From NCBI GenBank assembly GCA_023920165.1, contig CP089275.1, positions 4,836,001 to 4,900,000 of the forward strand: a stretch of 64,000 bases of DNA. Direction: 5' to 3'. This document shows, piece by piece, positions 1 through 64,000 of this stretch (the stretch's first letter is position 1; each line of letters starts with the position of its first letter). The translations under genes and the position numbers were made by a program. The stretch comes from Curvularia clavata. Its lineage: Eukaryota. The notes beneath the pieces are model-generated. The model saw nothing but the letters and a program-made list of their open reading frames with translations. It was not told the DNA's origin and did not search any database.

Positions 1-3000
1 AGCAAGTCAATGTTCTCAAGCTGCTCGCTACCGCTGTCCTCGGAGACCTCGAACCCATTCAACGTCGCAAGTGTGAAGACCTCATTACCGAGTTCGTTCA
101 CCAGCGCGATGTCATTCACAAGCTGGACAAAGTTGGTGCGCGCTCGCCAACTCACCACATGTGGCTGCTTTGCATGCGATATGTATACGAGCCTGGCAAC
201 GACCTGCTTCAACGACTGAGGATTAAGATGGCAAACGCTGTGCTTGACTACGGTTTCGAATACCTAGGCGTCGCTGATCGCCTGGTGCGCACCCCTCTTA
301 CCGACCGCTGTTTCCTCACTCTTACCCAAGCGCTTTGCCAGCGACTTGGTGGTTCTCCATATGGTCCAGCCGGTACTGGTAAGACTGAATCCGTCAAGGC
401 TCTCGGTGTACAGCTTGGACGTTTCACCTTGGTCTTCTGCTGTGACGATACATTCGACTTCCAAGCCATGGGTCGTATCTTCCTCGGTATCTGCCAGGTC
501 GGTGCTTGGGGATGTTTCGATGAGTTCAACCGTTTAGAAGAACGTATTCTCTCGGCCGTTTCTCAGCAAATTCAGAACATCCAATTGGGTCTCAAGAAGG
601 GCGCTGAGGATGACAAGTCCCAGATTGAACTTATCGGTCGCCAGCTCAAGGTCAACGGTAACACTGGAGTCTTCATCACCATGAACCCTGGCTACGCGGG
701 TCGTTCGAACTTGCCCGACAATCTCAAGAAGCTTTTCCGAAGCGTTGCCATGTCCAAACCCGACAAAGAACTTATTGCCGAAGTCATGTTATACTCCCAA
801 GGTTTCTCTCAAGCCAAGGAGCTGTCGAAGCAAGTCGTACCGTTCTTCGACAGGTGTTCATCAGGACTCTCCAAGCAGGCTCATTATGACTTTGGTCTTC
901 GTGCATTGAAGAGTGTGCTTGTTAGCTCTGGTGGACTGAAGCGTGCTCGTCTCGCTCATCAAGAGGACTCAACGCTGGATGAGGAAGGCATGGAGCCTCA
1001 GATTATCATTCAGAGTTTGCGCGAGACGATCGCACCCAAGCTCATCCGCTCTGATGTTGAGCTCATGATGGCTATTCAGGAAGAGTCATTCCCTGGCGTC
1101 CAATACGTTCCGGCTCCTCTCGACAAGCTGACTGAAGCCATCCACAAGTGTGCTGCAGAGTCCAAGCTTGTCGTTAGTGATTCATGGATGACCAAGATTA
1201 TCCAGCTGTACCAGATTCAGAAGTTACACCACGGTGTCATGATGGTTGGTTCTTCTGGTTCTGGAAAGTCTACAGCCTGGAGGACGCTTCTCTCCGCTTT
1301 GCAAGCCGTAGAAGGTGTTGAGGGTGTTTGCCACGTTATCGACCCCAAGGTTATGTCCAAAGAGCAGCTCTATGGAACGCTGGACAGCACAACGCGTGAG
1401 TGGACCGACGGTCTTTTCACCAGCATCTTGCGTAAGATCGTGGACAACCTCCGTGGTGAAGACAGCAAGCGACACTGGATCGTATTCGATGGTGATGTAG
1501 ACCCCGAATGGGTTGAGAACTTGAACTCTGTGCTCGATGACAACAAGCTTCTTACGCTGCCCAACGGAGAGCGTCTCAACCTCCCGTCCAACGTCCGCAT
1601 CATGTTCGAAGTCGAGACACTCAAGTACGCAACGCTCGCCACAGTCTCTCGTTGCGGTATGGTCTGGTTCAGCGACGACACCGTTGAGGTCGATATGATG
1701 ATCAAGAACTACATTGAACACCTCAAGACGGTGCCATTTGAGGACATTGAGGACGACTCCGTCGCTCCTGGACAAATGTCCCAGAAAACTCTTGCAACTC
1801 AAGGAGTGGTTGCTGACTTTCTGCACATTAAGCTCACTCAGGATCGCTTTATTGAAAAAGCGCTCAGCATGGCGAGGAAATTCAAGCATATCATGGAGTA
1901 CACCGATATCCGCGCGCTCAACACGCTCTTCTCGTTGCTCAACAAGGCATGCCGCAATGTGCTTGAGTACAACGTGCAGCACCCGGACTTCTCTCTTGAG
2001 GACGAGAAGATGGAGACATATCTCTCCAAGAAGCTGCTTGTTGCTCTCGTATGGGCATTAGTTGGTGATTGTCCCCTCTCAGAGCGGAAACAATTCGGTG
2101 ACCTTATCGCTGGTCTTACCGACGTCGAGCTTCCTACTCTGAACGAGTCTACGTCCCTGATCGATTATGATGTGAAGCCTGATAGGCCTGAGTGGGATAC
2201 ATGGCAGAGCCAGGTACCTAACGTTGAGGTTAACACTCACTCCGTCACTCAGACGGATGTGGTTATTCCTACCCTGGATACTGTTCGTCACGAGGATGTT
2301 CTCTATTCCTGGCTGGCAGAGCACAAGCCACTGCTGCTCTGTGGTCCTCCAGGTTCCGGAAAGACCATGACCTTGTTCAGTGCACTCCGAAAACTTCCAA
2401 ACATGCAGGTTGTGGGTCTCAACTTTTCCAGCGCCACCACACCGGATCTCCTCATCAAGACATTCGAGCAGTACTGCGAGTACAAGAAGACTCTCAATGG
2501 TGTCCAGCTTACTCCTACGCAAGTTGGCCGTTGGCTAGTCATTTTCTGCGACGAGATCAACTTGCCTGCACCAGACAAGTACGGTACTCAGCGCGCCATC
2601 TCTTTCCTGAGACAACTTGTTGAGCACAATGGTTTCTGGAGGACATCCGACAAGACCTGGGTTACGCTCGACCGCATTCAATTCGTCGGTGCTTGTAACC
2701 CTCCAACCGACGCTGGTCGTACACCCATGGGCCTCAGATTCCTGCGTCACGCTCCACTCATCATGGTTGACTATCCTGGAGAGCAGTCACTCATTCAGAT
2801 TTACGGTACATTCAATGCTGCAGTGCTCAAGATCATTCCGACACTTAGAGGCTATGCCGATGCTCTCACCAAGGCAATGGTTCAGCTCTACAGCGAGTCA
2901 CAGAAGCGTTTCACACCTGACATCCAACCTCATTACGTCTATTCACCCCGTGAGCTTACTCGATGGATTCGTGGTATCTATGAGGCACTGCGACCGCTCG

Positions 3001-6000
3001 AGACTCTACCTGTTGAGGGGCTTGTCAGGATTTGGGCGCACGAAGCCTTGCGCTTGTTCCAAGATCGTCTTATTGCGGAAGAGGAGAGGAAGTGGACCGA
3101 GGAGTGTGTTCACCGGGTTGCTCTTGAGCATTTCCCTACGATCGACGAGGAGAAGGCTCTCAGCGGCCCTATCCTGTTCTCCAACTGGCTTTCAAAGAAC
3201 TACGTGCCAGTTGAGCGTGAACAGCTCCGAGAGTTTGTCAAGGCCCGACTTCGCACTTTCTGCGAGGAGGAGGTCGATGTTCCACTTATCCTCTTTAACG
3301 ATGTGCTTGAGCACGTACTTCGTATCGATCGTGTCTTCCGCCAGCCACAAGGTCACCTTATTCTCATTGGTGTCAGTGGATCTGGAAAGACTACTTTGTC
3401 GCGTTTCGTTGCCTGGATGAATGGTTTGAGTGTTTACCAGATTAAGGTCCATGGTAAATACTCGGGTGATGATTTCGACGAGGACTTGCGTACCGTACTG
3501 CGACGATGCGGTTGCAAGGGTGAAAAGATTTGCTTCATCATGGACGAAGCCAATGTCCTCGACTCCGGTTTCCTTGAACGCATGAACACACTGCTTGCTA
3601 ACGCCGAAGTTCCCGGTTTGTTCGAGGGTGATGAGTACGCTTCCTTGCTTACCGCCATTAAGGAGGGTGCTCAGCGCCAGGGTATCATTCTCGATTCCCA
3701 GGACGAGCTGTACAAGTGGTTCACGGAGCAGATTGTCAAGAACCTTCACGTTGTCTTTACGATGAATCCTCCAGAAGGAAGTCTGTCGTCCAAGGCTGCA
3801 ACAAGTCCTGCGCTCTTCAACCGTTGCGTGCTCAACTGGTTCGGAGACTGGTCCGATCAAGCACTCTACCAAGTCGGTTCCGAACTTACTCAGTCTGTTG
3901 ACTTGGACCGTACAAACTACATCGCACCCGATAGCATTCCAGTCGCCTACCGTGGACTTACTCTGCCACCATCTCATCGTGAGAGTGTGGTCAATGCTAT
4001 GGTTGCAGTACACCACTCGCTTCGGAGCAAGAACGCGAAGTTGGCAAAGACGCAGAATCGCAAGATGTACCTCACGCCACGACACTTCCTAGACTTTGTT
4101 GCGCAATACGTCAAGCTGTACAATGAGAAGCGCGAAGACCTGGAAGAACAGCAACGCCATCTCAATGTCGGTCTAGAGAAACTTCGCGAGACATTCGACA
4201 AAGTTAAAGAACTTCGAGCAAGTCTTGCAGAGAAGCAGAAGCAATTGACTAAGAAGGATGCTGAGGCAAACGAGAAACTGCAGCGTATGATTGCGGACCA
4301 AAATGAGGCTGAGCAGAAGAAGGCAGGATCCATCAAGATGCAGGCTCAACTTGCAAGGGATAAGGAGGAGATCCAGAAGCGACAGGAAGTGGTCAACACT
4401 GATTTGGCAGCAGCAGAGCCTGCTGTCATAGAGGCACAGAAGAGTGTGCAGAATATCAAGCGCCAACACCTCACTGAAGTCCGATCCATGCAGAACCCCC
4501 CTGCTGGTGTCAAGCTTGCACTTGAGGCTGTTTGTACCATCCTTGGCCACAAGCCCGACAGCTGGAAGACCATTGTTTCTATTGTCAGGCGTGATGACTT
4601 CATCGCAAGTATCGTACAGTTCGATAACGAGAGGCAAATGACGGCTGCACACCGCAGGAAGATGCAGAACGAGTACTTGTCCAAGGAAGATTTCACATTT
4701 GAGAAGGTCAACCGCGCTTCCAAGGCTTGCGGTCCCCTCGTCCAGTGGGTATCTGCGCAAGTCACCTACTCTGACATTCTTGACCGAGTTGGACCCCTCC
4801 GTGCTGAAGTCGAAAATCTGCAAGTTGAGCTGCAAAAGACGGAAGAGGGTGCAAAGGAGACCCAGATCCTCATCCAGAACCTCGAGGAAAGTATCGGCCG
4901 TTACAAGACTGAATACGCAGCCTTGATCAGCGAAACTCAGGCCATCAAGGCAGAAATGTCAACTGTCCAGTTCAAGGTTGACCGCAGTGTACGACTTCTC
5001 GACAGCTTGTCATCCGAACGTACGCGATGGGAGGAGAGCAGCAAGTCATTCGATTCCCAGATTGACACGATTGTCGGTGATGTTTTGGTCGCTGCGGCGT
5101 TCATTGCTTATGCTGGTTACTACGATCAGCAATACCGAAAGGCACTCACCGAGGACTGGTACGACCATCTCAAGCAGTCTGGCATCAGCTTCAAGCCAAC
5201 AAATCCATTTACCGAATATCTTTCGACAGCTGATGACCGTTTGAACTGGCAACATAATGGTCTACCCGTTGACGACCTTTGCACTGAGAACGCCATCGTT
5301 CTCCAGCGGTTCAACCGTTATCCACTTATCATTGACCCGTCGGGCAGGACTACCGAGTTCTTGCAGAACGAATGCAAGGAGCGCCGCCTTACCATCACAA
5401 GTTTCTTGGACGACTCTTTCACCAAGCAGCTTGAGAGTTCCCTGCGTTTCGGTAACCCAATCTTAATTCAGGATGCCGAACATCTGGACCCTATTCTTAA
5501 CCACGTTCTCAACAAGGAGTACCAGAAGACTGGAGGCCGTGTCCTTATTCAACTCGGCAAGCAAGAAATTGACTTTTCACCGTCCTTCCGCTTGTATCTC
5601 TCTACTCGCGATCCTTCCGCCAACTTCGCTCCCGATATTTGCAGTCGTACCACTTTTGTCAACTTTACGGTCACGCAAAGCAGCTTGCAAACCCAGACAC
5701 TCAACGAGGTTCTCAAGTCTGAAAGACCCGATGTCGACGAGCGACGCTCTAATCTCATCAAGATGCAAGGAGAGTTTGCAGTCCACCTTCGCCAGCTTGA
5801 GAAGCGATTGCTACAGGCTCTCAACGAGTCGCGTGGTAACATCCTCGACGATGACCGCGTTATCGAAACGCTCGAGACGCTGAAGAAAGAAGCCAAGGAG
5901 ATCTCTGAGAAGGTGGCTGAGACTGCTGGTGTTATGACAGAGGTTGAGAACATTACTAAGGAGTACACTGTCGTTGCTCGTTCATGCTCGGCAATTTTTG

Positions 6001-7650
6001 CTGTCTTGGAGCAACTCCACCACCTCAATCACTTCTACCAGTTCTCACTGCAGTACTTTACACAGATCTTCGAGGCGGTGCTGCGCAAGATTCGCAACTC
6101 GTCAATCACAGGACATGCTGCCCGCATTGAGCAGATTGTCACTGAACTCTTTGTGGATGCTTACCGCCGCACCTCGCTGTCCTTGCTCCAGAAGGACCGC
6201 GTCACTTTCGCCATGCTCCTCGTGCAAGCAGCGCCTTACAAGATGGACAAGTCACACATTGACCAGATTCTTGACCCTGATCTCAAGGGCATTGATGTGT
6301 CGACTGAAATGAATCGCAAGGAAGAAGCTATGGAGCGTGCGCGCAAGCTTCCCATCTTCAAAGACGTGCTCGACAAGATTGATGAGAGTGCCTGGGACGC
6401 ATTCCTTAACGAGGAGATGGGAGAGCGACACGTGCCACAGGCTTGGCCAGAAGATATCACCAAGTTCGACCAGCTTTTGCGAGCTCTCATCCTCGTCAAA
6501 CTGTTCCGCGTTGATCGCTTTGTGCCGGCTGTGGAGCGATTCGTCACTGAGGTATTTGGCAAGGGCATTCTCGATGCCAGTGGCGATCTAGGCGATATTG
6601 TCAAGCAAGTGAACGCCGTCACCCCAGTTGCTCTCAGCTCCAGCCCTGGCTTCGACGCCAGTTACAAGGTTGACAACCTTGTCGAGAGGGAGCAAGTCGT
6701 CTGTTCCAACATTGCCATGGGTTCCAACGAAGGTGCCGCCCAAGCAGACAAGGCTATCGCCAACGCGGCCACTACTGGTAACTGGGTACTCGTCAAGAAC
6801 GTCCATCTTACTCCTCAATGGCTGCAGTCACTCGAGAAGCGTCTTGAAGCTCTCAAGCCCAACCCTGACTTCCGCCTGTTCCTTTCCATGGAGTCTAGTC
6901 CGAAGATTCCTGTCAACTTGCTCCGTGCTTCTCGTGTTCTGTCCTACGAACAACCTGCTGGAGTACGCGCCAACATGAAGGACTCTCTGTCATCTTTGGC
7001 CGAGAAGGCAATCAAGCCGCCAGTGGAGAAGGCCCGTGTCTATCTTCTCCTGTCCTTCCTGCATGCGGTCATCCAAGAACGTCTAAGATACGCACCCACG
7101 CTTGGATGGAAGGGCTTCTGGGAGTTCAATGACAGTGACGTAAGTTTTCCTTGCATACATTTGTGTCTCTATTATACATATACTAACTATATTCTAGTAC
7201 GAATGCTGCAGCTTCATCATCGACACCTGGATCGACACTGTCGCCCAAGGCCGCTCCAATATCGCGCCCACTAAGATTCCTTGGGAAATGCTGCGTACTC
7301 TCATCACCGAAATGTATGGCGGCAAGATTGACAACAGTGAAGACTGGCAGATTCTCGCTTCTCTGGTCGACGCATGCATGACTCCCGCGGCGTTTGAAGA
7401 CAACTTCAAGATCGTCAAAGAAACAGAGCACAGCGAAGGTCTCGAGCTTCCCACCTCGACTAGCTGGAAGGACTTCATGGGCTGGGTCAACGATCTCCCT
7501 GAGCGCGAGCCTCCTACTTACTTGGGTCTGCCGGCTAATGCAGAGAAGTTGCTACTTGTGGGCCAGGCGAATGATATGGTTGGTGGATTGAAGAGAGTGG
7601 TGGAGATGTTGGATGAGGGAGAGCAGATTATGGCGGAGGCGGAGTCGTAG
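1..7650 (+). CDS. DYN1: Cytoplasmic dynein 1 heavy chain, 5'-truncated by the window edge; exons <1-7139 and 7198-7650
   Basis: Frame is open from base 3. Four P-loops ([32 protein letters not shown]), CFDEFNR, coiled-coil stalk/MTBD and AAA5-6 motifs. Intron 7140-7197 (GTAAGT..TACTAAC..TAG) joins FNDSD to [18 protein letters not shown]; stop TAG 7648-7650. Confidence 0.97.
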
Positions 7651-8239
7651 ATGGGTTCCGTTACGCTTTTTCTTTCTTCTTTGCAAGAACAACTGTTTAT
7701 TTAAATCATGGATCAGGCGTACTAGGCGTATTGGCTGGGGATATAGGATGGTCTCCATAGATGACTTTTATATACCCTTCTTCTCTTCTATACCCATTTC
7801 TATGTCTCTCTTGGTGTGATGCAAGTAAGATAAAAACAAAAGTGTAAATCTGATGGAATGTGAGTTTCGGACGGGCAATAGCCTCGCGTTCATGCAGAGT
7901 TGAGCCCATTAAGTGTACAAGAAGATGCAAGGAATAGTTGGAGGTTCATGTTATAGGATTGACCACTTCGAGTTAACTACTATTGCAGTACCTAGACGTA
8001 CAAAAAGTTCCAGTCAGGTTCCGCCGTTCGAACCTACTCAACTCAGAAACAATCGAATGCAACCAGCCATCGTAATATAAACTACACTTCAACAACTTCA
8101 AAAACTAGGAAGACATGTCGCTTCCCCAGAACAAATCACACCATACATATACACATTTCCCCAAATCAAGGAAAAGCTCAACGCAAGATGACATAGCGCG
8201 CTATGGGCAATGACAAAATGAGGAAAAAAAATATAAACT

Positions 8240-9943
8240 CTACTCGTCTCCTCCAGAGCTCAACCGCTGCTTCTTGAACTGCTTCCTGACATTTGTTCGC
8301 TCCTCAGTCGTGCGGCTCATGCGTCCCTGCAACTCGTCGAACTCTTTCTGCCACTTCTCAAGCCAAATACGTTTGCGTTCCTCGAGGACATCCATGTCGT
8401 GCTGGAGAGCGTTGATTTCCTTGGTGAGAGTCTGCTCTTTCATGATGATTCGGGCGAGATCCTCGAATTCCACATCCTCGGCGGAGCGCTTCACGCCGCG
8501 TGGTGGGGCGGAAGGTGCGTCGTCAGGAGTCGGGGTGTCGGCAATGGTGTCCTTCTTGGAGTTGGGTTGGGGAGAGGAAGTGGCGTTTGGTTCTTGGTTG
8601 TTTTGCACGAGGGAAGGCGCGGATTTGCGGGCAAAATTTCGTGGCCATGGTGATCCGCGTGGGGGCTCAGCAGCGAGTGTGGATTGTATGTCACTTTCGT
8701 CGATGTAGGAACTCTCGCTGGACATGACGGGCTTTGCTATCGCCTCGCTTCGAGCAATGCCGTTTTTCGCATCGTGCGAGGGAGGCTTAGCAGCGGCAGG
8801 ACCCATGCGGTCGGCGATGTACTCGAGCGCGACGCGAAGTCGTTCAGGATATTTCTTTGTTTCTTTGAGGACGCAGTCGGTTGCGATGCCGGCGGCGATG
8901 AAGTAGAACTTGACCATCAACGTCACTCTGGCTCTATCAGATTGCTCCAGCGCGCTAGGCTGCTTAGGGTAGCACTTGCTGAAAGGGTGCCATACTTGCT
9001 GTCTGGCAACTGTCTCGGTTTTCATGGGTTCTTCGTTATCTGCGGTTTGTACGTAGAATCGGACCTCGTGGAAACCACGCGGCAGCCCTACCATGTACGC
9101 GTAAATGTCGTGTCCTGATTTGGCCTCCTTTCCAACAAACAGTTTCTTAGGTTGGGCTTCTGGTATAGACTTCTGTGTCACGAATTGCATCTCGTCTGCT
9201 TCGGGTAGATTATCCAGAAGATACAACGCGTCGTATTCTTTTAGGTACGCCAACAGAAAGTCAAAGTCAGTGTTCGTGTTGCTGTTCTGTGGCTCTCGGG
9301 ACAGCCTGACTGAAGGGCTTTGCAGCTCGATTTTCCTGTTCGTTGACGCTTCTGTCTTACCGTTGCGGCTACCAGAGCGTAAGCCGTACACAGTGTCAGC
9401 GTCCTCAACGTCGGAGCTCTCTTCCACAACGTCGCGGGTCCGTCTGGTGCGATTTTGAGTGCCGTCTTGCTCGTAGAGCTTTTCCTCTTCAATCCTCTTG
9501 ACGGCAGCTCCGAATCGTTTACAAAAGTCATCCCTTTCGCATTCGAGGCCGTCAATGAGCCCTCGGGTCAAGAAATACCACCTGATGAGCATGCTGAACT
9601 TGCGCTTCATGGGCTTCGAGTTCTCTGCAAGATACCTAAAAGGTGCATCGAGGGACATCTTCATCACCTCGTCCTGGGTAACGATTGCCGGCGGGGAGGA
9701 AGATCTGGCGCCAAGTTTCTCAGGGTCTTTTGTACAGTATCGTACTTCTCGTGCCTTCTCGCCATATCGAGCCAAGTAGGCATATATTTCACGCCCGTAG
9801 TGATTGCCAATTAGAAGAGCATGTGGCGGATTTCCTGCCGAGTATGAGATCCAGGTCATAGACTCTGCTGACGGTAGCGCATCTAGCTGTGGCCCAGCGC
9901 CATAGGATGCTATGATTTTTCGAAGTTCGTCACCGACAGACAT
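8240..9943 (-). CDS. Hypothetical protein (~567 aa) with two copies of an uncharacterised ~150-aa domain and a C-terminal coiled coil
   Basis: Long intronless ORF. ATG at 9943 has an ACAATG context (the track extends to an upstream ATG at 10222). Internal repeat visible by eye; basic NLS-like stretches KRSAE and KKQRL. Confidence 0.8.
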   Translation of the reverse strand: MSVGDELRKIIASYGAGPQLDALPSAESMTWISYSAGNPPHALLIGNHYGREIYAYLARYGEKAREVRYCTKDPEKLGARSSSPPAIVTQDEVMKMSLDAPFRYLAENSKPMKRKFSMLIRWYFLTRGLIDGLECERDDFCKRFGAAVKRIEEEKLYEQDGTQNRTRRTRDVVEESSDVEDADTVYGLRSGSRNGKTEASTNRKIELQSPSVRLSREPQNSNTNTDFDFLLAYLKEYDALYLLDNLPEADEMQFVTQKSIPEAQPKKLFVGKEAKSGHDIYAYMVGLPRGFHEVRFYVQTADNEEPMKTETVARQQVWHPFSKCYPKQPSALEQSDRARVTLMVKFYFIAAGIATDCVLKETKKYPERLRVALEYIADRMGPAAAKPPSHDAKNGIARSEAIAKPVMSSESSYIDESDIQSTLAAEPPRGSPWPRNFARKSAPSLVQNNQEPNATSSPQPNSKKDTIADTPTPDDAPSAPPRGVKRSAEDVEFEDLARIIMKEQTLTKEINALQHDMDVLEERKRIWLEKWQKEFDELQGRMSRTTEERTNVRKQFKKQRLSSGGDE

Positions 9944-10590
9944 TGTGTAAGTGTCGAGAGGATGTGTTAGCCTTTCCCAGTGGACACCAATAGATTTTCT
10001 GCCGTCTTTTTTAATGATTGTGGTAGTATTGGCAGCAGCGCGACAATCAATGCAGCAATGAGCGCAATGCTGGCGTTGTTGACAATCGGCGTAGCGGGTC
10101 AGCGCGTTTGGCCTGAGCCACGGGTACGCCCTAGCCCCAGGTGCGATGCATGGAGTTTGGGGTTTTGCAACAGTTGCAGCGGACCGATGACCGCAAACAA
10201 TAAACTTTATGAGTAATGACACAGGCGAAGGACAGGTTGCAGGACTCGGGTACGTGCTGGAAGGTTGGCTCAGGATGGCTGGGGTCTAAGCGAAAACACG
10301 TGCTCACGTGTTGTACTAAAGCATCTAAAAGAGCGCAGTGTCTGATCTATTTTTGGTTTGTAATATACATTTTGGGCCGGTCATTGAAATACGCGGTACG
10401 AGTTTCGACTCGAATTCAAAGATTTCGTCTATTCGGTGGAAGCCCACCCAAGGCCCTGCTCTCTGCACAACCCTCTCTCTGACCATTTCAGAGTAGAGGC
10501 ATGAGGGTAATAAAACAGCACGGAAAAGAACCCCAGAAATTACAAAGTGTACAAAACGCTAAAATGCTGCAAAAGGGTACTGCAAAACGC

Positions 10591-12009
10591 CTACCGAAGG
10601 TGCTGGTTGCATCGTTGCCGCCTTGCCCAGCTATGGAATCTTGCTTTCTTCCACCCACTCTTCCAACTTAATGATTGTTTCTCTCCTGTTCCCGCCAATT
10701 GTTTAGGCTTCACGTGCGCCCCGAAGCGTATGCTGCTGCTAAGATGGCATTTTGTGTTTGGATTTTCATTCCAATTGGTCTGTGGAATGGACGAGTACGA
10801 CCACTGCACGCAGTATTTGCTCGCCTCGCAGGATTTTTCGCATGCCTCTGGCGATTCTTCTCCTGGTGGTGCACGGTCCTCTTTGGATTCGCTGTTTTCG
10901 AACAAGACATTCCAGCGTGCATTTGACGATTCGGATGACAGATTGTCCCAGTCGTTTCGTGTGTAATTCAAATTTTCTGCTGTGAAGAAGCGATCCCATA
11001 GATCGGCGAAACGCAATGGCTTGTGGTGAGCCTGTTCTCTCTCCATTTTGTACAAATCGTTACCCATGCCTGGAGAAACATGATGCATGATCAAGACTTG
11101 CTCGCACCACAAGGTGGGATGGAACGGTATGGTGCTGGGATCGTAACCAGAAATAGCGGGCCAGACGGGTGTAAAAGCAACGTTGAGCTCCTCCTGCAGT
11201 ACGCTCGATACTAAATCGAATGCAGATGTATGGTCTCGAATGCGTTTTGCCCATTTTTTCAATGTGTCTTTGCGCACTACGAGCAGGTCCTTCATGACTT
11301 TGCGTGACAGAATGAAGGCGGTGCCAGACGGAGCAAACGGATCGGGAACAAGGGTAGTCGCAGCTATGGGTGGGTTCGCAAAGTAATGGCTCGCGTCCGG
11401 GTCATGCTCACTGAGGAATTCGAGCAAGTTGGGTCTGTTGACGTAGGTCTCGTCGTCGATGAAAATATACCAAGGGCGGTCAGGCCTATATTCCCATGCA
11501 GCTGACATGGTCTGCAGGATCTTGTATTTGTCCAATACCATCATGTCCTTTTTTTCTTCCTCTGGATCCTTCTTCTTCAAATCCGTCAAGGGTATGCTCC
11601 TCCGCCCAAAGTCGAGCTGCATCCGGTATCTGTTCAGCTCGTCGGTATGCATGACGACGTCGGTGCCCAGCCGCCAAACAACATCGAAGACGGGCCACTT
11701 GCCGATTTCGGCCTGCAAGTCTGAGAAGAGAAGCAACATGCCATGGTCTTGGTCGGCAGTGTTGAGGATCAGCGGCGCGACTTTGGAGTGGACATTGATG
11801 GCGGTGGTGGTGACGGAGACAACGAGCTGGTCGCGCTCAACCGGATGAGGGCCGGCCGGGGCACCCTGCTGGGGTGGGCGCTTGAGGGCAGGAAGTTCTT
11901 CTTCGTCGTAGATGCGTGGCCATCCCTTGACCCAGAAGAAGACGTAGAGGAAGAGGACGCTGACGAGCAGGCGTGTGGTGCGCGGCATGTGTTTCCGGAA
12001 GGCGGACAT
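10591..12009 (-). CDS. Glycosyltransferase family 31 (Fringe-like) type II membrane protein
   Basis: N-terminal TM segment (LLVSVLFLYVFFW), LDKYK, WYIFIDDETY DxD-like motif, WCEQVLIMHH, Cys-rich C-terminal module (CEKSCE..C.QWSY..C.L). Confidence 0.85.
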   Translation of the reverse strand: MSAFRKHMPRTTRLLVSVLFLYVFFWVKGWPRIYDEEELPALKRPPQQGAPAGPHPVERDQLVVSVTTTAINVHSKVAPLILNTADQDHGMLLLFSDLQAEIGKWPVFDVVWRLGTDVVMHTDELNRYRMQLDFGRRSIPLTDLKKKDPEEEKKDMMVLDKYKILQTMSAAWEYRPDRPWYIFIDDETYVNRPNLLEFLSEHDPDASHYFANPPIAATTLVPDPFAPSGTAFILSRKVMKDLLVVRKDTLKKWAKRIRDHTSAFDLVSSVLQEELNVAFTPVWPAISGYDPSTIPFHPTLWCEQVLIMHHVSPGMGNDLYKMEREQAHHKPLRFADLWDRFFTAENLNYTRNDWDNLSSESSNARWNVLFENSESKEDRAPPGEESPEACEKSCEASKYCVQWSYSSIPQTNWNENPNTKCHLSSSIRFGAHVKPKQLAGTGEKQSLSWKSGWKKARFHSWARRQRCNQHLR

Positions 12010-12918
12010 GGTGGTTAAGAATTGTCCCAGGGCATCTGTGTGTATGAGTAGGCAATGGTATATACAAAGGCCGGCAATCCAAAAGATGACCCCAGAGGCT
12101 GTTGTTTCAGGCCATGGCGGCGGCCAACTTTGACAGTGGAAAAGGCGCGTTGTCGCAAGCGGTCATAGTCAGGGATGCGCCGAGCTTAGCCCCGCCCGGA
12201 ACTCCCCCTGGCTGAGGCGGGGCGCTTCACAATGCCAAAGGACACGCGTCGCGAATACGACACCAGCATGCTCGTTGCGGCAACTTTTCGACGATGACGA
12301 CCGACACTCGTCTGTGATTTCGCGTTCCTACATGTGCTGCGCCCGGGGGTCAGCCTGCATGTTTCCGATGTTTAGCGACTCCACAATGGCGACAAAGCCC
12401 TCTCTCCAACGGCAGTGACGCTGCCAAGCTCATGGCTGGAAGCTTGGTCCTTGCAAGGCTACCAGCATGATTAATGATTAATACATGCAACCAAATCACT
12501 AACATGTGAGGCGTCGACGACATAATCCGCGTTCATGTCATCTCTTACTAGCCTCCAGTACATGTTCCATCAGTTCCTCCCACCGCTGGTGAAAGCAAAG
12601 AATGCTGGTCTACAAACCTACCCTACTCTTACAAGTGGCTGTAGTTTATTGCAATTGTTCGTGATCTGTTGTACTCTTAGCTGTAGTTAACGTAGCGGTC
12701 TATCATGATAACAACATGTCTTTGTAGCTTCACTCGCTCTGACTTTCTGTGTTTACTGGTCATGGGAGAGCTCCTTCACCGAGTGAGAGTAAACCTGTAC
12801 GCTAGTCCGCAATCATGCACGCACCTTGCACCAGCACAAGTGAGAGAACAAAGCCAGCCAACGACAAAGTTCAAATATTCTTCAGTTCAACCAAGCACCA
12901 CCCAGCACAACGCTCTCC

Positions 12919-13495
12919 ATGGCCACTAACAAATCGAGCAGCAAAGATAATGTTGGCCCAGACGAATTATACACGCCGTTGCTAAGCCTCAATCTTGGGA
13001 TTGACTTCTCAAGCAGCTTGCCTCAGCACGCCATCGATGCCATCTATGCCACTGAGTACGGTACGCTCAATCCGTTGTGCTCACACGTTCCTAAGCTTTG
13101 TTGGCATGCTAATGTATATCCAACAGGAGAACTCACAGACCAAGACCGTTACGACTGGATATGAAGAAGATCCAACAGGAATTCCGTGCGATTATGCCTA
13201 CAGGAACGGATTTCTATACCGCTGCTCCACATCTCATCAGCCGGTTTCATGCGGCAATGCAAGAGCGAGTTGCAGCGTTGGGACGAGGCGAGCCCATTGC
13301 CGTCGAGGTAGGAGGCATGTCCTAGCAAATTAAGGCATTTGTTGCTAACTCGATATACAGGGCCATGCCCCGAGGAGACCTGGACAAATGATGACGCAGT
13401 GGACAGCTGAAATCCTGGCGGGCGCACCGTCACTGTATCATCGCATCGAAGCGACGCTTGCTGCACGCTTTCTTAGCGGAGACCATGCCAAGTGA
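12919..13495 (+). CDS. Small three-exon hypothetical protein (150 aa); exons 12919-13055, 13127-13307, 13361-13495
   Basis: Introns 13056-13126 (GTACGG..GCTAAT..CAG) and 13308-13360 (GTAGGA..GCTAAC..CAG) give an uninterrupted 453-nt frame MATNKSSS..MKKIQQEFRAIM..RFLSGDHAK*. No family recognised. Confidence 0.6.
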
Positions 13496-14090
13496 CTGAA
13501 ACCATTCCATTAGCTGATACTGTGCAAGTGCTGAGTCTATTGTGAATGCTGCAGCCAAAGTAAATTCAAGATAGTCTCATCGATCTGGTATCAATCTCTC
13601 GTTGCAAGATATGTTTGCTTGCCCGCCAATGTGGGTCACTTTCTGATTGTACAGAGTCGAATGATACTCGAATCTCGATCATAACAGTCGAACTGAGTCC
13701 TACTTTTAGTGCTTGTTTTGAACCTGGCACACCAAAAGACATTTTGCTGCATAAGTGAAGTAAATGGTGCCCAGTCATGTTGTCAAGTAAGCTAAGGCTT
13801 TCCCCATACGTGAATGCGGGATGCATAGCAGCTCCGTTTGCTCGGTTGGAAGTTAAAGGTTTAGGCGGTAGCGCTGCTTCCTATTCTGTTAACAGTACCA
13901 GCGTCTTCGCTGACTAAAACTACATTCAATAACGCTCAAGCACGATACGAGCATTTCGAGTATTTGCGATTTGTTTGTGCTCAAGCGAGTTCCCGCAAAG
14001 CAAACAGGGATAGATGCATCGGTACCGAGCAACATCTCTTGAGGTTCCTCGTCCCACTATCTACACCTTTGTCCCAGCAACCACGCCCTC

Positions 14091-14783
14091 ATGCCGTACC
14101 CCGAGGACGTACACACTCCGCCTTCAACTCCGCCACCAAGGAAGTGTGGACTCAAATGGGCTGACTTCCAACATCAAGGAGATCTTAATATTACCAACAC
14201 AGCAACACAGCGCCAAAAGTTGCAGACACCTCTAGATCGTACAGTTGCCAGACTCCGTGAAGAGCGCTTTCGATTCATGGCAAAAGTACCTAACGACCTC
14301 AACAGCAAGACCTGCTGCCCGCGCGACCGCAGCGCCGTTCTCCAAATATATACAGAGGCTCTTGATCCAGAGAAGATCAATTGTAAAAATCACGAGGAAA
14401 TCTACGCGGAAGCCCATGCGAAGATCAGGATTATATTGAGCATCGCTTCAGCAGGTCCTAGAAATGATGTCTTTTATAAGGGGCTGCTTTCTCCAATTGA
14501 GCCTTTATACGCGAGACCGCGCATTGAGTTCCGCAAGGACAAATACAGCCATCGTGCAGCTACCAGAATCCAAGAGTGGAGAAATGATGGTTGGCCTTAT
14601 CGATACCCGAAAAATGCGATAGAAGCGGAGAAGGTTCGGAAAGGTCAGCTGAAGAGGTGGTATGAAGAGGATTGGACTGACTGGACTGTTGGAGGCTTGG
14701 ATGAGGAGAAAGAGGAGGAAGGAGAAGATGCAGCGAAAGATGAAGATGAGAATGAAATGGAATGGATGAGCTCTCAGGGATAA
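14091..14783 (+). CDS. Hypothetical protein (230 aa) with acidic C-terminal tail
   Basis: Intronless ORF with protein-like composition; no recognisable domain. Confidence 0.6.
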   Translation: MPYPEDVHTPPSTPPPRKCGLKWADFQHQGDLNITNTATQRQKLQTPLDRTVARLREERFRFMAKVPNDLNSKTCCPRDRSAVLQIYTEALDPEKINCKNHEEIYAEAHAKIRIILSIASAGPRNDVFYKGLLSPIEPLYARPRIEFRKDKYSHRAATRIQEWRNDGWPYRYPKNAIEAEKVRKGQLKRWYEEDWTDWTVGGLDEEKEEEGEDAAKDEDENEMEWMSSQG

Positions 14784-15490
14784 TTCATGTCTCGAGATAC
14801 ATGAAAACCAACGGAAAGTCGATCTGGGAATGAGGTAGCAATCTCCCAGATACATGAGCAGTCTGAGCGGAATAAGAGATGAATAAACATTGTAAAGGTA
14901 ATCTGTAATATAGATGAGATGTTTGTCATCGAGGAACTTCTTACAAGCTGGTTTATGGGCAGTGTGAACTTTGCAGAGACACGGATTGTGCTCATGAGTA
15001 GAACCTATTCAGTGATGCTGCTGCGGCCAACTTTTGATCCCAGCCCATACATAGAGATGGCGGAGGGAGCTACCTTCAAGCGAGCCTGAAGCCCATAGTC
15101 TGAGATTTATTGTCGAGTAACTTCTGACCTATATGATTGCCAACGAATTGGCAGTGAACCTGATATTCCATAAGCAACTAGACACAAACGAAAGCATCAA
15201 CACTATAGCGTTTCACCATCTCGAAGTAGGCATTCCATTCTATTTGTTAGTTGCACTCGTACGAAAATCTTCTAGTATTGTACATATTCCATAGTTCGTA
15301 TACAATGTTATGCACTGAGAGTTTACAACGCCCTCTTATACCTACCTACATTAAAGTCCATATAACATCAGTCTACTTCCGTATACTTCCCTGCTCAAAA
15401 CGACATATTCAACAACCATATTCAACAACCAATACATACTACCACATCGAGAACATTAACCACAAAAATATTCCAGCTCAAGAAAAAAAA

Positions 15491-15790
15491 ATGTTTTCTC
15501 AGTCGAACAACGACAACCTCAACTGCTCCCATGGGCTCTTTACCTATGAGGAACTGGAGGAATATCTCGCTAGACTCGGCGGGCGTGAGCCCGCCATCTT
15601 TCCCGAGATGTACGATCAGAGCCCTGGTACTGTTGGATCCCAGTCTGGACGCCGCGGTGCCATTTCCAGAGCCGCAGGAGTGCCTGCCTCTGCAGAGGCC
15701 GAGCAGAAGGTTCCTAAGAAGATATGGCTGGCGGAGTATACTGCTATGAAGAAGGCGCAGGCTGCTAAGGAAGAGACTGAGAAGAAGTAA
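15491..15790 (+). CDS. Small hypothetical protein (99 aa)
   Basis: ATG follows an A-rich leader (AAAAAAAAATG); GC-rich coding-like codons contrast with the AT-rich flanks; Lys/Glu/Ala-rich C-terminus. Confidence 0.55.
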   Translation: MFSQSNNDNLNCSHGLFTYEELEEYLARLGGREPAIFPEMYDQSPGTVGSQSGRRGAISRAAGVPASAEAEQKVPKKIWLAEYTAMKKAQAAKEETEKK

Positions 15791-16030
15791 GCATGTCTGC
15801 TCTTGAGAAGATGGGTACGGGAGGATATGGTTGAGTGATGCTAGTAATGTGGGCTAGAGAATAAGCTGTCAAGGTTTGGATGAGCTATAGGGTTCGCAAT
15901 CGTTGATTTGTATTCAGTTAATACGGAAACACATGTTGAGATTTTTTACAGTACTACGTCAAAAGTTTCGCTCGGTGACCATCGTCTTACCAAAATTATC
16001 GATTTCCACTATCTTTTAACTCAACAACTA

Positions 16031-16172
16031 ACATCCATCCCTGCGTAGCGCAAATCCAGGCGTGCCGTAAGCAACCAATCAAATCGTAAGAATTGGGGAA
16101 AAGTCTTTGATTCAAGACGGCTGATTGGTTGCTTGCGTCACGTAGGGATTTGCGTCACTATGGGATGGATGT
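16031..16172. mobile_element. 142-bp MITE of Tc1/mariner-pogo (Fot1-like) type
   Basis: 51-bp imperfect TIRs (16031-16081 / 16122-16172, 41/51 identical) starting ACATCCATCCC; TA on both sides (16029-30, 16173-74); two 17-bp subrepeats in each TIR; no ORF. Confidence 0.8.
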
Positions 16173-16919
16173 TACCTTAAAGAATCGTTTTCAATTTTAA
16201 TTTACTGAATCAGTCTACATATGGATAACTGAATTTCAATTTAAAGAAATTCTATTAAGTTTAAAAAAGAACGGCGTGGAGATAAATTACAAAAGTTGAA
16301 AAACAGCGAAGATTAACTAGTCAGGGTTTTACATGACTATGAATTTAAAAAGAACATTGAAAAAAAGATATCAACTTTTGAATATCTGTGGTTGAGAAAG
16401 TTGTTCATATTTTTGCTCAAAATTGAAATATGTTAACGTCCAAACACACCTCCACTCATGTAGCGGTCCTTGGATATTCTCATTCGGTAGTTGTAGTTTC
16501 ATAAGACTGCAAAGTAGGCCTGTGTTGGTGAGAAATCGCGCAAAGTGCAGAACCTTTGACACGTAACTGTAGATTGAAATAGGCTTGATACTTACTGTCC
16601 AATCAATTTTTATGTGATATTTAGCTGTGTCTTCTTTCGCATGCTTCCCTTGACTCAAATTACCATTACTTTCTGTGAATGTCGTATCTTGTTTGAAATC
16701 ATTTATGCTTTCTCGTTGTACTACAAATCCATGGTGTGGGCCCAGAAAATTTCTTCCTGTTCACATCACATACGTTTTTTCAACGCAACCATGCTAGCAG
16801 CTACTGATTATATCGCACGTTTTCAAGCTGAAATCCAGAACGATACAAGAAATTGGAACGAATAGCCTTCTAGTTACTTGGCGGTACTATCAGTAGATCG
16901 TGCACACAGTAAACCTTCA

Positions 16920-17293
16920 GCTATGCCGAGCCAATCCTAGCCCTTGGTGCGGCGGGGTGCTTATATTCATGCGTAATCGCCACTCTTATTAATATATCTC
17001 TAGTGAGCAGCTTCTGTGTTTCGCTATTATAAAACCGTCTACAACGTAACTTTCTCTAGACTAAGCTTATGGCTCTAGAGCCCTGTAGCTGTGTGAGCTC
17101 TAAAATCTAGTTAGCAAGTTAAAAAGCCGCGTACGAGTTAGATTCAGCTTTGGCTCTATAATGATAGTCTCTCGTGTATTACGATCACACCTCTTTAGTC
17201 TAATAGCATGGTCCCAAACTCAGTACAGTTGCGAGCAGAGTCGGTTTCTGGTTTTGAGCTTTGACCTGTTCTCACTACACGGTCTTGTTAACA
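16920..17293. repeat. Possible RIP-degraded repeat/transposon fragment
   Basis: TpA-rich, stop-rich sequence (CTCTAGA, CTATAA, TCTAGTTAG) behind a GC-rich end (CCGAGCCAATCCTAGCCCTTGGTGCGGCGGGGTGC). No partner end found in the window. Confidence 0.3.
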
Positions 17294-17582
17294 AAGGTGA
17301 TTCCTATGTCGTTTTAGCGGGCTAAAAGGGGCACGTGGAGCGTCTAACAATGTGTGTATGTCGAGATGCGATGGCTATAGCTTCCTACCTATGTATGACT
17401 ACTTGCGGTACATTGCATCTAGAAAGACTGATCCAGACAGGTACTTGTTAACCGCGGCTTTTGGGGCTCGATATCTCTCAGAATTTGATGAAAGTTACTA
17501 GAAAGCAGAAAATCTTTGGCAACTTATATATCGTGTCGAATCGTCTTCATGATAGAGCAATCGAAGGGACTAATGCAACTAT

Positions 17583-19356
17583 CTAGTTTATCTCGATATC
17601 CTCTAGTTTTTCTCGTCGTCCCCACATCATTTTGGTCAATCTATTGGAAAAGTTCGACCCTGTATCTTGGACCATGCTACCCAGCTTGATGTGAGGGTAC
17701 TTGTGTTGATAATGATTTTTTTCCCGATGCCACCATGTACGCCAAGCCAAAAGCACCACAATGGTCAGAGGCACGCTAACTATCCAATATATCCAAAAAT
17801 GTCTTGAGAGAACTTCAGTTTCTTCATTTGAGTTTGGTAATTTTGCCTTCGTTTCAGCCTGCCAATCGAACATTGACGCACTGAATAATGTCTTTATCGC
17901 ATACAACCTGGTTAGTTACATCTCTTATTTTTATTTTGACTAAGACGAATTATACGTACAGCTACGAATGTTGGAGGTAGAAAGAGAGTGGTAACAAAAG
18001 CAAGGGCTTTCATTGCAACACTATCAAGCCCTGTGGTGGCCGCAATTGTTGAATTGACGTTGCTGTCCATTTGAGCGACCATATTGTAAAGCTGAAACGG
18101 CTGGTCAAAACTTAAATTAATTGCTGAACGTATTGAACCTCTTACCACATTGAATTGTATATCTAGTCTGGCCTTTATCGCCTCCGTGTGTTCCAAAATC
18201 GAGGCAGCAAGAGTGGACAGGGTCTCAATAGTTTTCTCCAGCTTTGGTTCACTACTTCGCGTCGATTCGGTGAGCTCTTGGATATCTTTGGAGACATCTC
18301 GCAGGAATTGGCAATATCTTTTACTCCATTCTAAGTTCCCAGCGAACGTGGCAGCATCAGTAGCGATAGTGTTGATCTCAGTGATGGTGCTGAGTCGTTT
18401 CTCAGGCGCCATGTTTAGACTCAATGCTCCAAAATCCAATGGTGTTAAAGAGTTGCCGTTTCTTCCGGCTACCGTAACTCCTAGTTGTTTTTCCATTTTT
18501 GTCGTTCTACGAGAGAGATCGAACCCCTTGTACATGTCCGCATGGTAGATGTAGTCTTCAAGTAGAATTACCGGTAACAGCAATGGATGTCTCCAATCAG
18601 AAATTGCCGATTTGATGAGCTTGGCAATCCGGGGACCATGAAGTTCCAGATAGCTGGGACGCTCCATAATACTCATGTACCCTTTCCAATGCTTGTCACT
18701 GAACATGTTCCAGCCGAACATGAAGCCGAATGTGGTGTGTGTTTTGAAAGAGTGTGTCAAGCAGAGGCCGTAGTTTGCAACCTGGTACATTTGTGGAACC
18801 TTGACTGTAATAACTAACTTTCATATAAACTTTGCCGAGTTTTAAAGTCGTGACAATTTGGTCTTACCGAGCTGTCCGGACTTTTGATCATGAGGAGCCG
18901 AAGGACAAAAGTAGTAGGAATGACCACCTCCATTGAACTTGAATAATGGAAGCATTTCAATCGGAAGACCATACTTATCTTCGATAGCCAACAAGGAAGC
19001 CTTGCTCAAGCCAAAGTGAAGAGGCTGAAACATAGCTCGCTCACAAATTAGCAGTCTTATGCTGCCTTCTTCCTTCCCGAGACAAGAATCGGTTGGTCGG
19101 AAGAAGCGGCCCCTTTGATGTAGCCAGTCATCTACATCCAGGTCGCTTAGATCTCCCTCCCAATAAGATTCGTTTGTAGGCGTATCTACTGTAGTTTCTG
19201 AGGTTAGCGTAATGATCGAAACAAAGTAATTTTGAGGCTATGTTTGTTTAGCCTACCTGTATTTACAAAAGTCCGAGCTTCAATAAACCGAAGCTCACCT
19301 TCTCCAGGCTCCCACTTGCACTCATCTAGCACTTTCTGCCTTTGCAGATTGAACAT
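17583..19356 (-). CDS. CorA-like (Mg2+ transporter superfamily) membrane protein, 5 exons
   Basis: Introns ~19198-19256, 18814-18867, 18092-18145 and 17892-17959 join the ORF pieces in frame. C-terminus DSVAMKALAFVTTLFLPPTFVATLFSASMFDW...FWIYWIVSVPLTIVVL is the fungal CorA-like two-TM end; WRHPLLLP lies upstream. Confidence 0.75.
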
Positions 19357-19799
19357 TGCTTCCTATGGGCTCCGATAGAAATGAACTGAAGAAGCTTAGT
19401 GGTGAGCAGCGGACTATGAGGTGGTCAGGCAGTGCGCAAGCCTTTCAAGTTATTTATCTGCGTGCATTATTTTGCCGAAAGAGAGTTTGAGTCGAAAGCA
19501 GTTGACCGGTCAGTCTGCAAAAGAGTGGCACAGACGACTCACCGGTTGGCTATGCAGGATAACATTACCCTTGCGCGCCGCTAACTTAGTCCTAGGCAAG
19601 CATGTGCTACGCTGTCCATGCGGCAAGATCAAATCGAACTACGAAACGAGAAATCGATTTTGACCATGAATGCAACACTAAGTTGCTAGGAGCCCATTTC
19701 TCAAAAATCTCACTAGTATTTGTCGATGTAGCATAGTAGCCAAGCCTGTTTTGCGGTAACGTTGACTGATTACCCCGCGGAGGGGGGCTTTACCTCCCT

Positions 19800-20845
19800 G
19801 CTTTCTTTCGAAACCCATGAAAAATTTCTTGTGCTTCAAAAAGTCTTCCAGAATTTGCACAGAGTCAAACTATGTCCAGAACTACGGTAAGTGTTGATGG
19901 ATGATCGAGTCTAAGTGCCTCCTCGTATCCCCTTATTACGCGAATGTACATTTCCCCTGCTTCAATAAGCCTTCAAAAACGTTCGTAGAAAACGCAATTC
20001 TTCGTCTAAAAGACCAATAGAATTCAGTATGGATGTCTGCGGAATGTAAGGTGACGCAATATAAAGAAATTCGTGCCATCTCTTTACTCTATTTTTTGAT
20101 TCAGAACACGCATTGTCCATTCGTGAACGCAGCTATGCATGCTGTATTCTGTTGATTCAAGTATATCCAGATCCGAAGGTGTGTTGGCTTCTGCAAATCC
20201 ATAACTGCACAAAAGCCTCATCGCGTCGTTGAAGCTGGGCTCGTCTGTCACTAGTTGAGAGAACCATTCTGGACCCGATTGATTTCCTTCTTGTAGGGGT
20301 TCAACCCACAAGTCCTGATTATCGAAGTACATCCATAGCCGTATAAGTCTTGCCGACAGCTCTTTCAGCAGCTTGATATGGTCGTAAGAAAGCTGCTATG
20401 TCGTGTACAGCTGGTCTTCGTACGAGGTCAATCCCGGGGTCGTTTACTGTAGCTTCAGCCATGACGCTTTATATAGACTAAGGCAGTCCTGAGAGCTCGT
20501 TGCCACTTGGTACAGGTAAACGCGAGGGCAATTGGCAAGCCGTCCAGCTCTTTGACCAGCGGTGCGATATCCAGATCTACGATGGCGTCAGTGTCCGGTT
20601 CGCATCATCTCTGTTTGGTAAGAATACCGTCGCAAGCGTTCATCATCCGTGACACGTCGCATAAAATGTGAAGACTATTGCGCATGTCTTTTAGTTTACA
20701 CACTGGAAGGCGATGGCTGATGGCGCCTTCCAACGATTTAGTCGTCACAAGGATCGAACCATTGTATGCATCAGGTATGAACTGACGAATATCTACCGCT
20801 GTTGGTTCTGGTTTGTTACTAAATCTCGGGTTGTCGTATCTGTGG
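19800..20845 (-). pseudogene. Degenerate NB-ARC + TPR (fungal NLR-like) gene fragment
   Basis: Motifs recognisable across frameshifts and stops: YDNP..VDIRQFIP..GSILVTT, ELDGLPIAL (GLPLA), YFDNQDLW, YSMHSCVHEW (MHD-like) and a kinesin-light-chain-type TPR (EAGEMYIRVIRGYEEALRLDHPSTL). P-loop and N-terminal effector domain not found. Confidence 0.8.
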
Positions 20846-21387
20846 CAGATGCGGATCCCTTGAAACTTTCCTACCACTCTTGTTTGATAACCAAAATATC
20901 TAGCAAGACTCACAATATTTGCCTTGAGGGAGTTTGTGAGCCATTGCGTCTGTCACTCTTGCAATCTCTTCTAAGAATGCTCAGCAACATGTCTGCGCTG
21001 CCAGTAATGTACAACATTAGGAGTGCTGCACTAACGAAACAAATCAAATATCATGGCTTCGGACTCAGGAGAGATTTTAGACTCACAATGGAAAATAGAT
21101 ATCTAAGGAAACCAAAGTAGTAAAATGTCTTATTTTAAGCTCTGCATCTGCCAATAAGTGTATCGATCCTGTGTGTAGTTGACCTGGATGAACATCGCTC
21201 AGCGTACAATATGAAGCTGCGTTGCACTTCATTCAAGGTGATCGTACAGGCGGAAAAAAGAAACGTCCTTGAATACCAACCTGAAAAACAAAAGCCATGA
21301 GAACACCACCCTTTTGCAAGACCAGAAAGTGACAGGTTGTTAGTCAACTCCCCCTTTTGTTCTTAATCCACGCACACATGAAAACAC

Positions 21388-22356
21388 TTATGTCCCATTT
21401 CTCGTCTTCAAGAAGCCGTCCATTAGCGTTAAAAAGCCTTGTGCCATCTTCTTGCCACCCTCGCCACTTGGTTCCACCCTCGCCGTATAATCATCTGCGG
21501 ACTTTCCATCCAGAGCCTCAAACAACCCATACGGTACGACTGTTGTTCCTTCCACCTTTATACTCTTGGTTGCAAACTCGTACAGCTCGCGAATAGCCGT
21601 CTGCAATTGCTCTGGATCAGAATTGTACCCAAGGAAATCCAGCTTTGCATCCGCCCAGCTTGTCTGGTCTAGACCGGACTCCAGGGGATAGTATATCATG
21701 CAAGCGATAACTGCACGCGGTTTCGTTTTAGCGGTCAGTCGGGTGATATATTCTTGAATTTGGGTACCGAACATGTGTTTAAAGTATTGCATGGATTTTG
21801 CTGTTCCATCCTCAAGTGATTTTCGGGGCGTTAACTGGGTAAGTTGCAGCATGTGATCGACGGTTGTGAGACTGGGTTTTAGGACGACGTCGTTCCCGCC
21901 GACGCTGACGATAAGCATGTCATTGGGGCGGATGTTGTCGCGGATGAACTCGTCATGTTGCAACAGTTTGTCGTCACGCTCTCGGAGGAAAGACTCCTCT
22001 ACTGCCGTGTTGATGCATGTTGCGCGGTCTGCGAGAAAGTAGTTCATCCAATAAGCGACGTCGGGCCTAGGAGTGGTCGGCTCCTTCAACGTCTTTTCGT
22101 AAATGTCTGGCATTTGTCCATTGGTATTGCCGACAGACCTGTCTACCCAGAACTTGTTATCAAGAGAGGAGTCGCCAGCGAGATAGATTACGGGTTTGTT
22201 TGGTCGCTCGGAAATGGTAATGTTATGGAATTTGATGAGATCGCGGATCGGGTGCCCTTTGTACTCATAGTAGAACTCGTTAGAGTCGATCTTCGGGGTG
22301 GTTGTAGCTGCTGAAGTCATTTCTGAATTGGTACAAGTCATGCTTGTGACAAGCAT
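21388..22356 (-). CDS. SGNH/GDSL hydrolase-like protein
   Basis: Block I YLAGDSSLDNK, block III VSVGGND; the block V position reads DYTARVEPS. Confidence 0.75.
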   Translation of the reverse strand: MLVTSMTCTNSEMTSAATTTPKIDSNEFYYEYKGHPIRDLIKFHNITISERPNKPVIYLAGDSSLDNKFWVDRSVGNTNGQMPDIYEKTLKEPTTPRPDVAYWMNYFLADRATCINTAVEESFLRERDDKLLQHDEFIRDNIRPNDMLIVSVGGNDVVLKPSLTTVDHMLQLTQLTPRKSLEDGTAKSMQYFKHMFGTQIQEYITRLTAKTKPRAVIACMIYYPLESGLDQTSWADAKLDFLGYNSDPEQLQTAIRELYEFATKSIKVEGTTVVPYGLFEALDGKSADDYTARVEPSGEGGKKMAQGFLTLMDGFLKTRNGT

Positions 22357-22956
22357 GAAGATGGAGGCTGCAGTTCTCTATACAGTAGCGGAAATCATAG
22401 CTTGATTGATGATTCTCGGTCGCGGTAGGGAATAGAAGACAGGATGCAGAGGTGTGTGTTGTTGCTCACATGCAACTACAATCAATGATATCCCAGTGTT
22501 GCCTGGGTTCTTGAAAGGAAACGTTTGCTTGTCTGTTCTTGTCATATGAAGCACACAAGGCAACCAAAATAGCGGTGCGCAGCTAAGCACGGCTGATGAT
22601 GACATCACGTTGACCAATAGGATCAGCATCTCTTGAAGCCAATAATGATCGCAGGCGCAACTTACCCCAAAGTCCCTACTACCCAACATGCATGTTCAGT
22701 CCTCGGAAATCTCAGAGTGAACAAGTCATTCTGACATCACGTGCCCATCCACTGCACAAGAAATCCAGGCAAGCACACCACAATGATACAACCCAAGAAA
22801 ACCATATTTGAATTCCGTATCATCTAAACCCTGAGGTCAGGGAAATCTGCCGAACTGATCATGTCACAAATTGCCTTTTTTCTTTTCCATCAACAAGCCA
22901 CATTACCTTTCCTCACCACTCCTTCAAAGCACATCACCCTGCATGCAAACCACTCT

Positions 22957-24132
22957 TCAACCCAACCACTCCCTCAATCTCTCAAAATCCTCCGCCACCG
23001 CACGCTCCAGCCTCGCCAACCGCTGCTTCTGTTCTACAAATTCCCTATCTGCCTCCTCTATACTTGCCAAAAACTCCAGTATAAGATGCTCCGGCCCCTC
23101 AGTATGAATTGACGTGCAGAACACACTTCGCCGGACATGGCGGAGCAAAGATGAAAGATACGTATCGCTGGGTTCAAGGATTATGTGCAGGGTGACTTGA
23201 GGTGCTGGGGCTGGTGCGGACCCAGTGCAGTATGGGTTGCTGCAGGGTACAGTGGAATTGGAATTCCGGAGACTAGCCACGAAAAATGGATCTGAGAATA
23301 TAGAGTAAGTACGCTGTTGTCGGGCCTCGAGAGCGTCAATTCTAGCTTGGTATTCAGCTGCCACTTCTGCTCTAGCTTGAGCGACTTGCTGCTCAGTGTC
23401 CTGGTCCTTGGTGAGCAGAAGCTGCTCCTGGGCTGCAAGTTGCGAGAGGAGGTTGTTGTTCCTGGTAATGAGCCTCAAGTTTCTCACACGAAGACTGTGG
23501 GAATGTTTGACTTCGGTATCAAAGTCCGCTGCCAGTTTGTGGTAGGCGTTGTCCAGGTCGATCAAGTGAGTCATCAGCACATTGTTCTCCAGCTCCAGAG
23601 TAGAGAGATATTCTATCAGCTCTTCGATCTCAGTCTCCTCATCCTGAACCTCGACAGGTGCGGTACGCGCACCAGTGATATCAGATAGACCAAGTTCAGG
23701 CGGCGTAATCGTATCGGAGCCGATATGAGATTCTAGCTTCCTAGCCGCCTGCTTCTTCTGTTGATATTTCACAAAATTCTTTACAAGCAGGTGTTGCAAC
23801 TCTGCCTCTCCCGGCTCAACATCCATCTCTTCTCGCAAATCTGCGATTTCAGCTTCGAATTCACTAAGGTGTTCCCGCTCCTTCGTAAGCTGAAACCCCT
23901 CTTCTCTCTCTAAGAAATCAGCGTATTGCTGGGTTAGAACCGCCTCACTCCGCCTCAAACAGTCCAACTCCTCTTCTATCGGATCGATCTCCGTAGCCTG
24001 GGTCAAGCTGCCGCTGTCGTGGGGACAAAGTATCCAGTCGTCGTTTGTGTCCACCGACGAAACGGCAGGAGATGTGGGGCGCGAAATATCTTCGAGAGAC
24101 AACATGAAAATATCCGTTGTTTGAGAAAACAT
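22957..24132 (-). CDS. Hypothetical coiled-coil protein (391 aa)
   Basis: Intronless ORF rich in E/L/Q heptads; no recognised domain. Confidence 0.65.
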   Translation of the reverse strand: MFSQTTDIFMLSLEDISRPTSPAVSSVDTNDDWILCPHDSGSLTQATEIDPIEEELDCLRRSEAVLTQQYADFLEREEGFQLTKEREHLSEFEAEIADLREEMDVEPGEAELQHLLVKNFVKYQQKKQAARKLESHIGSDTITPPELGLSDITGARTAPVEVQDEETEIEELIEYLSTLELENNVLMTHLIDLDNAYHKLAADFDTEVKHSHSLRVRNLRLITRNNNLLSQLAAQEQLLLTKDQDTEQQVAQARAEVAAEYQARIDALEARQQRTYSIFSDPFFVASLRNSNSTVPCSNPYCTGSAPAPAPQVTLHIILEPSDTYLSSLLRHVRRSVFCTSIHTEGPEHLILEFLASIEEADREFVEQKQRLARLERAVAEDFERLREWLG

Positions 24133-24442
24133 AAACTAGTTTATACAACTGCAGTTTACAAAAGGTGGTGCAAGGGCTGGAATTTAAATATTTTAGGCTC
24201 CATGGTGAAGCAGCACTTAACTTTGTGAAGCTTAATACAATTTTAACTGTGTAATTTCACACAATGCTCACGTATTCGGAGTGTCTTACACAAAGTGCTT
24301 GTCTTAAACACCACTGGTTGACTGTTTGTACAAAGTTATGCATCACCTATGCACTAGACCAAATATGGGATCGAGAAAACTGATTTCGCGACATTTACAG
24401 CACGGAGGAGAAATTGACGAGCTTACATCAGCGAAATCGATA

Positions 24443-26284
24443 ACGTGCGCCACCAGTGAGCTGGCCACACCAGTGAGCTGGCCGCCCCACCAAACCTGAC
24501 CTGCCGCGACACACAATAGATCCACAACAACGTGATGAAATTAGATAGAATATGGAAGTAACATTCACTATCTAGTTTTGAAGGTAGTCCGAGTGTGTCC
24601 TTGAACGTGGCACTTCGTGCACGTTAGCGGCGCGCGTTGACGTCGCTGACTGCCCTCACTCTGCCCAACCTCCGCGACCACCCTTTCTACCTCTGCAGCA
24701 AGCTGCTGAGCCTGCTGCACCCGAAGAACTCCACCAGAAGCAATATATTAACGCCGCTAATCTTACTTCTATCTTAGCCGCTCACTACCTTAACGTAGTT
24801 TCTTATTTTCTTCAGCAAGTATTATTACTAATTGCATTACAATCTAACAGCCTTTAATAACTTAACAGAGAAGTTGGCTTATTAGACTCTAAGATTCCCG
24901 ATAAGGCCTATCTTAAAGACATTTTGCTTGCTGCTAAAGCTGAGCTACTATATAGGGCGTCTCTACTTACTAGGCGCTATTAGTAGTCCCGCTATCTATA
25001 ATTATCTATAGTAGAGATAGCGTCCAGATAATAGTTAGTGACGAAAGAACACAATCTAGACGAAAAGGAATAAGACCTGTCGCCCAGAAGCCTACCTAAA
25101 TATTCTACTACATAAATATTATTAGTCAGATCTGCGTATAGGCTATAAGGAAGTCTATCTTATCAATATAGTAGACGCCTTAACAGACAAGCTCATCAAC
25201 CTCACGTCTATACGCGCGCTTAAGAGGAGAGTAGCAGCCTACGTCTAGAGGCTAGAGAAGATGGGAGGTATAGGGTGGCATACAGAGAGTAATAATCTTG
25301 TTCTCGGCGCAGTATTAGTCGAACTCTAGCATAGCATAGCTACCATAGCCGTCTACGATAAGAAGCCGATAGTCTCCAGCTATACGAGCAGCTATATGTT
25401 AGTTGAAGTGCTTCACCCACTCTACACCGAGCTCATCTGTCGTCCAGCCGTTGTCTGAGACGCCGACAGTCCAGTCAAGTAGGAGATCGCGATACTAGAT
25501 ATTCTGATAGACTTTACCAGACAGGATCACCAAAAGTAGTAGAGACTAACCAGACGCGTTAACACACTCAATTACTATAACCCACTCGCGATTGCCTAGC
25601 TCTACAACAGCTAGCCGTCTAACTCTTTTAGAGCTTATAACTACCTTTAACGATACAGCGACGCCTATCGCGAATCTAGTCTCGTCAAAGTTATAGATAT
25701 CTTAATCAAGGACGCCATACGTCTGGCGTATCTCCTCTACTAGCTTAAACTACGCTATAATCACTCTAAGATCCTCACAGCAGGCGCGCTAGCTATTAAG
25801 TCTTCTACTCCACTTTATCTAAAGCTCAGGCTGGCTCTAGATAAAGCGCGATACCCAGTTCTTACCAACTGGCTATAGAGGTGGATCTTAGCTACGCGCG
25901 GCAAGCAGAACGTCTGCCATTCGTCGCACGTCGATAATATAAGGCGGAAAGCCTCATTTATCTAGCTTTAGGATCTACTATACAAGAGACTGCTCTTCAA
26001 TAGGCGATAGCTTTCGTTTGGCAGAAGCTGTCTCTAATCGCGGCTAGACACCACGGAGACGTGTCTGAAGAGTCAATTTTAGCACATCGTACGCTTTTGC
26101 GAGAGCGTAGATAGATTGATTTAGATTATTATAATAAGAAGCTACAGCAAGACTAGTTCTGTCTTTACGAGAAGTTGATTGAGCGCGTAGTTGTCGCGGC
26201 ATTGTGGTGGTTGTGGAGAGAGTTGGGTCAGGTTTGGTGGGGCGGCCAGCTCACTGGTGTGGCCAGCTCACTGGTGGCGCACGT
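24443..26284 (-). mobile_element. Fot1/pogo-like DNA transposon A (1842 bp), heavily RIP-mutated
   Basis: Perfect 59-bp TIRs (24443-24501 / 26226-26284) starting ACGT; TA at 24441-42 and 26285-86; internal transposase relic. Confidence 0.95.
24568..26202 (-). pseudogene. RIP-inactivated pogo transposase of element A (1635-nt frame)
   Basis: ATG at 26202 (MPRQLRAQSTSR..), YNFDET motif, W.VGVSDNGWTTDELGVEWVKHF, C-terminal CTKCHVQGHTR; many TAG/TAA stops of C>T / G>A type. Confidence 0.9.
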
Positions 26285-26286
26285 TA

Positions 26287-28128
26287 ACGTCAAAGATCAG
26301 TAAGCTGCGCGGATCAGTAAGCTGCGCACCCCACCCAACCTGACGCGACACTCTCTACAACCACCACAATGCCGCGACAACAACGTTCGATACAGACTTC
26401 ACGTGAAGGTAGACTTTGTCTTGCTGTAGTTTCATATCAAAATAACCAAAAACAATCTCTCTACGCACTTGCAGCAGCGTACGACGTGCCAGAATCAACG
26501 CTACGAACGCGTCTCCGCGGTACCCAGCCACGAGCAGAGACAGTCTCTGTCAACCGTAAGCTATCACCAATTGAAGAGCAGTCTCTTGTAAAATGGATCC
26601 TAGCCCTTGATTAGCGTGGTTTCCCACCCTATATTATTAACGTACGACGGATGGCAGACGCTCTACTTGCTGCGCGTGGTCAAGATCCACCTCCACAACC
26701 TGTTAGCAAGAAGTGGGTATCGCGCTTTATCCAAAGCCAGGCAGAGCTTCAGATAAAATAGACTAGAAGATTACATAGTCAGCGCGCTTTCTGCAAAGAT
26801 CCTATCGCAATTGCAGCCTGGTTTAAGCTAGTAGAAGAGACGCGCCAAACGTACAGCGTTCTTGACCAGGATATCTACAACTTTGACGAGACTGGATTCG
26901 CGATAGGCGTTACTACAACGTCAAAAGTAGTTACTAGCTCTAATAGAGTTGGTAGAGCAGTTGTCGTACAGCCAGGCAATCGCGAGTGGGTTACAGCTAT
27001 CGAGTGCGTCAACGCGTCTGGCTGGTCTCTCCCACCATTTATGATTCTATCTGGCAAAGTCCACCAGGCTGGCTGGTATGATGGGCTCCCACTTGACTGG
27101 ACTGTTGGTGTGTCAGGTAACGGCTGGACGACAGACGAGCTTGGTGTAGAGTGGGTAAAGCACTACAATCAGCATACAGCGGCTCGAACAGCTAGAGTCT
27201 ATCGGCTTCTTATCCTCGACGGCCATAGTAGCCACGCCACGCCAGAGTTCGACCAGTACTGCGCTGATAATAAGATTATTACTCTCTGTATGCCCCCACA
27301 TACGTCGCATCTGCTCCAGCCACTTGATGTGGGCTGTTTTTCCCCGCTTAAACGCGTGTACGGTCGTGAGATTGAGGAGCTCGCTCGACAAGGTGTCTAC
27401 CATATCGATAAGATCGACTTTCTTACAGTCTATATATAGATCCGACAGACAGTTTTCACGCTGCAGAATATCTAAGCAGGCTTCCAAGCAATAGGTCTAA
27501 TCCCTCTCTGTCCAGAGCGTGTTTTATCATCGCTAACAGTCGTCCGAACGCCATCTCCACTACGGATAGACGTAGGCAGTACTACTATAACGCAGGCAGA
27601 AACGCCGCATACAGTAGAGCAGCTTCGGCAGCAGGTGCTCTATCTCCAAGAGCGGCTGCGCCAGCAACGCCGGCAGTTAGATAGCCCAACAAGCGTCGCT
27701 ATACGCCAGCTTGCAAAAAGCACTCAGCTTGCAATGCAATCAGCAACAATACCTGCAGAGGAAAATAAGAAGCTACGTATAGCCAACCAGCGTCAAAAAC
27801 GAAAGCAGGATGGGCGGCGTCAATATATTGCTTCTGGTGGAGCTCTCCAGGTACAACGGGCTCAGCAGCTTACTGCAGAGGTAGAAAGGGTAGTTATGGG
27901 CACTGAGTAGAGTGAGGGCAATCAGCAACGTCAGCGCGCGCCACCAACGTGTTCGAAGTGCCATATTCAAGGACACACTCGCACTTCATGTAGAGATAGA
28001 TAATTAATTATATCTCTTCATCTTGTTAAATTTTATTGCGTTGTTGTAAATCAATTGCGCAAAGAGTCGCGTCAGGTTGGGTGGGGTGCGCAGCTTACTG
28101 ATCCGCGCAGCTTACTGATCTTTGACGT
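26287..28128 (+). mobile_element. Fot1/pogo-like DNA transposon B (1842 bp), lightly RIP-mutated
   Basis: Perfect 63-bp TIRs (26287-26349 / 28066-28128) starting ACGT; TA at 26285-86 and 28129-30. Confidence 0.95.
26369..28003 (+). pseudogene. pogo/Fot1 DD35D transposase of element B with 5 premature stops
   Basis: HTH (AAAYDVPESTLRTRL), YNFDETGF, LILDGHSSH-35 aa-QPLD, CCHC tail CSKCHIQGHTRTSC. In-frame stops at 26612, 26759, 27437, 27473 and 27908 are all explainable as CAG/CAA/TGG to TAG/TAA. Confidence 0.92.
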
Positions 28129-28377
28129 TAGGTAATTGGCGGCAACAACAGATATGGCATTCGACAACCAGTCAACGTTGAAGGGTTGAAACTAGATCGA
28201 ATACGCATGGCGATATCCATCCATCATAGCACTAGTGGAAACACAGAGGTATTCAAAGCCATTTCAAGTAGCAGTCTTTCAATATCATAATATTCACATG
28301 TCCCCAGCTCTGCATTGATGTAGACTGTATCTTGTAAAATGATCACGACAACTAGTCGTACCGCAAAGAAGAATGTT

Positions 28378-30227
28378 TTAAGCAGCTCGCTCAATGGTCG
28401 TCGTTCCCGCCTTGGTATAATCAACGGTGCCATCGGTAATGCCATGATTAACCGACTTCTCAACCGCCTTGGTAGCTTCATCGGCAAGGTTGTCTTCGAA
28501 CACTGTAGGAGGCACAAAGTCAGCAAATGATACCTAAGAAAAATTATTAGAGAAGATGGGTCCAACTTACAGAATGTCAATTCTTCAAGCGTGCGGTTGT
28601 ACGTCTCAGGGTACATGAAATAGACGAACATGAATTCGAATGAAATCCATCCGCAGTAAATGGCAAAGTACCTCCACTCGATGGCGGTAAGAGCGATGGG
28701 GTTGACGTAGATAGAGAAGAAACCAGCAAGCTTTCCAAAGATTTGTTCAGTGCCGATACCCATGGTTCTTTGGGCATAAGGGAACAGTTCTACAAGGTAG
28801 GTGTATGTAAGCGAGTTGTTTCCGATGTTGTAGCAAGGCGAATAGGCGAAGTAGAAGAACAGAGATGCGATCTGAGCCGCGTTGTTCTTCGTATCCGCTT
28901 TGTCGGCTACTTGCATGGCGTGGAGGGTAATAGTAATGGCCATGAAAACCATCACCATGGATCCAGCGGAAAGCATAAACATCCAGCGGCGGCGGAAACG
29001 AGTGACCACGAGGGCGATAATGACAGCATTCAGCAAACTCCAGCACTGGTTGGCCATGTTGATGCGCGTCTTGACGCTGTCGTTGGTGAAACCCATCAAG
29101 TTGAAGAGCAGTTTCTGGTAGTAAGAGAGCAGAGTGTTGCCACTCATCTGAGTGAACAAACCAAGGAAAGAGGCGATGACCACACGTCGGCGCATACCAG
29201 GAGTGCGAACCATGTCCATCCAGGATTGCTTGGAGTTCTCCATTTCGAGCTTGATAGTGGATCGGATTTGGGCCATTTCAGCGTGCACGAGGACAGAGTT
29301 GGCGTCTCCTTCGGCGTGGTATTTGACCAGAACAGCAAGTGCCTCCTCCTCACGATCACGGCTGATAAGCCAACGAGGACTTTCAGGGAGCAACCTAATC
29401 ACATCAGTCAGCAGGAGTTTGTTTTAGTTTGAACTACATTCATACCAAACGGTGCAAATCTGCAATAGGGATGGGCAAATCTGGAGGAGTGAAGGAATCC
29501 TCCAGCCCCAGTCTCCTGTGATGTCGGTTGTCTTGATGGAAATCGCAGCGGCGACAATCGAACCGATAAAGTACGAGGCGTTGAAAAGGGAAGTCATGAA
29601 AGGTCGTTCTTTCGGGTAGGCAAGCTCTCCAATCAGGGACGATCCGGAGACGATGGCAAAGAGGATTCCAAATCCAAGCAGCATGCGTGCAATGATGTAC
29701 ATAGCGACTAATGACTGGTAAGAAACGATTTTTTAGCGGTGGATTTTGGTTAAAACTCACTGTGCTGGGCAAATCCTTGCAGGATGGCACCAATGACCAT
29801 GATGACGGAACCCACGAAGACAGACATGCGCCTGCCGTAGGTTTGGCTTAGCCATGGGGCGACAGGGACTGCGAGAATGGAGCCGAGTTGATAACACGAA
29901 GACATGAAACCGATAATGCGCGGGTCGATTGAAGGTTTTTTGTCCTTGTCCAGGTAGCCATCTCCGAAATCTACAATTCTTAGTACCTATCAAAGGCGGG
30001 AAAAACACACAGAACGTACACTTGTTGAACGGAGTCGAGAATTGGAGCGTGCCGATGAGCTGAGAGTCAAAACCGGATGTGATCTCAACGCCCATGCAGC
30101 AGCAGAAGAGCCAAACATACATGAGTCGGAGGTTTTTTTTCTTCCACCATCGCACCTTGTCCTGCTCCACCATGCGAGTGATGATGGGCTCGGCAGATGT
30201 TGCCTCCGGCTGCTTTAGGAGACCCAT
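28378..30227 (-). CDS. MFS sugar porter, lactose permease/cellodextrin transporter (Lac12/CDT-like) family, 5 exons
   Basis: Introns 29971-30019, 29708-29760, 29395-29445 and 28503-28570. Motifs TSGFDSQ, ELAYPKER, WGWRIPSLLQ, PESPRWL, QMSGN, TYLVELFPY..R, PETYNRTLEEL. Confidence 0.9.
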
Positions 30228-30296
30228 GATGACGGGGTTGAGAGCAATGAAGTGAGAACGGGTGCTGGGTGTCGAGCATGCTGGAAGTTTACATGC

Positions 30297-30466
30297 TTTA
30301 TACAGCCGACTGCTGCAAACATGGCCCACTACCCCGGCTCGTTACCCCAGACACTCCGGGACCTGGGGTGGCTAAGACGGAGAACGTGACCGTAATACCG
30401 AAGCGGGATCCCATATTGGAGAAGCGTGTCGGCAGATTGGGCTTGCATGGCTTGGCACCGGCTAAA
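30297..30466 (-). promoter_or_regulatory. Putative promoter of the sugar transporter: TATA, CreA-type and XlnR-type sites
   Basis: TATAAA (minus) 30297-30302; SYGGRG matches at 30332-30337 and 30363-30368; GGCTAA 30370-30375 and GGCTAAA 30460-30466. Confidence 0.45.
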
Positions 30467-31750
30467 TTGATCTTGTTTGTCCAATGACCGGATGCTGATG
30501 CACCGAATCGTGCTTGTAGTTGGCCGAACATGCGCCTCTTTCGTATAACAAAGCTACCCAAACCGTCTTTTAACCTATTCACCGTGAAGTGAACCAGGCC
30601 GTCGGGGGTTGCACTTTGGTGTTGCAGTGGCACGAGCGGTTTGCGCCTCTCGGAGCCCTCGTTGTGTGTGACTAGGATGCCTTAACCCGATAGTTTGGGG
30701 TGCATACTGTGCACCGTTGCGATTGGATAGTCGACTCTGCCAATGTCGAAACAATTTGACAGGTCAGGGCAAAGTTATGGAATAGATTGCCCCTGCCACG
30801 GCGGTTTTTGCCCTGCCACAAGTACGGCATGGATGCAGATAATGCTGATGACAGTGTACCCACAAGTAAGATGGGAGCGAGCCGTCTGACCGCGCATCAC
30901 AACCACAGTTCACGTACGGCAAGCTCTCGTGATGTTGGTGCCATAGTAAGTGGCGGCGGAACTGGCGACGGGACAAGCGCTGTCACCTCGTGGAAATCCC
31001 GCCCGAGCGGAGCCAAGCCTGTGAGTTCCATTGGGCTCATGGGTGTGTCTGCCGTTGGGGATGAGGAAGCATGGCGATTCGCTCCGACAGCGCAAGCGAG
31101 GGATTATACTGGACCACCATGTCGACCGCTTATGCAAGTCAATCAAAGAACAGGTCGCCGTGTTGGATGCCTTAGCAATCGATAACGCTTCGCGGCAACA
31201 AGGTGAAGTGCGAAATGCCGGAAAAGCTGTACAAAGGACTTAAGGCAGCCTGTTCGCAAGGCACCTGGCCAACCTCGGACGGCAATGCCGAATAAAATCA
31301 TCACGTGACTATCAAAAAGCCATGGCAGCCGTGGCTACGCCTAATTCCTACAAATGCTGGGCATGACGGATTAAGGTCTTGCTAACCCACCTCAATCGTC
31401 GAATCGAACAGAATTTAGCGCGGCCAAGCCATATATATGCCCGTCGATCCTACAACCACACCATCAGCAATTTCCAAATATGCTACAGTTTTACGGTTAT
31501 GAGTACGCATATCAGCACGCACCAAAGTCATCAGGAGAAACAGATATTCATTAGGCTCATTGCTGCGGCGATTTAGAATATACTAACAACATATGCTGCG
31601 CTAGACACAAACGCCGAGCCAGCATGCCCTTACATACTAAAGCAACATGGGAAGGAATCAAAGAGATAGTTTGGGGTATCATTTCCGTATGGCCAAATGC
31701 TGGCATGTGCTGTCGTGAACAGCTGATAAAAAGCTGAATTAGGTTGTTGC

Positions 31751-32306
31751 TTAGACGTTGGTCATGGGCGGAGCGGGATCGCTGTTTGGTGAGCCGCGAA
31801 TGTGCATCACAGCAAGCACGGTGGTGGCAACAAAGGTCAACCTAGACAAGTCAGAAGGTCGTCACCCATGGCCAGAGACTGATGGTGTACGTACCAGATG
31901 AATGCTCCGAAAATAATGGCGGCGACACCGCAGCTCCAGAAGGTACCATGGCCAACCCACCACTGGTCGCCCCACAACGAAGCAACGGCAACAAAAGCTG
32001 CGAACCAGAAGACCATGGTGACGAACTCGGCACCGGCGATGGCATACTTGTGGGCAGCGGCAGGGAAGCGGGTCGGTGCGAGAATCAGGTAGGCGACGAC
32101 CAGCAGTGTCCAGATGGAAGCGAATAGCATAAAGGCAACGCTGCCCGGCACCCACGTGATGTATGCATCAACGACTGCGATATGGGTTAGCAGAGTCTGG
32201 CAAAGCAGGGCTCACGTCACATACGGTACGCAGTCAGACCAAGGACGATGATGCTGAAGAGCACCTGGGCACCACGAAGGCCCATAAGAACAGCCGGAGC
32301 GACCAT
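31751..32306 (-). CDS. MARVEL (membrane-associating) domain protein, 3 exons
   Basis: Introns 32175-32224 and 31842-31894. LRGAQVLFSIIVLGL..FMLFASIWTLL..EFVTMVFWFAAF..C..AAIIFGAFIWLTF gives a four-TM MARVEL pattern. Confidence 0.85.
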
Positions 32307-35300
32307 GTTGGCAATATTAAACAGGCGATGAATGTGTGGTTGCCGGCGGTGGAAGAGTATGTGTGCGGCTAGGAATATCTACGGTGAGCAACAGTTCAGG
32401 AGAGACGTGTCGCAACAGCAGCTCCCCTGTGCTTTTATGCCTTTGACCACAGGCGCAGCAATGATGGATGCCGCGACAAGGGTGGGCTTGATTTCTTGAG
32501 ACCGACGTCACCTCAAGGTGGCGCATGACGACAAAAGCCGCAGGCCACGCGTCTGATTGGCCGTCTGCGCCCGTCACCAACCTTGGCACCTCGAGTGATG
32601 CGACGTGTTGCACCACGTTTCTCGCTGCTTCTTCTCTTTGCCCTGGCCCTGGAACCGCTCAACACAATGTCCCGCCCTCCTTTCATCTCAAAAAGACCCT
32701 GAAACTGACGGGTCTATTTCTGGACGCGTTTGCAATGCTGTTTCGACGCCCAGGTCTGGCGCCGGACGTTTTGGTGTCGCTTGTGGCGGTGCCTGTTTCA
32801 TTTTTTTGCTAGGTACTGCCTTGACCCGTTCTGCCGATCAGCAGTTGGCCAACAACGCACCGCTCTTCTAGACTTCACCGCTGCATGTTAAGGCCTGACT
32901 TTCCACACATCTACAGCCTGTCCATGCGTTGTTGGGCACAAACTGTTTGGGTGGCCGACACTGCCCATGAAAACACTTGCTAGAAGCAGCGTTTCAGTTG
33001 CTACGAGGGCGACGGCCTTCCCCAGATGAGCTTCGGGAATAATGACACCTGTGGTTCAGGCTGCTAGACAAAGATCTTCGACAGGCGACCGCTTCATCTC
33101 AAACCAATGCGCAGGCTAGCAGACACTTACCCCTCGCGCGCTGTGCACAGTGAGGTCGTCCGTTAAAAAGCAAGGCGTGGTTCCAGGCACGTTGAAGGCT
33201 AGGCATGCTCGTACTTGCTCATAGGCTCGTCCTTGGCCCAATCGACCAAGCCGCGAGACAACCATTATGACGCAAAGGTGAACTACCAGAGCCAGATGGC
33301 AGGCAGGGAGACTGACGAACAAAGAGTGATTCGGTTGGCGGTTGCGAATGACGTCTCAAACCACTAGCATGTTAGGGTTTGGCTTTCATGCCAAACAAAC
33401 CTGGAAAACAAAACATGGATGCAGCAAACTGCCCAGCACTCGAGCGTGAACATGGCAATGACCCTGCACTGATGTTTACGGGAGACCCTCATCGAACCAG
33501 TTGAGTTCAACATCAGCTATAGCTCACACCTTCGTTATGTCCCCCATTTCGCGCAAGGTTCATGCACCAAATTACAACTGTGAATCCAACCAAGTCGCTT
33601 TTTGATTTCTCCAAAACCGAACTCAGTTTATCCAAATGATGTTTAGCACTAATACCCATCTTGTCTCAGAGGGTCTCCTAGATCTACACACAATCCCAGG
33701 ATCCCAGTAGGTCGTGTTTCTCGCTGATGCACGCCCCACAAGCCAGTGGATATGAGTTGAGGGTGGCCGGTTGAGAGGACACTAGCGGGCTGTGTACCCC
33801 CGCTTTCTGTGCGTCCAGCCATAAGCATGCATGGCCCTGTACTGACTATGAAGCCTTCTCGCAGCATGCTGCTTCATCTGTCGAATCGCATCGCTTGCCT
33901 TGTTACCCACGAGGTTTAGGCGTGCCTGTGCGACGTACGGTTGGCTATAATGAATGATCCGAACAGCAGCAGGGCCTGGCAGTTGGCTTTGTGAGAAAAC
34001 TGCGAACATGACTGGACGAGGGAGTTTCGCATGACTGGCTGGCTGGTTGGTGTAGTACTCCTCGTTGCGGGTAAATGGCCTGCCTGTGTGAGAACGATCT
34101 CAGGGTTTTCTCTAGAATTAGCACTTTCAAAGTAGAGGAACTTGAAAGCCTCCCTAGAATACCGAATTTGAAGAATGCATCTAGGAAATGGAGACATGCG
34201 TAACATCACAAGGCGAAATTCTTACAATGACATATCTGCCTTCGCTCCGAGACAGTTTTCTCCTACCTCATTCCAAGGATGTACTGGAACGATATGAGCA
34301 CATATGCAGTGAATAGGATTCTGCACAAATCCAATCATCATGAGAGTCTCGAGCGATACTTGGGACCAGTGGGACGGCGCCAGCGGTGTGGTACCAAGAT
34401 ATTAGGCCGACACGGGAAAATGGCTATGAGAACCTACTGAAGTCAGCCACTATTGCATCTTTGACATGACCTGCTCGCGGTCTAGTAACGCGACTTCTGT
34501 TTGAACTACAGTTAGACAGAACAGAGTAGAGCATACAGCACTTGTCAACAGCGTACTACCATTACCAAAGAGAAAAGAATTACTCAGAACCGAGCCGAAG
34601 AGAGCGCAAAGGCTGCGCATATACAATGGGCATGCTTCTCCAACAAGGCTTCCTCTAGGATAAGAGATGACAATATAGAGAACCATGCCATGACATTTCC
34701 GCAAACATACTAGTGCGTTGCCTGCTTGAGAGTATGGCGTTGTGGTAGAGCTGAGGCATTCGCTGCTTAGTCTGGGTTCTCTACCATACACTGTCACTTA
34801 ATACCGTGATGAGTTCAGTTGCATGTGCAACCACCTAGAAATTAGGAGAGCTAGTACCAGGGCAAGAATATCGTGATTGGTGCACGAAAAACGGAAAACG
34901 CCGAGATCTGATGTCAGCAACGGGGGCATATCCAACGACGTCCATGGTAACGCTATAATCTAACAATGTGAAGAAAACGACAGGAATGAACATAAATCCC
35001 CAAATGCAGATCGTGTGCAACGCTGTGCCAATAAATGATCGTAGTACAGTAGCTTTGTCGACCCGGGAACGCGTCATTCATACGACCGAGTGTGTTCTAC
35101 AAAGGTAAAACGACCATCTCTTTTGAACACAACAGTGGTCGAAATGGAGAGTTTGGATCTTCTATACTGCCTCTTACCTATTGTCAACTGCCGGCATGGA
35201 GAAGAGTCAAGAGTTGGATGGAGATTGCGTATTTTGAGCGGCGCCAAGCGCCAGGTCAGCGGAAGATAGGTAGGATGCATATAAAAGTTACCTATTATCT

Positions 35301-36298
35301 AGGGTTCGCGAAGCTTTTTAAGCGTACAGACTATAGTTACGACACGTACAGACGATGCTGACGGAACGTATGATGCATTTCACGCACCTGCATGGCCAGT
35401 GCTGAGTGCTCGATATTACTGGACAGTCGCAAACCTGGTTTGAACCCGTCTTCTCTTCTTTGGGAAAGTCCTTGGAGTTGCTTATTGGATGATGATGCCC
35501 TGGGTGGAAAAGCAAAGCAGCGAGGAAAAAGAGTTGGACGATTGGTTGTTGCCGCTGGCATAACCGCAATGCATTCTGAATGGCGTGTCCCGTCTGAACA
35601 CAGGTAAGGTTTTGATCGATCTACAGACAGCAGACCAATGCGAAGAAATAGAACTATGAAATGAAGACTGGGAGTTAAAGGAAGGATGCGATAAGGGCAG
35701 CGTACCTACCAGACTAGCGACTTGACAGCGCCTTGGCATGCTGTGTGGAATCTCAAGAAGAACATTCGCCCCTTGCATCACCAACCAATCTATCGGCTGC
35801 CCCCACAAAAGAATACCGACGATCGAACCATGTCCATCATTTGGCATACAGGATGGACTCACTGCTTCGCCAGTTGTTCAACAATGCCGCCACCACCCGC
35901 GACTCAATCTACCTTCCTATCTCATTAAATGCGTATCCAAATATTACGGCCGCCAGCCAAAGGCGCCCAACACCGACCTTGTTTATCCGGGCGGTGGATT
36001 GCTTTGGTTCTCTTGGCAAAGGCCAGCGGGTCTTGGGTTTGCTTAACACCTGCTCGATAAGGAAGCTCGGATGCGAACACCAATTGGAGCAATTTGCGAC
36101 TCGACAGTACATAAGAACACAATGGTACCTTTGGTGCACGGCACGGTCGCTCTGGCGTTTTCGTCTCGTTTTCTCGTACGACAAGTTGTTCGGGCGATCA
36201 AGTAGTGCGCAGACGTCATCCCTGCACTCGAGGCTTCTGCGCGGGCTTCAGCAACCAGCCTTCTTCATTGAAAGGTTCCACAGCCCAATACCTTCAAT

Positions 36299-38644
36299 AT
36301 GCGCTCTTTCGCACTCCTGGCAGCGGTTCTGCCGTTGATCCAGGCAATTGAGCCTCCCCGCATGCCACACCAGCCTCTTGGCAACGGTACCAAGCGCCTC
36401 AGTTACAACGAAACCACCGCCAGTCCAGGATCCCTGACCGCTTCGAGCCGTACATTCAACTGGGTCGGAACTGGAAAGGACGGCGACTACATTTTCACAT
36501 CCGCTTCTGGTGACCTTGTCTTCGAGAATGTCGCAACCGGAGAATCATCAACTTTTATCTCTGCGGATAAGATTCCAGAAGACTACTGGGACTACTTTAT
36601 CTCGCCCGATGCTAGCAAAGTCATGTGGGCTGTCAACTACACCAAGCAGTACCGCCACTCCTACTTTGCTGATTACCTGATCATGGACGTCGCATCTGGG
36701 GAGTCGGTACCTCTGGATCCCGAGCAAGCTGGCGACATCCAGTACGCCGAGTGGAGCCCTGTCTCCTCATCCCAAGTCGCATTTGTCAAGGGCAACGATC
36801 TGTACATGCACACCAACGGCACTGTTGCTCGTATCACCGAGAACGGTGGACCTGATTATTTCAACGCAGTCCCTGACTGGGTTTACGAGGAAGAAATCTT
36901 TGGCGACCGCTACACTCTCTGGTTCTCTCCCGATGGTACCAGGATTGCTTTCCTCAGCTTCAATGAGACAGGCGTTGGCACATTCAGAATCCCATACTTC
37001 ATCGAGGATAATGCTGAATACGTGCCTGTCTACCCCAATGAGCTTGAGCTGCGCTACCCAAAGGTCGGCACCAAGAATCCCGTTGTTGCTTTGAACATGC
37101 TCGAAGTTGAATCTGGAAAAGTCACCAACGTTCCAATTGACGCTTTCCCCGAAGACGACCTCGTCATCGGCGAGGTTACTTGGCTGACTGAGGGCCACGG
37201 CAAAGTCATCTACCGTGCTTACAACCGTGTTCAGGATCAGGAGAAGCTGGTCACCGTTGACGTCGAAGCTGGCTCGTCCAAGGTTACTCGCGAGCGTGAT
37301 GGTTCCGATGGATGGCTCGAGAACTTGATACAGATCCGTTATGTCGGTGCTGTTTCTGCCGGAAACACCACTTCCAGCAACTCTACTGAGTATTACCTGG
37401 ATATCTCTGACATGAGCGGCTGGGCACACATCTACCTCTTCCCAGTCGATGGTGGCGAGCCTGTTGCTCTGACTTCTGGAGAGTGGGAGGTTCTTTCCAT
37501 CCTCAAGGTCGACTATGTACGCGGTCTTATCTACTACACTTCCACCGAGCACCACAGCACAGAGTCTCACGTGTACTCTGTCAGCTTTTCTGGCAAGAAG
37601 ACTGCGCTCGTAGACGACAAGGAGGCTGCTTTCTGGACTGGATCTTTCTCGTCTGGGGGCTCTTACTATGTTCTACGCTACTCTGGCCCCGACGTTCCGT
37701 ACCAGGAATTGTACTCGCTCAACTCAAGCCAGCCCATTCGCACTATCGTCAACAACACCGCTCTGTACAACAAGCTACAGGGATACAACTTGCCCAACAT
37801 TACTTACCTTGACATGGAGCACCCTTCAGGCTACACTCTCGATGCAATGCTCCGTCTCCCACCCAACTTTGACCCAAGCAAGAAGTACCCTCTGATCCTT
37901 CTCCCATACGGTGGTCCCAACGCCAAGGAGGTGCACAAAAACTTCAACCCGCTCAACTGGAAAGCATACATTGCCTCTGACACTGAGCTCGAGTATGTCA
38001 CCCTTACCGTTGACAACCGTGGTACTGGCCGCAAGGGACGTGCCTTCCGCTCTACCGTAGCATCCAATCTGGGTCAACTCGAGGCTGAAGACCAGATCTG
38101 GGCTGCCAAGGAGCTTGCCAAGAACTCTTGGATCGACAGTGAGCACATTGGTATCTGGGGATGGTCCTATGGTGGCTACCTCTCTTCCAAGGTCGTTGAA
38201 GTCGGTGACCCAATCATCAGCTACGCCATGATCACCGCTCCCGTCAGCGACTGGCGCTTCTACGACTCCCTGTATACCGAGCGCTACATGAAGACTCCCG
38301 ACATCAACCCCGAAGGCTACAACCGCAGTCGCGTGCATGACGCCACAGGTTTCAAGAACATTGCCGGCGGTGTTGTGATCCAGCATGGTACTGGTGACGA
38401 CAATGTTCACTTCCAAAATGCAGCTGCTTTGGTAGACCTGCTAATGGTCAATATGGTCAGCCCAGAGAAGATGCAGAACACCTTCTTCACCGATTCCGAC
38501 CACAGCATCAACTTCCACAACAACGGAAAGTTCTTGTACAAGCAGTTGAGCAAGAAGTTGTTTGAGGAGAAGAACAGGAAGGGCGATAGCAAGGGTGGCC
38601 ACCAGTGGAGCAAGAGGGGCCTTGCAAAGAGGTGGATTGGTTAA
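36299..38644 (+). CDS. DPP4: Secreted dipeptidyl peptidase IV (peptidase S9B)
   Basis: Signal peptide MRSFALLAAVLPLIQA; YRHSY, DWVYEEE, YPKVG; catalytic GWSYGG / DDNVH / DSDH. Confidence 0.95.
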   Translation: MRSFALLAAVLPLIQAIEPPRMPHQPLGNGTKRLSYNETTASPGSLTASSRTFNWVGTGKDGDYIFTSASGDLVFENVATGESSTFISADKIPEDYWDYFISPDASKVMWAVNYTKQYRHSYFADYLIMDVASGESVPLDPEQAGDIQYAEWSPVSSSQVAFVKGNDLYMHTNGTVARITENGGPDYFNAVPDWVYEEEIFGDRYTLWFSPDGTRIAFLSFNETGVGTFRIPYFIEDNAEYVPVYPNELELRYPKVGTKNPVVALNMLEVESGKVTNVPIDAFPEDDLVIGEVTWLTEGHGKVIYRAYNRVQDQEKLVTVDVEAGSSKVTRERDGSDGWLENLIQIRYVGAVSAGNTTSSNSTEYYLDISDMSGWAHIYLFPVDGGEPVALTSGEWEVLSILKVDYVRGLIYYTSTEHHSTESHVYSVSFSGKKTALVDDKEAAFWTGSFSSGGSYYVLRYSGPDVPYQELYSLNSSQPIRTIVNNTALYNKLQGYNLPNITYLDMEHPSGYTLDAMLRLPPNFDPSKKYPLILLPYGGPNAKEVHKNFNPLNWKAYIASDTELEYVTLTVDNRGTGRKGRAFRSTVASNLGQLEAEDQIWAAKELAKNSWIDSEHIGIWGWSYGGYLSSKVVEVGDPIISYAMITAPVSDWRFYDSLYTERYMKTPDINPEGYNRSRVHDATGFKNIAGGVVIQHGTGDDNVHFQNAAALVDLLMVNMVSPEKMQNTFFTDSDHSINFHNNGKFLYKQLSKKLFEEKNRKGDSKGGHQWSKRGLAKRWIG

Positions 38645-39044
38645 TTTGGAGTAATTATGCATTGAGAAGAAAAGGAAAAGCAAATTAATGCTAGTTTAAT
38701 CACAACAGTTCATGATTATATTCTCGGATATGCGTGATGTAGCGTTTCCCTTGTACTGAAGTGGTCAGAAATCACCCGTACCACAACTTTAAGAAATTCA
38801 TATATGGAGACAGCAAGGTCTTTACCTTACATCATATGTTGTATGATGTTTGCACCTCTATAGTGATTTCGACCTTGTGTTTCGCGATTTTGTCCGATGG
38901 GTGCACCAAGATATGTCTAGCCCGAGGTCACGCCCTTCTTCACCCACTACTCCAACAACTGCGCCTCCGCTAGCAAGCATGGGCACCTCCAACTCCCCTC
39001 TTCCCCGTCTCCTTGAATAGCTCTCACGCCACCCTCCTGTTCAT

Positions 39045-39416
39045 CTATATCAAAAGCCCAAACGTCCACTTCACCTGCAATTGTAAATCCAACCTCTCCA
39101 AGACCCCCTTCCAATCCCCCTTCTCCCCGATATAATTCATCTGATTCAGCGCAATACCGCATGATGTCGCCAGACTATGGTATACCTGGTGGCCGAGCTT
39201 CATATAGTGGTGTGTGTAGGATATTTTTGCTGCCGAGAGCATGTGGACGCATTCTTCATATGAGGCGACGGGAAGGTTGGTCAATGGGTTGGTGGGTGTG
39301 AAATCGGAGAAATCGGAGGAGGTGGAGGCGGAGGAGGCAGAAGTGGTTGGAGAAGCGTAAAAGCGTGTAGGTTGAGGGTAGCGACGGCGCTTGGTGGTTG
39401 TTTTGGTAAGAGGCAT
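39045..39416 (-). CDS. Small hypothetical protein (123 aa)
   Basis: AAAGATG start after a CT-rich leader; Ser/Thr-rich N-half, helical C-half; no family recognised. Confidence 0.4.
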   Translation of the reverse strand: MPLTKTTTKRRRYPQPTRFYASPTTSASSASTSSDFSDFTPTNPLTNLPVASYEECVHMLSAAKISYTHHYMKLGHQVYHSLATSCGIALNQMNYIGEKGDWKGVLERLDLQLQVKWTFGLLI

Positions 39417-40538
39417 CTTTTGACCGGTAGATGTAGTGGGTTTGTTTGGTGAGGGAAAGATGGGGTTCGAGAGAGAGAGAGACTTGGAGGGAAGGGGGTT
39501 ATAAGAAATTGTCGTAGCCTTTGCAAACTTGGTGTCTTGAATTTCGGCTTGTATCTTATGTGTGGTCTTACGTGCTTGGATGCTGTGATACAAGGGTGTT
39601 TGTTGTTGAATCGGATTTAGCAAACTCTACTTCGAACGGCTTTGATTGTTGTCTTTGGGTTTTCGACATGGTGGTTACGGCTCAAAGAACAGGATGGAAA
39701 TTTCTACCATGATAATGCTGATTGAGTCTCAGCTGGTGTGATAAAATGTGCCTTGTCGTTTTTTATTGCTGCTGTAAGGCTTAAGTTGCGTTGATCTCAG
39801 TAAATAACCCGCATGTCTCAATTCCTTAGCATCCCATTTCACAAACAGGATTATAGTTGAGCACTTAACAGATTGTGAAATTCAAAAATAGCATAATCAG
39901 TCTTATGTCGACCTTGAGTACACACTTGAAGCTGTTGGGAGGAACTTGGGAGCGCTCCTGAAAGTCACATGCTGAGGCCATTGGCGTACTTAATATCAAA
40001 CACTGGTGAGATGGATGCATCGCATGCAACAACTTGAATCTCTCTCACGACATGATCGACGACCTTGACAACTTGAGAGAATCCATGCGCAAATGACAAA
40101 GATTGTTCTCGGAGACCTCTACGGCCGTGATGCGGAGGAAGTGGGTTCTGATTGGCCCAGCGCACGGACTCCTCTGAAGTGAGCTCCGTCGTGAGTTGGC
40201 TACACATTGTCTTCCTACGACAACGCCCTCACGCGCATCCGTTCTTTTTCTTTGCTGCCGCTCAAACAATTACGTGCGCACTCGGAACTCCAAGCTGTCC
40301 CTCCGGTGGAGATACGACCTAGTAATCAACGCTTTCGGACCGCTAAACCACTTGTAACATTTTGGCGTTGTGAGTAGCAGCTCGACCAACCGATTGCGAA
40401 TTCTCCCGGACAGCTTCCTCAAACCCGGTCGGGGAGACACCAGGCGATAGACCGTACCTAGACTGAAGGTGCACATCCAAGGTCTGCTCGCTGCATACTG
40501 GCCCCAGATATCTTCTAGCATCAACTACAACCCTTACA

Positions 40539-40892
40539 ATGGCACTAAACGCCTACCTGAACAGTACGCACCCTATCTCTCACTTTTTTTTCTGTGGACC
40601 CAGCTAACACAACACTAAAGAGCGCGTATCTGTCCTAACAATCGACGGGCGTGTCATGGTCGGTATCCTTCACTCGTGCGACGGCAGCATGAACCTCGTT
40701 CTCCAAGGAGCTACCGAACGCATCATACGACCAGCGGACGAGGACGTGCCCAGCGAAGAAGTTCCTTTGGGTCTTTACATTATCCGCGGTGATACCGTGG
40801 CGGTTGTGGGGCGTATAGATGAGGAGGTTGACAGCAAGATTGACTGGAGTAAAGTTCACGGCGACGTGTTGGGAAGTACAAAGCACACGTGA
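40539..40892 (+). CDS. LSM8: U6 snRNA-associated Sm-like protein Lsm8; exons 40539-40563, 40621-40892
   Basis: Intron 40564-40620 (GTACGC..GCTAAC..AAG). MALNAYLNKRVSVLTIDGR..NLVL..ERII..LGLYIIRGDTV..IDEEVD..IDWSKV covers Sm1/Sm2 and the Lsm8-type tail. Confidence 0.92.
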
Positions 40893-41308
40893 TGAGGAGG
40901 GTCTCAAGTGCTTGTGGGTGTGGAGAAAGAGAGTAGAGAGAATTTTGTGAACTTAGGATAGCCGAGGCAAGGAAATGCGCGGCGATGGAAAGGACAACAG
41001 CACAAGCGCAGTCAGAATGGCCGGAGCGCGTGGAAAGAAGTCCTGGAACCTTGTGTATATTTGGATATATGATGGCATGATACCCACGAAAGACAGCGAC
41101 AAGTAAAACGCTGAGTATGTCATTTTTCTTTCTGTTCGATTTTGGCAAGCGACGTTCGCTGACACCATAGTGATATGGAATGATTTCGTGATGATGCGAT
41201 GTAGACAATGAACCAACCCTTGACATACGCACAATATATGTTAACGCAATCTGTTATCCCTTAAACTCCCTTGCCCGTAACCCGCTATGCATTGCTCTTT
41301 TCATCGGT

Positions 41309-41959
41309 TTACTGAATACTCCTTCCTACTCCCTCTCCGATTCCCACAATATTCTTGTGATCACTCGGATTCGCCGCAGCCTCATAGAGTACACTGACCG
41401 CCTCTTTGTTCAACTTCATGAAGTCGCCCTTGAATGCCAAATAGCTAATGATCGTCTCATCTTCGCCACCCCAATTGTCCTCGAAGAACAGCGCAAGAGA
41501 CCTCGTCGTACCAAACTTTGCGCGCTTGACTCCAATCTCTTGGACCTCGCTTGTCTGACTAATCTCCAGCACTTGGGTTGGCTCCTTTTCGCTAGCAGCC
41601 TCAAAGTCGAGAGCATCTTCGTTGACAAAGACCTTGAGGGTCTTGGGGCAGGAGCCGCTCGGACTGGTGCGCAGGATGATACTGTGCAGGCGCACTTGGC
41701 CAGTAAAGGGAATCGTCATGAGGAGTTGTTCGTCGGCGCTGGATTTCAGCTCGGGCTCTGGGTCGAGGCGCTGGGCCCAGGTTTTCTGGCAGATGGCGCG
41801 ACCGCTGTTGGATTCATCTTCGTTGAGCGTGACAACCTTGGGGAAGTCGATTTGCTCGTAGAGAATGTTTTGAAGAGCGGGCGTGATATCATCGCTATGG
41901 TCGTGACCGTCGCCATGTGAGTGGTCGTGGTGCTCGTCGTGACAGTGTGAATGCGACAT
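41309..41959 (-). CDS. PITH-domain protein (PITHD1-like)
   Basis: His-rich N-terminus MSHSHCHDEHHDH; LYEQIDF..TLNE, SSADEQLLMTIPFTGQVRLHSI, YEAAANPSDHK. Confidence 0.9.
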   Translation of the reverse strand: MSHSHCHDEHHDHSHGDGHDHSDDITPALQNILYEQIDFPKVVTLNEDESNSGRAICQKTWAQRLDPEPELKSSADEQLLMTIPFTGQVRLHSIILRTSPSGSCPKTLKVFVNEDALDFEAASEKEPTQVLEISQTSEVQEIGVKRAKFGTTRSLALFFEDNWGGEDETIISYLAFKGDFMKLNKEAVSVLYEAAANPSDHKNIVGIGEGVGRSIQ

Positions 41960-42389
41960 GTTTGGGCGTGATGGAGTACTGTTTGTATTGATGTTGGGTC
42001 TTGATGGTGGGGGCGGGGTAGCTTGGGTGGAGCTTTGGTAGGTAACTGGTCCAGGTACGATGCAGGGACAGAAGGTGGGTAGAGAAGATGCAGGGAACAG
42101 AAGAGGCCTTTGCCCTGGGAAGTACGTTGTGATGTGCTGCCAAGAGAGCTGTGCGTCAAGGGAATGAATGCCAACGCATCCAGAGGGAACACGCCCTGCG
42201 CAAAAATGACTTGTCGCGAAGGTTCCATGCACGTGGTCAAGGCAATCGACCCGTGGAGCCACATCTGTATAGATACTGATTATATTTCCATGTAAATAGG
42301 AATGTGGTATCTTGGAATCATCCACCCCATGCTCAGAAACACCCAAACGCCACGCTCTAATGCCATGCCTACGCCAATCATGTACCTCC

Positions 42390-43130
42390 TCAAGCCAACA
42401 TGGGTTGCGAAGCCTGTTCAGCAGCCCGTTCTCTCGCTCTCCGCGCCGCGCGATCCTTGGCCATCTTTGCCTTCTCCTCTGGTGTGAACTGCGGCTGGAC
42501 GATGGGTGCATCAGGTAGCACGGGTACGGGGCCGTTGACCTCGGCTTCCAGGGCCTCGAGCTCATCTTCGACTTCGTCCTCGTCTTGGTTGGACATTTTG
42601 TTTGCGAGCATCTCGCTGATTTCCTGTTGCGTGCGCATCAGTATATAAGTAAACGTGAGACAGTTGGGTATCAGTACCTCCTGATAAGCCCGAGCCTCCT
42701 CGTTCTCCCCTAGGAGCTTCTCAACGTTCTCTATGCCGCCCATTTCCTTGTGGATCTCCTTAAGCACAGCAGTTCCTTGTTGTAAGCCGTACAAGACATC
42801 CTTTTGCACAAGCGCGAACTCGATGTCGCTCGTCAGCACTTCTAGCTGCGCCAGCTGCGCATCTGTCTTCGATAACAGCGTCTCTTGATACTTCTTCCTC
42901 CTCAGTGCGAGCTTCGCGCTCTTCGTGTCACCCTTGGCGAGGCATTCTTTTGCGATCTCTCTCTCGCGGTCGGTAAGGACGGTGATGCGCTTCTGGTACT
43001 GTCGTAGCTTGTCTCGTTGGTTCTTCATGTCCAGGATCGCCCTGTCTCGTTAGAACTGGAGAACCAGATATTCAAAAGCCACTGACTTGTCCTGGGCAGA
43101 GATTTTGTTGGCGCTGCTATTGTTGCCCAT
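42390..43130 (-). CDS. VPS20: ESCRT-III subunit Vps20 (CHMP6, Snf7 family), 3 exons
   Basis: MGNNSS myristoylation-type start; introns 43042-43086 and 42624-42677; ISAQDKAILDMKNQRDKL..AKLALRRKKYQE..IEFALVQKDV. Confidence 0.93.
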
Positions 43131-43928
43131 GTTGTCGAGTTATCCATGGGCATGCAAAGAGTTTGGCCGAGTCTTGGTTGTTCAAGACCGAAGCAGGGCA
43201 GGTCCGTTAGTAACAGCCATGACGCTTATCGATACGGCCCGGCATGCACGCACGCAAGATGTCACTGCGCACAGACAAAAAGCACCAACTTTGCAGCCGG
43301 TCTATGCATGCTACCATCCATGTACGAAGGAGCTAATATTTCGATACAAATTATGACACAAGTGTCTACCCTAAATGGTTGAGTGTACCTTGGTATATAA
43401 TATTATCATAGCAACATAAGCAGTGGAACTGGGTAAAAGCCTAAAGATTGATCATGTGGCTACAACAAGCTATTGTTTTGGTTGCAATGTGACTCACAGA
43501 CCGGCATATCATTCAATCAAAGCAACTCCTATAGAACAACTGTAAGTTAAGTTGTCGTTGGCACCTATTCAATGCCGCTACGTGCACTGGATGTTGAGAA
43601 CCGGTGTTTATGCTGACTCAAGATCAGATGTAACCCTTGTAGCTACCGAGAACATGACAAGATTTCGAAAGAAACAGTCATTTTCGAATCCCTAGTACGA
43701 GTGCTGTTGGCAATAGAGAGATAGAGAGATGTGCACACGACCTCGCAACTGGATTCCCTTGCCTTGGGTGAGTCCCGGCGCTAGTGTTATCGATAAGCGC
43801 GCAGCTACATAACTTTTTTGTGGACGCTCATTGCCTCCACAGCAAACATCGTCACGACAAATACCAGGCGCTTTGCCTACGTTCAAACTAGAACTTGCAC
43901 TTGTAAATACGACCAAAAAGAGCTTCCA

Positions 43929-46250
43929 ATGGTTTCCAAAGGCCGCCATTCTCTGCAAGCCGGCCTGGACAAAGACGTGTACCAGATAGTGCGAAAATAT
44001 TTGGACGAGAGAAACGAGCCAGCGGCAAAGCTTCGGCTCTCGCAGGTTTACGACTATATCCAACGATCAAATTCAAGCTTGAAACGGCGATCGAAGAAGC
44101 AGCTGGAAGACTCCATTGATCGCGTGATTGACGTTATCCGGGAGGACGAGCTTGGCGACGACGAAGACGACGAAATTGAAGACGAATTGGCTGAACTTGA
44201 AGGGAACTTTGCAATGGATGAACCCAAAGATCGGTCGGGAGATTGGATGAACCGTCAAATTGTTAGCCAATGGGCTACAAATGGCGAAAAGAGCGAGAAG
44301 AGCAAGAAGAGAGACAGCGGAAAGTCCAAGGAAGAGCGCGAGAGCAAGAGACAGAAGAAGGCGGCCGCACAAGAGAACAAAATTGATATCGCAGCGCCTA
44401 CCGGTGTGACTTTGGAAGATCTAGGAGGTGTGGACAACGTCAAAGAGCAACTCAAAGAACATTTGGTACTACCACTGCTGTGTCCACAAGAATATGCTAA
44501 CCGCAAAATCCCCATACCGCGCGGCATACTACTCCACGGACCACCAGGATGCGGAAAAACAGTCATCAGTAGAGCTTTCGCTGCCGAACTTGGCGTGCCG
44601 TTTGTCGAGATATTGGGACCATCTGTTGTATCTGGCATGTCTGGAGAATCAGAGAAGCAAGTTCGCGAACATTTCGAGAGAGCCAAAGAGGTTGCCCCAT
44701 GTCTCATCTTCATTGATGAGATTGACGTGATTGCGCCGAAACGCGACAGTGCGCAGAGCCAAATGGAAAAGAGAATAGTGGCTCAGCTTCTCATCTCTAT
44801 GGACAGTCTCGCTATGGAAGGTAACAACGGCAAACCCGTCATTGTCCTAGCCGCCACGAACCGCCCAGATAGCTTGGATCCAGCGCTTCGGCGAGGAGGA
44901 CGTTTCGATACGGAGATAAATATGGGCGTACCCAGCGAGCAGATGCGAAAATCGATTCTCCAAGCGCTTACAAGGGAACCGAAGCTATCGCCGAATGTCG
45001 ATTTTGATGTTTTGGCAAAGCGTACTGCTGGATTCGTCGGTGCTGATTTGAAGGATCTTGTCAGCAAAGCGGGAACGTGGTCAATGGATCAATACCGAAG
45101 GGCACTTGAGAAGCAAGCAGCTAGCGCGGAAGGCACGATGGATATAGACAACGCAGCTCCTCTCTACACGGGTAATCTTATGAACCAGTCGATTCGGCGT
45201 CTTATTGCACGAGTCAAAGATACGGAGGCTCCTAGGCCCGAAGGATTCGAAGATACAGCCATATCCATGGAGGCCTTTGAAGCCGTGTTACCAACTATCA
45301 CACCCTCCTCAAAGCGAGAAGGCTTTGCAACAGTACCAGACACGACATGGCGTGATGTTGGTGCTCTTGAGGGTGTACGGGAAGAGCTCGAGATGGCCAT
45401 CTGTGAGCCCATCAAAGATCCTGCTAAATTTGCTAAATTCGGCATTTCTGCGCCTACAGGAGTGCTGTTGTGGGGTCCACCAGGTTGCGGTAAAACACTC
45501 TTAGCAAAGGCTGTGGCTGCCGAGTCGAAAGCAAACTTTATCAGCGTCAAGGGACCAGAATTATTGAACAAGGTGAGTGCGCTGACTAGCACCAGTTGGA
45601 TGATCATCTTGATGGTGCTGTATTTGCCACAGTCGCATATACAACATATTTTCCGTATCATATTTGCTGACATTATTCTTCAGTATGTCGGAGAGTCAGA
45701 ACGTGCGCTCCGACAAGTCTTCATGCGCGCCCGCTCCTCGGTGCCATGCGTTATTTTCTTCGATGAGCTGGATGCTCTAGTACCCAAGCGCTCCACCGAA
45801 CTCCACGAAGCCTCCGCCCGTGTTGTAAACACTCTTCTCACTGAACTCGATGGCCTCTCCATGCGCGAAGGGATTTACCTCATCGCCGCTACCAACCGCC
45901 CCGAAATGATCGATGAAGCCATGCTCCGTCCAGGACGTCTGGAGACACTCCTATATGTTGAGCTACCTAAGCCAGAAGAGCGTGTAGATATTCTTAGTGC
46001 TCTTATGCGCCAGCGTGGAGTCATTGACCCTGCTCTCGCCGAGATTGGGCGCCAAGAACTGTGCAAAGACTTCTCTGGTGCCGATCTAGAAAGTTTACTG
46101 CGCAAAGCAGGCCAGCATGCACTGAGACGGAAGAGTGAGCGAGTAGAAGAGCTCGATCTTATCGAGGCCGCGAAAACAGTGCGGCCTAGCGTGGGAGATG
46201 TTAGGAAGTATGAGAAGCTGAGAGAAAGGTTCGAGACAAAGTTGTGGTAG
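43929..46250 (+). CDS. RIX7: Ribosome biogenesis AAA ATPase Rix7 (NVL); exons 43929-45572, 45684-46250
   Basis: N-terminal RRSKKQLEDSIDRV; D1 GPPGCGKT, VSGMSGESE, FIDEID; D2 GVLLWGPPGCGKT, PELLNK|YVGESE, FFDELD; intron 45573-45683 (GTGAGT..GCTGAC..CAG). Confidence 0.93.
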   Translation: MVSKGRHSLQAGLDKDVYQIVRKYLDERNEPAAKLRLSQVYDYIQRSNSSLKRRSKKQLEDSIDRVIDVIREDELGDDEDDEIEDELAELEGNFAMDEPKDRSGDWMNRQIVSQWATNGEKSEKSKKRDSGKSKEERESKRQKKAAAQENKIDIAAPTGVTLEDLGGVDNVKEQLKEHLVLPLLCPQEYANRKIPIPRGILLHGPPGCGKTVISRAFAAELGVPFVEILGPSVVSGMSGESEKQVREHFERAKEVAPCLIFIDEIDVIAPKRDSAQSQMEKRIVAQLLISMDSLAMEGNNGKPVIVLAATNRPDSLDPALRRGGRFDTEINMGVPSEQMRKSILQALTREPKLSPNVDFDVLAKRTAGFVGADLKDLVSKAGTWSMDQYRRALEKQAASAEGTMDIDNAAPLYTGNLMNQSIRRLIARVKDTEAPRPEGFEDTAISMEAFEAVLPTITPSSKREGFATVPDTTWRDVGALEGVREELEMAICEPIKDPAKFAKFGISAPTGVLLWGPPGCGKTLLAKAVAAESKANFISVKGPELLNKVSALTSTSWMIILMVLYLPQSHIQHIFRIIFADIILQYVGESERALRQVFMRARSSVPCVIFFDELDALVPKRSTELHEASARVVNTLLTELDGLSMREGIYLIAATNRPEMIDEAMLRPGRLETLLYVELPKPEERVDILSALMRQRGVIDPALAEIGRQELCKDFSGADLESLLRKAGQHALRRKSERVEELDLIEAAKTVRPSVGDVRKYEKLRERFETKLW

Positions 46251-46599
46251 TTGTCACAGATAGCTATAGACGATGGTTGTTGTTTGAGTTACGATAACTG
46301 CTTCAGCTACAGAACTTAACAACATTATTTTGGCTTGGTATTGATTTCTAGGTAAGCGCATTAATTTAGACTTCGTGCTAAGAGTATTTTCAGTAGATAG
46401 TGGCATTTTCTGGACTTCACTCGTCCACTCAAAATCCAATCCTGTGTACTCAACCATGTCAGACCTTACCTGCTCGTCTAGAACTGATAGCAATGTACCT
46501 ATAATATACCTGTATGAGCTTGTACTACACAAAAGAGGTGTCAGCAACTCATCCAAGTCAAGGTGGAAATCTAGCGTGGACCAGCTTCATGTAAAAAGA

Positions 46600-49477
46600 A
46601 AAAACCCCCCAGATATTTGGCTTAGCTTGGCTTAATCCCTAAATCTTACAGCTCGGTTCAATGATCTTAGCTCTCTGGATTACCTGAAACATGTCTAGTC
46701 TAAATCCAAACTTGTGTATCCGCAAAGTTTAGCCCGACACCACCTAAACTTCTTTTCTGAGATTATCTGCATACATTCTCCGCTTGTGAGATTTCCCTCT
46801 CCATCCTTCCGGCAGGCACCTGCTATGCATTTCATGCGACCAAATCTCTCGATGCCTTGGTTCACATTCTGCCACTTTCTTGGTCTTCTTTTTGCTCTAC
46901 AACATTCCGCACTCCGCCAAAGATGTCTACATCCATCGGGCTGGACGCTTGTATCTTAGCTCACAAGTCCTGTATATACAGCAGTGCCTCCTTCTCAAGC
47001 ACCTTGACTGGAAGCTTTGTAAGCTTTCGAATGGCCTCATTCAGTCGTACCGCGGATGAAGATAACTCCCAACCATGAATCCTGGCTAGTAGTGTGCTCT
47101 CGCTAGTAGTAGCCTTGCATCCTTTTCTTGTATGGTATATATGACCGTCTTGTAAGGCAAAGTCCTTAAGAACATCGTAGCCGTACATCTTTGGTCACAA
47201 TATACAGGAGGAGGATGGATCGTAAGCCCATCTCGCCAATCCTCTTATTCTTTGCCCAGCCAACCCGAACTTATGAGAGTCTGATTCATCACTGTCCCAC
47301 AACTCCCGGAGTTTGAAGAAGACGTTACGCTCACCCCTCAAGGCGGGCATATCCTTTGTAATCTGCAAAACTGTGGCAATCTTGGGTCGTGGCGGAAGTA
47401 GTTTGTCACCTTGGGCAGTTACAGCACATGGAGCGGTGTAGTCAGTGGGATGGTTCAGTTCATTGAATCCATCCTAGACGGCCAGACGCTTCAATCTTTC
47501 CCAGGCAGCCCCCAAAACCTTGAGGATCTGGGCAACGGCAGGAAATACATATGACAGTCTGTATATATGATCCTCTGGACTCTGCTGCGCCCTCGCGGAA
47601 TGAAATGACTGCCTCTTCTGAGAGACTCCATCCAGGTACTCCCATTTTCTGAATCTTCCGGAAAAAACTCCTTATCCACCCCGTCCTATCTTTCGGGGGG
47701 TTTGTTTCTTTTTCTTTGCGTTTCCGCGATTGTCTTCGTCTTAGCTCTCCCGCAGCACCGATATATTCACCACTTGAATAGATAGTCAAAGGCCAACGGG
47801 ATTCAGTTTGTGCAATAGCCCTGCGGCAGGATCTCATTCGAGAATATTTAATGCGCACAGGTCAGTTGTCGAGTCCGCGGCAACTGACCCAGCCCCTAAC
47901 GACTATTGGCTTCAAAAATAGGTCGCAGCCGCCCCGTCTACACAGTGGTTTCACGTCGCTAACCGGTTCTTTTCTCGTTATACCCATTTTGACAGTACCT
48001 CCGCTTTTCCATCTCGATATAATCCTCAATGAGAATCTGTCTCGTATATAAGGAAAAGGTCGTACTGTTTTTCTTTCTGAAGTGCACCTCATGTCGCGGG
48101 AAATCCGGGGCGACGGTTGGGCGATGTAGGGGAGCCGAGCCCAATTACATTTGAGTGCCTCTGATTGGCGTGGAAGTGTGAGATTGACCTCCTTCAATAT
48201 ATTGAGGTTGAAGTTGGTGTGGCAGATAAGAAAGTTGTGTTGGCTTTTGTTCCTCGCATTGGACAAGGCGTGAAAATATTGAAGAGTCATTGATGATGTG
48301 ACGTGATGCACCGGCCTCACATATCCTATTGTGTGAGTGTATTCCTATTGTCGTGGCAGCCTGTGCTACTGCTGATGGATTGTAGTTCGCAAATATGAAG
48401 AAGTATCTAAAGGGTGCTCGCTTTTGTTTGAGATATCGCGGGATTAGAGGAGCAAGCGGTCTAGAGAGGGAACTAAATCGAGTATACAGTGGTTGCTTTT
48501 TGCAAGAGCGATGAACGAGTATGTACATATTGTCGGAAAGGGCGTCGAGTGTCGTAGATAGTATCCACTAGAAACCCAATCTCGCCTGGCAACTCTAGAT
48601 CTAGCCCGGTTTATACTCTGGAAATCGGAAGGCATGATGATCAGACTCCTTCCCCTTGCTTGACTGTCTAGATATGCCGATTCCCTCTGTCTGCCCTTTC
48701 GTCAGGTATGTTGTCCTCCCTCCTATGCAGTCGACCATGGGAATTTTATATTCGCCACGTCTTGCTCTGCTAGCATGGCCTTCTTGACTGCGAACATAAA
48801 TCTATGTGGCCTGTGAACCTCCTAGTCCATCACGGCAAGTTTTCCACTTTTCTCACTGCTGCTCTCCTCAATGCTCCGATCCAGCTGCTCTCCCTCGCAA
48901 CTAGCAAGACGCTCGCGTCTGTCTTATATGTTTTGTCGGAAGGGCGAAAAGGAAGGTTACATTTCAAACAATTCTCACCGCTAGGTAAGTTCCTTTCTCT
49001 CAACGTATCTCTGTTGATGCGGCTTGCATTAAGCTGACGTCTTCGGCGATCCTTCGATCATGGAAGGTAAACCAGGACTAAGGACGATCGGATCCTCAGT
49101 ATCCATATCCCCAACCTATCCAGCGCACAAAGCAGCCATCATTGTAGCCACTGTTGCCGGCATCGTGGCTTCGGCAGGCCGTCCGAGGACCGGCACCAAC
49201 TGGTTGGTTGCTGCCATCGTCACGAGTCCGGTTGACCTGCGCTACTCCTTGTTTGCGAGCTTCGCGTGTTGATATTTCCTTTCTTCCTCGATGTAATCGT
49301 TGATATGAGCTTCTATGCGGAATTTAGAGCGAAGCATCTCTATGTTCAGCTGATGCCATTGGACAGTGTTGCATAGCGCGGGCAGTCGTGACCGGGAAGC
49401 AAGGAGTTGCAGGGTGGCCATTCGATATAGAAGATTTGTTCTCGTTCGTGAGGGCGGGCTCGGACTTCGTTACGCAT
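46600..49477 (-). pseudogene. Possible decayed gene of unknown family
   Basis: ATG at 49477 in a CAACATG context. Protein-like segments (MRNEVRARPHEREQIFYIEWPPC / QWHQLNIEMLRSKFRIEAHINDYIEEE / MYGYDVLKDFALQDG..RLNEAIRKLTKLPVKVLEKEA) are broken by frameshifts and stops. 3' limit approximate. Confidence 0.3.
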
Positions 49478-52105
49478 GTTGTCGGCGATGTTGGAGTAGG
49501 GGCGCGTCTGCAGGTGGGTGCGAAGGAGGTAAGGGAGGAGCTCGTGAATAGAGGCACGGCGGTACCTGAGGGAATGGCAGAGAGGTTTTCGGTCTCTGTT
49601 GAGCGACAGCACATCCAAGATGTGATGAAGGATTGTATAGGTGATGTTGAAACTATTGCTTGAAGTTGCGGTTGAGTTTTCAGGAGCTTACTGAATGAGC
49701 GTTGGAGCGGTAAGGCGAAGTGACTGCCTCGTGATATAGTAAGTGGAGATCCATACTTGCGATACTGAAATCTTCTTGGAGCTTCCAATGCTATTCAAAG
49801 GTGCATAGATGCAAGCGAGTTGATGCAGAGCTCCAAACGGTGATGGGTGAAAGGTGAGAGCAGGGGACACGCGCCGCACCAAACCGGGTCGCTGATGGAA
49901 ATGATCACCAAAACAGCACCTTCACCACCCACCGGATCTTCTAGAGCATCATACTATAGTTTGCCTTCAGCAAACACAAATAACCTGCGTTTTGCAGTAG
50001 CAAGAGAGAGGTGTAAGACACGAAGGTCTTCCTCTTGGTGTTTGCAGTCCTCGGCGCCGGCGAGTAACCCGCGCTTAAGTCGTTCCCTCCAGGCAATACT
50101 AGCCACGTTCACACCCACTGTTGCCACACAGGCCATCGTCGGCCCGCTCTGCACCACAACCCAACTCCATCTCGCACTGTCATCCGTCTTGCACCGCGGA
50201 AGCAATCCAACAGTCGGATATCGCAGACCCTACACCTCCATTCCTCCAAATGCCTCAATCGAGCAACTCAAACTGCTATGGAACGCAGCGGACTCGACAC
50301 CGAGCCAATACTACTGGCAGATACAACTTTGTCTGCTCTAGACCCAATAAAATGGCGTGATGTGTTGTAGCTGAACGGTCAAACAGTCAAGTTTGGGTAA
50401 CTTTTGCACTCCAGCCGTAGATTCCTGCACCAGACGTGCCGAACCAATCCCGTTGCTCCTCTCTGCGTAACGGCACCGAAACTGCATCTTTTCCCTTTTA
50501 CCGTGTGTGCATAGAGAGATCTTGCCACTGTAGATAGTGCAAAGTGGATGGAAAAATGGATATGTACTGTATCTGTGTTTTAGATATGCCCGCGGAACGG
50601 AACGTTTTACCGAGTTTCCCAGTTACGCTTTTGGTAATTCGAGCAGAGGTACAGGGGCAAAAGGGTCCCTTGCTGATACCGAGATCTTTGTGGTTGGCCT
50701 GTTTGGGAAATTCGTGTCGAGATGTAGTAGCTCGGAAAACGTTTTGATTGGCCAGGATGGATAAGAGTATTACATAAGCATCGGAGTTGGAGAAGAGAAA
50801 AGATAGCTTCCTCGGGCGCTCGGAGACGCAGGGGAATAGGCCAGAACGACCGTTGTCATAGCAGACTAGTCTTGTGTGTTGTTCTAATAGTTCGCGCTAG
50901 GTATAATATCCCGGTTGCATCGAGTATGCCGTTAGGGACTTAGCATGCAGCGATTCCACAGGCGATCTTGCAGCGACTATCTCGGAGCCTCATATTCTGT
51001 TGTACAGAGGGTTGCACATATTGATCCGATTTCAGTCAGTGTACAGTAGAATCACCAAGTTTCATTACGTTTGTTCTAATCCAATTCGTGTTTTCTGTCC
51101 GTTCGTGCTCAACTCAACTCAAACACTCTTGCTCATTACTCGCTATTGGTGCGGTTTGCAATGCCTTGAAAGCATTACAGTGCCTCCTGCATGAAAAATA
51201 GGAATAGGATCAGGATCAGAGCTTCTTCTACTTCCCAACCAAGTAATCTTCTGTTCCGCCGTTGAAAGCAGCGCATTCACCGCCGAGCCACTCACATCAC
51301 TCCGGGCCGTCTAAACCCCTAAGCTGAGGCCTCTTTACTCACAAACTCTACGTATCACCTCTGTATTCTTCCCAGTTTGGAAACTCACCACCTCTGGCTG
51401 TAGAAAACAGGTGCCCTTTCGGCCAAAGTGCCAGATCCAATCACATTGAGACTGACTACTACCTCTCACAGGATTGGGAAGAATGTCCGACCGTGAACCA
51501 TGTGGGCTGACCCTAAAAGCTTGCATAGTCATGTACGTGGGACCATTTCTGTAATTCGAAAGTACGATAGGGAAGGGGAGTGGCGGAGTTTGGAGCCGAG
51601 CTGACTAGTACCTGGGATAGAGCGGAGCGGGTATGTAGACCGAGCTTCGTGCAGCATCTTGAGTAATCCTTGTGCAAGGACTCTACAACTGGTTCAGTCT
51701 GATACAGATTATTTTGAGAAAGCTTTTTTTTTCTTTGCCATTCTCTAAACGAAGTGCTGTTGAACTTTGAAAGATGTTGTTGGCGAGGAACATCATACTG
51801 CGTCACTGGGCTAAATTCCATCCTACCAAGGACGTTAACTCGGCACTATGGACAACATTCTATAAACAATAATTGCTAGCGCATCACACGCGACCCTAAA
51901 AGAACCTATCCCTGTTTGGAATCCTTGCATGAGTCAACAGGATGAGAGACGGGCCCAACCTTCCGGACCAGCCGTGTAGCGTCTCGTCTCTGATGTAAGC
52001 ATAGTGCATCCGGCAGCTGAAAAAGTTGACTACGACTGAATTACACACGACCGCGCGCGTAAACTATTCCTCAACCAACGCACTCTACCACCAGTATCCA
52101 GGCTC

Positions 52106-52801
52106 TTAATAGCGATAGCGAGTTTCTATTTCCCGTTCCAGCGTACCCAAGCCTCTAGGGCCCTCGGCGTTCATGGCGCTTTCTGGATGACCCAGTATGA
52201 TTGCTTGCCTGGCACCAAAAACACCTCCTTCGTCTCCATCGTCAAGCGGAACGGTCAAGTCGCCCTCTCGTTCGCCCCCGCCCTCTCCCTCCCACTTGAG
52301 GAACTTTTCAAAGGCAGCAGTGCCGCGGATGCTGCCCTTCTTGTCGTAAAACTGAATCATGTTGCGCATGGCCTCGATCCAGCGGGCGCACTCTTTGCAC
52401 ACGACCATATCTCTGCTTACATAGGTGCGCCGCACTGGGTCTGCGCATTTGACAGCTGCGAGTTGGTGGTCTGGCAGGGTGGAGTAGTCCAGCTCCTGGG
52501 TGTAGGTATAAGAGCCTGTGCTAGAATCCGAGTTTCTAGACGCCGACGTCCCTGAGCGCCGAGAACTGGCTGACGCACTGGTACTAGAGCGCGAGAGCTG
52601 CCCGCTTAGCGAGAAGAAGCGTCGTGTTGATGATGAGCGTTTGGCTAATACTGGTTTTGCGGGTGGGGATAGCGGCGGAGAGCCCGGCCCACGGAGGCTG
52701 TTGAGCCGCTGGATGGCTCTGTCGCATAGCGTCCACGGATGGTCATGCGACTCGCCAATATGTCCGCAGCCGTTATGTTGGCTGTAGTTGTGATAGCACA
52801 T
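52106..52801 (-). CDS. Hypothetical protein (231 aa) with Cys/His motifs
   Basis: ACAATG start; MCYHNYSQHNGCGH..WTLC, Ser-rich linker, KCADP..VCKEC. Confidence 0.7.
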   Translation of the reverse strand: MCYHNYSQHNGCGHIGESHDHPWTLCDRAIQRLNSLRGPGSPPLSPPAKPVLAKRSSSTRRFFSLSGQLSRSSTSASASSRRSGTSASRNSDSSTGSYTYTQELDYSTLPDHQLAAVKCADPVRRTYVSRDMVVCKECARWIEAMRNMIQFYDKKGSIRGTAAFEKFLKWEGEGGGEREGDLTVPLDDGDEGGVFGARQAIILGHPESAMNAEGPRGLGTLEREIETRYRY

Positions 52802-55147
52802 TGTCGCAACGGTTATTCGGCTTCGGAGTCTGCCGCCGATGACGTAATGCCTTTTTTTTTGGTCGCTCTGTCGCAAGTAGAGTAGAGTAGGCAAGGGTGT
52901 GCGCTATGTATGGTGTTGCTTGGGAGTGGGGAAGCCGGGCGGTCCCTGAACTAGTAACTAGGTATGTATGTAGGTAGGTTGGTTGTGTGGCAGGTGTCTG
53001 CATGTGTTTGTTTCGCAAACAGCCATGCCTTGGGTATTTGAATCGTGGAGGCGCCCGCTGTGACTCCCACGCTGTCGCTCGCCAGCAGCCGTGTTATGCC
53101 ATGGTGCCCTGTTTATCGCGCGGGCGGTGAAGAAGGGGTGCAAGGGTCGAGCAGGTCACGTGCCGTCATCGACGTGGCAGACCTCCAACTTGGGCTGAGA
53201 TGACATCCGCCAGTCGGTTTGCAGTGTGGAAGCGCCAGCTCTAGGCCTGCAGATCTCAGATTGGGTGTCAGCGCAATGTGGAGATGCTCTATAGGGCTGG
53301 CCGTGAAACCGCTCCGGGCTCCCTTGTCTTGTATAGCGCAACCGCTGGACGACGAACGCGCGTCCATGGCGCCGCAGCAACAAACATATTTGCGTCTCTG
53401 CCATCTCATAGCTACGAGAGTTTTCACTCAGTGCTTTCTGACTGTGTATGTGCTTATTGCGCATGGGTTGAAGATGACATGCCCAATGACATCATAGCCT
53501 TCTGATCCGGTAAAACGCCGGGCTGCAGGGAGTGAGTCCCTGACACGTTGGCTAAGCAGCTTTGAGCGCTCTGGCCGTCTCGAGTTGCAAGAGATAAGAA
53601 ATATGCAAGTAAAAATAGCAAACTCGAGCGAAAAAGACGTCACTCAGGGCTGCCTAGGACCGATCCTTTGGGCGGGAATTGGACCCTTGATGTTGTCTGG
53701 TAACAAGGCAGACAAAACCTGTTTGGTATCAGACATGCCTTTATAGTCGTCCTAGTCCTGCTGTTGTTATATTTTTTTCTACTTTCTCGTAGGCCCCTTG
53801 AACCCTGAAAAGACATCAGCTAGAGCTAGCAAGGTTGGCCCATGTGCTAACACGCGGAAGCACTGGTTACGCTCTGCTTCCTCACCTCAGATCCAACACC
53901 TAGACTGACAGTGAATTTGTGTGATACAGACTGGAAGACTTTGCCCAGTCGTACTTTCAAACTGTGCCACGTGCAGAGCGCTGTTGCAGACAATGTACAC
54001 GTAAGAAAACCCCGAAGGTGCGTCGGCTCCACGCCGCTGCCCCTCTCCACCACTGCAGACCCACAAAGTCCCTGCATAAACGTCGATGCACGAAGACTCT
54101 TCCTAACCATGTAGATCTGGTGCCCAATACTGAGAAGGCGAGCCGATGGCACTACCTCGTATGTGATTTTGAGCTTGCACGTGTCCCACACTACTGTCAG
54201 AATGAGGCGAAGAGTAAGCCTGGTAATTCTTTAGAGGGAACGCATCAACAGTTCAGTTTGACAGATACTTCAGCACCACGGAAGGAAATGATCTGGGCTC
54301 TAGGGATCATCTGATTGGCCTCATAGCTTTTTGGTAAGCAACTCGCTGAAACGTTGGCTATCGACGGCTTCACCTTGGCAAGGCGAAGAAGCATAACGGC
54401 GCTGCTTATCAGCAACACACCAAATCTTAGCCTCTTTTCTCAAGGCGTAGCTGATGTGATTTGGACAAGTTATAGATCTGTCTTGTAGCGCCGCTACGAC
54501 AGCACTTGTACGAACCTAGGGCTAAAAAAATGGTATCCGAGTGCGAAAACCACCTTCACGCTGAGACGGAGTCCGTCGCGGTGCGCAAATTTAGCTTTGC
54601 TCAACGACATCGCAAAATATTCTGAAAATGTTAACATCCACGACATTGGCCCCCGGCAGCAAAATTTACCTTTTTGGGAACCAGCAAGCGTTGGAACGTG
54701 TCCAATCACAGGTACACACTAAGCCAAGGCGAAGTCAGCCTGTGGCTCAGGCGAGTTACAAAGCTCAACACTACATGAGGGGTAAGCCAGCACTAGCGAC
54801 TAAAGGGGTAGTTCCTCTTCATTTTCTACAACACGGCCAGTCAATCTCTCCGAGGCAGCAATTATGGCACTCTTACAGATGCCCCGGCGGACTATGGAGC
54901 CATTGAATCTCCCACATCTTGCATGAAGGCGGATACTCTTTCTGAGGATCAGCTCAAACTTCGCCTCAATAACGCCTTCAGGCCCCCGATTTAAGATGCT
55001 CCCAGTGAATATAAGAACAAAGCGGAATAAGGCTACAAAGGCTTCCATCTCATCATCCAACTGTACTACAACCTTACAACACCGATTAGCTCTTCCTGCT
55101 TGGCAAAATCTAATCACTTTACACTAAGCACATACATCCTACCCACC

Positions 55148-56164
55148 ATGTCGACACCCATCCGCAAAGTCCTCATCTCCAATCACGGCGATCCATCCGT
55201 CGTCTCCGTCGTAACCGCCCCTATCAATCCCCCAGCCCCAGGTGAAGTCCAAGTCAAGATCATCTATTCAGGCATGGGCGGCGCCGACATCCTCATGCGC
55301 CAAGGCATATACCCGCTCCAACAAAAGGCCCCCTTAACTCCAGGCTACATCTTCATCGGGCGCGTCCACCGCAACGGAGAAGGAAGCACGCAGTACTCCA
55401 TCGGCGACCTAGTAGCCTGCCTCTCCGTCTACGACGGCCAAGCCGAACTCAGTAACCAACCCGAAAAATACCTGATCCCCGTACCCGAAGGCATCGACAT
55501 GCAACAAGTTATCGCACTGATCCTTGACTGGGCCACCGCATACGGCCTCGCATACCGCGCTGCGAAGATCACACCCGGAAAACGCGTCTTTATCCACGGT
55601 CTAAGCGGCAGTGTCGGGTACGGCCTGCTCACATTTTGTAAAATGCAAGGCGCAGATATCTACGGCACTGCGTCAGCCTCCAGCCACGACTTTCTCCGCG
55701 CAGCCGGTGCTAAACCCTTCGTTTACACCGACAAACGATGGATGAAGGAAATGAAAGCGCTCGGCGGCGCACATGTCGTGTACGACCCTCTTGGTTTCGA
55801 GTCCTGGGACGAGTCGTATAGCATCTTGTCTGGTGAAAACGGGCATCTGGTTGGCTACGGGGGCAACCTCAACTCGCTGAATGGAGGCAAGCCTAGGAGC
55901 AATAATGTGCAGATTGCCAAGTTGTTGGCAAAGGGAATGGTGCCGTTTTGTCCGTTTCACACGAGTTTCTTCTACGTGAATAGGGATCAGAAGACGTATA
56001 GGCCCGAAGTGGAGTTGCTGCTGAAGATGCTGGCGAGGGGAGAGATCAAGGCGCCGATTCGGAAGGTTTGGGACCTGGAAGAGGTTCCGGAGGCGCACAG
56101 GGTGTGGGCGAAGGGGCCTGGTGTGGGTACTGTTGTGGTCAAGGTATCGGATGATAAGGCGTAG
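55148..56164 (+). CDS. Medium-chain dehydrogenase/reductase (NADPH:quinone oxidoreductase/VAT-1-like, zinc-independent)
   Basis: GEVQVKI..D..MRQGIYP..PLTPGY GroES-like domain; VFIHGLSGSVG nucleotide-binding motif; VYDPLG; EVPEAHR; no Zn-ligand Cys cluster. Confidence 0.88.
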   Translation: MSTPIRKVLISNHGDPSVVSVVTAPINPPAPGEVQVKIIYSGMGGADILMRQGIYPLQQKAPLTPGYIFIGRVHRNGEGSTQYSIGDLVACLSVYDGQAELSNQPEKYLIPVPEGIDMQQVIALILDWATAYGLAYRAAKITPGKRVFIHGLSGSVGYGLLTFCKMQGADIYGTASASSHDFLRAAGAKPFVYTDKRWMKEMKALGGAHVVYDPLGFESWDESYSILSGENGHLVGYGGNLNSLNGGKPRSNNVQIAKLLAKGMVPFCPFHTSFFYVNRDQKTYRPEVELLLKMLARGEIKAPIRKVWDLEEVPEAHRVWAKGPGVGTVVVKVSDDKA

Positions 56165-56579
56165 TTGAGGTTAGTAACTGGGTATTGGCTTGTTATATAT
56201 CCCGTATCGGCTTGATTTATCTCTTTAGAATAGACTGAGTTTATCTCTTATGCATGTGCTACTGGGGAGTTAGGCCTTACTGTATACTGTCAGGCGGCAT
56301 GAAAGCATTTTCAACGTTGCACTGCAAAGATGTCTGGTGAGATGTTGAGTGAAAACATCACAAGTAAGTCACTAAGACCCGTGCAGCGCTAACAGCAAGA
56401 CAGGTGAACCAGCACATTCTAGGTATCAAAGCATTCTGTCTTATATAAAATAGGAGTAGTAACCACAATATCAAGCACGCGCCCTAAACCAGACCCATAC
56501 AAATGAAAGTGACCTTCCGCATTAGACCCGAGTTCAGCCACGCCTACTTTCTCTACCCCTAACTCTCACAGAACTTCAT

Positions 56580-58409
56580 CTATGGCGCCTCCTTAACCAC
56601 TGGCGCCTCTTCCTCTGACCAAGCACCCTTAATCGTCTGCTGTCCCACGGGCTTCTGCACAGGCGTCTGCTGCGGCATAGGCTGGAGCTCTGGAGGCGTA
56701 GGCCTGAGTCCATTGTTAAAAATCTCATCCGCAATCTCGATACCCAGTGGCACACCACCAATAGGGAAGAGGCCCTCACGGTCCTCACGCGTGCCCTTGG
56801 TCGTATACCTGATATCCTCTACATTCTGGAACACGGTTGCGCCGTTGTTGTCGACGGCATAGACGTCCTTGGTCGTAGTAGGAATAAGGATGTCGCGTGC
56901 GGCAGCGGCATCGAAGCGCCAGTGGACACCGAGGAAGATGCGCGAAATGGCATTTTCGAACATGAGTTCCCAGGCAGAGTCAAAGTGGCGCACGATGCGT
57001 GTGCGAACAATGCCAGGCTGGTCTTCGATAGGAGCAGTGGGGTCGTAGGGCTGGCGAAGGTCGCGGTTCAGGCCATTGAGCTCCTCAGAGATCACCATGT
57101 CAATAGCAATGTTGTCTGGTTCGTCGTCCTTCCATGTGCCTACACGCCCGTTGTAGTATCGGCGCACCATTTGGAAAACAGCACCGCCAAAGGTGGCGTG
57201 TCCAGAGGGGTATGCTGGGAAAGGAGGCTTGAATGGAATATCGTTTGTGTTAGTAGCTGGGGCACCGAGGGTGAGCCAGAAAGGATCTCCGTGGTCTGGA
57301 CGTCCGTCATCTCGCACACCAGAAAGTGGGCGCCAGAATTCATACTCCCATTTCTCTTTCCAGGAAAAGATGCCTGCGTCGGTGCAAGCAACGTCGACGA
57401 GGGCGAAGAGGCGGGCGAAATCCGCGTTGTTGACTTCGCTGTTTGCAAGGTCCTCTTCCTTCTTGTACGTAACTGCGATGCGACGTACAATCTGGTTGTA
57501 GAAGCGAGGTGGTGTACCAATGAGGTTTGACCCATCGTAGGCCCAGAATAGGCCTTGTGCGGTCTGCCATGGGCTACGTTTGGTGGAGTTGAGAGCCTGG
57601 GCACCACCCATAGCGATAGCGACGCGGATGGAGTCGTCGTATTCCGCAGTCTCGTCTGCATTAGAACGCAGGCCCGGTGGGTCGGCCAGGAAGTGCTCGC
57701 TCTGCGTGGCAAAGCGCTTCGTGGTCTTGCCGTAGAACGGGGCATGGTACTGACGGAAAGGCTTCTTGGGTCCATTGGGATTGTTGGGGTCTACTGGAAT
57801 CAGAACGACAGGGTGAGTAGGTTCATCATCAAATTTGTAGCGACCGGGCGTAGGGTGGTAGCCCTCCTGCGAAGCACCTCGAGGATCGTTGAGGAGAGCG
57901 AAGAAGACATCTGCTACAGCCTCACCAAACATGAAACTGGCTGACTCTCGGTCAACACCACCAGGCGCCTTCAGAACTGACCGGTCGATAACCAGGGCAA
58001 GCTGAGCATAAGCATTGTCGGAGATGTTGGCGCCGGGATTAGGATTAGGTTCCTCTACCGGCTTCATGTAGAGCGAAGTCAGCATTTTGAGGGCAGCTCC
58101 AGCGACTGCTTGGCGAGCATCATTTGCACCATTGGGGCTGGGCAGACGGTACGCAGCATTCTCAGCATCAGGTGAGAGAAAGGTGGTGAAGTTGGTCGGA
58201 GGGTAGATAGAAAAGTATGCGTCGTGAATTGCCAAGTGCAGCATACCCAGAGCCCTGGCAGAAAGAGGTGGGCCTGTCAGGGGACCTCCCACAGTGTGAG
58301 TTACGCGGTTGAGTTCCAAACCGACATGATTCCAGAAGAGTATGTAATTGGTGTTATACTCTTCCGGTTCGTCGATCTTGGGGAGTGGGATGGGTGTAAC
58401 AGACCCCAT
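56580..58409 (-). CDS. CPO: Vanadium-dependent chloroperoxidase (609 aa)
   Basis: [27 protein letters not shown] start and 609-aa length match the Curvularia inaequalis enzyme as I recall it. Vanadate-binding motifs [17 protein letters not shown] and [12 protein letters not shown] are intact. Confidence 0.97.
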
Positions 58410-58499
58410 CTTGAGAGTGATGATGTGTGTGATTGTAAGCAGTGAGTAGAATGAGCAGGTGAGTTGTGATTCTGACAAACAACGCGAAGGCTCACCGAC

Positions 58500-58505
58500 T
58501 TTATA
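58500..58505 (-). promoter_or_regulatory. Putative TATA box of vCPO
   Basis: TATAAA on the minus strand ~90 bp upstream of ATG 58409. Confidence 0.45.
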
Positions 58506-60517
58506 GCCCATTCTTCAATGCTACTAGTACACAACACGCAGTCTGTCAAAAGACCCTTAGCACCTCACACCCCAGAGGGGTCTATCCGCCGAAATCAGGT
58601 GAACCATGTTCAAGCCACAAAGTTACAAGAAACTACTATTCTCATGCAAGGGCGCAAGGCAGACGTACAGCCACACCCCCGTTGCGGCGGTGTGGCAGAC
58701 CATTGCCGTCAAGTGAACATAATCCTAGGCGACAACCAAGACGGATCTAGGAAGATCAATTGGGCTGCTTACGCTTGGCGTGAACTACATGTGACGAAAA
58801 ATTTGCTGACCAAATACGGCGTGGGGAGCTGGTGTTTGACTGGGATAAATGTTGGATGGTCAGATCTGACGTATGTACATCTCAGCTGACAGGGGGCCAC
58901 CTTACATCTCTGGAGGCTTCGTAGCCAATGCGGGTAGTACGAATATTCGCATCATGGTACACTCGTATCGTAAGGCGTATAATGTAGGGTGTAAGATGTC
59001 ACTTTGGTGCCTGCTGAGGTTTCATTGGGTCATCTCAGGGTCTAGAGAAGGCGGTATGGTTGGGATTCTCAGAACACAGTGGTTTGATCGTACGCTTCCA
59101 TTATTGCTGACACGGGGCAAATGAAAGACGTAAATAGTGTTCCTTGCGTCTTTTTGTTGTACGGATACCGAGGGCTTACAAGAAACACAACCAATCGTAT
59201 CTCGTGTGCTTGGTGTGAAGATGTATTTGAAGTCTATAGAATCACAAGGCTGAAGAAGCAAATCCTTGGCGATCTTGCACCTGCATATGCAATGCAAAGG
59301 TGGCCCGAAGGTTCCCGTCGCGAGGACGCAAGTAGAAGGTTGCTTGATTTCCAGACGCATTGTGGCGTTTAGAACGGTCCTAGCGCTCCTCAGTTGTGGC
59401 TCAGTGCACTCCAGCCCACCCCACGCACTTGGCTTTACGCAGGCTTTATGCATAATACCATTCGCATAAGACTATTTCCACAAGACCATTCACACACGAG
59501 GATAAACGGCTTGCCGAACACTGGTTTCACAGTTTGAAAGCACTTCGTCTCAAGGGCTGATTCAGACAGACAGCGATTTTGATTGCACACAATACCTAGT
59601 TCGGTGCCTAAAGGTATGAAATGCTCTTCACAAGTACCTCGATATCGTACAAGAGCGCTGCTAGACGCTTCACCGATGGATTGAAATTGTGCTGTACCTC
59701 AAGACGTTGGCGTGTAATTCAACGACGTTATGACGAGGATGTATGCGATGTTAACTACTTCACTTACTCACACATGGCGACTTAGCGGGTCCATGAGGAG
59801 CGAAAACATACAACTAGTATCGCACAGCAGATTGGGAAGGTGGCTACGACCTAGGAGCTCTCTTATCTATGAGCGCCATACAAAATAGGCTGGCTAAGTA
59901 CCACGTCAATGCCTGTAGGGATTGTGAGCCGACTTCGGCTACGGACCATAGCAATGAAGAGCGTCCCTAAGCATTCTTCTCACTCGAACCTTCTTCTGCT
60001 ATACATACACGCAGCAAAGACTGCTCGTAGCATTTTTAGCGCTTCCATGGCGACGCGATCTTGCGCAAGTGCAGGCGGCACCTCAGTCGACCAGGCCAAG
60101 GGTGCGCCGAACCGATCCCACAAAGTAGTACCCCGCTTTGTCGGAGCCGACAGGCTCTTCCTCGCCGCGGATGTTGATTGCTGACCTTGGAGCAGACAAC
60201 CTAAGCGACGGTCCGGCTTGCTATGTAGTTAGCTTCGTGTGCGAGTTCTCACAGTTCTGTTACCAAAATTGAGCAGAATCGAAGGTATAACAATAGTGTT
60301 GACAAGCTATATCGTGATATAAGATCCAACTCCATCTATAATTAGATACAGGTACCCTTGTCAGTGACTATGCCCCTCTTTCACGTACATGGGGAAGGAT
60401 CGGCGTCGGCAGACATTTCCTACCTTTCACCCTCACACCCCGTAACTTTGCCCTTGAAAGCGCGTACAGAGAACGACAACATTGGTTTTTGACCCACACT
60501 ATACAAATCAGATCGAG

Positions 60518-62707
60518 ATGCTATGCGATGTCTGCAAGAACGGTCTAGAGGGAATATGGGATCCTACCCAGACCCCACGCCTTTGCTCCCTTGAGTATTT
60601 TGGGGAAGAGCTGCCAGGTGAGTATGGAACTCGAGGCGTGGCGCTGCCAATCGACATAGATTGTTGATACAGTAGCCAATGATTTTGCAACTGCTAGAAT
60701 CAGCAGAGGGTCCAGATATCGTCTTTGGTCATCACAAGGATGAAGCATCCTTCCGCCGTTCCATCGATGAAGGGTGTGCCATGTGCAACAGATTCGGGGG
60801 TATACCCGAAAGAGCAAAAGCTCCGAACAACCCATTGCTCGAGGCTCTGGACTATTTCTCAGTATTCTGGATCTACCGTGTCGTCGAAGACTCTAAGGAA
60901 CAGGTCGTAATGAAATGTCTGTTTCATTCATTGCAAGGAGGCTTTTGCTTCGTCCCTTACGGAGGTATGTCGACATGTATGTAGACTTAGAAAGTACCAC
61001 AAAGGCTTCAATGTCTTCAATGGGTTGACTGATTCGAGGACAACAGTCCCAAGGTACGACTACGGTCTCGAATTTGACCTGGGGCCGTCTACCAGCGATG
61101 TATCGACTTGGCGCACCCTTGAAAGATGGATGGATGTTTGTCTCAGTACTCACACTTCGTGTCAGCCTTCGAAGGAGACATCTACGTATCGCCCAAGTCG
61201 ACTTCTTGAACTAAATTCCACAGGGACGTACCGTCTGATCGGCGTACATGACATGCCCCCCACCCTGCAGTACGTTGCACTAAGCTACTGCTGGGGCACG
61301 GAACCTTTGGAAGGTCTGCTCAGGCTTATGAAGACGACTGAAGATTACCTGAGCAACGGACAGGATATCGACACATTGCCCAAAACTTTCAAAGAGGCTG
61401 CCGAAATCGCCCAAAGATTTGGAGTCAACTATCTGTGGATAGACAGACTTTGCATCTTTCAAGATTCTCTTCAAGACTGGCAGCAGGAGGCAGCAAGTAT
61501 GCAGAAAGTCTATCAGAATGCTTTATTCAGTATCGCAGCCTTAGGAGCGAAGGACAGCAATGGAGGCTGCTTCTTCAGTCGGGAACCCGAAAAGGTAGTG
61601 CCTTCGATTGTTCATTTGCAGTTCAAGGAGGGCGAACAGGCGAAGCCCTTCAGATTTGAATTGGACAAGGGCTGGTCGTGGCGTCTCTCATTCGAAGACG
61701 AGCCGCTACTCAAACGAGCGTGGGTGGTACAAGAACGGTTAATTGCCCCACGCACGATATATTTTGGATCTCTCCAAGTATTTTGGGAATGCCGCGAGTC
61801 GCAATGTGCAGAGACACATCCACTTGGCGTCGCCATGTTCGACGATCAGTCGATGGCGTCGAATGGCGAGCATGAGCCTTACCGAAATGTATGTGGTTGG
61901 AAGGATCTTTTGGATTTTCCCGGTCGTGATAAGGCCGGTGACGAATATGAGCAGCTTTTCTATGACTGGGACGCGCTGATATGGTACTATTCGGGGCAAA
62001 ACTTGACTGTAACAACCGACAAGCTCGTCGCCATTTCGGGAATGGCAAAGCATATGCGAGAAATGCTGCACAATATCAAGCCGGGGCCGCACAGATATCT
62101 CGCTGGCCATTGGGAAGACAAGCTTATTGACTCACTCTGCTGGCTGACTCATTCGTGGTCCGTCAGAGCGCCCATGTATCGCGCACCGTCTTGGTCATGG
62201 GCGTGCCTCGAAGGAAAGGTCTATACCTTTGTCTCACAGGGCAGGTCTGGTCAAGTCCAGCACACATCTGTCGAAGCGGTAGATGTAGTGAGCCTTACAG
62301 GAGACGATACCGGAGAGGTGGTCTCCGGCTCCGTGACGCTAAGGGGACCCTGCGCCACTATGAGCATCGACCTCGAATTAAAGAATGATGATTGGTATGG
62401 CAGCGAGAACCAGAGGAGTTGGACCGGAGTGCAAGAAGGTAAATGGCCCCCCAGTGTTAACAAGTCACTCGGGAGACCCGTACCTCAGGTGTATTTCGAC
62501 ACGGCCGACGACATGTGCGAAACACCACTGCTCCTCTGGCTCACTTCATGCTCGGATGAGGTCCTCTACGGTAAAGGACTCGTTTTAACATGCCTGGGTG
62601 ATGGCACATACCGACGAATCGGGATAGCCCTGTGTTACTTCGCTAGCAACGATGAAGCGCTCGATTTCAAGAACAGTCTTGACGAGCGATGTTTAGTCGT
62701 GGTATAA
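60518..62707 (+). CDS. HET-domain (heterokaryon incompatibility, PF06985-type) protein, probably 3 exons
   Basis: MLCDVC start, HH....F..S...GC.MC; introns ~60618-60697 and 60965-61046; RPSRLL, YVALSYCWG, LPKTF..YLWIDRLCIFQD..DWQQEA..M..VYQNA, KRAWVVQERL, YRAPSWSWA. Confidence 0.9.
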
Positions 62708-63508
62708 GCATGGCCAATTCTGTTCATAAACATACAAAAGATGTGTTAGCTCGCCCATCAATGATGCGGTCATTCAACTGGTGTCACGTCTTACAGCATC
62801 TGCACCCTTGTACTTGGCCTTTTAAGTATGGTCCTACTCTTGAATGTATGGGCAGCGATCGTCGATTGAGGTTACAAAGGGTCTTCTCTAGTATGTGAAT
62901 TATAAGTAAGAGTTCAAGATAAGAAAGGCAGAAGATCATACACCGTTGGCTAGAAGCAGAGTTGGTTGCATCGTGATTCTTGTCGTAGTCTGACCCCGGA
63001 CCTCGAGACGCGGCAATTTAGGTGGAAAGGCCCTACCCTACCCCCACGTGGGGACTCTACTGACTGCGCCACTGTCTTTGTCAATTTCATCATCAGAGCA
63101 GAAGCATCCCATGCTGGAGCGCATGGAGTATAGTCCTTGCGACGTTGATTTCACCATATTTTACACTCTCGTGCATTCCACGCCGTCAGCTCAGCTCAGG
63201 GCATAGTGAGATATTCCTAGCAGGGATACGAAAAGTGAGACATGCAAAATTCTACATCCTAGCCACTTGAACATAAATGGAATGGCGGCTTCGGCTGCAA
63301 AACCAGACATGAAAGAACGAAATAGGGAAATGGCTCGACACAGGGAGAATGTATGAGACATACACTTGGAGCGATGACCTGATTCACATCGACCTTAGTT
63401 ACGGGTCGCAAATATGAGATATTGAGTTGTGTAAGATGTTTCCACCATTACCATGACTGGAGCTGAATTGTTACACAAGCTTACGGTCGCCTGGCAAAAG
63501 GTCTCACC

Positions 63509-64000
63509 CTATTTGGCCTCTTTGATCAATGCCTCCGCAGTGGCGTCTTTTTGACTCACACTACCGCTTCTTTCTGCGGGCTTTAATTTTCCTGAAGGGG
63601 GGCCTTCGCCACTGTTCTGAGCAGCGTTCTTCAGCCTCTCGGTGTCGGCAGGGTTGGTGTCCTGCTTCTTCGGGTCCTTCTCGTCATCGTCGCTATCGCC
63701 AAGACTAAAGGGATCATGTTCATCAGGCTCTGGGTTGGGTGCTACTGATGTGAGAGGCTGCCACTTCTTGCCACCCGACTTTCCTTGACTCGCTGGGTTG
63801 CTGGGTGATGGGTTCCGATACAGGGCGTCTACCTCATCCACGGGACCGCTCTGGGGAGGCGAGACGGGTGTCGGCTTGAAGAGATCGGGGTTAGCGTTGG
63901 GGCGGCTTGAAGTTCGTGGGGGCACTGTAGTATGTGAGCGATGCTATTGACGCAGGGAAACAGTGGCTTACTGTCGTTGTCCCGCAATTCCAACTTAGCA
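63509..64000 (-). CDS. CUE5: 3' end of Cue5-like ubiquitin/Atg8 adaptor; gene starts beyond the window
   Basis: Intron 63925-63971. AKLELRD..RPNANPDLFKP..KKWQPL..DPFSLGDSDDDEK matches the C-terminus of filamentous-fungal Cue5 as I recall it; the CUE domain itself is outside the window. Confidence 0.7.

What the first reader, a model, noticed from the sequence alone, without database searches (positions are those of the whole stretch)
24441..28130. Two different pogo transposons of identical length joined head-to-head through one shared TA
Seen: TA-[A, 1842 bp, minus]-TA-[B, 1842 bp, plus]-TA. The junction is the palindrome ACGTTAACGT (26281-26290). Both ATGs lie 82 bp in from the element end and both transposase frames are 1635 nt. 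The TIRs differ and the bodies are clearly diverged (by eye roughly 70% identical), so this is not a local duplication. Inference: one element inserted exactly into the TSD of a sister family, possibly because its transposase is drawn to related TIRs. The result is a 3.7-kb imperfect inverted repeat with divergent transposase genes 166 bp apart. Predicted empty site: GCGAAATCGA-TA-GGTAATTGGC.
Basis: partly seen in the sequence, partly recalled or inferred. Interest (0 to 1): 0.75.

Follow-up and report, generated by a model that had tools for sequence, protein, structure and literature searches.

The report
Two dead fungal transposons sharing one TA
Two related but distinct cut-and-paste transposons sit back to back in a fungal chromosome, joined by a single shared TA; both are mutated beyond function, so this is an unusual but inert double insertion.

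Summary
The geometry is exactly as reported: TA, element A (24443-26284, minus, 1842 bp), TA, element B (26287-28128, plus, 1842 bp), TA.

- **Family:** both are pogo/Fot1-type elements with DDE_1 and Tc5/CENP-B HTH domains, 59- and 63-bp perfect TIRs and TA duplications.
neither gene is open. A has 34 premature stops and B has 5, with the C>T/G>A, CpA-biased signature of fungal repeat-induced point mutation (RIP).
- **Different lineages:** A is a RIP-mutated copy of an element that encodes an intact Curvularia clavata protein; 99 of 101 differing codons need only C>T/G>A. B falls in another clade.
- **Equal length:** a net of compensating indels.
- **Host:** a Curvularia-like Pleosporales fungus.

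Best reading: two successive integrations at one TA, a heterotypic "double insertion", now inert. Under uniform TA use I expect 0.0005-0.06 such pairs per genome, so biased targeting is plausible. One locus cannot separate end-guided targeting from hot-spot reuse or luck, and no fungal genome collection was available for a census.

The parts
24441..24442 (.). Left TA, the outer copy of the target-site duplication
   Evidence: sequence
24443..26284 (-). Element A: a 1842-bp pogo/Fot1-type transposon, heavily RIP-mutated
24443..24501 (+). Distal TIR of A, 59 bp and perfect, with two CAGTGAGCTGGCC 13-mers at 24454-24466 and 24471-24483
24568..26202 (-). A transposase pseudogene: a nominal 545-codon frame with 34 premature stops. 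Candidate catalytic motifs are kept at D173, D284 and D320.
26226..26284 (-). Junction-side TIR of A, with 13-mers at 26244-26256 and 26261-26273
26285..26286 (.). The shared TA, centre of the palindrome ACGTTAACGT (26281-26290)
26287..28128 (+). Element B: a 1842-bp pogo/Fot1-type transposon of a sister lineage, lightly RIP-mutated
26287..26349 (+). Junction-side TIR of B, 63 bp and perfect, with two CAGTAAGCTGCGC 13-mers at 26298-26310 and 26315-26327
26369..28003 (+). B transposase pseudogene: a nominal 545-codon frame with 5 premature stops at codons 82, 131, 357, 369 and 514
28066..28128 (-). Distal TIR of B, with 13-mers at 28088-28100 and 28105-28117
28129..28130 (.). Right TA, the outer copy of the target-site duplication
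22957..24132 (-). Neighbouring 391-aa ORF with no Pfam family. Its ATG lies 308 bp from the left TA, so the pair sits in its upstream region.
28224..29702 (-). Neighbouring sugar-transporter (MFS) gene pieces. The stop of the reading frame lies 93 bp from the right TA.

Best explanation
This is a heterotypic double insertion. Two sister lineages of pogo/Fot1-type (Tc1/mariner superfamily) cut-and-paste transposons integrated one after the other into the same intergenic TA of a Curvularia-like fungal chromosome.

The first integration duplicated the TA. The second used one of the two TA copies and duplicated it again, giving TA-A-TA-B-TA with the two 5' ends abutting. Both copies were then, or A possibly earlier, hit by repeat-induced point mutation (RIP), which filled the transposase genes with stop codons. 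Today the locus is an inert relic with no function of its own.

**Shown:** the structure, the family, the distinct ancestry of A and B, and the RIP damage.

**Inferred:** the two-step origin. I also infer that the second hit was not uniform-random. My split for its cause is about 35% guidance by the resident element's end, 30% reuse of a locally favoured site, 25% luck, and 10% other.

For end guidance, transposase bound to the subterminal 13-mers, which start 11 bp from the flanking TA, would tether or mimic a target complex. The order of arrival is not resolved.
For: **Structure and family**
- Exact TA/1842/TA/1842/TA layout with complete, perfect TIRs on both elements.
- Pfam DDE_1 in both (E 3e-31 and 6e-26) and HTH_Tnp_Tc5 in both. 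B scores above the curated cut-off; A scores below it.
- The 13-mer CAGTRAGCTGSSC occurs 8 times in 64 kb, all inside the four TIRs. The expectation is 0.78, and 0 of 100 shuffles reached 8.

**Separate ancestry**
- In a tree of 64 rows, A pairs with P0015 (Curvularia clavata, intact, 544 aa) at 100% SH-aLRT support. B joins 15 other rows at 93.
- Intact A-type versus B protein identity is 74%.

**RIP**
- A versus P0015: 99 of 101 differing codons are reachable by C>T/G>A alone. In the control, B versus P0015, the figure is 44 of 149.
- Of 114 polarised changes on A, 85 are C>T or G>A, and 47 of the 66 C>T are at CpA. On B, 17 of 29 are C>T or G>A.
- TpA/ApT is 1.55 in A and 1.21 in B, against 0.61-0.71 in the flanks.

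**Rarity of the placement**
- With 3001 TA per 64 kb, uniform TA use predicts 0.0005-0.06 exact TA-sharing pairs per 30-36 Mb genome holding 30-300 elements.

**Precedents (passages read)**
- TE dimers formed by double insertion, with the duplication kept in the junction: PMC5932611.
- IS30 integrates next to its own inverted repeats: PMC9333248.
- A Tc1/mariner-family transposase tethered by a DNA-binding domain integrates into TAs 6-17 bp from the binding site: PMC2831304.
Against: - This is one locus only. The window holds no other copy of A or B, and no fungal genome collection could be searched, so recurrence is unknown.
- The finding was picked because it looked odd, which inflates its apparent improbability.
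- The chance figures assume a genome size, and element numbers borrowed from Cochliobolus heterostrophus (29 complete plus 76 partial copies, PMC4112212), not from this genome.
- Nothing here shows that either transposase binds the other family's TIR. The 13-mers differ at 3 of 13 positions, and the terminal 11 bp share little beyond ACGT.
- The assembly junction could not be checked against reads.
Confidence: 0.8

Rival explanations
1. End-guided targeting. Transposase bound to the resident sister element's TIR steers the incoming element to the flanking TA, as IS30 does with its own inverted repeats.
For: - The placement is improbable under uniform TA use.
- The candidate binding 13-mers begin 11 bp from the TA. 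That is inside the 6-17 bp range at which a tethered Tc1/mariner-family transposase integrates (PMC2831304, passages read).
- IS30 offers a precedent for integration next to its own inverted repeats (PMC9333248, passages read).
- A's TIRs are still perfect despite heavy RIP in its body, so they could still be bound.
Against: - There is no second example.
- The 13-mers differ at 3 of 13 positions and the TIRs at 18 of 59, so cross-binding is unproven.
- My three searches turned up no report of this behaviour for a eukaryotic Tc1/mariner or pogo element.
Confidence: 0.3
2. Hot-spot reuse. The TA lies in a locally favoured spot, such as an open promoter region or a favourable DNA shape, and was hit twice independently of any TIR.
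For: - The site is intergenic, 308 bp upstream of one ORF and 93 bp past another.
- P-element dimers form preferentially at sites that best match the preferred target (PMC5932611).
- MITE multimers are common in rice: more than 10% of 6,600 elements, as reported in the review PMC5172404.
Against: - After the first insertion each TA copy keeps only half of its original context.
- No target consensus is known for this family, and none could be derived from one locus.
Confidence: 0.25
3. Pure coincidence. The second element landed on this TA by chance.
For: The expectation is small but not zero: up to 0.06 per genome with 300 elements. The locus was also selected after the fact for looking odd.
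Against: The expectation is 0.0005-0.008 per genome with 30-105 elements.
Confidence: 0.2
4. A composite unit. A+B arrived here together, mobilised through its two outer TIRs.
For: - Outer TAs flank the 3686-bp unit.
- 'Complete' Tc1-Mariner copies of up to 3.9 kb are reported in Cochliobolus heterostrophus (PMC4112212, section read).
- Database proteins P0003 and P0013, 81% identical to each other, both list a longest contig of 4253 bp. Whether they share that contig is unverified.
Against: - The outer ends belong to different families (41 of 59 TIR positions identical), so one transposase would have to synapse unlike ends.
- A TA flank is uninformative because every insertion makes one.
- There is no second copy of the unit in the window.
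Confidence: 0.07
5. A local inverted duplication of one element that later diverged through RIP, or an assembly artefact.
For: The two elements have equal lengths and align collinearly.
Against: - The 190 transversions are not RIP products.
- The TIR 13-mers differ consistently across all four copies in each element.
- A and B fall in different clades, each alongside intact relatives from other fungi.
- The equal length comes from compensating indels.
- An artefact would not yield clean TA-bounded complete ends, but reads were not available to check this.
Confidence: 0.03

Closest known systems
pogo/Fot1-type fungal DNA transposons, such as Molly (1862 bp) and Pixie (1845 bp) of Stagonospora nodorum and the Tc1-Mariner elements of Cochliobolus heterostrophus
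   Same: - About 1.85 kb long, with a single transposase of roughly 540 aa carrying DDE_1 and Tc5/CENP-B HTH domains, long TIRs and a TA duplication.
- Found in Pleosporales and affected by RIP.
- Sources, passages read: PMC3017866 and PMC4112212.
   Different: I could not compare DNA with Molly, Pixie or Fot1 because no sequences were available here. Assignment to any named family is therefore open. The nearest proteins are unnamed or 'hypothetical'.
TE dimers formed by double insertion (McGurk & Barbash 2018, PMC5932611)
   Same: Two complete elements are separated by exactly one copy of the target-site duplication. That paper also mentions head-to-head P-element pairs (passages read).
   Different: Those cases are mostly two copies of the same family in Drosophila, with 8-bp duplications. 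Here two different sister families share a 2-bp TA in a fungus, and both were later killed by RIP.
IS30 inverted-repeat targeting (PMC9333248)
   Same: Integration occurs right next to a resident element's terminal repeat, giving abutted ends separated by 2 bp (passages read; the 2-bp spacing of the IR-IR junction is partly from my recall).
   Different: IS30 is a bacterial copy-out-paste-in element that targets its own ends and produces a reactive junction. Here the elements are eukaryotic cut-and-paste elements of unlike families, and targeting is not shown.
Nested and adjacent MITE multimers in plants (Jiang & Wessler 2001, seen only through the review PMC5172404)
   Same: TA- or TAA-targeting DNA elements lie in or beside one another more often than expected.
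   Different: Those are short non-autonomous elements present in thousands of copies. The original paper is not held in the library, so I do not know whether exact sharing of the duplication was described.
Tan1/Vader of Aspergillus niger
   Same: From recall only: a Fot1-like element and a related short element lie end to end (IR-ORF-IR-IR-Vader-IR).
   Different: Only the names were seen, in a review. The structure is recalled, not checked, and the paper I tried is not held.

Membership tests
pogo/Fot1-type transposon (Tc1/mariner superfamily) | DDE_1 (PF03184) transposase core | tested here: met
   B scores 108.7 bits and A 91.6 bits, against a cut-off of 22
pogo/Fot1-type transposon (Tc1/mariner superfamily) | N-terminal CENP-B/Tc5-type helix-turn-helix DNA-binding domain | tested here: met
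   HTH_Tnp_Tc5: B scores 34 bits against a cut-off of 22.2. A scores 18.7 bits, below the cut-off, because it is damaged by RIP. A's intact relative P0015 carries PF03221 in the precomputed list.
pogo/Fot1-type transposon (Tc1/mariner superfamily) | TA target-site duplication and terminal inverted repeats | tested here: met
   TA at all three boundaries; TIRs perfect for 59 and 63 bp
pogo/Fot1-type transposon (Tc1/mariner superfamily) | Acidic catalytic triad with about 35 residues between the second and third residue | tested here: inconclusive
   The motifs NFDET (D173), DGH (D284) and PLDVG (D320) are present in A, B and P0015. That these are the catalytic residues is recalled, not tested. 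No solved relative was found by sequence.
pogo/Fot1-type transposon (Tc1/mariner superfamily) | Open transposase gene (an autonomous element) | tested here: not met
   34 premature stops in A and 5 in B. These are dead copies of the family, not active members.
Repeat-induced point mutation (RIP) product | Excess of C>T/G>A changes, biased to CpA/TpG | tested here: met
   - A: 85 of 114 polarised changes are C>T or G>A, and 47 of the 66 C>T are at CpA.
- 99 of 101 codon differences from P0015 need only such changes, against 44 of 149 in the control.
- 27 of 49 Gln codons became stops.
Repeat-induced point mutation (RIP) product | Dinucleotide indices shifted in the repeat but not in the flanks | tested here: met
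   TpA/ApT is 1.55 in A and 1.21 in B, against a median of 0.72 in 200 outside windows. (CpA+TpG)/(ApC+GpT) is 0.85 in A, 1.06 in B (borderline), and 1.23 outside.
Repeat-induced point mutation (RIP) product | Other copies in the same genome to pair with | not testable with these tools
   None in the window, and no fungal genome collection was available
TE double insertion at one target site | Exactly one duplication-length spacer between two complete element ends | tested here: met
   A 2-bp TA lies between two full TIRs
TE double insertion at one target site | The two elements are independent arrivals | tested here: met
   Different clades and 190 transversions
End-targeting transposition (IS30-like) | Recurrent end-to-end junctions at independent loci | not testable with these tools
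   Needs the whole genome and its relatives.
End-targeting transposition (IS30-like) | Transposase binds the resident element's terminal repeat | not tested
   Only sequence likeness is available: 10 of 13 positions in the 13-mers and 41 of 59 in the TIRs
Composite transposon | The same two-element unit present at other sites | not testable with these tools
   No second copy in the window. The look-up for the P0003/P0013 lead was switched off.

The most novel reading that the evidence does not exclude
Pogo/Fot1 transposases of fungi may use the ends of resident sister elements as landing pads. This would be a eukaryotic counterpart of IS30's inverted-repeat targeting. Transposase sitting on the subterminal 13-mers, 11 bp from the flanking TA, would capture an incoming element. 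The result would be head-to-head heterodimers that could later move as composites. RIP would leave the ends of such elements intact and still bindable.
Probability: 0.2. Interest if true: 0.6.

Novelty: new member of a known kind. Interest (0 to 1): 0.3.

Why it matters
As it stands, this is a tidy example of two known things: pogo/Fot1 transposons degraded by RIP, and double insertion at one target site.

It would matter more if a genome-wide census showed that such TA-sharing pairs recur. That would point to end-guided target choice in a eukaryotic Tc1/mariner-type element. Such a mechanism bears on how transposon clusters and composite elements start, and on engineering site-directed integration.

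The locus also shows RIP sparing about 240-300 bp at each end of an element, including the TIRs. A RIP-killed copy could therefore still be recognised by transposase.

Tried and rejected
- **Other copies in the window.** I searched with blastn, tblastn and repeat finding and found none.
- **Host identification from the neighbouring ORF.** A homologue search gave 1 hit with no name. The host was placed instead through the vanadium chloroperoxidase gene.
- **Did A and B RIP each other?** Not favoured.
  - A's C>T excess continues through positions 1201-1500, where A and B differ by 23% transversions.
  - A is far more mutated than B (34 versus 5 stops).
  - The junction-side ends of both elements are untouched.
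- **Local duplication.** Rejected.
- **Identical length as a signal.** Rejected. It results from compensating 3-residue indels, and a gapped DNA alignment needs 27 gaps.
- **Solved structural relatives of the transposase.** None found by sequence.
- **Papers not held.** PMC3067431 on Vader and PMC139471, Jiang & Wessler.
- **Order of insertion.** It cannot be resolved from RIP load, because RIP depends on each family's other copies.
Full report
**What is there.**
The sequence reads TA (24441-2), a 1842-bp element A on the minus strand (24443-26284), TA (26285-6), a 1842-bp element B on the plus strand (26287-28128), and TA (28129-30).
- A has perfect 59-bp terminal inverted repeats (TIRs) and B has perfect 63-bp TIRs.
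- Each TIR holds two copies of a 13-mer spaced 17 bp apart: CAGTGAGCTGGCC in A and CAGTAAGCTGCGC in B.
- The degenerate motif occurs 8 times in the 64-kb window, all inside these four TIRs. The expectation is 0.78, and 0 of 100 shuffles reached 8.
- The first 13-mer starts 11 bp from the flanking TA.
- The junction 26281-26290 is ACGTTAACGT.
- Both ATGs start after 82 bp, so they are 166 bp apart.
- Ungapped A/B identity is 1329 of 1842 (72.1%). The 513 differences comprise 323 transitions and 190 transversions.

Neither transposase gene is open.
- In the frame that starts at the ATG, A has 34 stops before the shared terminal stop at codon 545, and B has 5.
- Read through with X at the stops, both match Pfam DDE_1 (E 3e-31 for B, 6e-26 for A) and the Tc5/CENP-B helix-turn-helix. 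B scores above the curated cut-off and A below it.
- These are the pogo/Fot1 kind of Tc1/mariner elements.
- The motifs NFDET, DGH and PLDVG (D173, D284, D320) are present in both. That they form the catalytic triad is my recollection of the family, not a test.

**The damage is RIP.**
I used 62 full-length database relatives to decide which element changed at each codon. These were the 62 of the 120 listed hits that are 530-560 aa long; the other 58 were left out.
- 516 of 544 codons stayed in register. 107 codons differed only synonymously and 83 could not be polarised.
- On A, 85 of 114 assignable nucleotide changes are C>T or G>A, and 47 of the 66 C>T are at CpA. On B, 17 of 29 are C>T or G>A.
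- TpA/ApT is 1.55 in A and 1.21 in B, against 0.61-0.71 in the flanks and a median of 0.72 in 200 other 300-bp windows.
- The signal stops at the element borders.

**A and B are different lineages.**
- In a quick maximum-likelihood tree of 64 rows, A pairs with P0015 at 100% SH-aLRT support. P0015 is an intact 544-aa protein named as Curvularia clavata. B joins a separate group of 15 rows at 93.
- A and P0015 are collinear without gaps and identical at 443 of 544 positions. Of the 101 differing codons, 99 can be derived from a codon for the P0015 residue by C>T/G>A alone. The same test on B versus P0015 explains only 44 of 149.
- A is therefore a RIP-mutated copy of essentially the P0015 element.
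- B's closest database protein is 78-79% identical.
- Intact A-type versus B is 74% identical, with two compensating 3-residue gap regions. The equal 1842-bp length is therefore a net coincidence, not a sign of recent common origin. A gapped DNA alignment gives 76% identity with 27 gaps.
- The 190 transversions exclude a local duplication followed by RIP.

**Host and setting.**
- Named relatives of the transposase above 60% identity are all Pleosporales: Curvularia, Bipolaris, Exserohilum, Alternaria, Pyrenophora, Stemphylium and Didymella.
- The window's vanadium chloroperoxidase gene (56580-58511, minus) matches the solved chloroperoxidase over all 609 residues, with only scattered differences. 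That the solved enzyme is from Curvularia inaequalis is recalled; the table gives only the molecule name.
- The window otherwise carries core genes: dynein heavy chain, a DPP-IV-type peptidase, an AAA ATPase and a HET-domain protein.
- The pair lies between a sugar-transporter gene, whose frame stops 93 bp from the right TA, and a 391-aa ORF of no known family, whose ATG lies 308 bp from the left TA.
- No other copy of A or B is in the window.

**How it arose.**
A cut-and-paste element that integrates at TA duplicates that TA. A second integration into either copy gives exactly TA-A-TA-B-TA.
- This is the 'double insertion' route described for TE dimers in Drosophila, where the duplication is preserved in the junction and head-to-head P-element pairs are noted (PMC5932611, passages read).
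- The order of arrival cannot be read from RIP load, because RIP depends on each family's other copies.
- A and B probably did not RIP each other. A is far more mutated. Its C>T excess runs through positions 1201-1500, where A and B differ by 23% transversions. The junction-side ends of both are untouched.

**Chance or targeting?**
- The window has 3001 TA dinucleotides, or 46.9 per kb. For an assumed 30-36 Mb genome, the expected number of exact TA-sharing pairs under uniform TA use is 0.0005-0.0006 with 30 elements, 0.0065-0.0078 with 105, and 0.053-0.064 with 300.
- The middle figure borrows the 29 complete plus 76 partial Tc1-Mariner copies reported for Cochliobolus heterostrophus (PMC4112212).
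- The placement is therefore unlikely to be uniform-random. However, the locus was chosen because it looked odd, and insertion is never uniform.
- Two biased routes are plausible.
  - One is reuse of a favoured site, as shown for P elements and suggested by MITE multimers in plants (review PMC5172404).
  - The other is guidance by the resident end. IS30 integrates next to its own inverted repeats (PMC9333248). A Tc1/mariner-family transposase given an extra DNA-binding domain integrates into TAs 6-17 bp from the bound site (PMC2831304). Here the 13-mers start 11 bp from the TA.
- Against cross-recognition, the 13-mers differ at 3 of 13 positions and the TIRs at 18 of 59.
- I could not test recurrence.
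- My three literature searches on this point found no report of a TA-sharing pair of different pogo/Fot1 families. These searches cover open-access papers only.

**Verdict.**
The locus is a heterotypic double insertion of two RIP-killed pogo/Fot1-type transposons in a Curvularia-like genome. It is a new instance of known kinds of event, and it is inert. The targeting idea remains open and is cheaply testable with the whole genome.

Noticed in passing
window 24443-26284 (element A): RIP in A is confined to the middle of the element. 27 of 37 Gln codons between codons 50 and 490 became stops, against 0 of 12 outside that range (Fisher p = 7e-6; I chose the boundaries after seeing the data). About 240 bp at the 5' end and 300 bp at the 3' end are untouched, although the two 59-bp TIRs hold 26 CpA/TpG sites between them. 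A RIP-killed copy therefore keeps intact ends.
   Followed up: partly
window 16031-16172: A 142-bp MITE-like unit. It has 53-nt inverted arms that are 81% complementary and is flanked by TA on both sides (16029-30 and 16173-4). Its ends are unlike those of A or B.
   Followed up: partly
codon 369 of both pseudogenes (A, minus strand; B near 27473): A and B both carry a stop at codon 369, TAG in A and TAA in B. The intact relative P0015 has Gln there, so these are independent RIP hits on the same codon.
   Followed up: no
database proteins P0003 and P0013: These two different B-clade transposases are 81% identical to each other. Both list a longest contig of 4253 bp, which is just enough for two abutting 1.84-kb elements. 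This may be a second adjacent pair. The look-up that could confirm a shared contig was switched off.
   Followed up: partly
database proteins P0017, P0071 and P0116: Gene models in Stemphylium lycopersici and Bipolaris maydis named 'plasma membrane calcium-transporting ATPase 2' are fusions of this transposase with another domain: PF00689 in P0017 and P0071, PF00651 in P0116. They are likely mis-annotations caused by an inserted element.
   Followed up: no
window 56580-58511, minus strand: A vanadium chloroperoxidase gene that is nearly identical over 609 residues to the solved enzyme (PDB 1VNC, 1IDQ, 3BB0). This places the window in or near Curvularia.
   Followed up: yes
window 16001-18000: A low-GC stretch (0.38-0.42) with TpA/ApT of 1.41-1.50 in the 300-bp windows starting at 16801 and 17101. 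It may be an older RIP-degraded relic. An ORF at 17912-18820 has no Pfam match.
   Followed up: no
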